NCBI GenBank assembly: GCA_023515725.1
Contig: JALDTO010000235.1
Span: 356,371 to 420,370 of the forward strand
Length of the DNA stretch: 64,000 nucleotides
Direction: 5' to 3'
Origin: Amoeboaphelidium protococcarum X5
Lineage: Eukaryota; Fungi; Aphelidiomycota
Shown here: piece by piece, positions 1 to 64,000 of the stretch
How positions within the stretch are numbered: position 1 is the stretch's first letter
How the letters are laid out: every line of letters begins with the position of its first letter
Made by a program: the position numbers and the translations under genes
The notes under the pieces: generated by a model
What the model saw: only the letters and a program-made list of their open reading frames with translations
Told to the model about the DNA's origin: nothing
Database searches by the model: none

Positions 1-1093
1 CACTTAGCATTACCCGACTTGGATTAACACTGCGGACTAATTAACCGCTAGTGTCGTAAAATCCAAGAGGGTAAGCTGTGTTCTAATACTAACCAACGAG
101 GACAACATTCCCATTTGGTGACACACTTAGGGAGTTTGGTTACGGTTGCGAATCGTCAATGCGCACCAACCATTAAAAGACACCAGCACTATTTAACTTG
201 GCCAAAAACAGAGCGGATTTCAGATTCGTGTTGCTTTGTTAGGTGGTGTAAAGCTGGTTTGTAGAATCACGAATACCGAGTAAGCCAATTGGAGTCTTTT
301 AACCATTCAATACATCGTCCCCAAAAGTGAAAGATCCAGATACGTACACATCACCAGTTGATTACGACACGGCAATAGCAGAGTTACACGTAACCACTGC
401 AGCATGACCGAAATTAACTTTCCATAGCTAAACACCACTGGGATTTACCTTTCGCAAATTACAGACAGAAGTTGGGATACCAAAGCTAATTCCCCCAACC
501 GTATACCTAAAATCTTAGTAAACTTACGACATTTGAAAAATTTTATTATCAGAATCAACTGCAAGTCCCTTTATCGGTAAAAATTCATTAGCTAGACGTG
601 AAGTCCACTAAAATTGACCTGCTGATGACCACTTAGCTTGCCATGACGATGTTGGGCCAAAGGACGAATAATAGACCTGCACTTAATTAAAATAAAACCT
701 TATTGCTGAACCTGCATCATACATCTGGCCCGTGGCTATTAGATTGCCTGAATTGTCTGTGGTCAATTAATGGCTGTAAACGCCTCCGGTGCTACACATG
801 GATATTGTCCACAAAATCTAGCCAGTCGAGCCATTAATTTTTACAATAGAAGTGGACTATTACCCATAATCGACATTACTCGTATTTTAGACAGCACCAT
901 CAAATGAGTTAACAAACTGAGATTGAACATTGTTGTACCAATATGATACAAAGAAGTCACCATTGAGGTCAGTCACAGTGTCGATGTACTATACCATGTT
1001 GTTTGAAAGCGTGCCAACCCATGATACATTCGCCCATTCACTTGTTACAGCTGTACCAAACCAGCCAATGCCAAGAATTACAGATAGAAGCAT
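1..1093 (-). CDS. Secreted beta-propeller repeat protein (SBBP-like repeats), runs off the window
   Basis: Table-6 frame open from ATG 1093 to the window edge. Signal-like start MLLSVILGIGWFGTAVTS. Repeated blades TDNSGNLIATG, AKWSSAGQFQW, AIAVSQSTGDVYVSGSF, LFLAKLNSAGVFQW. Confidence 0.75.
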
Positions 1094-1593
1094 TAGTTGT
1101 TGTTAGAATTAGTGTAAGCAATCTAGCGATTAAGCAGAGTTCAGTCAATAGTAATAGTAATAGTTGGATGCGCTATTATTTTATTACTTAAATAAATTGC
1201 ATCTATTAAGCTGAATAAGATAAGACCATGATAAAGCGATGAACCGATATGCATCACTTTCGGTCTAAAAATAGCTACGCTGGAACACGCAGGTTGCTAC
1301 AATACGCGGATCAATGTTATTTATGCAGCGATTCAAAAGCTAAGATCCCTGTTATGCGATATAGCAAAATTATTCGCACCTAAGTAAACCATTGTGAAAG
1401 CGTAGTATTCAAATTACAATGGTAAACATACAGTAAATGATATGGGCTATAAAAGCAAATCCGATCAACCATGTAAAGTTTTTACCTCACTTTAAATGAT
1501 CAAAAATCTTATGCATAGCGATTTAACCACAAGCAGAGTATCAACACGAAACTTTATTACACTTCATGAGAATCACCAAAAGCTCATCTAATT

Positions 1594-4500
1594 TCAAAAC
1601 CACTGATTGTATGGAACATTGTTCTGGAATGGACCTGATGACTGCTATTACCCATTCTACAAAGGTTACCCAGATTTGACATCATTAGCGGCAGGTCCAT
1701 TTGGAGCAGTATTAGCACTTTACACATTGCCAAACATATCAAACAAACTTGGCTCATTTCCTGCCATCCTAAACGCACTGTACTTATCAGAGGGATCAGG
1801 CTGCTATTACTACTATTAGTTGAAACTGTTCTGATTATACTATTACGATGTTGATGATTATGACACCTGCTGATGAGAATACATCTACTACTGCTACTAA
1901 CCATACATATTACTGCCACCAGATGACATATTGCCGCCTATGTTTTGCTGAGGTATAGCAGGAGCAAACGAATTTTGTGAAAACAAATCAGTAGAAAAAG
2001 GTGTACCGCCTTAACCAGAGCCCACACTACCTGCCATACCACTACCAGGTTAATTGAATTGATTATAAGATCCAGCATTAAATCCGGGCTAAAATCCAGC
2101 TTGTGGATTAGAAATCAGCGGCTAGTTTGACTACGATTACTAGGGAGGATACTACTACATTTAAGGATATCCAGACATCATTGGAGACTATTACTATTAC
2201 TGAGGATAAGATGTCGGTGCAATCTGTGATCTAGTTGGCTAACTCTAAACTGAGGCTGGGCGTTCAAACGGCACACTATTACCAGATACCATAAAAGCAT
2301 CCGAAAGACCACCATTTAAGGCCCCAGATTGCACTAAATTCATTGGAGACTGCTATTATTAAAAGGCATTGGAAACGCTAGATGGTCTTTGAGGGATCGC
2401 ACTTTGCTGGCCAGAGTAATTATTGGACTATTGAGCGAGCTTAGATCTGGCATTATCAAACAGCGTATCAGGATTAATTGCAGGGACGGCAACACTCTAC
2501 TGAGATTATTATTACTACTGTTGCTACCTCCCTCTTCGCAACGTGTTATTGTTCGAATTCTATTACTGCTAATTCACCGGAGCAGCAAACGATGGAAAAT
2601 TAGACTGAACTTACGCGGATACAGCAGGTTAAGCCACGGCGGGTGCACTAGTAAACAAATCAGTCTTTGGTGCCGAATCTTTAATTGGAGCTGCTTACCG
2701 CTACTATTGCTGAACTGCTACTCGAGGTTAAGAATTCAATGAGCCATTAGAAGATGTCTTTGCACGCTTCAATTCTTCTTCCTAAAGACGTTTCGCCAGC
2801 TCCTCATCGCGCCTCAACTACTCTAACATATCCTACTTCATCTAGGGGGACTAAGTGCGATCAATGGTGGCAACCTTCTTCGCCAACAGAGAATCAAGAT
2901 ATGCAATATTCTTCAACTCTGCATCCTTTTCTTTCGGATCGGCTTTCATAGTAGGAACTGTGGAGCCGGTGCCGGTACTAATAGGAGGCTTAACTTGTTA
3001 ATCAACAGAAGTAGATCTTAATCCCTAAGCAGCAACAGGCTCCTTGTTCAATGCAACCGCAGGATCAGCAACTTTGGAGAAAAAGTCCAATCCTTACTGC
3101 AACTTATCCATGCTCGGTCTACCACGCCTTCTCTCTAAAGTATCTTGCGACATAGGCTACTAAGCGGCCTGTGCAAATACCGGCATAGAAGATTGACCAA
3201 CACTACTTTGGGTTTAAATCTTCTGTTTAGCAAGCACTCGCAGTATATCTCCTTCTCTCATTCCCATTTCCTTCATAATGACACGCGTGAGATGCTCCAT
3301 CACATCTTAATCCATCTTCTCTTGAACAAACTTCTAAGCATACTACTAGGCATCTTCCTGATCAATCTTGCATGATAAAAAATACTCCAACCAATTGAAT
3401 CCAGCATAAGAATATGGATCTTTTACAGCCCTAGGCTTAAAATTGTCCTGAGGAGACTGCATTGACATCGAACTAGATTACGGCTGGGATTAAGGTTACG
3501 AAGCAGAAACATTGGCTTGAGCAGTAGACACGGATAATTCATCAATCTTTGCCAAAACATCATCCAATGCGATACCGCTTTACTCCTATACATACAACAC
3601 ATCTTCTTTACAAAGTTTGGATATCGGAACAGCAATTTTGACGCCATTAGTCTTATGCAACTAAACTTTACCATCCTTGTATCCCAAATACGCGGCCTCC
3701 ACCTTAAAAGTCTTTGAAGTATCAGTCCACTAGCGGTTATCAAACATTTGCTTCTTAGTGCTATGGATTGAACCACTTTCTGCACTGTTAACTGATGATG
3801 GGGAAGTTATAGATGGTGCATCAATTTACGGACGAGGAGCCAATCTCGGCGGGCTTTCAACTGATGCTAACTTGGACGTCTCCGGTGGATAATACTCGGC
3901 CGCAGAAGAGAAAGACTCCGCATCTGATGTAACTCTAGGAGGCAGTTTTGGCGTTGCGTTCTAACTAGGCCTAGGAGGGGTCTCAGGGCGACCATATTCA
4001 GTATCAACAACTACTGGCATAGCAGCTCTCGGAGGCTTTTGTGGTGATTATGTGGTACTTACAGATGAAAAAACCACTGAGCTATTACTAGGCGTACTAT
4101 TTCCGCTTCTCTACCGCGGCGGCTTTACTGGAGGAACATTTTATGCAGATACCACAGAAGGAACAACTTGCCGCCGCTCAGGCTCTTTAGAAATGAGACC
4201 AGAAGGAACTTCCATCTAAAACTTCTCTGGAAGTTGCTATGCAGTCTCCACCTTCTCAAATTAGATATTCTTTCTCGGAAACACGCCTATATTCTTGGAA
4301 TCACCAATTTTAAATCCATGACACCATTCATCACCTTTCTTAGTGACAATTACTCGATCACCGACATTCAATTTCAATTCGTCATCACCTTAGCCCTCAA
4401 ATTCGTACATTACAACAGCCTTTAAGGCTAACGGAGCTTCAGCTGGGTTATCCTGGGACACAATACCGGCATCCAACTCCCGTGACCCACTCAACTTTAT

Positions 4501-5730
4501 GACAGAGCCAGAAATAGGAGAGGAGATGGCTTTCAAAGACTGATTTGACGCCATATTCTTCTTACCTTTATTGGCAGGAGCCAGAGAATCTTGAGATTAT
4601 ACTGGACTGCTATGTCGACTGTTTACCGCACTTGGTTTACTACCACTACTTTCAACACCTTTAAAAGTGTCAATTTAAGTGATCAATCGTGACAGAGCAT
4701 TCTTATCGTTGGAGAGAAATTCGTATGGAGATGAGTTACCATGTGGCTATAGCATAAACTTCTTCTTCTCCCTTTTATAATGAGCCAAATCATTAACATT
4801 CCATGTTTGAATGGTGCTCTTATCTTTATCATCAATGAAATCAATGTTCCCATCAGAGAATTTGAGATATCCCTCTCTCGTTCTCTGCTTCTTACCAATC
4901 CTTATTATCGCAGTTACAGGACACAAATCCGTATCAACCGCATTATCAACTGTCTTAGATTAAGAGCCATCCATCTATGGAGCATCAACGGGAAAATCAA
5001 AAGACGGCGAAGCTTTAGAAGGAGACTTGACCACCTACTCTACGTGCTATCCAGGGATAAAATCATCATTAAAATCGTCAAACTCTTCCACCGGGGCTTC
5101 CTAAGCTTAAATCTACTCAATCGCATATTATTAAAGCGGATCGACATATTCTTATGACTAAGATTCTTTCATGGCTGCATACAGTGAAAGTTCTTTATTA
5201 CTAAAAGATTTAACTAATCCGCTTCCACCGGCAACGTCGTCGCCAGTCATTACAGCAGCAGGACCTTACGAATTCTCAGGAGACTACGGCCGGCTCTCGT
5301 CAAATTCTTTATCCAAATCTTGTACATTTATAGACGGTGCATTTAAGACTACATCAGTATTGGGTTCACAATAACTAGCAGGAACTTATCCAAACCGGCC
5401 ATCTAATTCAACCAACCACCAACCCGAACAAAGTTCATCGTCAAACACATTCAAAGTCGAACCTTCAGCAAAACTAAGTTCCATTTCACTTTGCTGTTCG
5501 TAATCATACAAAGCAGTGGCATTATACTTCACAGGGGCCGACTCAATGTAACTTGACGGGACACTGCCAGATGTGTCAATGTGAGGATACACAGCACACT
5601 CCCACCAGTCATTATCAGACTTGTCAAAAACAACTAGCAGATCTCCCTCTTAGAAATTCAGTAAGTTACTATCATCCTCATTCTGATCTGTAAAATCATA
5701 TCTTGCCACACAAATTCCAACAATAGCCAT
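1594..5730 (-). CDS. SLA1: Endocytic adaptor Sla1 (SH3-SH3, SHD1, SHD2/SAM, low-complexity tail)
   Basis: Single table-6 ORF of 1379 codons ending in TGA. SH3 motifs ARYDF..DWWE and ALYDYEQQSEMELSF..GWWLV. SHD1 [37 protein letters not shown]. SHD2 NWLEYFLSC..GMREGDILRVL. Confidence 0.92.
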
Positions 5731-5975
5731 TGTATTATAAAAAGTTGGTTGATTGTTACGATATTATCACAGCGCTCAAGTTTGATACGGAAACGACAAA
5801 GTATCCGCGAAAGAAAATGAGAAACAGTAAGAAAAGAGTCGACGGACGAAGAGAGATTGCTCAGCTTGAAGGAAAACTGGAAGACAGACCTCATGCTTTT
5901 AATAGTACTGTAAATCTAAATTACAAACACATAATAATACTAATTAGATCTATACTATATTAAACACGTGATAAT

Positions 5976-6380
5976 TCAAAAGCAGCATTAGCAATCAAAC
6001 GGGCAGTCTTTACTGTTGCCGGCATTTCTATTCTATTCGATCAGTTCTTCAGCAGAGATTATACGATAGCCCTCCTCAGTTGTTTTTGAATTACTCGACT
6101 GAGATTGACGAGAAAAGAGCCCATCGATTAAAGATATACTCTCAGCTTGAATATGTGCAGATTTACTTTATTTAGCTATGCCTTTGGAATTTGCTTTATT
6201 GGAATCCTTCTTAGTCACCGTCTATTTCTTCGCGTTTTAGTCTTTCAGAGAAGAGTTGATACTTGATGATTAATTGGGAATAGCCTCTTTATCCGACTAC
6301 GAGTCCTCTGCCTACCGTTTCTTTCCAAAGGAGAATATATCGTCAATTTCATTACGTGGCTTCGACTTCACCTTTCCCAT
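5976..6380 (-). CDS. DUF1764-family small protein
   Basis: 135 codons. N-terminal EIDDIF and C-terminal TEEGYRIISAEEL..GNSKDCPFDCQCCF signature. Confidence 0.85.
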
Positions 6381-6750
6381 CTCTAATTATATGTCTATTA
6401 ATTATCTAAACGATTGATATAAAGAATAAGTACAAAGTTTAGTGACAATGAAGCGCGTCTTTGATATTTTTTGTGCTCCTTTATTATTCAGGCTGAACGT
6501 TTTAAAAGATTCTCTCCCTCGCGCGCGTTGCCAAGTGAAGTGAGTTACAGTGAGTGAGTGATCGCAGCGGGAATGAAACGGATTGCATTTTTTAAATTCT
6601 CATCTTTCTTCTTCTTTTTGTATTCTTTGTTTAGCTTTCCTACATTCTTTGTTTTTCCTGGTATTGTTATATACAGTTCTGCTTTATTTGACTCTGTCTT
6701 TTAGTTGATAGCGTTTATTTAGTCTGGTTTATATCTGAAAATCTGATAAA

Positions 6751-9309
6751 ATGCAACCTGTTGGTGGTCAGATGTAGGGAGCTAGTGCTGTAGATGTTGC
6801 TCTGAAAGTTAATGAATAATTGCGTTAATTGAGGGTGCATTTGAATAAACTCATATCTCTGCTGGATGGTAAAACTTTGATGTTGAGTGGAGTGAGTACG
6901 GAGCAGTTGGTAAAGTTGAATCATGATTTGTAAATTCAGATGGAGGGATTGTAGTCATAGAGTAACGCTGCTCTTGAGATTGTCACTCCAAATGTATCTG
7001 GCAGTCACGGCGGTGGTAATAGTAGCAGTAATAATAATAATAACGGTAATAGTGGCAAAGCTTAGCCGGCAGAATTTAAGAAGAAACCGTCTCTATCTAA
7101 TTGGTTCCAGTCTAAAGTTGTATCTAAACTTGGTCCTATTCTGTCTCCTTTCTCATTGGAAGAAAAGTTTAAAGGAAATTTTAGGGCTTTCATAGAGTGT
7201 CTGGAAAGGTTCAAAGCTGGCGTAGAGTCTGCCATCTAGTGTGGAGCGAATATCGAATGGGAGGTGATCAACAGTTTGAAAGTTATATCCCATCTTCTGA
7301 ATGATTACCGGCGGTATGTCTACATTCTGATCCCGCATCTCAAGACTTATATTCTCTACCTCAACAGTTACCTTATGCACCATTCGATATCAAAGCGATG
7401 TACAAGTTTGGGGATGAGAGTGGATGGGATTCCATCTGAACATATTCAGTCTATCACATTAACTTCGTGTTGGAATCCATAGTAGGAGCATTTCTCATTA
7501 GCGCCAAATATTAAGAGGATTATGCGACACCCAATTGATCCTAGATATGATTTCCGCGTGTTGCATGACTCCTCTATTTATTAGAAGGATGGTATTGATA
7601 TTGTAGATACTCTTCCCAAATGCGATGGATAAAAGTTGATGGAATTTTTCACTTATTTTAAAGACCCTATCACCACTAATAGTGAAATTAATGAATAAGC
7701 AACAGATGGTGATGTCTCGTGCCTATTAACGGCAACGTATCCCATGATTAAAGCTAGTAGGCTCCTCTCCAAAGATCAATAACGAAAGTCTTAAGAAGGT
7801 CAACTTCTATTACAAGATGAAATGGTTCTGCTTAATGATCCGAATGCCGATGCATATGTTCTTATTGAAGGCAGTAATTTTATGATTGGATGTGTAGCAG
7901 ATGGAATGGGAGCGGGACATCATGCACGAATAGCTAGTAATTTGACATGTGCAGTTGTACTGGCAAAAATCTTGGGATATAGTTGTAAAGATTAGGCACC
8001 ATCCTAAATAGTGCTCAATAATACGAATGATGTGCTCAATTTCTTAAATGACATTGTGAAAGAAGCGCAAAGGGTCATGTCAGAAGTGGAAGAATGTGGA
8101 GGCACTACTGTTGTCATTTGGATGCTGACTCAATTGAAGGAGCCCTTTAATAACGATATCACACATGTCATGAATTACGTTATGGCTGGAGATGTCGAAG
8201 GTTATCATTACACCGCCAATGTGGCATCGGATTATGTTGCTACACCCAACACTCCATCATCTGTTAATCCATAAATTCTTGTTAATGATCAATCTCGATC
8301 ATAAAGTAAAAAGACTCGACATTTTTAGAAGAAATGGCGTTCTCTACATCAGTATCCGAGAGATAATGAGGGCATTCGTCTGAATACTAGCTATACACCT
8401 GGTGGTATTGGTCGACATCATGGATTGTCCAATATGATCTGGGGAGGATTTTTGAATCCAGAGTACGTGGAGCGCAATTGGTAGACTCTGACCGGATAAG
8501 GATAAGCTAAAGACTCGATTGAGGATAATGGGCGTTCTGAATTTGACTCGATGAGTTCTCTGACTGATTTCTATGCTCATACGAATAATTTGCATTTTGG
8601 TTAAACCTTTTGTGAGGCTGATGATTTCTTTGTGTTTGCCAGTGATGGCTTGGGTGATTGCTTGGATCCACTGCAGCTCTATCCACGACCCTATTTAATA
8701 CACGGACTAGAATCCTTTTCTTCGTGGTAGTAGTTCTAGAAAGAGTTTGATAATGCCGTGGTTGGTTATGGCTCTGCGATGGTATCTCGCGATCTGAAGG
8801 AGTTGGCGTTCAACAATGCTCTTGCGCCCGTTATGGCTCCATACGGCGTTGATGGACAGACTTCAACTTTGAAGAAAGTTTTCGCCTAGAATGACAAGCT
8901 GGAGGTGAATACATCAAGCAATCCATCTTTGCATCTCGACATTAGTGCTGAGAAGATTTTATAAGCGTGTGTGAAGCATGCTATGGATGCAACTAAAGGC
9001 GATCGCGATCTTTACGATGATGATACATTTCTGCATTCTCAGAGAGCGGACAAGCACAAGATTATGGAGCAGCTTATTGATAAATACATATCTGTGAATC
9101 TTCCATTCAGGCGATACTCTAGCATTCCAGTGGGCGGCTCTTCATCGACAAGGCATCAAATATCGATACAAACCGGTAGATCCACAAAAGCTGTGGGCAT
9201 TAGTGGCAATATGGGTGCCATCAAATTTGGTCTTCCTCCTGTTTACATCCCGTTTGCGAAGATTGATCATCTGGGCATTGAAGTTGTTCGTGTTTCAGCT
9301 CCATAATGA
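6751..9309 (+). CDS. PP2C-like (PPM-fold) phosphatase domain protein
   Basis: 853-codon table-6 ORF with PPM motifs VADGMG, GGTT, AGD, ASDGLGDCLDP and KIDH, ending TAA-TGA. Confidence 0.8.
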
Positions 9310-9545
9310 TCTAGTTTTCTGTATAATGATTCTATTCCAATGACGGTGATAATAAAGTATTGTGTACACTTTTCTAAATACGCTTTATTTTTTAAAAGGT
9401 TGCTAAATTTCGCGTAATCTTTGATCTTAGAATTTTCTCTAATTGTTCTACGGCAAATCTCTTCTTCTTTTTTTCCACATTTACAGTATTGATTAAACGC
9501 GTATTATCAATTCGTCGTATCTTAAATGCGTTAATTAATAATACC

Positions 9546-9695
9546 AAGTGATTAAAATGATGCGTTGTAATTTGCGTCCGAGAACAGTTGTGTTGGTATT
9601 CATTGGTTGGAGCAGCCACTTTGACCGTGTTTACCTTTGCGTAGTAGCAAAAGATGCCGCTGTCTGTGAAGACACTGTACACTGATTAATCACTT
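9546..9695 (+). ncRNA. Box C/D snoRNA, U16/SNORD16/snR87-like (18S rRNA Am guide)
   Basis: 10-bp terminal stem AAGTGATTAA / TTAATCACTT. Box C-like ATGATG at 9557, guide GTAATTTGCGT at 9567-9577 complementary to conserved 18S GCGCAAAUUAC, D'-like CCGA at 9578, box D CTGA at 9682. Confidence 0.85.
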
Positions 9696-9767
9696 ATTCA
9701 CATTTATCATTACTTTATTGTGCCATTTTTTATATTAAAACGCGTTAAACTTATTGCCACCGAGTGC

Positions 9768-10399
9768 TCATAACATCATTGGCGCTTTTACTTATTCAAC
9801 CGTACTTTCACCAGCCAATTCTTTCACTACTGAGAGGGCGAAATCAAATGAAGTACCAGGTCCACGCGAAGTAATCAGCTTAGACCCACCTTCATTGATA
9901 GTTGCAGTAACAACACGCTCATCATCAACGTATTCGTAATCATGATCCAATTAAGATTTGACTGAAGGATGACTCGTGATCTTACATCCTTTACAGAGGC
10001 CACTTTCTACCAGCGCGATTGGACTAGCACAGATGATTCCAATGACTTTTTGAGGTGCGTTAACGTAACGCTTCAACAGAGACTATACTTGAGCATCGGA
10101 GCAAAAGAACTTGGCACCAGCTAAACCACCTGGCAGTATCAGCGCATCATAACTGTCCACATTCTAAAGTTCAGACAAACACGAATCTGCTTCAATCTTC
10201 ACCTGTCTAGAACACACCACAGTGCGGCTAGTTGTTACAATAACGACATCCACTTGAATCTACACTTAGGATTTAATACGATTCATCATAAACATTCAAA
10301 AATTTATGAATAAAATACCTGAGCACGTCGAAGAACATCAATAGCTATCACAGCCTCCATTTCCTCAGAGCCATCCGAAATCAGTACTATCGCTTTCAT
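9768..10399 (-). CDS. DJ-1/PfpI family protein (intron 10260-10318)
   Basis: GSEEMEAVIAIDVLRRA, LILPGG, ICASP (catalytic Cys) and ITSRGPGTSFDFAL. 59-nt GT-AG intron. Confidence 0.93.
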
Positions 10400-10565
10400 T
10401 ATTATCACTTTAAACTTCTTTCAATGCTATGATTGTGATAGCGACCACCAATCTACAAAATTTAAAGCGATCTTTCGACAAAACAAGTGAATACTCATTC
10501 AATCAGACTTAAAACAGATTCAAAAGAGTAAATTTGCAAGCAATAATTGAAAGTATATCAAGTAG

Positions 10566-11420
10566 TCAAAGAGAACTTTTAACAGGTTGTTGAGCAGCAG
10601 CTATCTCTGCTTTTAGGTTGAATGTGTCCTGAGCTCCAACTACTAGTAGGCCTTGTTTAGTGATCAGAATACAGTCTCCCTTGCGTATTCTAGGTATTCT
10701 TCGATTACCGTTCTTATTCAAAGCATTATCAGGCATCTCAATCTTTAATCCGCGATATATTGCAATGATGAAAGCGTCAATGACATCTCCAATAGGCACT
10801 TGAACCAGTCTTCCACTTTCCAGAAGAGCGGCAAACTTTTGATCCAGCTTCATGGCTCCCTGAACCAAGTTGGTCTTCACAAAGTATGGACACAGTGCAA
10901 CCACAGTCTACTATGAGAATTACAAAGCCTTTGTCAGACCGACCACACCATACTTTGTACCAGTATACACAGGATCCAGAGCAAATGGCAACACTCCAGA
11001 CATACTTGACACATTGATTATGACACCACCGCTTCTGCCTTTCATGAGAACGTTTGACGCGAGATAAGTTCCCACGACGACAGCTTTAAAGTTGATGTCA
11101 ACCAGACGCTCGATAGACTTGATAGAGTGCTGAATATTGTCATTGTTGTCCGCTCTATGGAATTTCACTGAAGATGCAATACCGGCATTGTTTATAAACA
11201 CATCAACTTGATACTTTTACTGAATCAGTTAATCTACAGCTGTAGCGAGATCTTTAGTAATGTCACAGCGAATAAACTTTAATCGATCATTATTAATGTC
11301 TGGGTGAGCAATGTCAAGCACTACCACCGTCCAATTGCCTAAAGACAATAGTTTCTTCACTACTTCCTTCCCTATACCGTTTGAACCTCCAGTAATCACA
11401 GCGGTATACTACGCGCTCAT
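10566..11420 (-). CDS. Short-chain dehydrogenase/reductase (15-PGDH/ADH-like)
   Basis: 285 codons with TGGSNGIG, NNAGI, NVSS and YTGTK motifs. Confidence 0.92.
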
Positions 11421-11577
11421 CTTTTAAATCTTACTTGTTATTACAATATCAAGAAGAGATTATGTAATCAGCCTAAACATTAGCCTTGATCAAGCATCAA
11501 ATTTCCGATCAAAATGATAAAATTGTAAAATATAAATTTAAAGGTGACAAGGTAAAGTCGATGAGATTAATCATTAA

Positions 11578-12162
11578 TCACTCAGTCTAGATAACACCCT
11601 TCTCGCTGACGTAGATACCGTCCAAGAACTTACGGATATCCTTCTCCTTGACGTTGGTGCTCTACTAGATGGAGGCTGCACACTGACTGACATCCTCAAT
11701 GCTATTACCTTCCAAATAGATCTCATCCTTCTGTGCAGTAGATAAGAAAATCTTGACACCCTCCTTCATCTCGACAGCACGCAACACCTTCTCACCCAAG
11801 AAATTACGGATTTCAATCTTGCTGTTGTCCTTTGGAATGTTGACGTTAATTGGGAAATGCGCGTAGACAAAACGCATCTTGTATCTGTATCCCTTGGTGA
11901 CACCATTGACCATGTTCTTGACGTGAGTGCAGATGGTTCTAAGGCAGGCAGCGTGTAATCTAGCAGCGTGCCACAGAGTAACTCTCAATGCCTTTTCTCC
12001 AACGTGCTTCTAACTCTTGACAATCTACAGCTCACATGCAGTGTGCTTAAATGACTTTTTCAATGTTCCTCTAGGTCCCTTAACGGTGACAACGCGCGAT
12101 TAGACGGACACCTCCACACCTTCTGGGATTCTAACGTCCTGGCTGCTATTAATGGTCTTCAT
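11578..12162 (-). CDS. RPL9: 60S ribosomal protein L9 (uL6)
   Basis: [25 protein letters not shown] and [15 protein letters not shown]. 195 codons; conserved IQQ is encoded by TAG TAG. Confidence 0.97.
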
Positions 12163-12474
12163 TATAGTAGTAGTTGATGTTGTTGTAGCTATATAAAGCG
12201 TCCACTTATAATGACTCGAGAAAGGCAATCAGGCTGGGCTAATTCAATTAATCTCTTTCCAGGCGAAGGAACGGAAAACGCGAAATTTTGATCATTTCAA
12301 AGGTCGGTTAGGTTGAAAAAATTGAAGAGGAGTTGATGATTTTTCCTTGTCGCCCAAATGCTCACGCATACAGACGCGACTGAGTGAAAAAACGCGAAAA
12401 CTTTTAAGGCGTTATGTTTCAAGATACGTCTGACTGGTAATGAGCGATGGTCTTAAACATTTATTTATTACAGT

Positions 12475-13515
12475 TCATCGCCATGTCACGTTTACTTGAT
12501 CTGTTCTATACCTTTAGGTGACTATGCAACTGTCATCGACTGGAAAAGTTTTATCCTGACTGGATTTATATTAAAGAAGTCCCGCGCAGGCAATCATGAG
12601 ACCATTGTCTATGCAGTATCTTTCATCAATGGCATACAACTTTCCACCGCGATCTTCAACCATTATTTACATCATCTCTTACAGCCTGAGATTACAGCCC
12701 ACTCCTCCAACGATAAGCACTTCATTACTGTTCTAATGTGCCATCGCCCTCTCGGTCACCTCAATGATCATGGCGAAAATGTACTCTTGTAAGCTCATGC
12801 ACAAATCTGGCATAGAGTAGTCGCCAAACTTTCCGGTGGTATCATCATATGGATTCTCTGTGATATACTGATGGATATTCTTGTAAATTCCACTAAATGA
12901 TACATCCATACCCTTGACAATGTATGGGAGAGAGAATAAATTCTAGCCGTCTGACTTTCTAGCCAACATCTCGATATTGTATCCCGGAGACGGATCGTTT
13001 GGAATGTTCATCAAACGCGCGCACTTGTCGAGCACATTACCTACGGCAGAGTCAAGTGTCTCACCAAAAATTCTATATGTACCATTACTGTAGCAAATTA
13101 CTTGAGTATTACCTCCAGACACGTACAGAATGACAGGATCTTGTGCGCCGGTTATTTGTCGTCCCATCTCAATATGAGCTATGCAATGATTAACAGGTAT
13201 CAGAGGCTTCTTGTATTTGCAAGCCAGAGTACGAGCCACAATAGCACACGATTACAATGGATTAAAAAGACCCGGACCTTTAGTATAGCAAATGATATCA
13301 ATATCGCGCTCTAAGGACATTTGGCACTAGTCCAAGGCCTATTTAATCAGATGAATGATATGCTGCCGATGATGCTATGCAGTCTCTTTTGGGAGGAAGC
13401 CTTGCCCAGGAGGACTGTTATAAGTCTTTCGTATATTCGCCAACTCTACTCCATCCCTCAAGATCCCGATACCTAATTTATTGGCACTGCCTTCGATACC
13501 CAACGCGACCACCAT
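12475..13515 (-). CDS. KAE1: tRNA t6A threonylcarbamoyltransferase Kae1/OSGEP
   Basis: [40 protein letters not shown] and [14 protein letters not shown]. 347 codons. Confidence 0.96.
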
Positions 13516-13775
13516 TATCTGAACTATCAAAACTGAAAATCGATAGAAATGAAGGAAGGTATCGATGGATCAACGCGGTAGTAAAACAAACCGTACACCT
13601 CAAGAAGAGACGAATTATCTGATGGTTGAAGACAAGGAAATACACAAGCGCTCTATGATCCAAAACAATGTTAAGCGCGTCAAATCATAATGGGTGAAAC
13701 ACGAATTCTCGTTTCAACTTTTTCCGGTGATGCCTTCTATTCCCTGTACCGGTAAAAATAAAAAGTGTCGCAGTT

Positions 13776-15181
13776 ATGGTCAAAAGACGTAGAAGTAAGC
13801 CGATATTCAACTCTATAATGTATTTAAATTTCACCTTGTGTAGGCTCCGTAACTCCTTCGTGGACTAGATTTTTTGCTCTCTAGAAATAGAAAGAAGCAT
13901 CTTAGAATGGGACTGGTAGATTGACGGAGCGCCAGTAACTTGCCCTCTTGAAGAACTAGGAAAATATACCTCTGGCCAATAGCGATTTGTTGTAAGTTAC
14001 TGATGGTAAACTAAAGAAGCCAACCAAGAAAAGAAAGCTCTCTGTCATGTCTGAGGCGGTGATTCCCAAATAACATTCTGAAATCGGTTTGAGTTTCTAA
14101 ACTTCGCCCAATAAGGCTTTGGCTGAACGTACGGTATTCTCATCTTCTCCGCTGTCAGATACTAGCTCTAAATTGGAATTGTCTGACAGAGCTGATGACG
14201 AAATTGTATAGACATTAACTTTAGATTATGCGCCTAATTAGGAAGCCGAGGAGGTTCTTGTTTCAGAATAAGTTTTGAAACGCGCCGCTTCTCCATAGAA
14301 AGAGAATCTGGTGATTAGATCCTCAGTGCAAGATGTATCTCTGCCGCCTCGTGTATAGTAAGTCTAATAACTTTGGCCTGGTCAATCTTAGGTACACAGT
14401 TCATTATTGAAGTAGCTGAATGGTCAAGCGGACAAGTTTTTGTTTCAGTTTGATAAGCCCACCTTCAAGCTATGCATTGATCCATCTATATTTGGCAATT
14501 TATTGAGCGATCGCACCCCGGACTATTTTGATAAATTAGATTCTCAGATGCAGTTGTTGAATAAAGTTTTGCAAGACTTTAAAATGGAATGTGTTTAGAA
14601 GACCAGGAGAGTTTTGCTTCAGATTCAGTGTGAATGGTAGTCTGTTGTTTCGCAGTTTGATGGTAATTGTGCAGCAAATTCGCGATTTGAAACTGTACTT
14701 CGCGTGAAAACCAGTCGATTGATATTATAAAGATATAATGATATTAGGAAAATTGTCGTAAGTTTTTTTGTAATCATTTATAAATCTACAAGATCTATTA
14801 ATTATTTTGTAGGATGATCTGATGGAAGATTTAGCCTTGAAGCTGGATATGTTATTAGATGGCCTGATCCTTACAATGTACTCGCTTATTACTTTTGAAT
14901 GCCGTGAATTCAACGAATAAATTATCAATTTGGAGCAGGAAGCAGTTTCAGGTCGATATAACACGGTTAGCATAATTCCCAGTGGCGAACGGTTGCTGGA
15001 CAAGTGGGCTAGATTCGCCACCAAGATTGAACTCACTGACGGTACTACAGTCTATGAATTAAGTGTTGTATAAGTCTTGATAGCCGCTGTGCATCCACGT
15101 TGCAAGACATTGTCAGAGCTGGTTGAGTACATTCTAAAACAGGTTCGACCCAATCTTGGATTTCTATGTTAGATTGTCTGA
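13776..15181 (+). CDS. Hypothetical protein with two probable introns (about 13795-13843 and 14758-14812); 3' end uncertain
   Basis: Long table-6 frames joined by GTAAG..TAG introns; basic stretches KRRR and KKRK. No recognised domain. Confidence 0.55.
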
Positions 15182-15349
15182 TTAACTCAATTGGGAGAAT
15201 ATTAATTCAAGTTTACTCATGTTAGCAGTTGCAGTTGTTGTTTATGTGATTTTATTATTGATTAAAGTATTATTGTTTTGAATTTATAATGTTAACTTGT
15301 TGTGCATTTTAACACGCTTCATCTCCATTGTTAGTTTCAGGGGCTGAAA

Positions 15350-17374
15350 ATGCTCCTATCATTCATGCTCGCTGTACCTGCTGTCTTTCATCTCTTTACA
15401 AAAATTGATTGCACTCAAATGATACCATCAATAATGGTGGTGATCTACTTATTCTGGTTCACGCTTACTAGCGCGTTTGATATATACAAAAATATCCGAT
15501 TAGACGTGGTGCCCGAAGATTAACATCTCATCGAATCTTTGCGTGATGCTCCGGTTAATGAATAAAATCAAGTACATTAGATGTAAATGATAATAGAGCA
15601 TGCAGATATGGACGCCTATTTTAAATATCTATAGAATGAGCGTATTCGGAGGCTATATCCCACACTGTCACCTCTGAAAACGGATAATGTGGCATGGCTC
15701 GTCGGCCCGGTGGAAGATCAGCTCTCCACATCTGGATCTGCAATGTCCGTGTCTTTTTGCTACAAACCATCGATAAACCGATTATATTCATGGAGTGGCA
15801 GGTAAACATCGCTCCGGGACACTGTCAAGATTTCGCTTATAGATATCAATGGTAGTAGGAAGTAAAAAGTGCTCAGAGTGTGGAATCGAGGCGAAGTGGT
15901 TGAGAATCTCGCTGATAGACTGACTAAGCGCGCTTATGGCACAAAAATAATCCCTTATAACATGAAAGGTCCTGAGCATTATAAAACTCATGGTCCTAGT
16001 ATTCCTATAGATATTTAGCTGCTCAGAGATGATCTTCTATTCACTCCTCATGATTTGCATCTGCGACCATAGTAGCAAGATCGGTAGCTGGCTGCTATAC
16101 TCGAATAGTAGTAGTAGTACTAATCGTAAACTACTTCTAGTTCAAAGTTTAGCTTCAAGCGAAAATCATAGAAAATTGATAGCGGCGGAATCGATAAATA
16201 ATCAAATGATGACGAGAATCTAATCCTCTGCTTCAAAAGCGTGGTAGTTATGCCGTAAAGTTATACTTCCAGTAGGGTATAGATGGTTGTGTCGATCAAC
16301 GACTAAGAATTTGGTTATTCACCTGATTTCGTACTGATTCCCAAGTTTTTCTATGGTGCCTCATTCTTCTCCTAGCTGAGCTAGAATGAAGATGAAGATA
16401 AGGGTGAATTCGTTGATGTTAAATAGAAAACTGATGGCTCGGCGATGATCAACTTGATTACTCCACATTTGAGCAATGGTGTCCTTCGACTAGAATCTCG
16501 GCAGTAGTATCAGCTCATAGTGGAGATGATATTCCCTAATAACAAGTTAAGTGCTGACTATAATCCTTAAATTGAGTAGGCAGAAGAATTTGAATACCAG
16601 TTTATTACTATGTAGATGTACCTGATGGATGATTATTAGTCTCACATGAACGCCCCACTGGATTAGTACCAAATTGTGAATTATGATTTGAATTCAGACG
16701 AAGGTCTTGGGGGAGTTTACGCGTATGATACTCCACAAGAGTGGACTGCAGGCAATTCTTAGACTTCATAGCAGCAACTTGGTGCCCAGGTTATCAAGGT
16801 TGTGAGGAATGAGAAAGCTACACTAGTGGTTGCTACGGTATAACTGGAAGTGTCTCCGCTCTGGGCTGATTAGCACAGTTTGAAAATTAAAATGTCGCTT
16901 GCAAATTACCAGACAGTTTAGTTGTTGTCCAGGGATGTTAGTTTCCGGATGAAGGTTAAGCCGCATCCAGTCGATGAAGATATGCCCTTCCTTCTAATGG
17001 GCGAGGAAGAACGTGATGGTATCGTTGAAGTTACCGCTCCTCAGCGGGTTGCTCTGTTGGCTATCCAAGGACACCACATTGCTCACAAATTCCACACCAT
17101 AGGTAGATTTATGGCTATTGTGTACACGTTCTAGTTCTGTGAGTAGGCTGATTATTCTCTGAATGGACCATGGCGGTTGCCCGATACTGATGTCTAGTTT
17201 ATACTCAAGAATAGTGAGGGTGACATGTAGACGAACTTTTACGGTATTGCACCCCACCATGAGTAATGTTCGCAGTCTTGCTATTGCACCTACGTTATTA
17301 ACGATTATCCGTCTATTGACAGTGATTTCGTTCCTAATCTCTATTCGCAAACTGTTGAATTTGTGCTGGAATGA
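15350..17374 (+). CDS. Uncharacterised, probably secreted protein (alternative start 15419)
   Basis: 675-codon table-6 ORF with no TGA. Hydrophobic N-terminus MIPSIMVVIYLFWFTLTSA. Confidence 0.75.
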
Positions 17375-17480
17375 TCTTGGTGTGTATTTTGCTGTTGGTA
17401 GTAGATTGTGGCACTGAAAAACATTTGAACAGTTAATAGACTAAATTTTATAGAAAATCATTATTCTTATCTTTTTAGAA

Positions 17481-19238
17481 TCAATCATTACTTTTGATAG
17501 TAGTACTCTTATTATCAGGTTCTTCGAGGAATCGCTCGACATATTTCCATCTATTCCGTAGTGTTTGGTATACTTAAATCTTGGACTCATCATTGTCCAC
17601 CATAGATTTCATGTGCTCCACTTCATAATCCGGATTATCAGGACTAAAAAACATGCTTAGTAGAGACTTATTTCTCCGCTTGTTGATCTCCCGGGTTTGT
17701 CGGATATTGTTCAAAATGCTATCCAGTGCATTGACACTTTGCTAAGGGCGTCTCATAGAATGATCTCTATCGCTTTCAACCACATTCTGCTATTATTACT
17801 GCTACTGATTCACTTGAGCCAAACAAAAGTCGTACAACACCTTGGCATCTTTATACAATTGATCTGATCCCCGATCCTGATCATCAGTCTGGCCGCCACC
17901 CATTTCATATACATTTAATAACTACTCTAGATACCAAGCAGCAGTGTCTATATTTTTGTCGATCGAATTCATACCATTGCTTGAGGATAGTAAAGTTCTA
18001 CCACCACCGCCGCCACTATTTACACCTTCAATGTACAGACTGGCAAGATTGAAGTACGCCAAAACGTTATGAGGGTCAATAGAGATGGACAAGTCCCAAA
18101 ACTATTTGGCCATTGCATAATTAGGACCACCATTGACTTCATTATGTCTTCTTGTTGTGGCTAATCCCAGAAAGTAGCAATTGCCTAGATTAAGCAGCGC
18201 TCTACTCACAATCATCTGTTCATCCTCCCACAGATTAGCACTTAATTGATACGATTTCGCAGCGTCTGACCACAGCTAAATAGCTCGCCTTATGCTCTTA
18301 TCTAGTCCGCCTTATCCACCCGTAGCATACATATTACCCAGATTTACCATACAAGCTATATCCTATTATTACACGCCATTCTAGAGGCATTCAAATGCAT
18401 CAGCAGATCGGCCATTCTTCAGATAATAAAATGCCAGATCATTATACGCCCGGTAAACTTTAAGATCAAGAGCTTTATGAAGATATTACACGGCCTTGCT
18501 ATCATCATATTGAAATGAATTGCCATCACTATCATGGTTTGATCTACCCAGGTACAGCGTACCCAAGAGATATGTGGCATGTGGATGTTCCTAATCGCTA
18601 GCCATAGTCAATAACTCGTAAGCAAGAGGTTAATTTTACATTATAGATTATCCACTACCATAATATATACCGTTTGTACGACGTTATAACAAAACAGATG
18701 CGATATTGTACATTGCATTTCGCTCCTTCCACAAAAGACCACATTCCCATAATGCGAATGCCATCTATTGATAAAAGTTACGACGATGATTACCTTGTTA
18801 TATAAGCTGAGCATAGAAATGATTACCCAGTAAGGTGATGTATTTCATATGGTCCTTCTAAGACTTTAACTGAGCATAGAGAGTATCAGGAATCAATTAT
18901 CTGATAGCAGAGTGATAACTATTAAAATCTGTTAATCCCAAAATCTAATCGCTACATAAAATAGGAGTATAATCAGCTTAGACAATATCCTTTACAATTT
19001 GACGCGTCTAATCTATATTGAATGGGATATCTTCTTATTATGAGGCATGGAACTGATTAATCACACTATCATGTTACTCCAACGCATCATTATGGCTTTC
19101 CATACCAGAGATCTAGTTCCCATCTTTGTCGAGCTATGCAATTTATGAACTAAACGCTTTAGCGCATTTGTATTACTAGTATAACGTTGACTTTAACGTT
19201 TAATAAGTAGCAAGTCTATGACGCGAATACTTTAACAT
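17481..19238 (-). CDS. Sel1-like repeat protein, probably mitochondrial
   Basis: 586 codons. SEL1 repeats ATYLLGTLYLG..KAVQYL, CMVNLGNMYATG, ALLNLGNCYFLG, AYFNLASLYIEG. Basic N-terminus. Confidence 0.82.
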
Positions 19239-19333
19239 TATCAGTGATATTCGCTGTAAATTCACTGTAGTTGAAAGTCAGTCAAAAAAATACAAAACTT
19301 CAAATTCGAATTATTTTGTAGATAACATCAAAA

Positions 19334-20701
19334 TCATTTAGTATTAGTTATTGAAGTTTCATCCATCTGCTGGGTATTTTATACTAAATCAGTGGGCGAT
19401 ACTTGATGGTATTACTGATAGCCTAGCAAGTATTATAAATCTATCCAACCGAGCGTGTCAAGATAGTGAACACTCTCAAATAGGACTTCAACTGCAATCA
19501 GTGCAATAATAATAATCTCCATCCTTACACCGTGCTTGACATTAAGATCATCTTGCATAAGAGATATAAGGGATGAAGCGTGGTCCAATCGCTGATTAAG
19601 AATCCGAATCCTGGGACTAATATCCAATATTCTGCTAATCTACTCGATATGCTTGGCCAAATCTGGGCGAGACCAATAGAAATCGGGAGAATTGTCAACC
19701 AGTTCAGAGTGTAGATTCAGGAGTCCCCTCAAATATAAAAGCTATCCATGCTGAGTAATAATCTGGCGCGATCTCAATTTCGGTCGCATGCCCTTCATCA
19801 TCTACTTGGGTATCTCTTCAATACGTTCCAAGTACATTGACAAGTGATTCTCCAGGACACCCAGCTGAACTGATTTAGCCAATCCATGAGAGAATGCCAG
19901 CTTTGCGTAAAAATTATCAAGAGGCGGTTGCAGATGGCTCAACACCACATCCTCCCCTACTAGCATATTACCTTTGTCTTTTACCGGTATCGACTGTGAT
20001 GAGTTATAGTGGTGATGATGATGTTATTGGTGGTGCGGATACTACAGCTAGGACGCGTTATGTTGATTAGACTAGTTATGGCTAGAGGCAGAGTAAGCAT
20101 TGTCATACAGAGCGTCTGTGGTGTATTTGAATTTCAATTCTTCAGAATCGCGCAGGTCTTGATCAAAGGATTCCACTTCGCAGGCTTTAAGCATGGATAG
20201 CAACTAGGTATCCTAAGTCTTCTAAGTGTTCCATGATACCAGACAGCCATCGCCCAGGATAAAAGATTCAGCAGCGTCATCATTAAACCTCACATGAACA
20301 TAATCATAACCATTCAAATCTTTAGTGATGTGCTTATTATCAAATCGCGGCTTTAGCAATTCCACCACCTTTTCCAAATTATACTGTCGCGCAACGCAAT
20401 AAGCTCTAAATGGTTGCGCCTCTGTATACTTTGACTATTACTATTATTACTACCACTATTATTATTATTATTAAGGATGGTGAGGATGTGATAGAGATTA
20501 CTAAGACTCTGGTAGATTATGATTCTGAGGATCAGCCAAAGCTCTCCGCATCGCAACCTTTGGCACTTTTAATCGCGCTATATCCTATACTTTACTCGGT
20601 GCCTATTACGACAGATACCTTTATCCTAATTTTTAATACTAACTCTAGACCGTCCATACTTAGGGACGAACCGCTTTACTTAGGACCAGATTTTTCATCA
20701 T
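19334..20701 (-). CDS. RMD1/RMND1 (DUF155) family protein, mitochondrial type
   Basis: 456 codons. AYCVARQYNL, KLAFSHGLAKSVQL, SPDFYWSRP and LDISPRIRILNQRLD..MEIIIIALIAVE. Confidence 0.9.
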
Positions 20702-20845
20702 CTTTTCTTTTTTACAGCTTTTCCCAAATTCCAAAGGGTTAAAGTGATTCTCCATCGTTCTCCTATCCTTCGTTCTTCTTTCTATCTTTTAACTTTGGCC
20801 ATCTATATAGAACTAGATTTATTTATTATAACCTAAAATAATAAT

Positions 20846-21244
20846 ATGTTGAGATAGATTCTAAGCAAGCGATTGATATCGCAGTCATTAATTAAGAGAG
20901 GCGGTGGTGGTGGACATCATTACAAAGGATACAATGAACCGGGAGGACACTTTCTAGATATTCCTGTAAGTATGTATACCATAGGCATTGTTCGCTGATG
21001 ATTAATCTAAATTTAACATTATTATATATATATGAGCGTGTAGCCAACACCAGCAGGATATAGGAGAAAGAAGCTCTGGTTCGAGAATATGTATGTGTAT
21101 GGGTTTGGCAGTACGTGGCTGGCGTTCTTTGTCTTTTATTACTACAAGCCTGAGCCTGAGATTGAGTCGTGGGCGCGGTATGAGGCGATGCTGCGTGCGA
21201 AGGAGCGCGATGAGAATTGGAGCACTGAAGGCAAGCCATATTGA
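20846..21244 (+). CDS. NDUFB11: NADH:ubiquinone oxidoreductase ESSS subunit (NDUFB11), intron 20966-21043
   Basis: 107 codons after splicing. Presequence, NEPGGHFL, WFENMYVYGF, one TM helix, KPEPEIESWARYEA. Confidence 0.88.
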
Positions 21245-21390
21245 GCATTGTTAATTGACATTCTCTCTCTACTATTACTGTTCTTCAATACATTGAATTA
21301 AATAACTACTGTCAGACTATACTTTAGCTGCTTTATTATTTAGAGTTTTAGTAACATTAAATTTATTGTACAGGGCTTAACATTAACAAA

Positions 21391-23949
21391 TCAGTAATTC
21401 TCTTTGGCCACTTTTGGTAGAGGCTAACCTTTTTGATGGGGTACGCCGAAGTGGATAATTCTATCACCACTCATAGACACAGGATTGGAGGAACGTCCAA
21501 TGACCATGGCATCACACGGTGCATGGTACTCTTCTTGTACGTTGCCAAAGATGTCCTTGATCCAGGCGACTAGCATTCCCTTCTACACGAAGGAGTTTAC
21601 AGAGGGAAACACTTCAAGCACTCCGCCAGTGGTGGTGTATGTCCAGAATCCATGATTACATACTATGGGTGGTAGTGGCTACTCTTCATTTATGATTAGA
21701 GCATTCGGATCGTACGGTGCAATTAGAGATCTCAACTGACTCGGATCCATAGTGTCTCTTGTGGAAATATCTTCCAATTTCTTCTTCGATTCCACTATAG
21801 ACAGAGTATCCTCAATATCAGCAGCGTAGTACATACCTAAATGTTCCAGAGTATTCAATAAGCCTTAGAAGCTCCACATTATGAATTGATTCTAAAATTG
21901 TTATGGATTCCCAATTTCCACAGTGACACTCTTTATGCCGCGCGTAGACGCTGCAGACCTCATGGTACCATCCTGGCCACTGTTGTGCAATATTATCTGA
22001 GGTTATTACAACTTGGCCAACTTTGCAGTTACAGGATCATTCATATCAGCCCTGACATAGTATGAATTCACACGCCCAAAAGACGCAGTGTGTAAATCGA
22101 TCAAGTAATTAAAGTGAGCAATCAGCTTGGTCATTATAATGTGTGCATAAGCCTGACTGGCAGTCCCGCCTAACTTACCGGGAAATAGTCTATTCAAATC
22201 CTTGCCATCACTAAACTCCCGCTGAAAGTTCAAATATCCCGGGACATTCAGCACAGGAATGGCTACCACGGTCCCAGTCAACTTGGTAACATCTAAATCG
22301 GCAAACAGTTTATGAATGCAGCTCACACCATTAATTTCATTTCCATGCAATGCTGCAGTTATTCCGACTATAATATCAGCGGGATCTGGCTAAGGCGTGG
22401 ATGATTACTGTTATTATACTCCAGGTGGGGCGCCATTCATATCATTCTATGGCCTACTCTGGGCACTTCCTCTCGCAACAATGATGGGAATTTTGAGCCA
22501 GTCAGAAAGTCCCTGCTTCATCACCTTAATCCACGCTGTTGATATTTAGCCTATCGGAAAATCTTCAACGTTGAACGATTCCTTCTCCATGGTGATGGAA
22601 GACTTTATATCTCCGTTCCCGTACACAAGCCAATCCGGAGGAGTATATAGCTGATGTGGTGGAAATTAAAATATTTAGCTTTATCTAGACACGCCAGACT
22701 TGGCACCTGGCGTCTCTGCTAACAATATACCATGCATTGAAACGGAGCGATGTCTACCGGGAACCTGTGACAAGTTCATCGAATCAGCCAATTCATCTGG
22801 CATGGCCCAAAAGCATTTATCATCCTGAACCTCAACTCCACCTTGTGCATTGTCAGTTGAGGATACTTTAACAATAGCAGGAGTCTAAACTTGAATCACA
22901 CCTTCGTTCTTCCAAGCCATTTCTGGGGCCACGTCAACCATACTTCCTTGACGCGATACCACGGCAGATCCTTTCAATGACAATCGAGGTGTTCCAGTTT
23001 AAGATGAATGCTATTGGCCTCTAACATCATGCAATTGAGTCAACAGTATCTTGGGTTCAACGTATCGTTACTATTCATCCGCATCATCGTTATCCTCCTG
23101 GCTAGAGTCATTATCTATACCACCGCTTCTTGGTGCCGGCTTCGGTTTACCAGTTTACGGATCAATAACACCCACAATGGCTCTCAAATGTTTAGGCGCA
23201 GCAGATTCTCCTCGATCCAAGATCAAAGTCTCACCCGCTCTGAGCCAAGCACCAGAAAATGAAGATGATTGACTCAATTTATCACCAGACTGACGAACAG
23301 ACTTGTCTCCCTCCATAAGCACTTTCACAACACCCTCAATACAGTACACTGCACATTGACTTCCAAGAATAAGCCTTCTGAAATCCTACTCAATATCAAT
23401 AATCTCCACATTGACATCCGCCTTGAAGCTATCATTTTTGGTCATAATGGTGATATCACGTAACGGCCTGGATGGAATGGCGCTGAGAGCAACGTCAGCC
23501 GAGAAGGTAAATGGCGTCAGTTGCTGAATAACTTCGCTCTTACTAGCACCACCTTGAACTGGAATTTCAACTTTAATAGATGCTTATCTCTTTTTCTATA
23601 CATTCATCAGCTATTGTTATGAAGTAGCATCACCACTTTACGCGGCCGGCGATAGTTATGATAATGATGATTGTAACAAGGTACCATCCAAAGATACAGC
23701 GTCAGAATGAGAGGAAGGCAGCACAATAATAGTATTGGTATACCCAGGGAATTGAGAAAAGTTACAAGGTGAATTAATCTCAGCACTACTCAATCTCCAC
23801 AAAAATTAATCACTAGGGAAACTGGCACTCTCCGGATGAATGCAAATCTGATACGTTATCCCACAGCCATTCTTCCACGGCATGCGGACATACTCGGGAG
23901 GCTTCTTATGGATCGTTCTATGCACCTCACTAAGACTTAATTTCTCCAT
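21391..23949 (-). CDS. HutD/Ves-like domain fused to a succinylglutamate desuccinylase/aspartoacylase (M14) domain
   Basis: 853 codons. N-terminal [32 protein letters not shown]-terminal Zn-site motifs [18 protein letters not shown] and TVEIG. Confidence 0.88.
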
Positions 23950-24254
23950 ACTTCAGTTATTTTATAGTTTATTACGATAATATGATAAATTAATCACAGA
24001 GAATCTTTCCCGTATAAAGTACACTCTTAGAACGCTGTATAATTATTGCCCAACTGATGGTGTCAGAGCAAAGACAAATCGTTTTGAATGAGAAAGCGAC
24101 GCGAGATTCTTGAGCTGAGATTGTGTGAAACAACTTCTACCACGATTTTGTGATGCACTGTGTAAGGTGTAATCTGACATCGGAAAATAAGAAAGCTCGA
24201 TACTGTTGGAATATTGAATACATTCATTCATAAAGTTCACCAGCGTATCTCTCA

Positions 24255-24447
24255 TCATTACTATAGCAGCGACTAAAACACACCGAGATTCCTACAATCG
24301 TGTCATTTCTGGCGCGGATTTGGCGGGTATTACATCAGGAAGTAAGAATGAATCGATATTTAATACATTCATCAAGTTCACCCATTTATCTCACATCATT
24401 GCTTTAGCAGCGACTAAAATACCCCCAGATTTCTGCCATCGTGCCAT
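24255..24447. repeat. Degenerate direct duplication of a 52-bp gene 3' end (24255-24306 vs 24396-24447)
   Basis: 43 of 52 bases identical; the two copies translate HDCRNLGVFQSLLQQ* and HDGRNLGVFQSLLKQ* on the minus strand. Confidence 0.85.
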
Positions 24448-24870
24448 GCCTTGGCGGAGGTGGCGCCATTCTCGTCATCATCCTCTTCCTCCAGATCTTT
24501 CGAGTAGAGATCCAGAGGATGGACGTAATTCATGTCAGAGGCTTAGGCAGCCACCTCCGCGTCATCAAAGGAATTGTCAACGAATTTGACAAATTTCAAA
24601 CAACTGCGATACTCTTGAGTCAACTCAGCCTCGTCAATCTTGAAAGTCTTCTCCTTCAATCTCATGGCAATCTACATAGCGATTATATATATCATCACCA
24701 TACTACAATCACAAAATAATTAAGCTTACCAAAGTGCACACAGCAGTCAAAAACTAATAATCAATGTCTGGTTGTTTGATACTCAATTATGAAGCCACAA
24801 AGCAGACCGCTTAACTCCAAACTGAGAACTTGACTACAAATTACTCTTCATGCTACATTATTGTAATCAT
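24396..24870 (-). CDS. Small hypothetical protein (intron 24672-24729; start uncertain)
   Basis: Two table-6 frames joined by a 58-nt GTAAG..TAG intron; acidic C-terminal patch. Confidence 0.5.
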
Positions 24871-25191
24871 TTGAATTAACCTTTTAACTGTCACCGTGCA
24901 GTGGGGCCTAACTTAACTTTGGTACAACACTTTACGCGTCTATACCTTCAATCAACTTTCTCAATCTTATGAAACTGTTTCAAGGGGAACAAATGATGAC
25001 GAAGTAGACACTATGGTAATAACTCACGCAAATCACACCAATATTTTCACATTAGCTGAGTAAAGGAGAAGCGAGATATCAGCTTTAGCCTTTTTATATT
25101 AGTCATAACTCATTTCTCATTATCGTCGCATCACACCACATTACTTGTTGTACACGTATGGTCGTCCGAGTCATCGCATAAGAGTTGTGTC

Positions 25192-25740
25192 TAGGGATCT
25201 CCCTACTTCGTATATGTATAAAGTACACGTATAAATCTAAACGTATATATACGTATACAAAATTGCGGCTTATACGAGTTCTATATATACGGACGTTGCA
25301 CGTTGTAATCGCGCGCTGTAGATCATGAATGAACGGTCGTTTCACTTCTTCTTTATGGCAGCGGAAGTTGTATGAGTTGAAGCAGAAGATGCAGCAGGCG
25401 GAGAACAAATGAGATTAGAAACCTCAGTAGCCGCGGCTCATGGTGTTATAACATCATAGTACGCATCTGAGTAAACCTCGTAATACTCGTTTCAATTGCA
25501 AGCTTGCTATGACTGATACAACTTTCGTGATTAGCGACTATTTGGAGAAGCTCGTCAATGGGCATTGTACATGGATAATTGAAAAATTACTCTGTGATGT
25601 TCATATTTAAGCAGTAATAGTGAAGTGAATTAAAGCTGAATATCTAAATTACATTTTATCTTCATATACATATACAATATACTGCATATACCGTATAATA
25701 CGTATATGATTTTCCAATATACGTGTTTGGGAGAACCCTA
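25192..25740. mobile_element. Non-autonomous hAT-type element (MITE), 549 bp
   Basis: Imperfect TIRs TAGGGATCTCCCTACTTCGTATAT / ATATACGTGTTTGGGAGAACCCTA. Exact 8-bp TSD GTTGTGTC at 25184-25191 and 25741-25748. Subterminal CGTATA repeats at both ends. Confidence 0.9.
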
Positions 25741-26453
25741 GTTGTGTCAATGTTGCAGTTTCCAAAGTTCAGAACACGCAAGCTTTTGCCTCAAATGGAC
25801 TTACGACAATAAAATTTCAGTCTTACTCTGTTGTAAGATAGAAGGTCAACTCTATTAATTAGTGACACCTGTATTTGATGCATCAAACTAGCGCAATTCA
25901 AAAGGGATACATATCTCCGTATTTATATATTCATACTGTCCTCATGTAGACTGATTGCCGTAATTGTCTTAACCATAGCATCAGAAAGTTTGCAGTCATA
26001 AAACTCTTAAAGAAAAAATGAATACAAGCTACCTACTGAAGAACTGAGGTGGACATGAGTAGGGTGGTGCTGATCAACTCATGTCCAGTTCAAGGCAAGG
26101 TACAAACAACGCGAAAACTTGTCGTGACTCGTTTCAACTGCTTCATTTGGATAAGATTTATAGATCATTAGTCCATCAGACTGAATTTTTTCATTTAAAT
26201 TCCTAGCTCACTTTAGTTTCAACCTATTTTATTCCGAACAAATTCAGAGCAAGTGCACATGAAACGGTTGCTATGGTTCGCCAGGCCGGATCGAAAGATA
26301 GCCATGGCAACCAGCAAAAATGCCGACAATCAATAGCAAACATACCATAGACAAATGTCGGAATTCAATTCTTAAGTTCTCTTCTACCTTCCTAATATTT
26401 TGCACCAACACATTCGTTCTACTTAGTGATTCTCCGATATATTGACTCTTGAA

Positions 26454-27242
26454 ATGACTTCATCTATCATGTCTGCTTTGTTCATCGCCGTGTCAGTATT
26501 TCTCAATGCTGCAGTCGTCTAGTCCGTTCCTCAGCACCAGTCGTTGTTTAAGCGATAGCTGGACTCCATCAGCGTCCAGAAGATCTCTGTCTCAAAGTCA
26601 CAAGATGCTCCTACTACTTATGAAGTGACCGCGGGAGAATTGGTAAACTATGCAAAAGAAGACGTACAGGTGAAGGCAACATCTACTCTCGATTTCGGGG
26701 CCGTGTTAAACAATGCCGGTACAAGTGATCAAAGCATCAACTCCGTGTCCGTGTCAATGTATGTGACTCGCTGGGATGTTGAGACATCAAGTTAGAAGAA
26801 CATATTTCTGGCATCTTAAACGCTGAATAACCTGAATTTGGTCGCTGGTGAATTGAATACGTTTACCGTTCCAGTCTAGTTTCCTCACACTTTAAACATT
26901 CCTCGCAATCTCAAGGCCAAGTCTGTATCCGCAAAGTCTGATGTTGCTGAGAACATGGCTGCCATTGTGAAATCTTATAAATCTGCTGCTGGATAAAAGA
27001 ATCTGAATCCATTCAGTATGAGTGGTGACGATGCTACTCTGTGGTAATTTCACGTAAATCTGCAGCAGGAAGAATGTATATTCTACTCAACTGACTCTCA
27101 ATCTTACTTCAACACTCCGTATCAGTATTAATTCAACGCCACTCTGATCCGCTATGAAGGTGTTGTCAGTGTGAATTCTCTTCTAGACTCCATTGGCATC
27201 AAGCCTCAGTTTGACGGATACTTTATCATGTACTGCTTCTGA
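26454..27242 (+). CDS. Uncharacterised secreted protein with a Kex2-like KR site
   Basis: 263 codons. Signal MSALFIAVSVFLNAAVVQS followed by SLFKR|QLDS. Confidence 0.8.
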
Positions 27243-27701
27243 ATTGTCTGATTATAAATGCATGCTTTGATTTTCGTATATAAAAATGATGATGATTATG
27301 ATGGGGATAAAATATAGATTGATGTATTAGATATAAATAGAATAGTTTGCATGTGTTCTCTTCTTCTTACGACGTGTCTAGGAAATCCTCTAACATTATT
27401 TCACTGAAATATTCCTCTTTAGGAGATAATGGTTTGAAACACACACACATTCAGAAGCAATCACTCGCTGATCTTTGTCGTTGTTGATCTTCCAGTTCCT
27501 GAGACAATTGTTCGTTGAGGATCGTTCAAACAAACTTTGTTCTTTCTCACGGGAAGGACTGACTGATTGTTGTTGTCGCTTTTGATGATCATTTGCTTTG
27601 CTTTGACTTTGATATTTTTCTCTTTTTTTCCCCACCGTTCCCATCTATAAAATAGTCCCTATTACTAAAAATCTTAACCATTGTATTTCATTAAAACTAA
27701 A

Positions 27702-29900
27702 ATGGATAAAAAGTTTAGACATTTGGATAGTGACAATTCAAACTTGAATCTACTTCATCCGAGTCCTGAGGGAGATGATGGAATGCGCTCCTCATCACTG
27801 TCATTGATGGACTCGCCTGAAGATGTACTCAACACTGTAGATGATCCTGCAGTGCAGTCTAATGTAGCCAACCCGTTCTATACTTATCACATTGACAAGA
27901 CTTTAGAGAATGTAAGTTATTTAGAGTATAATGTTTAATGATCAACCATCTATCTATTTGTTTTGGTGTAGTAAGATTTGAAAAACGTCATTCTGTCTGC
28001 GCATTTGCCTCAGTAAGATGGTGCCAAGACGGCGTAAGTGTTGACTGAAAAGTTGATCCCGGAGCAATTAGAAGAGATGCAATAGATATCAAAGAACCTG
28101 AAGACTTGTGTCGAGTTGAGAAGAAAGTATTTGCAGCTGTCTTGTCAGAATAATGGTGGTTCTGGACTTGATTGTGCAACTGATTGTTACCCAGTGCCTG
28201 AGGATATTTCTGCTGTCGGACGCGAAGTTAAAGACCCTCTGCAGATTGACGTTAATCTACTTCCCGCCAAAGACCAGTCAGTGTTCAAAATGAGTGATGA
28301 AGGTGTGTTTTAAGTATTTGAATCTGAGGAGAAGAGTTTACAGAATGCTAGTCGCTTCGTTGTTCCCACCATAAAGAACTTCTTCTAGGATATGGACTTC
28401 ATTCTCAATGTGATCAGTGATGGACCTACAAAGAGTATTGCATTCAGAAGACTTCGGTACTTGGAGTCTAAGTTTTAGATGCACGTCCTGCTGAATGAAT
28501 AGGCTGAGAATGCTCAGAGTAAATGTGTTCCCCATAGAGATTTCTATAATGTGCGCAAAGTTGACACCCACGTACATCTGGCGTCAGCTATGAATTAGAA
28601 GCATTTATTGAGATTCATAAAGTCCAAGTTGAGAAAGAATCCGGATGATCTGGTAATATTCCGTGATGGAAAGTACCTTACTCTTGCTCAGGTGTTTGAG
28701 TCTCTTAAATTGACTGCATATGATCTAAGTATCGACACGCTGGACATGCATGCGCACAAGGATACTTTTCATAGATTTGACAAGTTCAATTTGAAGTACA
28801 ATCCTATTGGAGAGTCTAGATTACGTGAGATTTTTATGAAGACTGACAATTTGATTGAAGGACGATATTTGGCCTAGTTGACCAGGGAGATTATAAGTGA
28901 TTTGGAGGCTAGCAAGTATCAGATGGCTGAGTATAGAATTTCTATTTATGGTCGATCGCCTTAGGAGTGGGATAAATTGGCTGCCTGGGTCTGTAATCAC
29001 AATCTCTTTAGTCCTAATGTGCGTTGGCTTATCCAGATTCCTCGTTTGTACAATCTGTACAAGGACAAGAATATTGTGAACAATTTTGAAGAGATGGTGG
29101 TGAACATCTTCAAGCCACTGTTTGAAGTGACTATGGATCCAAAGAGTCATCCGCAGCTACACGTCTTCCTTCAGCGTGTAGTTGGATTTGATAGTGTCGA
29201 TGATGAGAGTAAGAGTGAGCGTAGAATCCACAAAAAGTATCCGGTGCCCAAGACGTGGAATCTCGCAATGAATCCTCCCTACGCTTACTATATGTATTAC
29301 ATGTATGCTAATATGTGTTCTCTTAATCAGTGGAGAAAGTCTCGCGGATTCAACACGTTTATGATGAGGCCTCACAGTGGAGAAGCTGGTGATACCGATC
29401 ATTTGACTGCTGCCTTCCTCAGCTCTTACCATATAAGTCATGGTATTCTTTTGCGTAAGGTTCCTGCTTTATAGTATTTGTTCTATTTAGAGCAAGTTGG
29501 TTTGGCGATGTCTCCCCTATCCAATAATTGCCTATTTATCAACTATGAACGCAATCCATTCCCATCGTTCTTCCACATTGGTCTGAATGTGTGCCTTTCC
29601 ACTGATGATCCGCTGTAGTTGCATTTCACCAAGGAGCCGCTTATTGAAGAGTACAGTGTCGCTGCTCAGATTTGGAAGTTTAGCGCTGTGGACATGTGCG
29701 AACTTGCGCGTAATTCAGTTCTTCACTCTGGCTGGGAGAATAAGGCCAAGTGCAAGTGGTTGGGTGATAGCTATGCGAAAGATGGCGTAGAAGGCAATGA
29801 TATCCACAAGACCAACGTACCAAATATTCGCGTAGAGTATCGTCACTAGACTCTCATGGAGGAACGTTAGTTTATTTTTGGAGACCGATCATCAGGATGA
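27702..29900 (+). CDS. AMD1: AMP deaminase (intron 27912-27971)
   Basis: [46 protein letters not shown] and STDDPL motifs. Confidence 0.97.
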
Positions 29901-30042
29901 TAATAAGAATTATAAGAGTTACACTTATATTAGCTGTAGTGGCAGTAGATAAAAGAAAGATGATAATAGTAATAAAGATATATAAATCTAGAGCATTTTA
30001 ATTTATCATTTCCATAAATTCTCGGTAAATGGCAAGCATCCA

Positions 30043-31512
30043 TCACTTGTTTAGGAATGCATCACGGGTATAAAAGATGGCAGTCAGTGGCAATCCACTC
30101 AGCAAGCCCAACCAAAAAAATGCATTCGCAGCGAGAGGATACTTCTAGAATGAGGATACTCGCAAGATGTAGATGATCGGAAGCTGGGACATTTACATAA
30201 AAAAGAACAACATCACCACCTTGCCGGCCACAACTGCCAACAGCAACTCATGAATACATGATGAGAACAAAAAAGTGATAAAGGACGCATTCGTCTTGGA
30301 TATCTAGTAGTTGTCAATCGAGTGCAAGTAGATATGCCTCAGCAGAAAGTCGTGCACAACCTTGTTCCATTTTCTGGCGAACTCGTCGTAATTGGTAGAA
30401 TTCCACCAATCTTCATAGAACTGACGATCGGCAAAGCAAGTCAACTCTGCCAGGGCATTACACAAACACTCAAAGATCATATAAAAACCCAATAGCCAGC
30501 ATAGTGTAAACGGCATAAGCAAGTGACCAATGGTTTCGATTAAGCTCAGTTGGGCCATATTCTCCAACACAGGGCTTATGTAGTGTTCTACCAGCAGGTA
30601 CAGAATAGTGAACACACCAAAGAAGCCAACCACCTTCTCGAACACATAATTCCAACGAATAGCCTCAGTTCTAGGATACTCTAAGTTATACACCAGCACG
30701 GGGATACACAGAAAGTAAACATAATTTTCAAGAGTAAGATTAGCTGGGTATCTAGTGTCCCCGGTGGTCAATTCATCCTCCAAATTCTTCAAGTCCTATT
30801 CCAAAGACACGGCACCTCCTCTCCTCGACTGCGATGATTATGAAGATCCGCGATGGGACGCCTTGCCATCTTCATCACTTGCCAACTGCTCCTCCACTGA
30901 ACGTCTCTGCGTCATTGGACTTTTAGGATGGATCTCCAGCTCATCAGCCTTACGCTTACCTCTACCAATGTCATCTTTAAGCTTCAACACGTACCTATGC
31001 ACTTGCTCCAGTTCCTGATTATACGACAGATAACTATGCATCTTCATATACAGGGTACAAACATGCAAACAAATCGCAGTTTTCCCCGGCCATGCGAAAT
31101 TTCGATGCACTGTAAAGGCTATAGTTCCCAGTAGAAATAGAGCCTAGTAGAGATGCTGCAAAACAGTTCCAAGCCAGATGGGGATATATCTTCGATGGAC
31201 AAGCCAGTGCAGTGCAGGAGCGAAGAAGGACAGAGCGGTAATTACCAGATCGCTCAGCGCAAGAACCACAACATCATGAGACAGAAGATTATACAGCTTG
31301 AACGTAAATCTTCCACCATTTTTGTAGTGTACATATAGATTATCCAGCAGTGTAATGGCAATACCAATCCAGAACAAAATGAAGAACCCGCGAAAGTTAT
31401 TCAGTTCCCTGATCAGAGTCTCTGAATCCAGCAATGAAGTCCTCGGCTCAAATTTCCCCTTCCTAATCTTTTTGATAGACAGATAAGGCTTCTCTGCTAG
31501 CTTTAAAGGCAT
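30043..31512 (-). CDS. MBOAT sterol O-acyltransferase (ARE1/2, ACAT-like)
   Basis: 490 codons. MKMHSY, YPANLTLENY, FADRQFYEDWWNS, WNKVVHDFL and catalytic SSCIHE. Confidence 0.93.
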
Positions 31513-32015
31513 AATATAGATTAGCTTAGTGTTTTTTATGACTGAAAATGAATTCTTTTCGATAAGACGATATCAGATAGATACTAGCAACGGTACAATA
31601 GATAAAAACAGCCGTTAATCAGGGAGAAACACTGCGAGCGAATCTGATCGTGAGAATGCAATTGGAAAATACGGGATATCAAATGTGATTCACTCTAAAC
31701 GCGTGGGATCTTCCATCGAAATCTTTTTGGTCTATAATGCACATTGAGGGAATCTACAAGTTTAATACCCTTACTTTGGTATTCATTTACTGCGTCAATT
31801 TAGATATCAGTGCAATCTACAGTTACAATATTAAAATCGATCGATCGAGACAGACATGCGCGGTTATCGAAAATCATACTTCAAAGGATAGTCGCGCTCC
31901 ACGCAGCTCGCATTGAATACTTTCTTAAGTCCGTTTCACACATATTTAAAGTCTTCAACAAAGCTCGAGACATTTCTCAGTGATACTCTTAGCAAATCCT
32001 CACTGAAGAGACGCG

Positions 32016-32618
32016 ATGACTCAATAAATGTTTGCATGGAGTGTGGATAAGAGTGCTGCTTTTCATCCTTACTTTGTGTATAATCTTACTACTCAAGCAC
32101 GAGATGGCTGTACTGTAACAATCGAGTAAAAGTTGGAGTCAAGTGCATTCTTTGATCCATATTAACTGCATAAGGATTTGAATGACGAGTTGTGGGAACT
32201 CGAGGTTCCTAATGTTGACCTCGAGATACCGGTAACTTCTGATATTGCGAGTAATAATATGCTGCGAATTCGGCGAGCTTCAGGCTAAGCGATTATTAAA
32301 GTTCCGTTTCATATGCGATACTAGCCTGTGCATGTATTTAGTAAAAATTAATAAGCGTATGATCCGTATGTGAGAGTGCATCTGTAACAACCACTCGTTT
32401 CAATGGTCTGTGAGGGTGAGGCCGTACATACTCCTCCTTTGAAAGTCGTTGCTCTCGGTGAAACGTTCGTTGATGTGCCGCGTTTGTCATTGAACGAAGA
32501 GAGTGCTCTACTCATATAGACTCTGAGTCTCCTGGTACCAGCTATTTCAGTGGTATATCTAATCTATCTCATCATCACCACTTCTTCTTGGCGTAAGACT
32601 ACAACTAAGAAAGAATGA
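32016..32618 (+). CDS. PIG-X/PBN1 family GPI mannosyltransferase I subunit (5' end may be incomplete)
   Basis: FHP, FFDPYQL, DLEIP, VPFHMRYQP, C-terminal TM helix and KKE tail. Confidence 0.82.
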
Positions 32619-33277
32619 ATATTGAATGACCTTGTATACAATGTTACTGTAAAGTGAATGAAATAGAATTATTGAAGGGACTACATACAGCGTTCTCTTT
32701 TTGCCATGACCTCGTTAGAGAGTTGGGATAGTATTATACGCGTCAGAATTAAGCTTACTAGCTGTACAATTCAATAAAATCGATGTTGTTTACTCTTGAG
32801 ACGCGTCATCTAATGATTTGTGGCTTTCTGATATGGGCCTCATTTCAAGAAATATAACCATGTTCGATATATCGTTCATGGACTGGTGATATCTTGTCCA
32901 CCTTTATAGAACTAATAAGCTTGAATGTAAAAAATGTAAACAGTAAAATATAAGAATCCAAGTACAACTAGAGTCCAGTAAAGAATTAAGCAAAACTCTA
33001 GCTATTATAATTAAATGACAACACAAAGACTCCTAAAAGCCAAAGTGCCGCCATATACGATTCTCAGTTAATCTTTCCGTATGCAAACAAGGTATACGTG
33101 AGAGTAGTATACCATGGTTCGTTACGGATTAAATAGTCCTTTCTGATCAATGCTGCTTAATGTACTGTTAGTAAGAGCACCTGATGAGAAATGAATACAC
33201 TTAATAATTAAGGAATTGAATTTTTATCTCAAAAGCTTTAATTAAATGCAATTATAAAAGAGTGAAAAAAGGAAGAG

Positions 33278-35662
33278 ATGCTTCGGAGCCAACCTTAAAG
33301 CGCGTGGCTTAGCAATGAAAGAAGACGTGTAAGTTGGAAGGGGTCAGATGATGGACGGTCCCAGAACAATATTCTTGAAGATCGTCTGACACACTTTTTT
33401 AATAGTCCAGCTACTCAACTTGAAATAAGAATGAATGAAGTGCAAAGGTACGCCTCATAAATATCGTCAAGCTATAAGCTTTGGAGTTGCGACTAAATAT
33501 GCGATTTTCTGTCTGTCATTGGAATGAATCAGTATCGAAAGGTGTTCACCAAAAATGCAATAGCTGGCGACGTGATAGATGACCTGACTCTTGATCTTCT
33601 CAAAGATATTGGTATTTCGGCACTTGGAGATAGAATTAGAATTATGAATTCATTAAAAACTATCAAGAGCTTCTATTCTTAGAAAGAGAATGGTCCTTAT
33701 TGTAATGATAATCATGCAGAGTCATTAAATAGTGTAAATGCGCCTTTAACGCAAGAGAAAACGCCTACAGTGTCCAAGAAGTAAAAACCGTCGAGTATTT
33801 CCATCAAAAGTGGCCCGGCTGAGGCTCAATTTCTCACTGATAATAGCAGTTCTGACACCAAGTCGCCACTCTCACCCTTATCATTTGGTAACAAATCTGG
33901 GTCTCTTCTCTCTGCATCTCCTGTATACTCCTCCTTCTTTGGCTCATTCTCATTGTCCAAGTAGTCCTCATCATTAACTGCTTAGACTTCAGCATCGCAA
34001 TTGACCATATAATCATCACCTGTGACTTTGCATAATGAGTAGGACGTCATGTCGCTGGACAAGGTCAAAAGTACGTGCATTCGTGTCATTAAAGATGAGC
34101 ACAACAGCCATATAATCAATATCCAGAATCTAACTGATGTCGCGCAGGTTAGAGCTAAAGTGTTTAAGAAGTTTGGTATAGTACCTGATCTTTGGAAGGA
34201 GTACGCCATGTTCTGCTTGAATTCTGACGGTAATCCATCATTGCTGGATGATGATCAGTTATGGGACATTTGTAAAAGTGATCCACCTAGACATGAGAGA
34301 TAGAGATTGATTTTACAGAAAGTGTTCCACATGAAGGATAGCGGTAAGAAGAATCATTAATAGCTGTTAAAGAATTGCTTTAAAAAGTTGGATAGCATTA
34401 TGGGTGGATCGATATCGGACGATGTTCTCAAGTAGGAAATGCATTTCCCTTAGGAGCGTCCATCTAGCTAGGAGATTGCCGTCAATATGGAGCACTTCTT
34501 CCCTGAGCTATTCAAGTCTACCACCACCAAGTAATCGTGGGATGTTAATCGTCCCATGTCTTTGAGTGATAATTATCGATCTAGATTACTCTCGGACTTG
34601 TAGTTGAAGACGAGATCAAACTCTCTATTCACTCTAGAGTTGGCAGATTACGATGAGGATTCAGATGCTGAGAATTACGTTCATGATGAAGCTGCGGAAT
34701 TGCCAGTAGTTGAGGAAGAATGGTGTACTGATATCAGTCGTATTGCTGATGCTTTTAACAATAACTAAATAGAAGATGGCCCTACTGGTGAGCACAACTT
34801 TGCGTTAGGCAATGTGATTGGTAAAGGGAAATGTGCTACTGTATTTTATGGCGTGAATTTAGAAAACTAGTAAATTATGGCTGTGAAGCAAGTAGTTCTC
34901 GGCTCTTAATCGGGGCTCAGGCCTTAGCACTAGAAATAGAAGAAGGAAATGGCAGAGATGTTGAAGAAGGAGATTTACATATTGTAGTCATTGGATCATG
35001 ACAACATTGTGAAATGTCTGGGTCATTAATTTTAGAATGGCGTACTGACGATGTTGATGGAGTATGTCAGTGGTGGATCTATCGCTAGTTTAGTTGCTCG
35101 ACAGGGACCGCTTAATATGGAGTTGTGTCGGTCTTATGCAAGTCAGATCGTCAACGGTCTCATTTACTTGCATGAACAAGGTATAATTCATCGAGATATT
35201 AAAGGTGCTAACATTTTGGTAACGTCAGATGATATCATAAAAATATCAGATTTCGGCGTCTCTAAATTGGTTGATCAAGTTGGTGTTGATTAGCGTTGTA
35301 GTGTTAAAGGATCTGTGTTCTGGATGTGCCCAGAGTTGGTGACGCGTAATTATTTGACCACCAAGGTTGATGTGTGGTCTCTCGGATGTGTGGTGATAGA
35401 AATGGCCACAGGTCGCCGACCATGGATGCCACTAGATCCTATGCAGGCAATGTACTGTATCGGAAATGGGAAACTTACACCATACACTTACCTGCTAGAA
35501 AGAGGCGATGATACTTAGTCGAACATACAACTGCTCAAGACTTGCGATGCTGCTTGTTCATTCATCGACATTTGCACTCAAGTTGATCCTACAAACAGGC
35601 CATATGCTAATGAATTGATCAGTCACTAGTTTCTACACATGGTGGAATAGTGCAATCGCTGA
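33278..35662 (+). CDS. STE11: Ste11/Byr2-type MAPKKK (SAM, Ras-association, kinase); alternative start 33431
   Basis: SAM WSCDQICDFL..LKDIGISALGDRIRI, RA-like region, kinase MAVKQV, HRDIKGANIL, DFGVSK and GSVFWMCPE. Confidence 0.9.
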
Positions 35663-35725
35663 AGATATAAAAAATGAAGTATCTGCTTAATAAATAAAAT
35701 GTACTTGATATATGATTGGAATCAA

Positions 35726-37204
35726 TCATTCATCTTCGTAATAATACTCTTGATCATAGAATCCACCGCCATGGTGAAATCCACCAAATCCTCCGTGATG
35801 ATGATGACCGCCACCACCAAAGCCGCCTTGATTGAAAAACATAGAGAACACGTCATTTGCGTCCATCCCACCATGACCACCAAAGCTCTCTTGTAAATCG
35901 GCGCCGCTGTCATATCGACGCTTCTTCTGAGGATCAGACAGAGTTTCGTATGCCTCAGAGACATCCTTGAACATCTTCTCCGCTTCATCCTTCTTCTCCG
36001 GCTCCTGGTTCTTGTCAGGATGATAGATGAGAGCCTTCTTGCGGTAAGCCTTCTTGATCTCACTCTCAGACGCGTCCTTAGAGACACCAAGAATTTTGTA
36101 GTAATCCTTTCTCTGAGATTTCTTCAATTCAAGCTTTGCGTCTTTCAATTGCTGTCGTAAATCACGATTATTAGGATCAAGTTGTGAAGCTTTTTCAAAA
36201 TCGCGGACAGCCTCTTCAAATTGCTCCAGCTTCATTCTACACGAGGCTCTTCGGATGTACACCTTCCCATAATCCGAGTCGATAGCGAGCGCTGCATCAC
36301 AGTCAGCAATAGACTTTTCATACTGGCCCAGCTTGAAGTAGGCCGTCGCTCGATTTGAATAAAATTTACTATTCACCGCTGTACATTCTGGATCAATCTA
36401 CAAAGCTTCCGAGTACAGGCGAATAGCATCTGCATACTTTCCAGCTTTGAAAGCAGCATTCCCATCATCTTTCTACGTTTATAAAGCTCTAGCCTTCTTA
36501 AATAACAGACGCGACTCCTTATGATCAGGAGCAACTCTCAGAGCTTCCTTCACATAGGATATACATTTAGTCAGATCACCTTGCTAGTAGATTAAACCAG
36601 CTCTGATACAGATAGCTTCAGCATTCTAAGGTTCATTTACAAGTATCTAATTAAGAAGGAGATTAGCCTCATTGGTCAATTTCAAGCCTACCAAAGCGCG
36701 AATTTTAATACACAGCCAGCTATAAGGGCAATGCAGACCGTTGGTGGCCATTTTTGCAGCGGTGTCCACATTGAAAATCGCCCTTCTAAAATCTTTAGAT
36801 TCCAAAGCAGCAACTGCGGATTCCACAAACTTTCGAATAGCCTCCGCTTGATGGAGCTCCTTGCTGATCGATGGATTCGTCGGATCAACGTCCAAGGCCA
36901 ATTAAAATTGTCTGACGGCTTCATTAATATTACCAAGAGCCAGGCAGCACTTGGCTAATCTCACATAAGCCTTCACGTATCCACCATCCAACTCGATAGC
37001 CTTTTTGCAATCCTCTACAGCCTCCTTGTACTTCTTCAGCATCATGAGAGATGCGGCGCGATTGCAATGACCGACAGCAGACTGCTCCAAATCGATCCAC
37101 TCGCCATACAATTTGACCGCTTCTTAGTAACTTCCCTTCTTGTATTATTCATTTGCAAGCTATTTCAATTCCTCAGCCTACGCGCATAAATCGACAGTCA
37201 TCAT
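35726..37204 (-). CDS. DNAJC7: DnaJ subfamily C member 7 (TPR repeats plus J domain)
   Basis: 493 codons. TPR repeats, KDYYKILGV and HPD motif. Confidence 0.93.
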
Positions 37205-37696
37205 TTAGAATAGTGTTCTGTAATTTTTAAATTTCAATGATCAGATTGGGGGATGAAATGAAAATTGTTGGCTGATTGAGGCTCGAAGCCGAGCCGCTTC
37301 AATATTTGTAAGAGAGAGGATTGGCTCTTGAGGAAACATGATAGTTGTGATCATTATTAAAGCACTAAATTGCTTTAAACTCGTTTTTACGCGTTTTGAA
37401 TCCAAAGTAGATTCTCTCTAAATGTATTTTAAAATAAAGCTTCAGCGTTTGTGTATGTATATATTCGCGTAAAGCTATCCCCGACGATAGCAGTTAAGTA
37501 TATCAGTGCCTTGCGGTATGGTATCAATTTAAATCATTCAGGAAGCGCCAAAGCTTCCAAAGTTTGCGCGATAGAGATAAAAGATAGAACATCTTAAAAA
37601 TTTATTTTATGCACTTACTACTCTTAGAACATGTCATTATGAGAAGACAAGGAGATAATCCCAGAATTGACTGCATATAAACATATAAGTAGAAAC

Positions 37697-38524
<828 letters not shown>

Positions 38525-39249
38525 TTTAGCATAAGTATCAGTATCTTCTGTTTCAAAGTTTTGTAGGGGACTTTAAATATCAAACTAATCAGTAATAGCC
38601 AATAAGAATATAGATACCACTTCCAAGACGACGTAATAGGTACTTTCATCGAATCCACTTCAGCGAAAGATGAATGCTGCACGATTTATTCATTTTTTCC
38701 GAGAGGTGTGACTGTGCCCTGTCAATCCTCATCCTGATGCATTATCACCCACATGATTCACCACCCGTGTGTTTGACTTTATACTCATCACAGAGCGCGA
38801 GTTTACAGTGATTCTGACAGATATTGACAGATCTTGCGTGAAAGCTTATAGGAAAGTCTAAGTATAATATTGAATGGAAATGCTTTGATAAATTTAGCTC
38901 CAATTTCTAATAAACATCGAGTACGTACACTATCATTTAAGTGGTCATTTGAACTCTCTATAAAAACCCCATATAGACACATTGGATTAAAAATGGACGT
39001 TGACTTGAACGAAGAGCATTTCAAAAAGTGTCGGCCAGACTCGACACACTAGACACATACGTTTGTATTACTTAGCACGTTAAATGAATCTAATTTCAGG
39101 TATATACAAAACTGTTCTATATTCTGTACACGAATGAACTGACCAACCAATCACATCAGCTGAGCGTAAAACCACGTCGTTTCTTCTCGCGCCAGAATCC
39201 TCCGTCAAAGAGCCCAACGCTCACGTTTGCTCTTTCGTGATTACTTTTG

Positions 39250-42200
39250 GGTACCTTACTACTCTTAAGCCAAATGTCGCTACAAAATTGTCGCTAACAC
39301 GATCAAACGAATGTCGCTGACAATGTTGTTGACAATGTCGCTACATAAACTGCGCGTGCGACCAACACTGTTTCAGAAATATCAGCTTCAGTATCAGATA
39401 TACAGTTGCCTATATCTGACTCTGATATCAGCATTCAAAATAAAAAGTGCCGTGAGAAGCCTAAAAGAAAGTCGTAGTCAAAATATAGTATGATTTAATT
39501 TCCAATCTCAATACTTATTTCATTACTTTTGTAGAGCGAACTTCACTGTTAAGAGAGATTTTGAGAATGAACACTACCAATGGAATGTCCATCAGCAATT
39601 ATGTCCCTCCTCCTGGTGCAAGGAAGATCAAGAGGCAGAGAGAAGACGCAGAAAATGCACCGATCCATCCTGGTAAGACTTGGAAGTGCCCGATATGTAA
39701 AAATCTTCATTTCCCATCTAATAAGAAGCCGCACACTAAATTTTGTTTGGAATAGTTAAAGAAGAACAACAGTATCGCAGGTTCCGCGAATACTTTGTCA
39801 AGTTGGCTGACTGGAGCATCCTTACAATCAGTGGACTCTTTCGCTAATGTACCAGTTCATCAATCCGCGTCTGATCAGACGCCTGAAACAAATGATATTA
39901 ATGCTCATCATGATACTACCTCCTCAGTCGAAAATGATGATCAAGTTAATGCCACGTTAGTGATTGAGTAGAAAGATTAGAATTGGAGAAGTCATCCCTC
40001 CACCGCATTTATAGTCAAGTACACTGATGAGATTGACTACGCCATTAAAGGAACAGGTTCGCGCGGCTATCAATGCAATGCAACGTCGTCAAGGTGTCAT
40101 GGTGTCTGCGATTGCAAGCCGCTGAATCCTCTGTCCTGGCGTGATATCTGGATTTATCCGCCTAATCCTTTATTAGTCTCAGATTATATGGAGAGCTAGG
40201 ATTTTGTGAAGGAGAAAGTTATATTCTGGACGCCAGAAGTGTTTTTCCATCATCTTGGTGTTCGCCACATGCCTTGTCCAGTTCATGGCGTTGTGGATGG
40301 TCACGTTAAGGTAGCAGGCTGGTCAGCAGTAGGGCCTCGAAAAGTAATAGGCATTGGTCAGTCGTATTACATCATGTTCAAGAGGTACAAATGCAATCTG
40401 TGTCACTGTGGTACTGGTGGCAGGACTGGTAAGGAGTTTCGTGGAATAGATCCAGATACTTTGCAGCATCTTCCTCCTCATGTTTAGCAATAGTTGCCGT
40501 GTACGGTGATTGACAACACGATCCTGGACAACTAATTGATTTAATTAATGGATAGGATGATCATGCGAGGAGTCTCTTTTAATGAGTTTGTAAAGATGTT
40601 GGATGAGCTGTTCAACAACTAGCATTAATCAAGACATCTTGCCTATCTGTCCGCATCAACATTTGTTAGAAGGAACCCATAGAAGACTTTAATGTTTTAA
40701 GCTTTGCCTGCACTGATTGACCCATTTCCAGAATTCAGCGACAAAGATTAGTATAACGTATCCATTCCATCCACTACTGTTTTAAAGAAATTCTATTATA
40801 AGAGCCAAATGGATGTGTATGATCTGAAGAACGCCGCTGTCGCGCAAGTTACTGGCAAAGTTTTGAGCGGTGATCACACTTTCAAAGCAGCCAAGGTGCC
40901 TGTGTCTAAGTCTCAGTAGATATTTGAGGGATTATACTCCTTGGTGAATGAGTATGGCCAAGTAGCTGGATTCTGGCTTGTGCCAAACAAAAGTCTGAAA
41001 GAGTTGACTGGTGAATTTGAAGTCTTGAAGCAGCGCTATGCGGCCAAAGATGAAGAGGGTCCTCAGGCTTTCTTCACAGATCTCTGCTGCACTGAAAGAG
41101 CATTTCTCTCTGATATGTTTGAATCTCTGTCAGCTACTGGATAAGGATAGCGAGTACTCTTGGATATATTTCATTTCATGGAGCGGTATCCTGTTAAGAA
41201 GAAACATCCTCTATACTCTCTCTTTGCCTCCAACCTCCGCGACGCGATATTCATCTGTTCTGAAGAAGACATGCAAGATGTGAAGTCAGTATTACAGCAG
41301 CGTGGAGTATCAGATAAGTAAATGGATCAGATCAAGAGAAGCTATCTATTGCGTAATGGTAAAGTGAGAAGATTTGTTCCACCTGCGGATATTTTGTCGA
41401 ATAGAATTGATCAGGTGGTCTAAATGTTCAGAGCGGTTAACAGTGAGTTCATTGATGATCAAGTAATGAAACATCACGAGCGTAATCTGAAGCACGCCAA
41501 AGATGGCTGTTTATCAGATCCTCCTGGTGTTGACATGTACTTGCAATTAAAGCCTGGAGATGATGGATCTTTTAAGTAGTTCAAGTGTTTTAGAGGTACC
41601 AGCCAATAAGAAGGATATCACATGATGTTGTACAATGCGTTTTAAGCAAAGTCTATCTCTCCTGAGCTATATAATGTTATGCTCATGGACTTTGTCTACA
41701 GAAGAAATCAAGATGCGGCACTGACCTGTGGGCTGACTCCGGATTTTCATATTTACAACCCACTAGTGCTGAGCTAAATTAAGCAGTTGTATGTCGACAA
41801 TGCGAAATACTTCAAGTGTCCTGTTTTTGAGAATCTGACCATTCCACAGGTATCTGAATTCTCAAAATCTGTTAAATTTGGCTGTAGTAAGTATTTGGGC
41901 AAATCTCTTGATCTAAAGAACATTTCTGACTAGTAGCTGATGATGGAATGCGAAGGTGGCTTTGATGAAGAACTGATTGATGCACTGGCCGATCCAGTTG
42001 AAGTTGATTTGACTGTTATTGATATGGATTAGAGTGATATATCTACTGAGCCCATCAAGCTGAACTCTGATGATATGATCTCTAAGTTTGCATTCAATGT
42101 CATATCACGTCCCGTCTCCTCCCAAAAAGAGCTCATCTTATTCATGTCACTGTTTGAACAATATTGCACCAAGAAAAACGGTGATGATAAGTAAGTAGAT

Positions 42201-43285
42201 TATGAGTAAATGGCTGATCGATGGAATTTTCTGGTTTATAACAAGATTGCCGCCTGCTCAAATTAGTCTGAAGTTGATGATTTGTTATCAGAATACTCTT
42301 TTAAAGCACCAAGCCATTTGAAGAGTTTTGAAGATATTGTGGAACGTAAGTTGGCATGCAAATACGCGATTGATCCATTTAAGGCCCAGTTCAGACAGCT
42401 ATAAAATCATTTGACTGACCCAACAGCATTGCATATTCCGTTCGAAATTCCGTAGTTGCATTAGGTGTCTACTGAGTAAACTGTCTAAGTAGTTGAACAT
42501 GTATCTGTAGAAACACAGACTTCATTGAACAATTTGAGCTGCATCTGTCCTGCTACTCAGTCTGTTTAGAGTGTCAATGATTTGCTTGCTACTGCAGATT
42601 AGGATATTTAGAGATTAGTTGATAGTATAGACGATGCTTACTTCACCAATCTGGATATGGGCACTTTGTTCAATCCAGTTTTGGGTCTGCCTGATGGTGA
42701 TGATATTCCTAGAGTTGACAATTTTGGAGAGAATGTAGACATCAACGAACAGCCGACCTTTAACTAATTAACTTATCATACCGTCGATATCATTTAAGCT
42801 GATACTGGGCCTGTCACAATGACTGAGGCTGTCAATTTGACTGAACTGCTGCGTTAGAGATTCGGCGACGACGTGTTGACACCTGAAAACGGATTTGTCA
42901 ATGAAGAAGAGTTGGACAGTAATTTGAGAAGCGAATCAGTGAAACAAGTCTGCAAAATCTGCTGGAAGCCAAGATTGATGGCTGATTCCAATTAATGTAC
43001 TGAAGGCCATTCTTCCAAAAGATGCGATGCATCAAGTTAGTTAGACGATTCTTTGTTGTAAATGCGTACAAGTCTCTATAAAAAGTTCAGAAAGCGTGTA
43101 GAAAGAGAGAGAAAGTTGAAATAGACGTGATTTTATGAACTGATTGAGTAATTGAGTGGATATGATCGCAGATCTTCGGTTTCTTCTTACTCATCCCTTG
43201 AAATCCGTATAAAATATCGCAACCGACCTGCGGTCGGCAGCGATATAATTTTTTCCCGACTAGGCGTATAACCATATAATTTGCC
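39250..43285 (+). mobile_element. Putative autonomous DNA transposon (Mutator/IS256-like DDE), no long TIRs
   Basis: Candidate 9-bp TSD TTACTTTTG at 39241-39249 and 43286-43294; GG..CC termini with roughly 30 bp of degenerate inverted similarity; subterminal TGTCGCT array; contains the transposase ORF. Confidence 0.6.
39567..43130 (+). CDS. Transposase-like protein, DUF6729-type N-terminal region plus DDE core with DxxH motif
   Basis: 1188-codon intact table-6 ORF. WTPE..CPVH..GW..GPRKV..RYKC region; SGDHTFK (40872), FTDLCC (41079), LDIFH (41163), GCLSDPP and RGTSQQEGYH (41610); Cys/His knuckles at both ends. Confidence 0.85.
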
Positions 43286-43361
43286 TTACTTTTGATTATT
43301 CAGCACAATACCTGCTGCAGAAAATACCTGACAAAAGTAGACGACGCGTGGATTTTTACAT

Positions 43362-46300
43362 ATGTTAGTCTTACCATTGGTAATATTTAGTCTTGCGTAT
43401 TTGGTGCATGCTGGATAAGTGCAGTAGAAGAGCACTGTGTTCAAGCATGCTCCAGAGAATTATTTCTTCTTCAAGAATTCAGAGGTGTTGTTATTGCATG
43501 AGAGAATAAGTAACTAGATTTGGAGATCTGCCGATGCAGGATGGTCTTGGTACAAGGCGTCTGGTATCTCTGAGGGCACTGAGTCAAAGGTCATGATTGA
43601 GCATCCTTTTGATAATCAGAAGGCATTTGTCGTTACCAATAGCAAGGATTTATACATGACTAGTAATCGCGGTGAGAGTTGGTCAAAGTTATCGCTTCCG
43701 CTGGAACCAATGGCCATGTCCAAGGCTGCTTTGTAATTTCACGCTACACGCTCTCCCCATCTACTCTTCCTGGGTCGTTCTTGTCCGTCATCTGGTGGTA
43801 GTTCTCAATGCTATGATGAGGCTTATTATTCCCGAGATGATGGCAAGAGCTGGAAGTCGCTCAAAAAGTATGTGTCTTAATGTGTGTGGGCCAATGGAAG
43901 TCCTGAATTCCAATCGCGTCCTGTTGATGCTATATTCTGTTCTGAGCATGAAGGTAAAGGAAGCTCAATGTCTGAGAGTTCAGATTTGAGATTGCTCTAC
44001 TCTGAGGATTACTTCGTCACTGAGAAAGTTCACACTTTCGATAATAATCAGATGACCGGAGTGGTTGGTATTGGATTTGTGAGCAAGTTTTTTGTGACTG
44101 CTGTGAAGTAGAGTTCTGGATCTGATTTGGACCTGTACGTCTCTGTGGATGGTTTAATTTTCCGCAACTCAAAGTTTCCTCTGGATGCGAATATTGAGGA
44201 AGATGCATACACTATCCTGCAATCATCTGCCGCATCTTTGAACGTGGACGTATTCACCTCCCGTGGATACAGAAAAGAGTTTGGTACTCTGTACAAGTCC
44301 GATTCAGAGGGTAGGTACTTTGTAAAGTCGCTGGAGAATACCAATAGAAAGACTTCAGGTATTGTGGATTATGAACGCGTGTAAGGAGTTGAAGGAGTAG
44401 CGCTGGCTAATATAGTCTCCAATCCTGATGATTTGCGCAATGGCGGCGATGGCAAGAAGAAGTTGGAATCTCGCATTTCTTATGACGATGGCTCTTATTG
44501 GCGCTTTATAAATCCGCCATTAAAAGATGTTAAAGGTAAACCGTTTAAATGTTTAACCGATGGTGGCGGCAGTATTCCGAATGAGAAGTGTGCACTGCAT
44601 TTGCATTCCGTTACTTCAGTGAAGAATGTTGGTCGCGTGTTTTCAGATGCTGCGGCTCCTGGTATCATCATGGGCGTGGGAAATGTCGGTGACTATCTAT
44701 AGGAGTATGATGATTGTGACACCTTTGTCAGTTCTGACGGTGGTCTTAATTGGCAAATGATCAACAAGGGACCTGCCAAGTTTGAAACTGGTGATTAAGG
44801 TGCACTCCTGGTGTATGTTGAAGATGGGAAGAATGTTGAATAGCTGTCATACTCGCTCAATTTTGGGCGTACTTGGTTTGATATTAAGCTTGATCAGAAG
44901 CTCAGAGTTGAATCCATTAGCAGTGACCCTGAATCGACATTGCGAAAGATGATACTTGTAGGATCTGATAAGGATTCATCTAACTTCAATGTTATTAGTC
45001 TAGACTTTTCCAAGTTACATGACAGACAATGTTCTGATAATGATTTTGAGTGGTGGCGTGCTCGCGGATTAGGAGAGAATGAGCAGTGTCTCTTGGGTCA
45101 CTACCAAGATATCAAACGCAGGAAGTAGGATGCAGAGTGCTATGTGGGCCGCGATTATAAGCAGCCGGAAATGAGAAAGTAGAATTGCCAATGTACCGCC
45201 GAGAATTTCGAATGTGATTATGGATACATTGCTGATAAGAATAACCCAGAGAAATGTGTACGCTCTGGAGAGGCGATTCCTCTTGATGGATAATGTACCG
45301 GAAATTCTGATGAGTATCTAGCATCATCTGGCTACCGAAAGATTCCTGGGGATACTTGTGTGGGTGGTGTCGATTTGGCCAAGAAGGTTAAAGTATCATG
45401 TGACAATGTCGATCGCTCATCCAATGTTAAATCCTATCTTACCATGATTCCTGCGCCCGTAGTGAAGAAGTATTATATGAAAAAGTCGTAGGTGATTTTG
45501 TTATAGGATTTGGAAGGTGCGGTTCATCGTAGCGGTAATAATGGCTAATCGTTTGATGTCCTGTCCATATCTGGTGTTGGAAAGTCTGGTGATGCTTTCA
45601 AGGTCAGGTAACTGTTCTTCCATGACACTTAGTATAGTAGAGTGTACATGTTAACTTAGAACGACAAGGTTTATTTCTCCAGTGATTATGGTTCCAGTTT
45701 CAAAGAAATGAATTTGCCATCTATGCCTAATCAACTGGGGTCGACTTTACTGGATTTCCATCCTACTGAAAAGGATTGGCTTCTGTTTATTGGCGGTACA
45801 AAATGTCCTCACTGTCGTACGAGTGTCTATGTCTCTAAAGATAATGGTGCAACTTGGGGCCGTGAAATTGACACATTTGTGTACAAGTGCCAGTTCTCAC
45901 AGGATACGGAATTTCGCAAAGTGGAGAAGGATGCTATCTTCTGTTCGGCTTATCATTAGAAGTTTGGAGATTAAGATACCTTTGGTAATGCTGCGTAAAC
46001 ACCATCAGGAAACGTGCTTAACCTGTACAAGTATGAAAGACTGGGTGAGGGTGAGAAGAAATTGCTGGCTGAGAGAGTTGTACAATTCTACGTCTATGAT
46101 CGTTATCTGACGGTAGCTGCTGAAGATGGGAATAAGGTGAGATTACTTCTGTCTGAGGATGGCGTCAACGTAGTGGATGCCCAATTTCCACCTAACACTC
46201 AGCTGTCTAAGAATGCTTTTACTGTGGTGCAGTCGAACACTGGATCGATTATGTTGGACGTTTATCAAAGTCAGAGTATTGGTCAAGAGTTTGGCGATCT

Positions 46301-49300
46301 CTATTCTTCAAATTCCAACGGTACCTTCTATACTCTATCTTTGAAGAACACGAATAAGAATGCCAATGGTCTGGTTGATCTGGAGTAAAACCAGAGCTTG
46401 GATGGCGCCTTTATAGCCAATGTTGTGTACAATGCAGCTGACTTGATTCGCGGCGGATTGAAGAAGATTAAGACTGTGATGTCGTATGATAATGGAGCAA
46501 ATTGGGACATCATAAGAGAGGTGTATGACACTAATAGAAAGCGTATTGAATGCTCTACTGGTCAAGACTGTCATTTGAATTTACATGGACGTGCTGATAT
46601 CACTTGGTCTGGTCCTATATTCAGTAGTAAGACTGCAGTGGGTCAATTGATGGGAGTGGGAAATTTCGGTCCTCAACTGCTTGATTACTCATTGAGTAAT
46701 ACGTATTTTAGCCGAGATGGAGGTTAGACTTGGACTGAAGTAAAAAAGGGACCTCATATTTTTGAATTCGGTGACTATGGAGCACTGCTGGTAATGGCTG
46801 CCGATTACGAATTGACGGACAAGCTGATATACTCTGTGGATGATGGCAAGACGTGGCATGAGCACAAGTTTTATGAGAAGCCTGTCAGAGTGACTGCATT
46901 GATGATTGACAGCGAAGGTGCCGGAAGTAAGTTCCTGGTGCTGGCTAGCGTGTAGAAAGATTCTAATTCTCGCGGTGGATTCTTTGGATCTATCAGCGAT
47001 TTTTTGAAATCTCTATTTGGCTCTGGTGGTGTAAGTTCATCTATTGGACACCAGCAGGTTGTTGTACAGGTTGATTTTAGTCAAGCGGCACCGAAGAATT
47101 GCCGTTTCAATGGTGATGGTAGTGGTGATTATGAAAAGTGGAATCCTCTGTCTTCGGATTGTATTCTTGGTCAGGAGATGACTTATTGGAGAAGAAAGGT
47201 TGATTCGGTCTGTCATATTGGAGACTCGCGTCCAACTCAACCGGCAAATGCTAGAACTTGCACTTGTAGCCGCAAAGATTATGAATGTGATGTTGGATTC
47301 TGGAAAGATTTGCGCGGAGAGTGTGTGCTGTAAGGACCTGATCCATACGAACCTGTAAACTGTCGCAAGGGTGAAAAGTACACTGGACGTAGCGGTTACC
47401 GTAAGATATCAGCCACAAAGTGCAGTGGTGAAGTGTCTGAATTGGAGAAGAAAGTTGAGAGAAGTTGTCAAGAGTCCAATAATGGCGGAGTGATTGTACA
47501 GCCGCCTACTGATGGTAAGATTGGAGTTGAGCTGTAGAATTTCGATTATGCCGTGGATAGTGTCATCTGGTTCGATAAGAGTTTGAATGCAGTCCTGAAA
47601 ACTACAGATGGTTGGATATGGCAGACATCTGATGGTGGCTCCAGATGGACGAAGAGCGACATTCCTGATAGAATCACCACAATGGTGTAGAATTAGTACT
47701 ACAAGGAGCGAGTTTATTTTTTGACTTCCGATTCCAAAGTTCATTATTACACCACGGACTCTGGCAAGTCTTTGACCATGCTCAATGTCCCTGAAGTACC
47801 TAATTCTTTTAATGCTCCTATTCTAGAATTCCATGCAGAAGAAGCTGACTGGATCATTTATACAGGAAATCGGTACTGTCCTGGATCTTAATGTCACACT
47901 GTAGCCTTCTATACTCAAAATAATGGGTTGAATTGGAAAGAGCTGACTACTTACGTCACAGATTGTGAGTGGGCTAGAGATGCTCTATTCAAGAATGTTG
48001 ACAAACAGATGATCTTCTGCGGCGCGTACTCTGACAAATCCGGTAGCTAACATGAAAAAGTGCTTGGAGATCATGGTCGCCCGTCATTATACAAGTCGGA
48101 TAATTTCTTTGGGTCTCAGGAGATGGTATTTGATAATCTGGTAGGATTTGCCATTTCAGAGAATTTTATGGTCGCGGCGCTCAATAGTAATTAGGACTTA
48201 TCTGGTAAAAGTCTTACATTTCAGGTGTCTATGGATGGTGAAAAATTCGCGCCCGCTGTATTTCCACCTGGTGTTGATGTATAGAATCGTGGATTTACCG
48301 TGTTAGAAGCTGGAAGTGGATCAGTGTATTTAGACATGTTCAAACATGGTTCATATGGTACCGAGTGGGGAACTCTGTTTATATCTAATTACAATGGCAC
48401 GTACTACAGTGTATCTCTGGATGGTACAAATAGGAATCCTGAAGGCTTTGTGGACTATGAGAAGATGTTTGCAGTTGAAGGTGTCGCCATAGTCAACAAG
48501 GTGATGAATAAAGAGTCTGTTGCCATTGGTGGTAAGAAGGAAATTAAATCGTTTATCACCTACTCTCAGGGAGCTGAGTGGAAGTCAATAAAGGCTCCAA
48601 TCAAAGATCTTGAAGGTAATTCGATTGATTGTCTGGCTCAAGATGGCTGCTCTCTCAATTTCCATGGCTATACTGAGCGAAAGGTGATCAAGAATGAAAT
48701 GTCTGATGAATAGGCTGCGGGAATCTTCATCGGTGTCGGTAATGTGGGGAAGAACTTACTCAGCTACCAGCAGAGTAATGTCTATTTGACCACCGATGCT
48801 GGAAGTACTTGGAGATAGATTTAGAAAGGACCTCACCTATTTGAGTTTGGAGATCATGGCTCAGTTATAGTGCTCGTGAACGCCGTCGAAGCCGTTAACT
48901 ATATCTACTATAGTGTTACTGAAGGCGCCAAGTTTGACAAGTACGAGTTCCATCCTACCATGAAGATTTATGCAGATAGATTTGTCACTGATCCTAGTGG
49001 TGTGAAATAGGAATTTCTTCTTACTGGACGCGTGGCAGACTCATCATCTGGTTAATCTGCAGTGTTCAAGTTGGACTTTTCAAAGCTGCGCTCTAATCAG
49101 TGTATTCTTGACACTAAAGATTCTGGCCGCTCTGATTTCGAACTTTGGTCTGTCTCTGATCATTCTGGTAATAGCTGTATCTTTGGTCATAAGACTGAGT
49201 ACTACCGAAGGAAGCCGGGTAGAAACTGTTACATTGGTGATTCTTTCAAGAATGATAAGATAGTGACAAATTGCTAGTGTACTGAAGCTGATTTTGAATG

Positions 49301-49814
49301 CGATGCTGGATATTACCGCGATCCTACTGATCATAAATGTAAGCCTGTTGCTGGAGAAGGTGCCACTGTGTGGACAGAATGTGAGAATGGTTAGAGGCAT
49401 ATCTCGACTGGATATAGAAAGCATTCTTTGTCCACTTGCCAAGGTGGCATAAATCTGGACAATCCAAGTGTGGTGGAAGGTTGCACAATGCCGGGAAGAT
49501 CGTCGAATGGAGGATCTATCGCTGCCGGTATTCTGATACCTTTGTTCGCAATTGCCGGTCTCGGACTGGTTTATTACAGAAAGAGAATTGCTCCCTATCG
49601 TTATTCGATTAGGCTTCCAGTGTCTGATTCTACTTCTGGAACTGGCATGGCCGGAAGTTCTTCATGGCGTAGTGCTGTCAACTTCTCTGCCGTATCGAAA
49701 GGCTTTGATGCTGTACGCGATTTGTTCAGTGGCCTATTCACTGATATCCGTGCAAGAACTGGTTATAGATCTGTGCCTCTCACTGATGAAGAGGTTCACA
49801 TGGAGAATTATTGA
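43362..49814 (+). CDS. VPS10: Vacuolar sorting receptor Vps10/Pep1 with three VPS10 modules
   Basis: 2151 codons. Signal peptide, many Asp-box SxDxGxxW repeats, three Cys-rich 10CC regions ending GYRKIPGDTC, GYRKISATKC and GYRKHSLSTC, TM helix, cytosolic tail with YRSV. Confidence 0.95.
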
Positions 49815-49981
49815 TCATTAAGTATAGTTGTATACCACGTAGTTTGAGAGCTTATTATGAAGAAATCATGAAAGAATAAATACATACAACCTATAAAGTT
49901 TGAATCAATTCTATCATTTCTATATCTATATATATACGAGTCGATAAATCAATCAAATCACAGTACTGTACAGGGCATCTA

Positions 49982-51052
49982 TCACATTGCAGCTGTGGTG
50001 GACTTTTTCACAATTCTCGCGCCAGTAGTGCTCTATGGAGATTGCGTCAATTATTCATTCATACTTGCAGTGGTCAACTCAACCAGTGACTCTACAGAAG
50101 TTGAATTATGTCTCTTGTGCAATCCTTTTTGGTGGGGTTGCGCTGCAGCTACATCTGCAGTCTGTTGACGTTATTAAAACGTTGTGTAATTTTATTATTA
50201 CTGGGCGAGTGCACCAGCAGCAGATGGACTAAAGGGACTATAAGGGGCAACCATCTGTGGCTACACGTACATGAATTGATTCCACTATTATTGCTACTGC
50301 TACTGCTAGAAAGGATACTGTTATGGACGGCCCATTTGCAGCGGGTATGGTTACATCTGGTATGAAGCAGGAGCAGTTGTATTGGTCGCATGGAAAGCAT
50401 TATAATCTTGAAACAGAGCATTGGGAGATGGTAGCATAGATTGATTGCCAACTGCATTGACTGCCCCAGCACCTCCGAAAGGACTATTAAATTGAGAAGA
50501 CTGTGGAGATGTCCTCTGAGAGGTATCAATTCTAAGGGTTCCATTGTTACCTCTGCCAAAGCTTCTAGCTGACCTTGGACCACCACTCACTGCCATAGGA
50601 CTCCTGACCGCACCACCAGCCGGCTGTTGAAATTCAGCTCTATCAACAGAGATTCTGACTGGACTACTCTCATCAGCACCATACTCTTCTCCATCGCTGT
50701 CCACATCGATCTTCATCTATGCAAAATCTTGATTGTCTCGACTCTCAACAGGTTCACCGCTGTCAGTATAACGCAACAGAGCGTGATCCATCTCTCCGCT
50801 GCTATACTGAATGAGCTTGTTCTGAGGAGTTATCACTATCAGAGCCAATTCAATGCCACACAGAACAGCCAGCTCATGCGCCTTCTTGATTAAGCCATTC
50901 TTTCTTTTATTAAAAGTCATCTACACGCAATAGTATGATATTACCATGTTGTCATTACTTGTTACATGTTGATAGCGTGAAAACTGGGATGATCATACCT
51001 AACGTGCTCTGTCATTTTCAATTGGACTAATCTTCAACTTTTTGCGACCCAT
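49982..51052 (-). CDS. MEF2-type MADS-box transcription factor (Rlm1/Smp1-like), intron 50921-50998
   Basis: MGRKKLKISPIENDRARQ|MTFNKRKNGLIKKAHELAVLC..KLIQYSS; SMLPSP motif. Confidence 0.93.
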
Positions 51053-51484
51053 ATTCAATTATAATATCTATTAAAGCTGTATCCTGTAATAGAAGTAAGT
51101 TGCAGCTATTTTGAGAAAATAGAAGTGAAATGATGATGTTGTGTCCATAAGTTGTGCATTGGCGTGCTGTTACTATAGGCGGCTAATCTATATTTAAACA
51201 CAGTCCGAGTGGAAACCATGGAGACGTCAATAACTGGTTGATTCATGTTGCTAATGTAGATTCGCGTCAGTTCAGTTCTATGACTTCTAATCACAAACAG
51301 AAGTAATAATACAACCTGTGAAGGTTTAATTAGATTATTCGAAAGGTTGTCCATGGAGCGGACTCTATCGTCATTTAGAGTTGTGTATTTGTTACCTGAC
51401 ACTTTGAAACATTCAACTTTATGAGAATCAAACTTTAGATGTATATTACAACTTATTGAAGAAATACTATATATACAAGTCAGT

Positions 51485-52780
51485 TCATTCTTTTAAATCA
51501 GAGAGATATTATGGAGACAGGAAGCTCTGGAAAGCCAGAACTGAGGACTTATCACCATGCTCAGGAAGCGACTCATCACTATCGTCCAGGATGTTCAAAT
51601 TATTGACTTGCTCCGGTGAAAGCACTCGAATTGTCTAATATGAAGGCGATCCATCCGAATTACATCCTGTTTAGAATCTCGGCTGCACCTAATTCTGAGA
51701 CTAAGCATGTTTTGATACGCGACTACTTTCACCATCTGACTTTCGCTCTTTTGATTTGCTAATACTATCAATTAGTCTTACTGCAGCTCGCAATGGAGTC
51801 TTTAGTATATCGACGACAGTTCTTTGTGATGTAGATTTTTCAATAGGTGCTACCAGCGACTGACAAAGGCAAATTACAATTGTCTTGATTAATTCACGGC
51901 CAACTGGGTGCGTCAAACTAGACGCAGCATTCACATTAGGCGCATCTGTATCGAACGGAAAGGTTAAAACACGATCTCTAGTAGAGTTCTCGCAGAAAAC
52001 CTTGAAATGCGACGCGGTCAAAAGAATTAACGGGACATTAAACGCGTACAGAGCCGCTAAAACTTGAGCTAACCGACACTTTTCATACCAAGGACGGCCC
52101 TCAGCATAAGATACACTACTTTTAATTTCTGTGCAAAACAACAGCTTGCTGGACTCTTCATCAGAAATGTTCATGTCGCATCTACTGGCATAATCATACT
52201 TTGGTTGAGACATAAAGCCGCCAACCACCACCTTGTTCTGGTCATCAACCTCAACCTAAATAGACATACCTGTGGCAATTGTTGAAACTAACCGGAACAA
52301 TTTCAAAGCCACTATCGATTCTCGTTAATTACTTCTTTATAAAGACTACAATGCTTAGATTACCTATGTGTCATCGATCGCTGTTTCATACATGGGACGC
52401 CATACGTTTTGCACGCCTAAATAATCAGCTAGGCAGTCAATATTGTCGGCTCCCGCGCCATTCATATTCTGAACGGATCTATATACACCAGGATGAAAAT
52501 TATCATGAGTCAACTTGGATGCAAAGGGCCAATATATCAAGTCACATAATTGGCCATCGGCAGCAATATGGTATCTGGATTATATCGCGAATCTCCCACT
52601 GACAATGTTGTTCTCCAGTACCTGTTTCCTCTCAGTCAAAAGATCTTCCACAGAACCGCGATACTCGATGTCAAGATCCTGTATTTCCATGCCATTCAAA
52701 GAACTTACATCTGACTCTAAAATAGAAAGACGATCACTTGATTAGACGCGTACTGGTAGTGGCAGCTGCTCTGATATCAT
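51485..52780 (-). CDS. Uncharacterised protein with a probable PD-(D/E)xK restriction-endonuclease-like fold
   Basis: 432-codon table-6 ORF. E..SRCD-x15-EIK..AQ spacing fits an REase-like active site. Confidence 0.7.
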
Positions 52781-53029
52781 TTCATTCACGATTACAGTAC
52801 CAAGTTTACGCGCTAATAATAAAGTCTGATTCGTTTCAGATCGCGCGTACCAAAAGTGAAATCTTTCAAGAGATACAGTGAGAATTGTGAAATGATGATG
52901 AAGAGTTGTCGTGTCGACAAATTCCTCTGCATTTCATTTAGATCAGAACAGGAGGCGAATATTCTGGCATACAAAACATAGCGAATTCACTCTAAGCGTG
53001 GAGAGATCAATTTAGAATATTTGTACGCA

Positions 53030-53755
53030 ATGGGAAACTTGTTGAGCTAAAGGGGAAGGAAGCCATCGGAGCAGGATAAAGCTCTGTTGTAGCTAAAGAT
53101 TCAGCGAGACAAGTTGCGGCAATATTAAAAGAAGATGGAGAAGCTGTTGGAGACTGAGAACTAACATGTACGGCAATTAATGTCGCAGCGATCAGCGGAT
53201 AATAATAATAATGATACTAATAGTAAGGTAGATGAGGTGCAACGGGAGCGAACTCGTATGATGGCCCTGTTCATTCTAAAGAAGGTCAAGATGCAGTAGG
53301 CAATGTTATAGAAATCAGATCAACATCTACTCAATCTCTAGTAAATGATGGACACTCTCGAGTATAAAATGGTGGAGGTTAAAGTTATGGATGGCCTTAA
53401 AGACGGAGCGAAAATGTTGGAAATATTAAACAAGACTTTATAGAAGGGATTATAATAGGTTGAAAATGCATAGATGGATGCAATGGAGGGCCTCGAGGAT
53501 GTCGATCAGGCATTCCGGGAAATGGCTGGTGGTGATATTCTATCAGAAGAAGATTTACTCAGAGAACTCGAAGATTTGGAGAGGGCTGAAGTGGAATATT
53601 CTCTGAATTTACCAAATGTTCCATCAACTTCACTGCCTGCTACTACCGCTGTTGGTACTTCTGCGGATGATGTAAAATAGTCTGTTGATAGTACAAAAGA
53701 AAGTGTTGAGAGAATAGCAAATAAAAAGACAGCTGTAACATTGGAAGAGTCATGA
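53030..53755 (+). CDS. VPS20: ESCRT-III subunit Vps20/CHMP6
   Basis: MGN myristoylation start, QDKALLQLKIQRDKLRQYQKK and LPNVPS MIM2-like tail. Confidence 0.92.
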
Positions 53756-53789
53756 ACTGTATATATGAATAGTACTTATGTTCAATATC

Positions 53790-54404
53790 TCAAATATCCA
53801 TGAACATGAGAACATGCATGATGCCCTCTTCTTCAAAAGGCGATACTGACTAATCACGCGTAAACCCGCATCGCTCATAAAACTACTGCTTATCTGACTG
53901 AGCATGAAGCATAATCTTGGATGCCTGATGACTAAACTGTCTCCGGATAAGTTACACAGCTTTATCCATCAACTCTCGGCCAATACGTCTACCTCTTGCC
54001 TCTTTCATCACGGCCATCCTCCCAATGAGAACGTGATTATCTTTCATGAATATTCTTAAAGTTCCCACTGGATCCACTTAATTTTGATCAGAATAAGCTA
54101 TCAAATGCGCTGTTTGATAACTGCTCTACTTGCTTTATATCAGCGGTAATATTTAAGAATCGCTATCAATTTAATAAGCGTCCCCATCCTGCTTAATCTT
54201 TGATCTTATATACTGTTGGAAATCTTCATCGCTCATGTTGAAATCAATGTGATCCACTTCATTATCAGGATTTACACGCTACTCCAACACGAAAACTTTC
54301 CATCTCACACAAAGAGCCTTCTTAAATTGGGATATAAATTCAGGATCAGTTGGCTAAATTCCAATGATATTAACGTTATCATCTACTACCTGTTGGATGC
54401 TCAT
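53790..54404 (-). CDS. GNAT N-acetyltransferase, ElaA/YjcF-like
   Basis: 205 codons. VRWKVFVLEQ, VGTLRI, IGRMAVMKEARGRRIG, LHAQ, FYERCGF and EEGIMHVLM. Confidence 0.88.
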
Positions 54405-54525
54405 AGTATCAAATTCGTCGCGCTCTTACTTACTTTGATCAAAGTGGAAAAGTGATCGAAAATTAGATTTTTGATATTTGGCATTAAATACGTACAATAT
54501 AGACAATATATTATAATCATCAATC

Positions 54526-56370
54526 ATGAGATTCCATGTCAAAGGATTGCCAGCGAATATCAGCGATGAGGATATAAAGAGTAAATTTAAATCTTTTGGC
54601 ACCGTGACAGATGTGGATTTGCACTGCCTCCAGGATAGAGGATTCGCGTATGTTGAGATTGACTTTGCTAATACAGAGCAAGATATGAAGCGGTTCATGA
54701 AGTTGTGGAATAATAATGTCAAATGGGCAGGTAACTTGATTTAGGTGGAGCCAGCGAAATGTCATCATTTGCAGAGGCTTTAGTAAGAGCGGGAAGCTGC
54801 TGAATCTGATCAGGATCCTCTTGGACCAAGGAAGCGAGTTTGGCACATGGCTGTGGAGAGCTTTGATATTCCCAACGATGATCTCTCACAGTAAAAGTAT
54901 TGGAAGAAGCTTAAAGATGGCCGTGTGGTGCGTAGTTATAGAATGAGAGTTGGCCCAAAGATTAAGATTATAGACTTTACCGGTGGTAAACACTCAAAGT
55001 AACACTTGTACTTTGATGATTCTCAAGACTATATTGAATAAGATCATATTGTAAAGTCTAATAATACTGATGCGCCTGAGAAGTCTGCTAACACATATAG
55101 TGTAACGTAGAGTAAAGTTGATGGGAATTCAAAGAGTACTAATAGGGCAATACCTCCTTAGAAATAGGTGGACATATCGTATGATGTTGTCATAGATTGT
55201 AGCGGTCAGTCGATAATTGATTAGATCAACAATCTTGAAAATGGATCGTCTGATAATATGCAGGTAGATAGTGATTTAGAGGATGGATCTTTGACAGATA
55301 ACGCGTAATTACATGAACAGGATATTATAGAAATGGTGCTCAATGCTGATCAGATTTAGTTAGAGGAACCTTTTAAGAGAAAGATTGATTTATATGCTTT
55401 AGCTTAGAAGAGTCCACTTAACTTGCTGAAAGCTGAGGCTGAAGTAGTTGAAGTTAGTCAAGAGACGCGATAATAAATGGACCAGGATAAGGATATGATG
55501 AAGAATATTTTGGCTAGCATGATAGCTGACAATTCTGGGGATTTTGTGGAGGATTAATAATAATAATAATAATAGAATATGTATGAAGAAGATGCCGCGC
55601 GTAATAGGATTATTATCAGACCAGTGTCTAGATTTGATCCTGATTAGTTCATCTCTCCACGTGGACTATCTTCTACAAATGCTGCTGCCACAGACGAACA
55701 GAAGAGCAATGTCTAATAGAAAAGCTTCAATGGAATTGATCCTTTATGCAGTACTTAATAAGAGAAAGAGTCATCTCAATAAGACCTTGTAATTGATGAA
55801 CAAAATAATGCTGAAGAGCCTCTGATAGATAATAATAGTTCTGCGGCAGTAAAAGAGCCAGTTATTATAAGGGGCGGAACTTATGAAGTTGATCTAGCAT
55901 CTATGCAGAGTTTATTTCAGCGTGGTAAAGTTTCCACGTCACAACAGCCTCAAGAGTCCTTTATGCTATTTGAAGATACTACTCCGGTGTGTAATGGTAC
56001 AGCAGATGGCGATTAAGTGGCAGACGATGATTTAGATTTGTCTTTGAATTTGGCTGGATCTTCTCAAAGTTTCGATTTAAGTAAATTGATTAACAATGTC
56101 AGAGATGATAACAATCTAGCTGCAGCGTAAGAACAGGCTCTCTAGCGTGCTCGTGAACCCGAAGCATAAAAGACATTGAACGTCATGGACATTATGGAAT
56201 AAATGGCGACGGAAATGTCTTGCGAAAAGTTGTCTCGAGAGCAAGTTACTTTTGAATGGCTCAAGTGTAGAAAGTACTTTAAAAAAGACTTTAAGCTGTA
56301 AAAGAAGCGCGCAACTAAAGATAGGTAGAGGTAATACGCGAATTCAAGTGCAGATGTTGAAGATGATTGA
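54526..56370 (+). CDS. N-terminal RRM protein, NOL8/Nop8-like nucleolar factor
   Basis: 615 codons. RRM (FHVKGL, RGFAYV, WAGNLIQVEPAK), acidic low-complexity middle and basic C-terminal helix. Confidence 0.72.
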
Positions 56371-57609
56371 TTAATAGAAATCCGATACCAATATAATCAC
56401 AATATAAAATAGATACAGTATATACTTGAATTTCATTTCATCAATTTTATTACTAACAACGCGTCATTTTGTTTAACTTGACCGCCTCTCAATTTGAAAT
56501 TAACCTTTCGCCAGGAGGAGCCTCTCAAGGATCAGGGATATAGCTCTGGGAACGGTTATTAAAATATGAGAATCAGCACAACTCGAGATAGCATTGAAGA
56601 CATCTTGAGCAGGTAAATGAAGTTTATACGTTCGCTCACCCAACTTCCATCGTTCAACTATCGCAATGTATTATTACAGTTCATCCGGAGCTACTGATAT
56701 AGTCTTTGCCTCCAACATTTATACAATTTATTGTAAACTCTATTGCGACCGATCAGCAGAAGGCAACATTAGACGCTGTGGTTTCTACCGTTAAAGCATA
56801 TAATGAGCAATACTTCGCGATTACGGCAAAAAGTCCAGACCTTGAGCTTTCAACTTCCTTTCAACTATAATTGATGTGGAGTTATCAAGCATTTAAAGAG
56901 TGGAAGGCACCTTGTACCGCTCAGAGTGATTTTTCGGTTTAATAGGAAATACTTCCAACGATCGCGATTTGCCGGCCTATTAATGCTACTGATAGTAATC
57001 TGCGACTGCCAACTCTGACAAGTATGGAATGCCAAGGACTAGCATTGGACTTATATTAGGCGTATTGACGCGCATCGACTCAATCTTGTCAGCTTTTTAG
57101 AGACATAGCCTCTTAACAGATTGCTAATCAAATAACCTTCCATCTTTTAGAAGCTCTTGATACACGCTATTTCATGACTCTTTATAGTCTGTATTCTATT
57201 AATCGGTAGCATATGGAGCAAATATAAATTTTTGATTGCTGTCACTAGATAAGAGCTCTAACGCGCACAATTGATGATGCATTGAATATGGACTAGCGGC
57301 GAGAGTTCCCAGGATGCTGATCTTGGAATTATACTCTTTGTTGATAAAGGTATTATTCACGCACCTCTTGTACCATAATTCTTCAATAGCATCTATGCGC
57401 GGATTCACTTTAATCATTCTAATCTTCTTTAACATGGTCACTGCTGCGTTTTGTATTGCTAATTATCTTTGCCTTGATCTTTACTTTAACAATCTCGATT
57501 ACAAAAAAAAGTGATAGAGTTTAAAGATTTTAAAGAATGCAAAAATTCATATTACATTAATCACTCAAGTTAACAGGCTACTGCTTATAAAAATTCCATA
57601 ATTAAAGAT

Positions 57610-60471
57610 TCACGCAACTGATATTACAGCCTGCAAAGTAATGACATCACCTATAAATCTTAGCGGAGGTTCATCGACATTTAAACCATTATCAGTGGAG
57701 GTATCAATGCCAGACATTGCGACACGAGACACTGACGTTACTTTTACATTCTTACCGCGATATAGCAAGTCAGTATAACGCTTGGCAATGTCTCTTTCAT
57801 CACAAATGTCAATATGTACCTACTGCACTCTCAGCAGAAGAGTCAATTAACTTTACTTGAGTGATTTTAATTCACTGTTCAGCAAACGAACTCCACAGTC
57901 ACTATTCACCAGCTACTGCTCTTGTTGATTCATCCAGTTAACTTTATCACTGGCAGGTAAACTCACATTGTGAAATACAATCAGATCACTATTAACAAGC
58001 GTATCCTTCACAGATAGCATCTGGGATGTTAGATCATCGCGATCAGTATCGCTATCATCAAGAGTAAACATGATATACAGAGTTGGATCCACCTGAGTAA
58101 TGTCATCCAGAGGTTCATCAACGCCTCTGGCATCATCCTGAGACGTACGGCGGTGTAGTAAGATTTCAACCGCATTGCTTTCAGTGTGTCCAATAGCCAT
58201 TGATCTGTCATTGAAGATAAATGATCTCAATGATTTCTTTCCATCAGATTGTTGACACTTGAAAGTTGACGCGCCAACAAACGGCACCATGTTAGCCTCC
58301 AAATGATGCACATCCAACTTACGATCCACCAAGATAGATCCTTAATCCAAAGTTTACAAAGAGCAACTAGAGCTATCACTTATCTTGATGCGAGACACCA
58401 ATTCTTGATCCTAATTAAGCGGTCCCACCAAGTTCTTCACCTCCAACATTTAAGCCTTGGCTTCATTAGCACCACTGTACAATGTCAGTATCTAAGAAGC
58501 TGAATTAGAGTACTTTATCTTCAACTACTGGAACAGAGGTCCTTTTCTGATATACACTGAGGTGTACTGATTAAACAGCTATCGAGACTACCCAATTACT
58601 CTACTAATGTACGCGCCTGCCTTTTATCCTTCACCGTGATAGCTTTCATAACTATGGAGAAAGAGTTCGACTTCAAATTGACGTCTGGCGGATAAATCAT
58701 CAACTTTCAGAGTCAATCTTTAGTCTTGTATCACCACCTGGACCTTCAAGTATTCATTCTCAATAATGACATTGTTGGAACTAAAAGCAATCTTCTTCCA
58801 AAAAGGACTATGATTACTAGGTGGCTGTAGCAGATCACGACCACCACAGTCCAGATAGTACTATTGAATACTAAATGGGGCAACCTGTGCATGAAAAGCA
58901 ACCAGTCCATCTCCCAGCTCTTAAACAGTCACTTCATTCTTAGTTCCATCTTTCACATGGGCCTTGGGGCAATGCTGAATCCCAACTACAGCAATAGCCG
59001 AACTAGCAATTTCAGATGGATTAAAAACAACCAGTGGGACTTCGGTGTCTTTCGCGCTTTAACTACCCTCTTCAAATAAAGTCTTCTTAATGTTTTGAGC
59101 AAGTAGTTGCCAATTCTGAACAAGAGCAGTAATGTACGACTATGAAACAAAGTCTTTGGCAGTTCCAGTGATACCATCATGGTGCTGAACCTCAGCAATA
59201 GATTATCTGAACTGCAATAGAGCCTTCTTATTCAGATCATGTCCACGAAGGAGTCCTTATAGCTGTAGGATTTGAGCAGATTTATATCTAAGCTCAGACT
59301 CTTAAACTGATCGTTTCAATGCAGGCTTTGAGGTGAAGTAACCGCTCCAGTAAGACAACTCATTATCAGCGTATGGGAAAAAGTCACCTTTATAGCGCGT
59401 ATAAGTAAGCTATTCAGCCGCAACAGCCTCAAAGTATTCACGCAATATACTCCATTTAAGCTAGATATCTTGATAATTGTCATTTATAAACGTGATAAGC
59501 TTATCCCAATTCTCAAACTGAACCTTGGCATTCAGGAACTCAAAATCATCACCAACCAATTGTAAAAAGTTTCGTCTGGAAGGATAATATAGAGATCTTT
59601 GGCGAAGGTGTCTCACAAGCTAATCAGCTTTATGACGCAGCGTATCTTCATCTTCAATGGGCGGAGAATCTCGTTCGAAATCGAATCCCTGAGGTGAATT
59701 ATAATGGCTGTCCAAATTGTGAGTTAGAACCTCAACTTGACGCGTCCCAACAGGTGCCCATAAGAATTCCAACTAACCACTCTCTTTCAACTATTCTCTG
59801 ACCCCAACATGGATGCGATTTGTTATCAAAGCTTTCAGACCAAGACGCTGTGTCACAACAGGAGTAAAAGCCGAATGTCCAAAAGGATCGATCTGAAACG
59901 CCACTAATGGTCGTACTTACTCATACATGTCAGGAAACATCCGATATATCTTCTACTAACCCAGCACCATCTGATCAATGACAGCATTGCCTGTAGTACA
60001 TCCTTCATCGTGCATCACCCAACCACCATTTACGAATTCAAGGATCTCTTCTCTCAGAAACCGTTTCACCTAATCTTGTTTCTCGCGCGAAACCTCTTTG
60101 AACCAACGCTGAAAGAACGCCTGCTCCACAATGATGAACTTTCTTATTGGGTGGGCCCTCTTGCTGGGCTGCTCATCCATGTCTGAGTTAGATTCATACG
60201 ATTCAATCAGGCAATCCAGAACATTATCATATATATGCTTCACGCGTTCTTCATAATACTAATCTTTAGTTCTCAGCCAACCGACATCTTGATGACTGTG
60301 AGCAACCAAATGAACAGTCAGCACTTCTGTATCAGGGCGATGGAATGCATATTCATACTCAGCCTACTGCACTTTAAACAATGGAGGAATATAATTGCAT
60401 AAAACATGTTACCACACATCTAAAGCTAATAAGACAACAACTCTCCACCGCAGATGGTAAGAACTCATCAT
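57610..60471 (-). CDS. Glycoside hydrolase family 38 alpha-mannosidase (lysosomal/Golgi type)
   Basis: 954 codons. HSHQDVGWL, NGGWVMHDE, QIDPFGHS, YWSGYFTSKP, QHHDGITGT and LHRR. Confidence 0.95.
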
Positions 60472-60592
60472 GAAAGGCTTTCGACAAAAGAATGCGGTGA
60501 AACGAAAGTTTAAAACACTAATGGGAAAACGAAAGGTAGGTGAAACTTATGGCAAAAGTAATTCTATCTACTGTATTACAACTCAATCACAT

Positions 60593-61240
60593 TCATTGCG
60601 ATGACTAGGGAATGTTGACGTCAATGTCGGTGATGCGAAGAGTCGTCAAATGATCGCGATAACTTCGCTTTCGCCATTTCCTATCTCCGGGACCTTGGCC
60701 GACTCTACGCCTATATGTAATGTATTTAGCTGACAGAGTGTGCTCCAATACCATAGCTTTAACAATACAATTCTCAGATGGCACCAGAGGTTAGCCTTTC
60801 AGAAAATAATCTCGCGTGCCAATCTCACGGATACGCGTAAGTAGTAACTCGTCACCAACCTTGGTGTGCTTGAGACGTTTAGTGATGACGATATCATTCT
60901 TGAGTACGGAGAATGGCTTCTAATTAATTTCCACCGTGGCATACATGGCCGATTGCGCTTATGTACTAACAGGAGAGGTAATGAGACTGTAAGCTTGTTA
61001 TTTAATTTTGAGAAGAGCTTCAAGTGTAGACTCTGACAATTTAGATTACGAGGCTGATTATAAATGATCTTGCTCTTTTATCACAATATTATTGGGTCTT
61101 TAATTACTATTTCGCGTCTTATAGATTTTAGATAGACTCTCAGCATCAGCCTAGCTAAGTGCTGGCTTCCATACTTTCTACGGATACTCTGGTGACCTAT
61201 ATAGCCTTTTAGATAGAATCTATCGAACAGCGGTTTGCAT
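60593..61240 (-). CDS. Mitochondrial ribosomal protein bL21m
   Basis: 216 codons. MYATVEINQKPFSVLKNDIV, VGDELLLTRIREIGTRDYFLKGQP, KAMVLEHT and TTLRITDI. Confidence 0.88.
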
Positions 61241-61735
61241 TTTATTATACGTATACTTCTCTTATTGTTAAGACTCTACGTGATGCAATATCCAATTTAA
61301 TTTTCAGCCGTGGCACAACAATTGTGGGAGCACTGGGATGACGCGTGTGACTAAGGTTAAGGCGAAATCTGTATTGATCGCTAATCTTTGTTGAACAAGC
61401 AGAAAAATTATATGCGCGCGTTTGTTGCAGTGCATGAAGTCGATGAGAGAGAGCGACGAGAGGGAGAAAAGAAAGAGAGCAGCTTTAACATCAACAGCCG
61501 CGAACGACGTGACGGAGAAACTTCAACGACCGCCCTTCCTTCACTGGAAAGAAATGAGAGAGAGAGAGATCACCGAACAAGGCAAAGTCAATCGCTCTTC
61601 GCAAAAACTTTCCGCCTTCGCACATTCCTCTTCAGAACGCTATTCTTTCACTCATCACCTTCTTTCTTCCTACTTACTATTACATAGAGAGATCAATTAC
61701 AACTTTATCTTTTAACGTATCACTTAATATACAGA

Positions 61736-63494
61736 ATGTTAAAGATTGGTAGACCATTGGCAAGACTGACTGCAGTCTCTTAGAACGTAAGATCCCGTTA
61801 TGAAGACTATTTATTTATCAACTTCTCGTCTACCTTGAAATGTGTGTGTAGAACTCTGCTATCGTCATGAAGCGCAACTTGGGAAGCACTTCCGTGGTTA
61901 TGGCCAAGGCTGGTGCAAGTGAAGTTACCTCTATTTTGGAGGAGCGTATCTTGGGCGCAAACAAGAACGTTGATCTGCAAGAGACTGGTCGCGTTCTGTC
62001 CATCGGTGACGGTATCGCTCGTGTGTACGGTCTACGTAATGTCCAAGCAGAGGAGATGGTGGAATTCTCCAGCGGTGTGCAGGTAAGAATTTGTACGGCA
62101 TTGCTTTAAACATTTTCATTATCGCTATAAACTTGTAGGGTATGGCTTTGAATTTGGAAGCTGACAATGTCGGTATTGTCGTCTTTGGTAACGATCGTCA
62201 GATCAAGGAAGGTGACACTGTGAAGCGTACTGGTAACATTGTGGACGTTCCATAAGGTGAGGGTCTGCTCGGACGTGTTGTTGATGCTCTTGGTAATCCT
62301 ATCGATGGTAAGGGTCCTATCCAGAATGTGAAGCGTGCGCGTGTGCAAGTCAAGGCTCCTGGAATTATCCCTCGTCAGTCTGTGAACGAGCCTATGCAGA
62401 CCGGTATCAAGTGTATCGACTCCATGGTGCCTATTGGTCGTGGTCAGCGTGAGTTGATTATTGGTGATCGTCAGACCGGTAAGACTGCTGTTGCTCTGGA
62501 TACCATCATCAACCAGAAGAGATGGAACGATGGTAATGATGAGAGCAGAAAGCTGTACTGTGTCTACGTCGCTGTCGGTCAGAAGAGATCCACCGTGGCT
62601 CAGTTTGTGCAGACTCTGGAGCAGTACGATGCTCTGAAGTATTCTATTGTCGTGGCTGCTACTGCTAGTGAGGCTGCTCCATTGCAGTTCTTGGCTCCTT
62701 ACTCTGGATGTACCATGGGTGAGCACTTCCGTGATAATGGTAAGCATGCACTGATCATCTATGATGACTTGTCCAAGCAGGCCGTGGCTTATCGTCAAAT
62801 GTCTCTGCTGCTGCGTCGTCCACCAGGTAGAGAAGCTTATCCTGGTGATGTTTTCTACTTGCACAGTCGTCTGTTGGAGCGTGCTGCCAAGATGAACGTC
62901 AAGTTTGGTGGTGGTAGTCTGACTGCTCTGCCTATCATTGAGACTCAGGGTGGTGACGTGTCTGCTTACATTCCTACCAACGTGATTAGTATCACTGATG
63001 GTCAAATTTTCTTGGAAGCTGAGCTGTTCTTTAAGGGTGTGCGTCCGGCTATTAACGTTGGTCTTTCCGTGTCCCGTGTCGGTTCTGCTGCCCAGATTAA
63101 GGCTATGAAGTAGGTTGCCGGTTCGCTGAAGCTTTTCTTGGCTCAGTATCGTGAAGTTGCTGCATTCGCACAGTTTGGTTCTGATCTGGATGCTTCCACT
63201 TAGTTCACTTTGAACCGTGGTGCTCGTCTGACTGAGCTCTTGAAGCAGAAGCAGTACAGTCCACTGCCTGTTGAGGAGTAGGTGGTCATCATCTATGCTG
63301 GTGTCAATGGTTTCTTGGATAAGCTGCCAGTGAACAAGGTTGGCGAGTTCGAGAAGGCTATCATTCCATTTGTGAAGAGCCAGTACCCAGAGTTGATTGA
63401 CGGTATCAAGAAGGATGGTAAGATTAGCGATGACATGAACAAGAAGTTGAAGGACACCATCATGCCAAACTTTCTCAAGACTTTTGCTGCTTGA
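61736..63494 (+). CDS. ATP1: Nuclear-encoded mitochondrial F1 ATP synthase subunit alpha (introns 61787-61851 and 62083-62138)
   Basis: [40 protein letters not shown]; presequence exon; 546 codons after splicing. Confidence 0.98.
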
Positions 63495-63631
63495 GCAGAT
63501 TGAGTGACATGTTGGTTGGATGAGAATGTCATTATTTGGTATATCATCCCACCATGGAACAATTTGAGCTAATGAAAGAATAAAGCAACGATTGAAACTT
63601 GACATTTTACATCATTCTATTTAAAGTCACT

Positions 63632-64000
63632 TCAATTTTTGTTAAATCGCTTCTTGGCCGCAGGTCGGATGTTGTTCTGTTCAGATGTCATCAACTTGGA
63701 CGTTCTCTGAGATGCGGGGATGGTAATACCATCTGCAGTAGAAGATTCATGATTCTAGAGATCCTGAACTGCTTCTAATTACTTTATAGTAGGGCCATTA
63801 TCGGACAATTACTCAGTGTCAGCAAACAGCTACACTAAAAGATGATCTATGGCGGTATAAATTACAGCCTTATTAAGTTACTTATGAGACGTTGCCTAAA
63901 CCAGAGTTGAGATTGCTCCATCGACAACTTCCGCGCCTAATGTATCGACCAAATGAATCTTATCCAACAGTCTCCTAAGTGCCTTCTGAGCTTAATTCAA
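63632..64000 (-). CDS. 3' end of a gene, possibly with a sorting-nexin C-terminal (Nexin_C, Mdm1/SNX13-like) domain
   Basis: Open table-6 frame with QLNKAVIYTAIDHLLVQLF, ending TGA. Confidence 0.5.

Follow-up and report, generated by a model that had tools for sequence, protein, structure and literature searches.

Two questions arise from a long open reading frame (ORF) on the forward strand of the window, the whole 64-kb stretch of DNA analysed here: whether the sequence around it has moved and, if so, to which transposase lineage it belongs and by what route it might transpose. The ORF is uninterrupted and adapted to the host code, as initially annotated: its 1187 codons (39567-43130) stay open with TAA and TAG read as Gln, and 43 such codons are present. 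We find that 39249-43285 is an intact, recently amplified DNA transposon of the aphelid Amoeboaphelidium protococcarum. We consider it very probable that this is a Dada-superfamily transposon inserted outside RNA genes, with an 8-bp duplication here and likely an IS256-like route. Its features, and those next to it, are as follows.

39241..39248, +, left target-site duplication (TSD), 8 bp, TTACTTTT, read from the sequence; empty alleles carry a single copy
39249..43285, +, whole element, 4037 bp, ends GGGTACC...TTTGCC, without a proper terminal inverted repeat (TIR)
39274..39487, +, exon 1; its ATG lies 25 bp from the left end
39274..39341, +, four left subterminal motifs (A/T)TGTCGC, at 39274, 39288, 39311 and 39335, overlapping the start of exon 1
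39488..39534, +, intron, 47 nt, GT..AG; precisely this stretch is left out in a contig of run X6
39535..43130, +, exon 2, holding the 1187-codon ORF (39567-43130)
40146..40715, +, DUF6729 (PF20499) match, ORF residues 194-383, E 1.7e-11
40872..41612, +, catalytic core: D436 (40872), D505 (41079), D533xxH536 (41163-41174), E682 (41610)
42951..43025, +, C-terminal CCHC knuckle: C1129, C1132, H1148, C1153; kept in a second family
43240..43262, -, two related right subterminal motifs, TAGTCGG and ATATCGC, in inverted orientation
43286..43293, +, right TSD, 8 bp, TTACTTTT, read from the sequence
43362..49814, +, host VPS10/sortilin gene, a neighbour outside the element; its ATG lies 68 bp past the right TSD

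The initial annotation had bounded the element at 39250 and 43285 by a 9-bp TSD, with the caution that the match might be due to chance. The 9-mer TTACTTTTG does occur at 39241 and 43286, yet the caution was well placed: the repeat is weak evidence alone because it is common in the window (7 occurrences against 0.83 expected, one of them inside the element's own intron) and because three other exact 9-mer pairs also bracket the ORF. Proof of insertion comes instead from empty sites, which the same annotation had suggested looking for. Among contigs of public sequencing runs (labelled X1, X2, X5, X6, X9, X10 and X14) that we compared with the window, empty-site joints were found in X9, X10, X5 and X14, and an empty allele in X2. 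Shared contigs of X10 begin at 39249 and stop at 43285, loose contig ends fall at both positions, and a contig of X5 spans 39249-43285 with a left flank foreign to the window. Since G39249 is present in all eight distinct left junctions and the empty alleles hold one copy, the duplication here is 8 bp and the ninth base belongs to the element. The left boundary is thus 39249, the right one holds, and the match of G43294 to the ninth base is a coincidence.

The element is multicopy and polymorphic, with near-identical copies at unrelated flanks. Depth in X1 reaches 1500-2100 within the element compared with 95 on the window's own flank contig; 21 cluster members were found, and nine long gene models are 97.7-100% identical. 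Seven other left and two clean right flanks are mutually unrelated, as judged by eye from one-sided 30-nt reads; the TSD was seen on both sides at the window site only. The two left flanks seen in X10 are AAGATTTT and GAAGATGC, and two right flanks in this run have the same first two letters (32-nt record, depth 112.5), which would not be expected from strict 8-bp duplications of those sequences. One 6-bp and one 8-bp TSD would fit these flanks, and TSD length may vary. The right flanks in X5, taken from a two-contig consensus, fit the 8-mer AAAGGCGC if ties are broken alphabetically, and they were left uncounted.

The gene extends upstream of the ORF, which lies in the second exon: removal of the intron joins it to the ATG at 39274 and gives a protein of 1269 aa. 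This spliced translation is identical to protein P0013, and both the N-terminus and the splice-junction peptide are conserved in a second family (P0027). X6 is a run of unknown kind, and its contig documents a spliced form rather than an expression level. The host, which we take to be a hybrid, presumably reads TAA and TAG as Gln. In this regard, these codons make up 43 of the 77 Gln codons in the ORF and 42-65% in the eight host genes tallied (the mannosidase left out).

The protein bears out the domains initially annotated. The DUF6729 match occupies its N-terminal half, where the zinc ligands C237, H240, C276 and C279 align with the family's cysteines; the second ligand, His here, is Cys in 84 of 126 aligned relatives. 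Judging by sequence, DUF6729 is the N-terminal zinc-finger region of Dada. The DDE residues and the DxxH are in place, followed by the RGT..E682GYH motif, and the terminal Cys/His knuckle is present. Only 28 aa separate D505 from D533, and the protein is without an exonuclease insert.

To which lineage does this transposase belong? Only P0248 (Danio aesculapii) and P0243 among 294 proteins have the exact spacing of seven residues published for Dada-U6_DR (PMC3706591). The window protein (P0001) aligns with P0248 over 561 columns (E 5e-22), its two D residues, DxxH and E all falling opposite their counterparts; D1-D2 spacing is 69 here and 68 in P0248, D2-E spacing 177 and 176. Identity to fish Dada is 22%. 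More than 200 aa lie between D2 and DxxH in 93 of 119 relatives, at the place where fungal Dada carry an exonuclease; the 3'-5' exonuclease PF01612 was matched in 18 of the 34 relatives scanned, and that of P0158 closely resembles, by eye, Dada-1_LB of Fig. S1. The link to Dada is thus indirect, by way of proteins that share residue spacing with Dada-U6_DR or have an exonuclease like that of Dada-1_LB, and involves no Repbase sequences. A fish-Dada profile scores the window protein at 115.9 bits and P0158 at 79.8. In our tree (64 rows hand-picked from the 294 proteins, no outgroup, FastTree support), the window protein lies between fish Dada and P0158 (3.46 and 3.21 vs 4.41), in a separate clade of 11 proteins (support 1.0). 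The branch that the initial annotation had called poorly described is one already described as Dada; we found no link between DUF6729 and Dada in the literature searched.

Relatives of the core are numerous, with matches to 1754 protein clusters at E 0.001. A sequence search of the PDB returned no relative (best E 0.35), and 22 pattern matches on viral contigs included none. Of 94 metagenome candidates, seven are relatives (22-35% identity), none of them with a tRNA, an Rfam match or ends resembling those of the window element.

According to the available part of a 2026 review (PMC13565253), every Dada family has tRNA, rRNA or snRNA genes as its specific insertion target. A 2022 survey (Kojima 2022, PMC8869645) retained only families flanked by genes of these kinds, and the 2013 table (PMC3706591) also includes Dada families without a known target. 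We found no tRNA or Rfam match in the 64-kb window, and the reconstructed empty site contains neither an A box nor a B box. With its threshold relaxed, ARAGORN made two calls at that site with introns of 633 and 135 nt, which we regard as noise, and an Rfam match inside the ORF (E 0.71) is far below the cut-off. The element appears to insert outside small-RNA genes, in ordinary DNA, although 30-nt flanks could miss a more distant RNA gene. We therefore place it in the Dada transposase lineage as a variant, not among the canonical target-specific families; nontargeted Dada families may already stand in Repbase or Dfam.

The ends lack proper TIRs, as initially noted: they are absent among the 25 longest inverted repeats listed, and ungapped they agree at 3 of the outermost 5 and 13 of the outermost 30 bases. 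Gapped similarity over 50 nt exceeds that of shuffles (3 of 2000). The left subterminal motifs are likely transposase binding sites; of the eight copies of TGTCGCT on the window's + strand, four are among these motifs.

How might such an element move? The predicted model (pLDDT 93.7) has an RNase H fold with a helical insertion domain, and its closest fold is the IS256-family transposase ISCth4 (PDB 6xg8; Foldseek E 1e-5, Z 14.8, rmsd 5.5, 352 aligned), compared with Z 9.5 for Hermes and 8.1 for P. No MULE transposase is among the fold matches listed, and the similarity to ISCth4 therefore gives no means of telling Dada chemistry from that of MULEs. ISCth4 produces TSDs of 8 bp rich in A/T, and its integration is most efficient with a junction spacer of 6 bp (PMC7780238, available part); the MULE Muta1 uses flank hairpins (PMC5499845, available part). 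We found no report on Dada chemistry in the literature searched. A head-to-tail junction, right end-AATCAA-left end, is present in X9 and X10, two runs of one sample; it was seen in one of six samples, at a depth of 48.1 that equals single-copy flanks (46.7 and 53.6). The same 6-nt gap would also result if one copy, making an 8-bp TSD, inserted into the first two bases of another.

We treat copy-out/paste-in as a lead for the window element. The transposase would bind the subterminal TGTCGC-type motifs instead of long TIRs; one end would be nicked and joined about 6 nt outside the other, yielding a circle or tandem dimer whose end-to-end junction would integrate into AT-rich DNA with an 8-bp stagger. 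With so little room (25 bp) between the left end and the start codon, production of the full-length protein would depend on transcription from a flanking host promoter or from the junction. We put this series of steps at somewhat under an even chance, the same as hAT- or MULE-like cut-and-paste, with a smaller share left to other routes.

Cut-and-paste by the same Dada element, with flank hairpins as in MULE and hAT, would make the 6-nt junction an isolated local event, an insertion next to or within the end of another copy. This serious contender agrees with the single-copy depth of the junction in one sample of six and with the DxxH that Dada has in common with hAT, MULE, P and Kolobok (PMC3706591); precise empty alleles are compatible with either route. 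Yet the Trp between DxxH and E, important for MULE and hAT in the available part of PMC5499845, is absent from the window protein and common to at most 52 of 126 relatives at any column. Tandem Dada-U1 copies also have a 6-nt spacer with apparent 8-bp TSDs (PMC3706591), and the left flank ending in AATCAAGG, predicted if one copy had inserted into the end of another, is missing among the X10 records listed, an absence that proves nothing.

The Mutator/IS256-type assignment of the initial annotation survives in so far as the closest relative by structure is IS256, whereas membership of a Mutator (MULE) lineage that lacks TIRs and makes 9-bp TSDs is already largely refuted and very improbable. 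The DxxH, the GG..CC ends, the ISCth4-like fold and the 8-10-bp TSDs of MULEs (PMC5499845, available part) would suit it, but the TSD here measures 8 bp, Pfam gives no MULE or Transposase_mut match up to E 1, the Trp and TIRs longer than 100 bp are lacking, and the relatives found are DUF6729/Dada proteins. Zisupton/KDZ elements combine an 8-bp TSD with KDZ, CxC and SWIM domains. The TSD length and Cys-rich N-terminus here recall them, but without any KDZ, CxC, SWIM or Ulp1 Pfam match up to E 1 and given the positive evidence for Dada, we give this origin scant credence. A domesticated single-copy gene inside a chance 9-mer pair, for which the frequency of the 9-mer and the host-like codon use might speak, is refuted by the empty alleles, the many unrelated flanks and the high depth, which uphold the initial view of a mobile element.

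With its mapped ends, the element broadens Dada by an intact, compact, single-intron, polymorphic family with no RNA target, and it offers a simple substrate for the superfamily; the Dada assignment would also give DUF6729 a function. Should the junction prove to be a genuine intermediate, a eukaryote would be using a bacterial route of transposition. Extended to all Dada, this idea becomes speculative and, in our view, rather unlikely: Dada would be eukaryotic copy-out/paste-in transposons like IS256, with an 8-bp stagger and a 6-nt flank-derived spacer, and RNA-gene targeting a specialisation of some lineages rather than the ground state. If true, it would account for the 6-nt gap and apparent 8-bp duplications of the tandem fish copies and for the otherwise unexplained 6-nt flank that Dada-tA and Dada-tY carry along.

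Compared with described Dada (Kojima and Jurka 2013, PMC3706591; Kojima 2022, PMC8869645; e.g. Dada-U6_DR, Dada-1_LB, Dada-2_LB and Dada-1_ES), the window element has the same DDE spacing with DxxH, an intron, near-identical recent copies, no TIRs with short subterminal inverted motifs, and, in one sample, a junction that may represent tandem copies 6 nt apart. Its N-terminal four-ligand zinc finger has His as second ligand where Dada has CCCC, and its C-terminal CCHC knuckle reads CX2CX15HX4C where Dada-U6_DR has CX2CX9HX8C. It differs in having no small-RNA gene target, a gene recoded to TAR=Gln, a length of 4037 bp, under the published range of 4666-10979 bp, and a TSD of 8 bp (one locus seen on both sides) rather than 6-7 bp, although the 2013 paper leaves 8 bp open for Dada-U1 (PMC3706591). 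It also lacks the exonuclease insert of Dada from Laccaria and Ectocarpus; the published listing gives the ends of the Ectocarpus family as incomplete and its TSD as "?". MULEs such as Muta1 (PMC5499845, available part) resemble it in DxxH, 8-10-bp TSDs and subterminal repeats but have long TIRs, a conserved Trp and flank-hairpin chemistry, and the window protein has no Pfam MULE match. ISCth4 shares the predicted fold, the A/T-rich 8-bp TSD and perhaps the 6-nt end-to-end spacer (PMC7780238, available part) at 11% identity. IS256 elements have TIRs of about 30 bp and neither introns nor zinc fingers of this kind, and copy-out/paste-in, shown for IS256, is only inferred for the window element.

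The element is a real, active and well-mapped variant of the known Dada superfamily of DDE transposons, and it offers one testable mechanistic lead. Its features, and a neighbouring open reading frame (ORF), lie in the window as follows.

39241–39248, left target site duplication (TSD)
39249–43285, the element
39488–39534, intron of 47 nt, GT..AG
39567–43130, ORF of 1187 codons
43286–43293, right TSD
51485–52780, minus strand, neighbouring ORF of 431 aa

We tested for insertion by comparing contigs from 8 of 24 public sequencing runs with the window. Contigs depart from the window sequence at 39249 and at 43285, and empty-site joints were found in runs X9, X10, X5 and X14; a second allele, lacking the element, is present in X2, a run of the sample that also gave X1. 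Depth, only a rough guide to copy number, is 1500–2100 within the element in X1 versus 95 for the contig of the window's own flank. The protein cluster has 21 members, including nine long gene models that are 97.7–100% identical and one variant at 92%. Empty alleles, foreign flanks and this cluster exclude a single-copy, domesticated orthologue and uphold the initial annotation's view of a mobile element. Two public gene models, P0003 (1716 aa) and P0018 (1498 aa), join the transposase to adjacent host genes, so some copies lie very near or inside genes. The species also carries a second Dada family in more than one copy (P0004, P0005 and P0027; loose ends in X1 at 40867 and 41100), which is 59% identical to the element's transposase in the core and 46% overall. 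The neighbouring ORF has no Pfam match and contains a D...EIK-like motif, which we take to be typical of the PD-(D/E)XK nucleases of Crinkler-type proteins.

The 9-mer TTACTTTTG, initially read as the TSD, is located at 39241 and 43286. The window contains seven copies where 0.83 would be expected, an enrichment of about 8-fold, and because the word is so frequent the pair needed independent proof. Further copies lie at 14889, 17488, 39523, 56246 and 60553; one of these forms the 3' end of the intron in the element and some are close to gene ends, and the word may serve the host as a splice or 3'-end motif. G39249 is kept in all eight distinct left junctions seen (the window, two in X1, X6, two in X9/X10, X5 and a head-to-tail joint), a shared X10 contig begins exactly at 39249, and the ninth base of two clean foreign right flanks is T in one and A in the other. 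G39249 is therefore part of the element, which is 4037 bp long, and the duplication, TTACTTTT, is 8 bp at the window locus, the one locus seen from both sides. Thus, the empty sites confirm the insertion, but the proposed 9-bp length and left end at 39250 do not hold. Two right flanks in X10 have two letters in common; a 6-bp duplication at one insertion and an 8-bp duplication at the other would account for this more readily than 8 bp at both, which counts against a fixed length of 8 bp. The other target words (CTACTTTT, GAAGATTC, CTCCTTTT, AAGATTTT, GAAGATGC and AAAGGCGC on the left; AAAGTCTT and AATGGTTC on the right) are mostly AT-rich, frequently end in TT(T/C) and are otherwise unrelated. 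The element ends have no terminal inverted repeats; the likeness of their first 50 nt exceeds that of shuffles (3/2000), and four subterminal TGTCGC motifs on the left accompany two related ones on the right.

The window is eukaryotic, with TAA and TAG read as Gln. Under genetic code table 1 no ORF in the element region reaches 100 aa; under table 6, the 1187-codon ORF opens, including 43 TAA/TAG codons, and its top protein matches are named Amoeboaphelidium protococcarum proteins. This frame, reported initially, is open as described but is not the full gene, since the intron adds an upstream exon. Splicing gives a product of 1269 aa that matches gene model P0013 at every residue and starts at an ATG 25 bp in from the left end; its N-terminus and splice-junction peptide are also kept in the second Dada family. 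A contig from X6, a run of unknown kind, skips the intron and, past window position 39244, follows a foreign left flank for 1429 letters (1.4 kb); if the run is RNA, the contig reflects transcription that began in host DNA and read through into the element. TAR accounts for 43 of the 77 Gln codons in the ORF and for 42–65% in eight host genes, and this host-like usage suggests that the family is adapted, and probably confined, to hosts with the TAR=Gln code.

The catalytic motifs listed in the initial annotation are present (D436, D505, D533xxH536 and E682). Pfam places DUF6729 at ORF residues 194–383, in line with the N-terminal half first described, but the supposed "poorly described branch" is the known Dada superfamily; up to E 1, the Pfam scan of the ORF returned neither a MULE nor a KDZ domain. 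The transposase core matches 1754 protein clusters at E 0.001. D, D, D, H and E are all kept in 100 of 126 aligned relatives, the second D and DxxH are at least 200 residues apart in 93 of 119, and a 3'-5' exonuclease occurs in 18 of 34 scanned. The Laccaria and Ectocarpus Dada share this exonuclease-insert architecture, according to the accessible text of PMC3706591, and the exonuclease of protein P0158 appears by eye very like that of Laccaria Dada-1_LB. Among the relatives, P0067, P0068 and P0035 variously have a SAP domain, carry three SH3 domains or form a multi-stretch protein of 3352 aa; they may be fusions or gene-model artefacts. One fish match opened a set of 213 DUF6729-type proteins from fish, lancelets and molluscs, two of which fit all seven residue spacings published for fish Dada-U6_DR. 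One of the two is from Danio aesculapii, which carries a close relative of that family (PMC8869645, available part); it aligns with the window protein at E 5e-22 with catalytic residues in register. In a tree of 64 rows, hand-picked from 294 proteins and without outgroup, the window protein falls between fish and Laccaria-like proteins, in its own clade of 11. Spacing, alignment and tree position together identify DUF6729 as the Dada N-terminal region; the term DUF6729 was absent from the literature searched.

In the portions available, the 2013 study places all Dada with definable ends in small-RNA genes with TSDs of 6–7 bp (PMC3706591), a rule restated in 2026 (PMC13565253), and a 2022 survey was restricted to families so located (PMC8869645). 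An Ectocarpus family is entered as incomplete, with TSD "?" (supplement rows), and a fungal survey counted 1023 Dada copies by profile without giving ends (PMC5751038, in part). Our literature search, Repbase excepted, found no report on non-targeted Dada families. A tRNA and Rfam family search across the window found none, the rebuilt empty site, 68 bp ahead of a VPS10 gene, has neither A box nor B box, and the other element flanks, judged by eye, have no gene in common. In contrast to described Dada, the element thus occupies a site without a small-RNA gene and has an 8-bp TSD at the window locus.

The structure model of residues 190–760 is confident (pLDDT 93.7), and the fold comparison proposed initially, run on this model, gave the bacterial IS256-family transposase ISCth4 as best match in both programs (E 1e-5; Z 14.8, rmsd 5.5, 352 residues), against Z 9.5 for Hermes and 8.1 for P. 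From the text available, the duplications left by ISCth4 are A/T-rich and 8 bp long, and its integration works best when the end-to-end junction carries a flank-derived 6-bp spacer (PMC7780238). We found a right end-AATCAA-left end junction in two runs of one sample at single-copy depth, which makes a chromosomal dimer likelier than a rare circle. The X10 junction record is 60 nt, not 66, a length hinting that AATCAA also flanks a further copy on the left. For Dada-U1, 6 bp was preferred to an apparent 8-bp TSD, partly since tandem copies lie 6 nt apart (PMC3706591), and some Dada families carry along 6-nt flanks (PMC3706591 and PMC8869645, both in part). Plain cut-and-paste is about as probable as an IS256-like route; against it, the window protein lacks the Trp between DxxH and E that is linked to the hairpin chemistry of MULE and hAT (PMC5499845, accessible sections). 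A copy-out route has been proposed for KolobokP (PMC9587614, excerpt), and the literature searched held no such proposal for Dada. In an IS256-like route, an end-to-end junction with a 6-nt flank-derived spacer would be the intermediate. We favour this route, at nearly balanced chances, given the junction, the missing Trp and the likeness to ISCth4 in predicted fold, 8-bp duplication and 6-nt spacer between joined ends.
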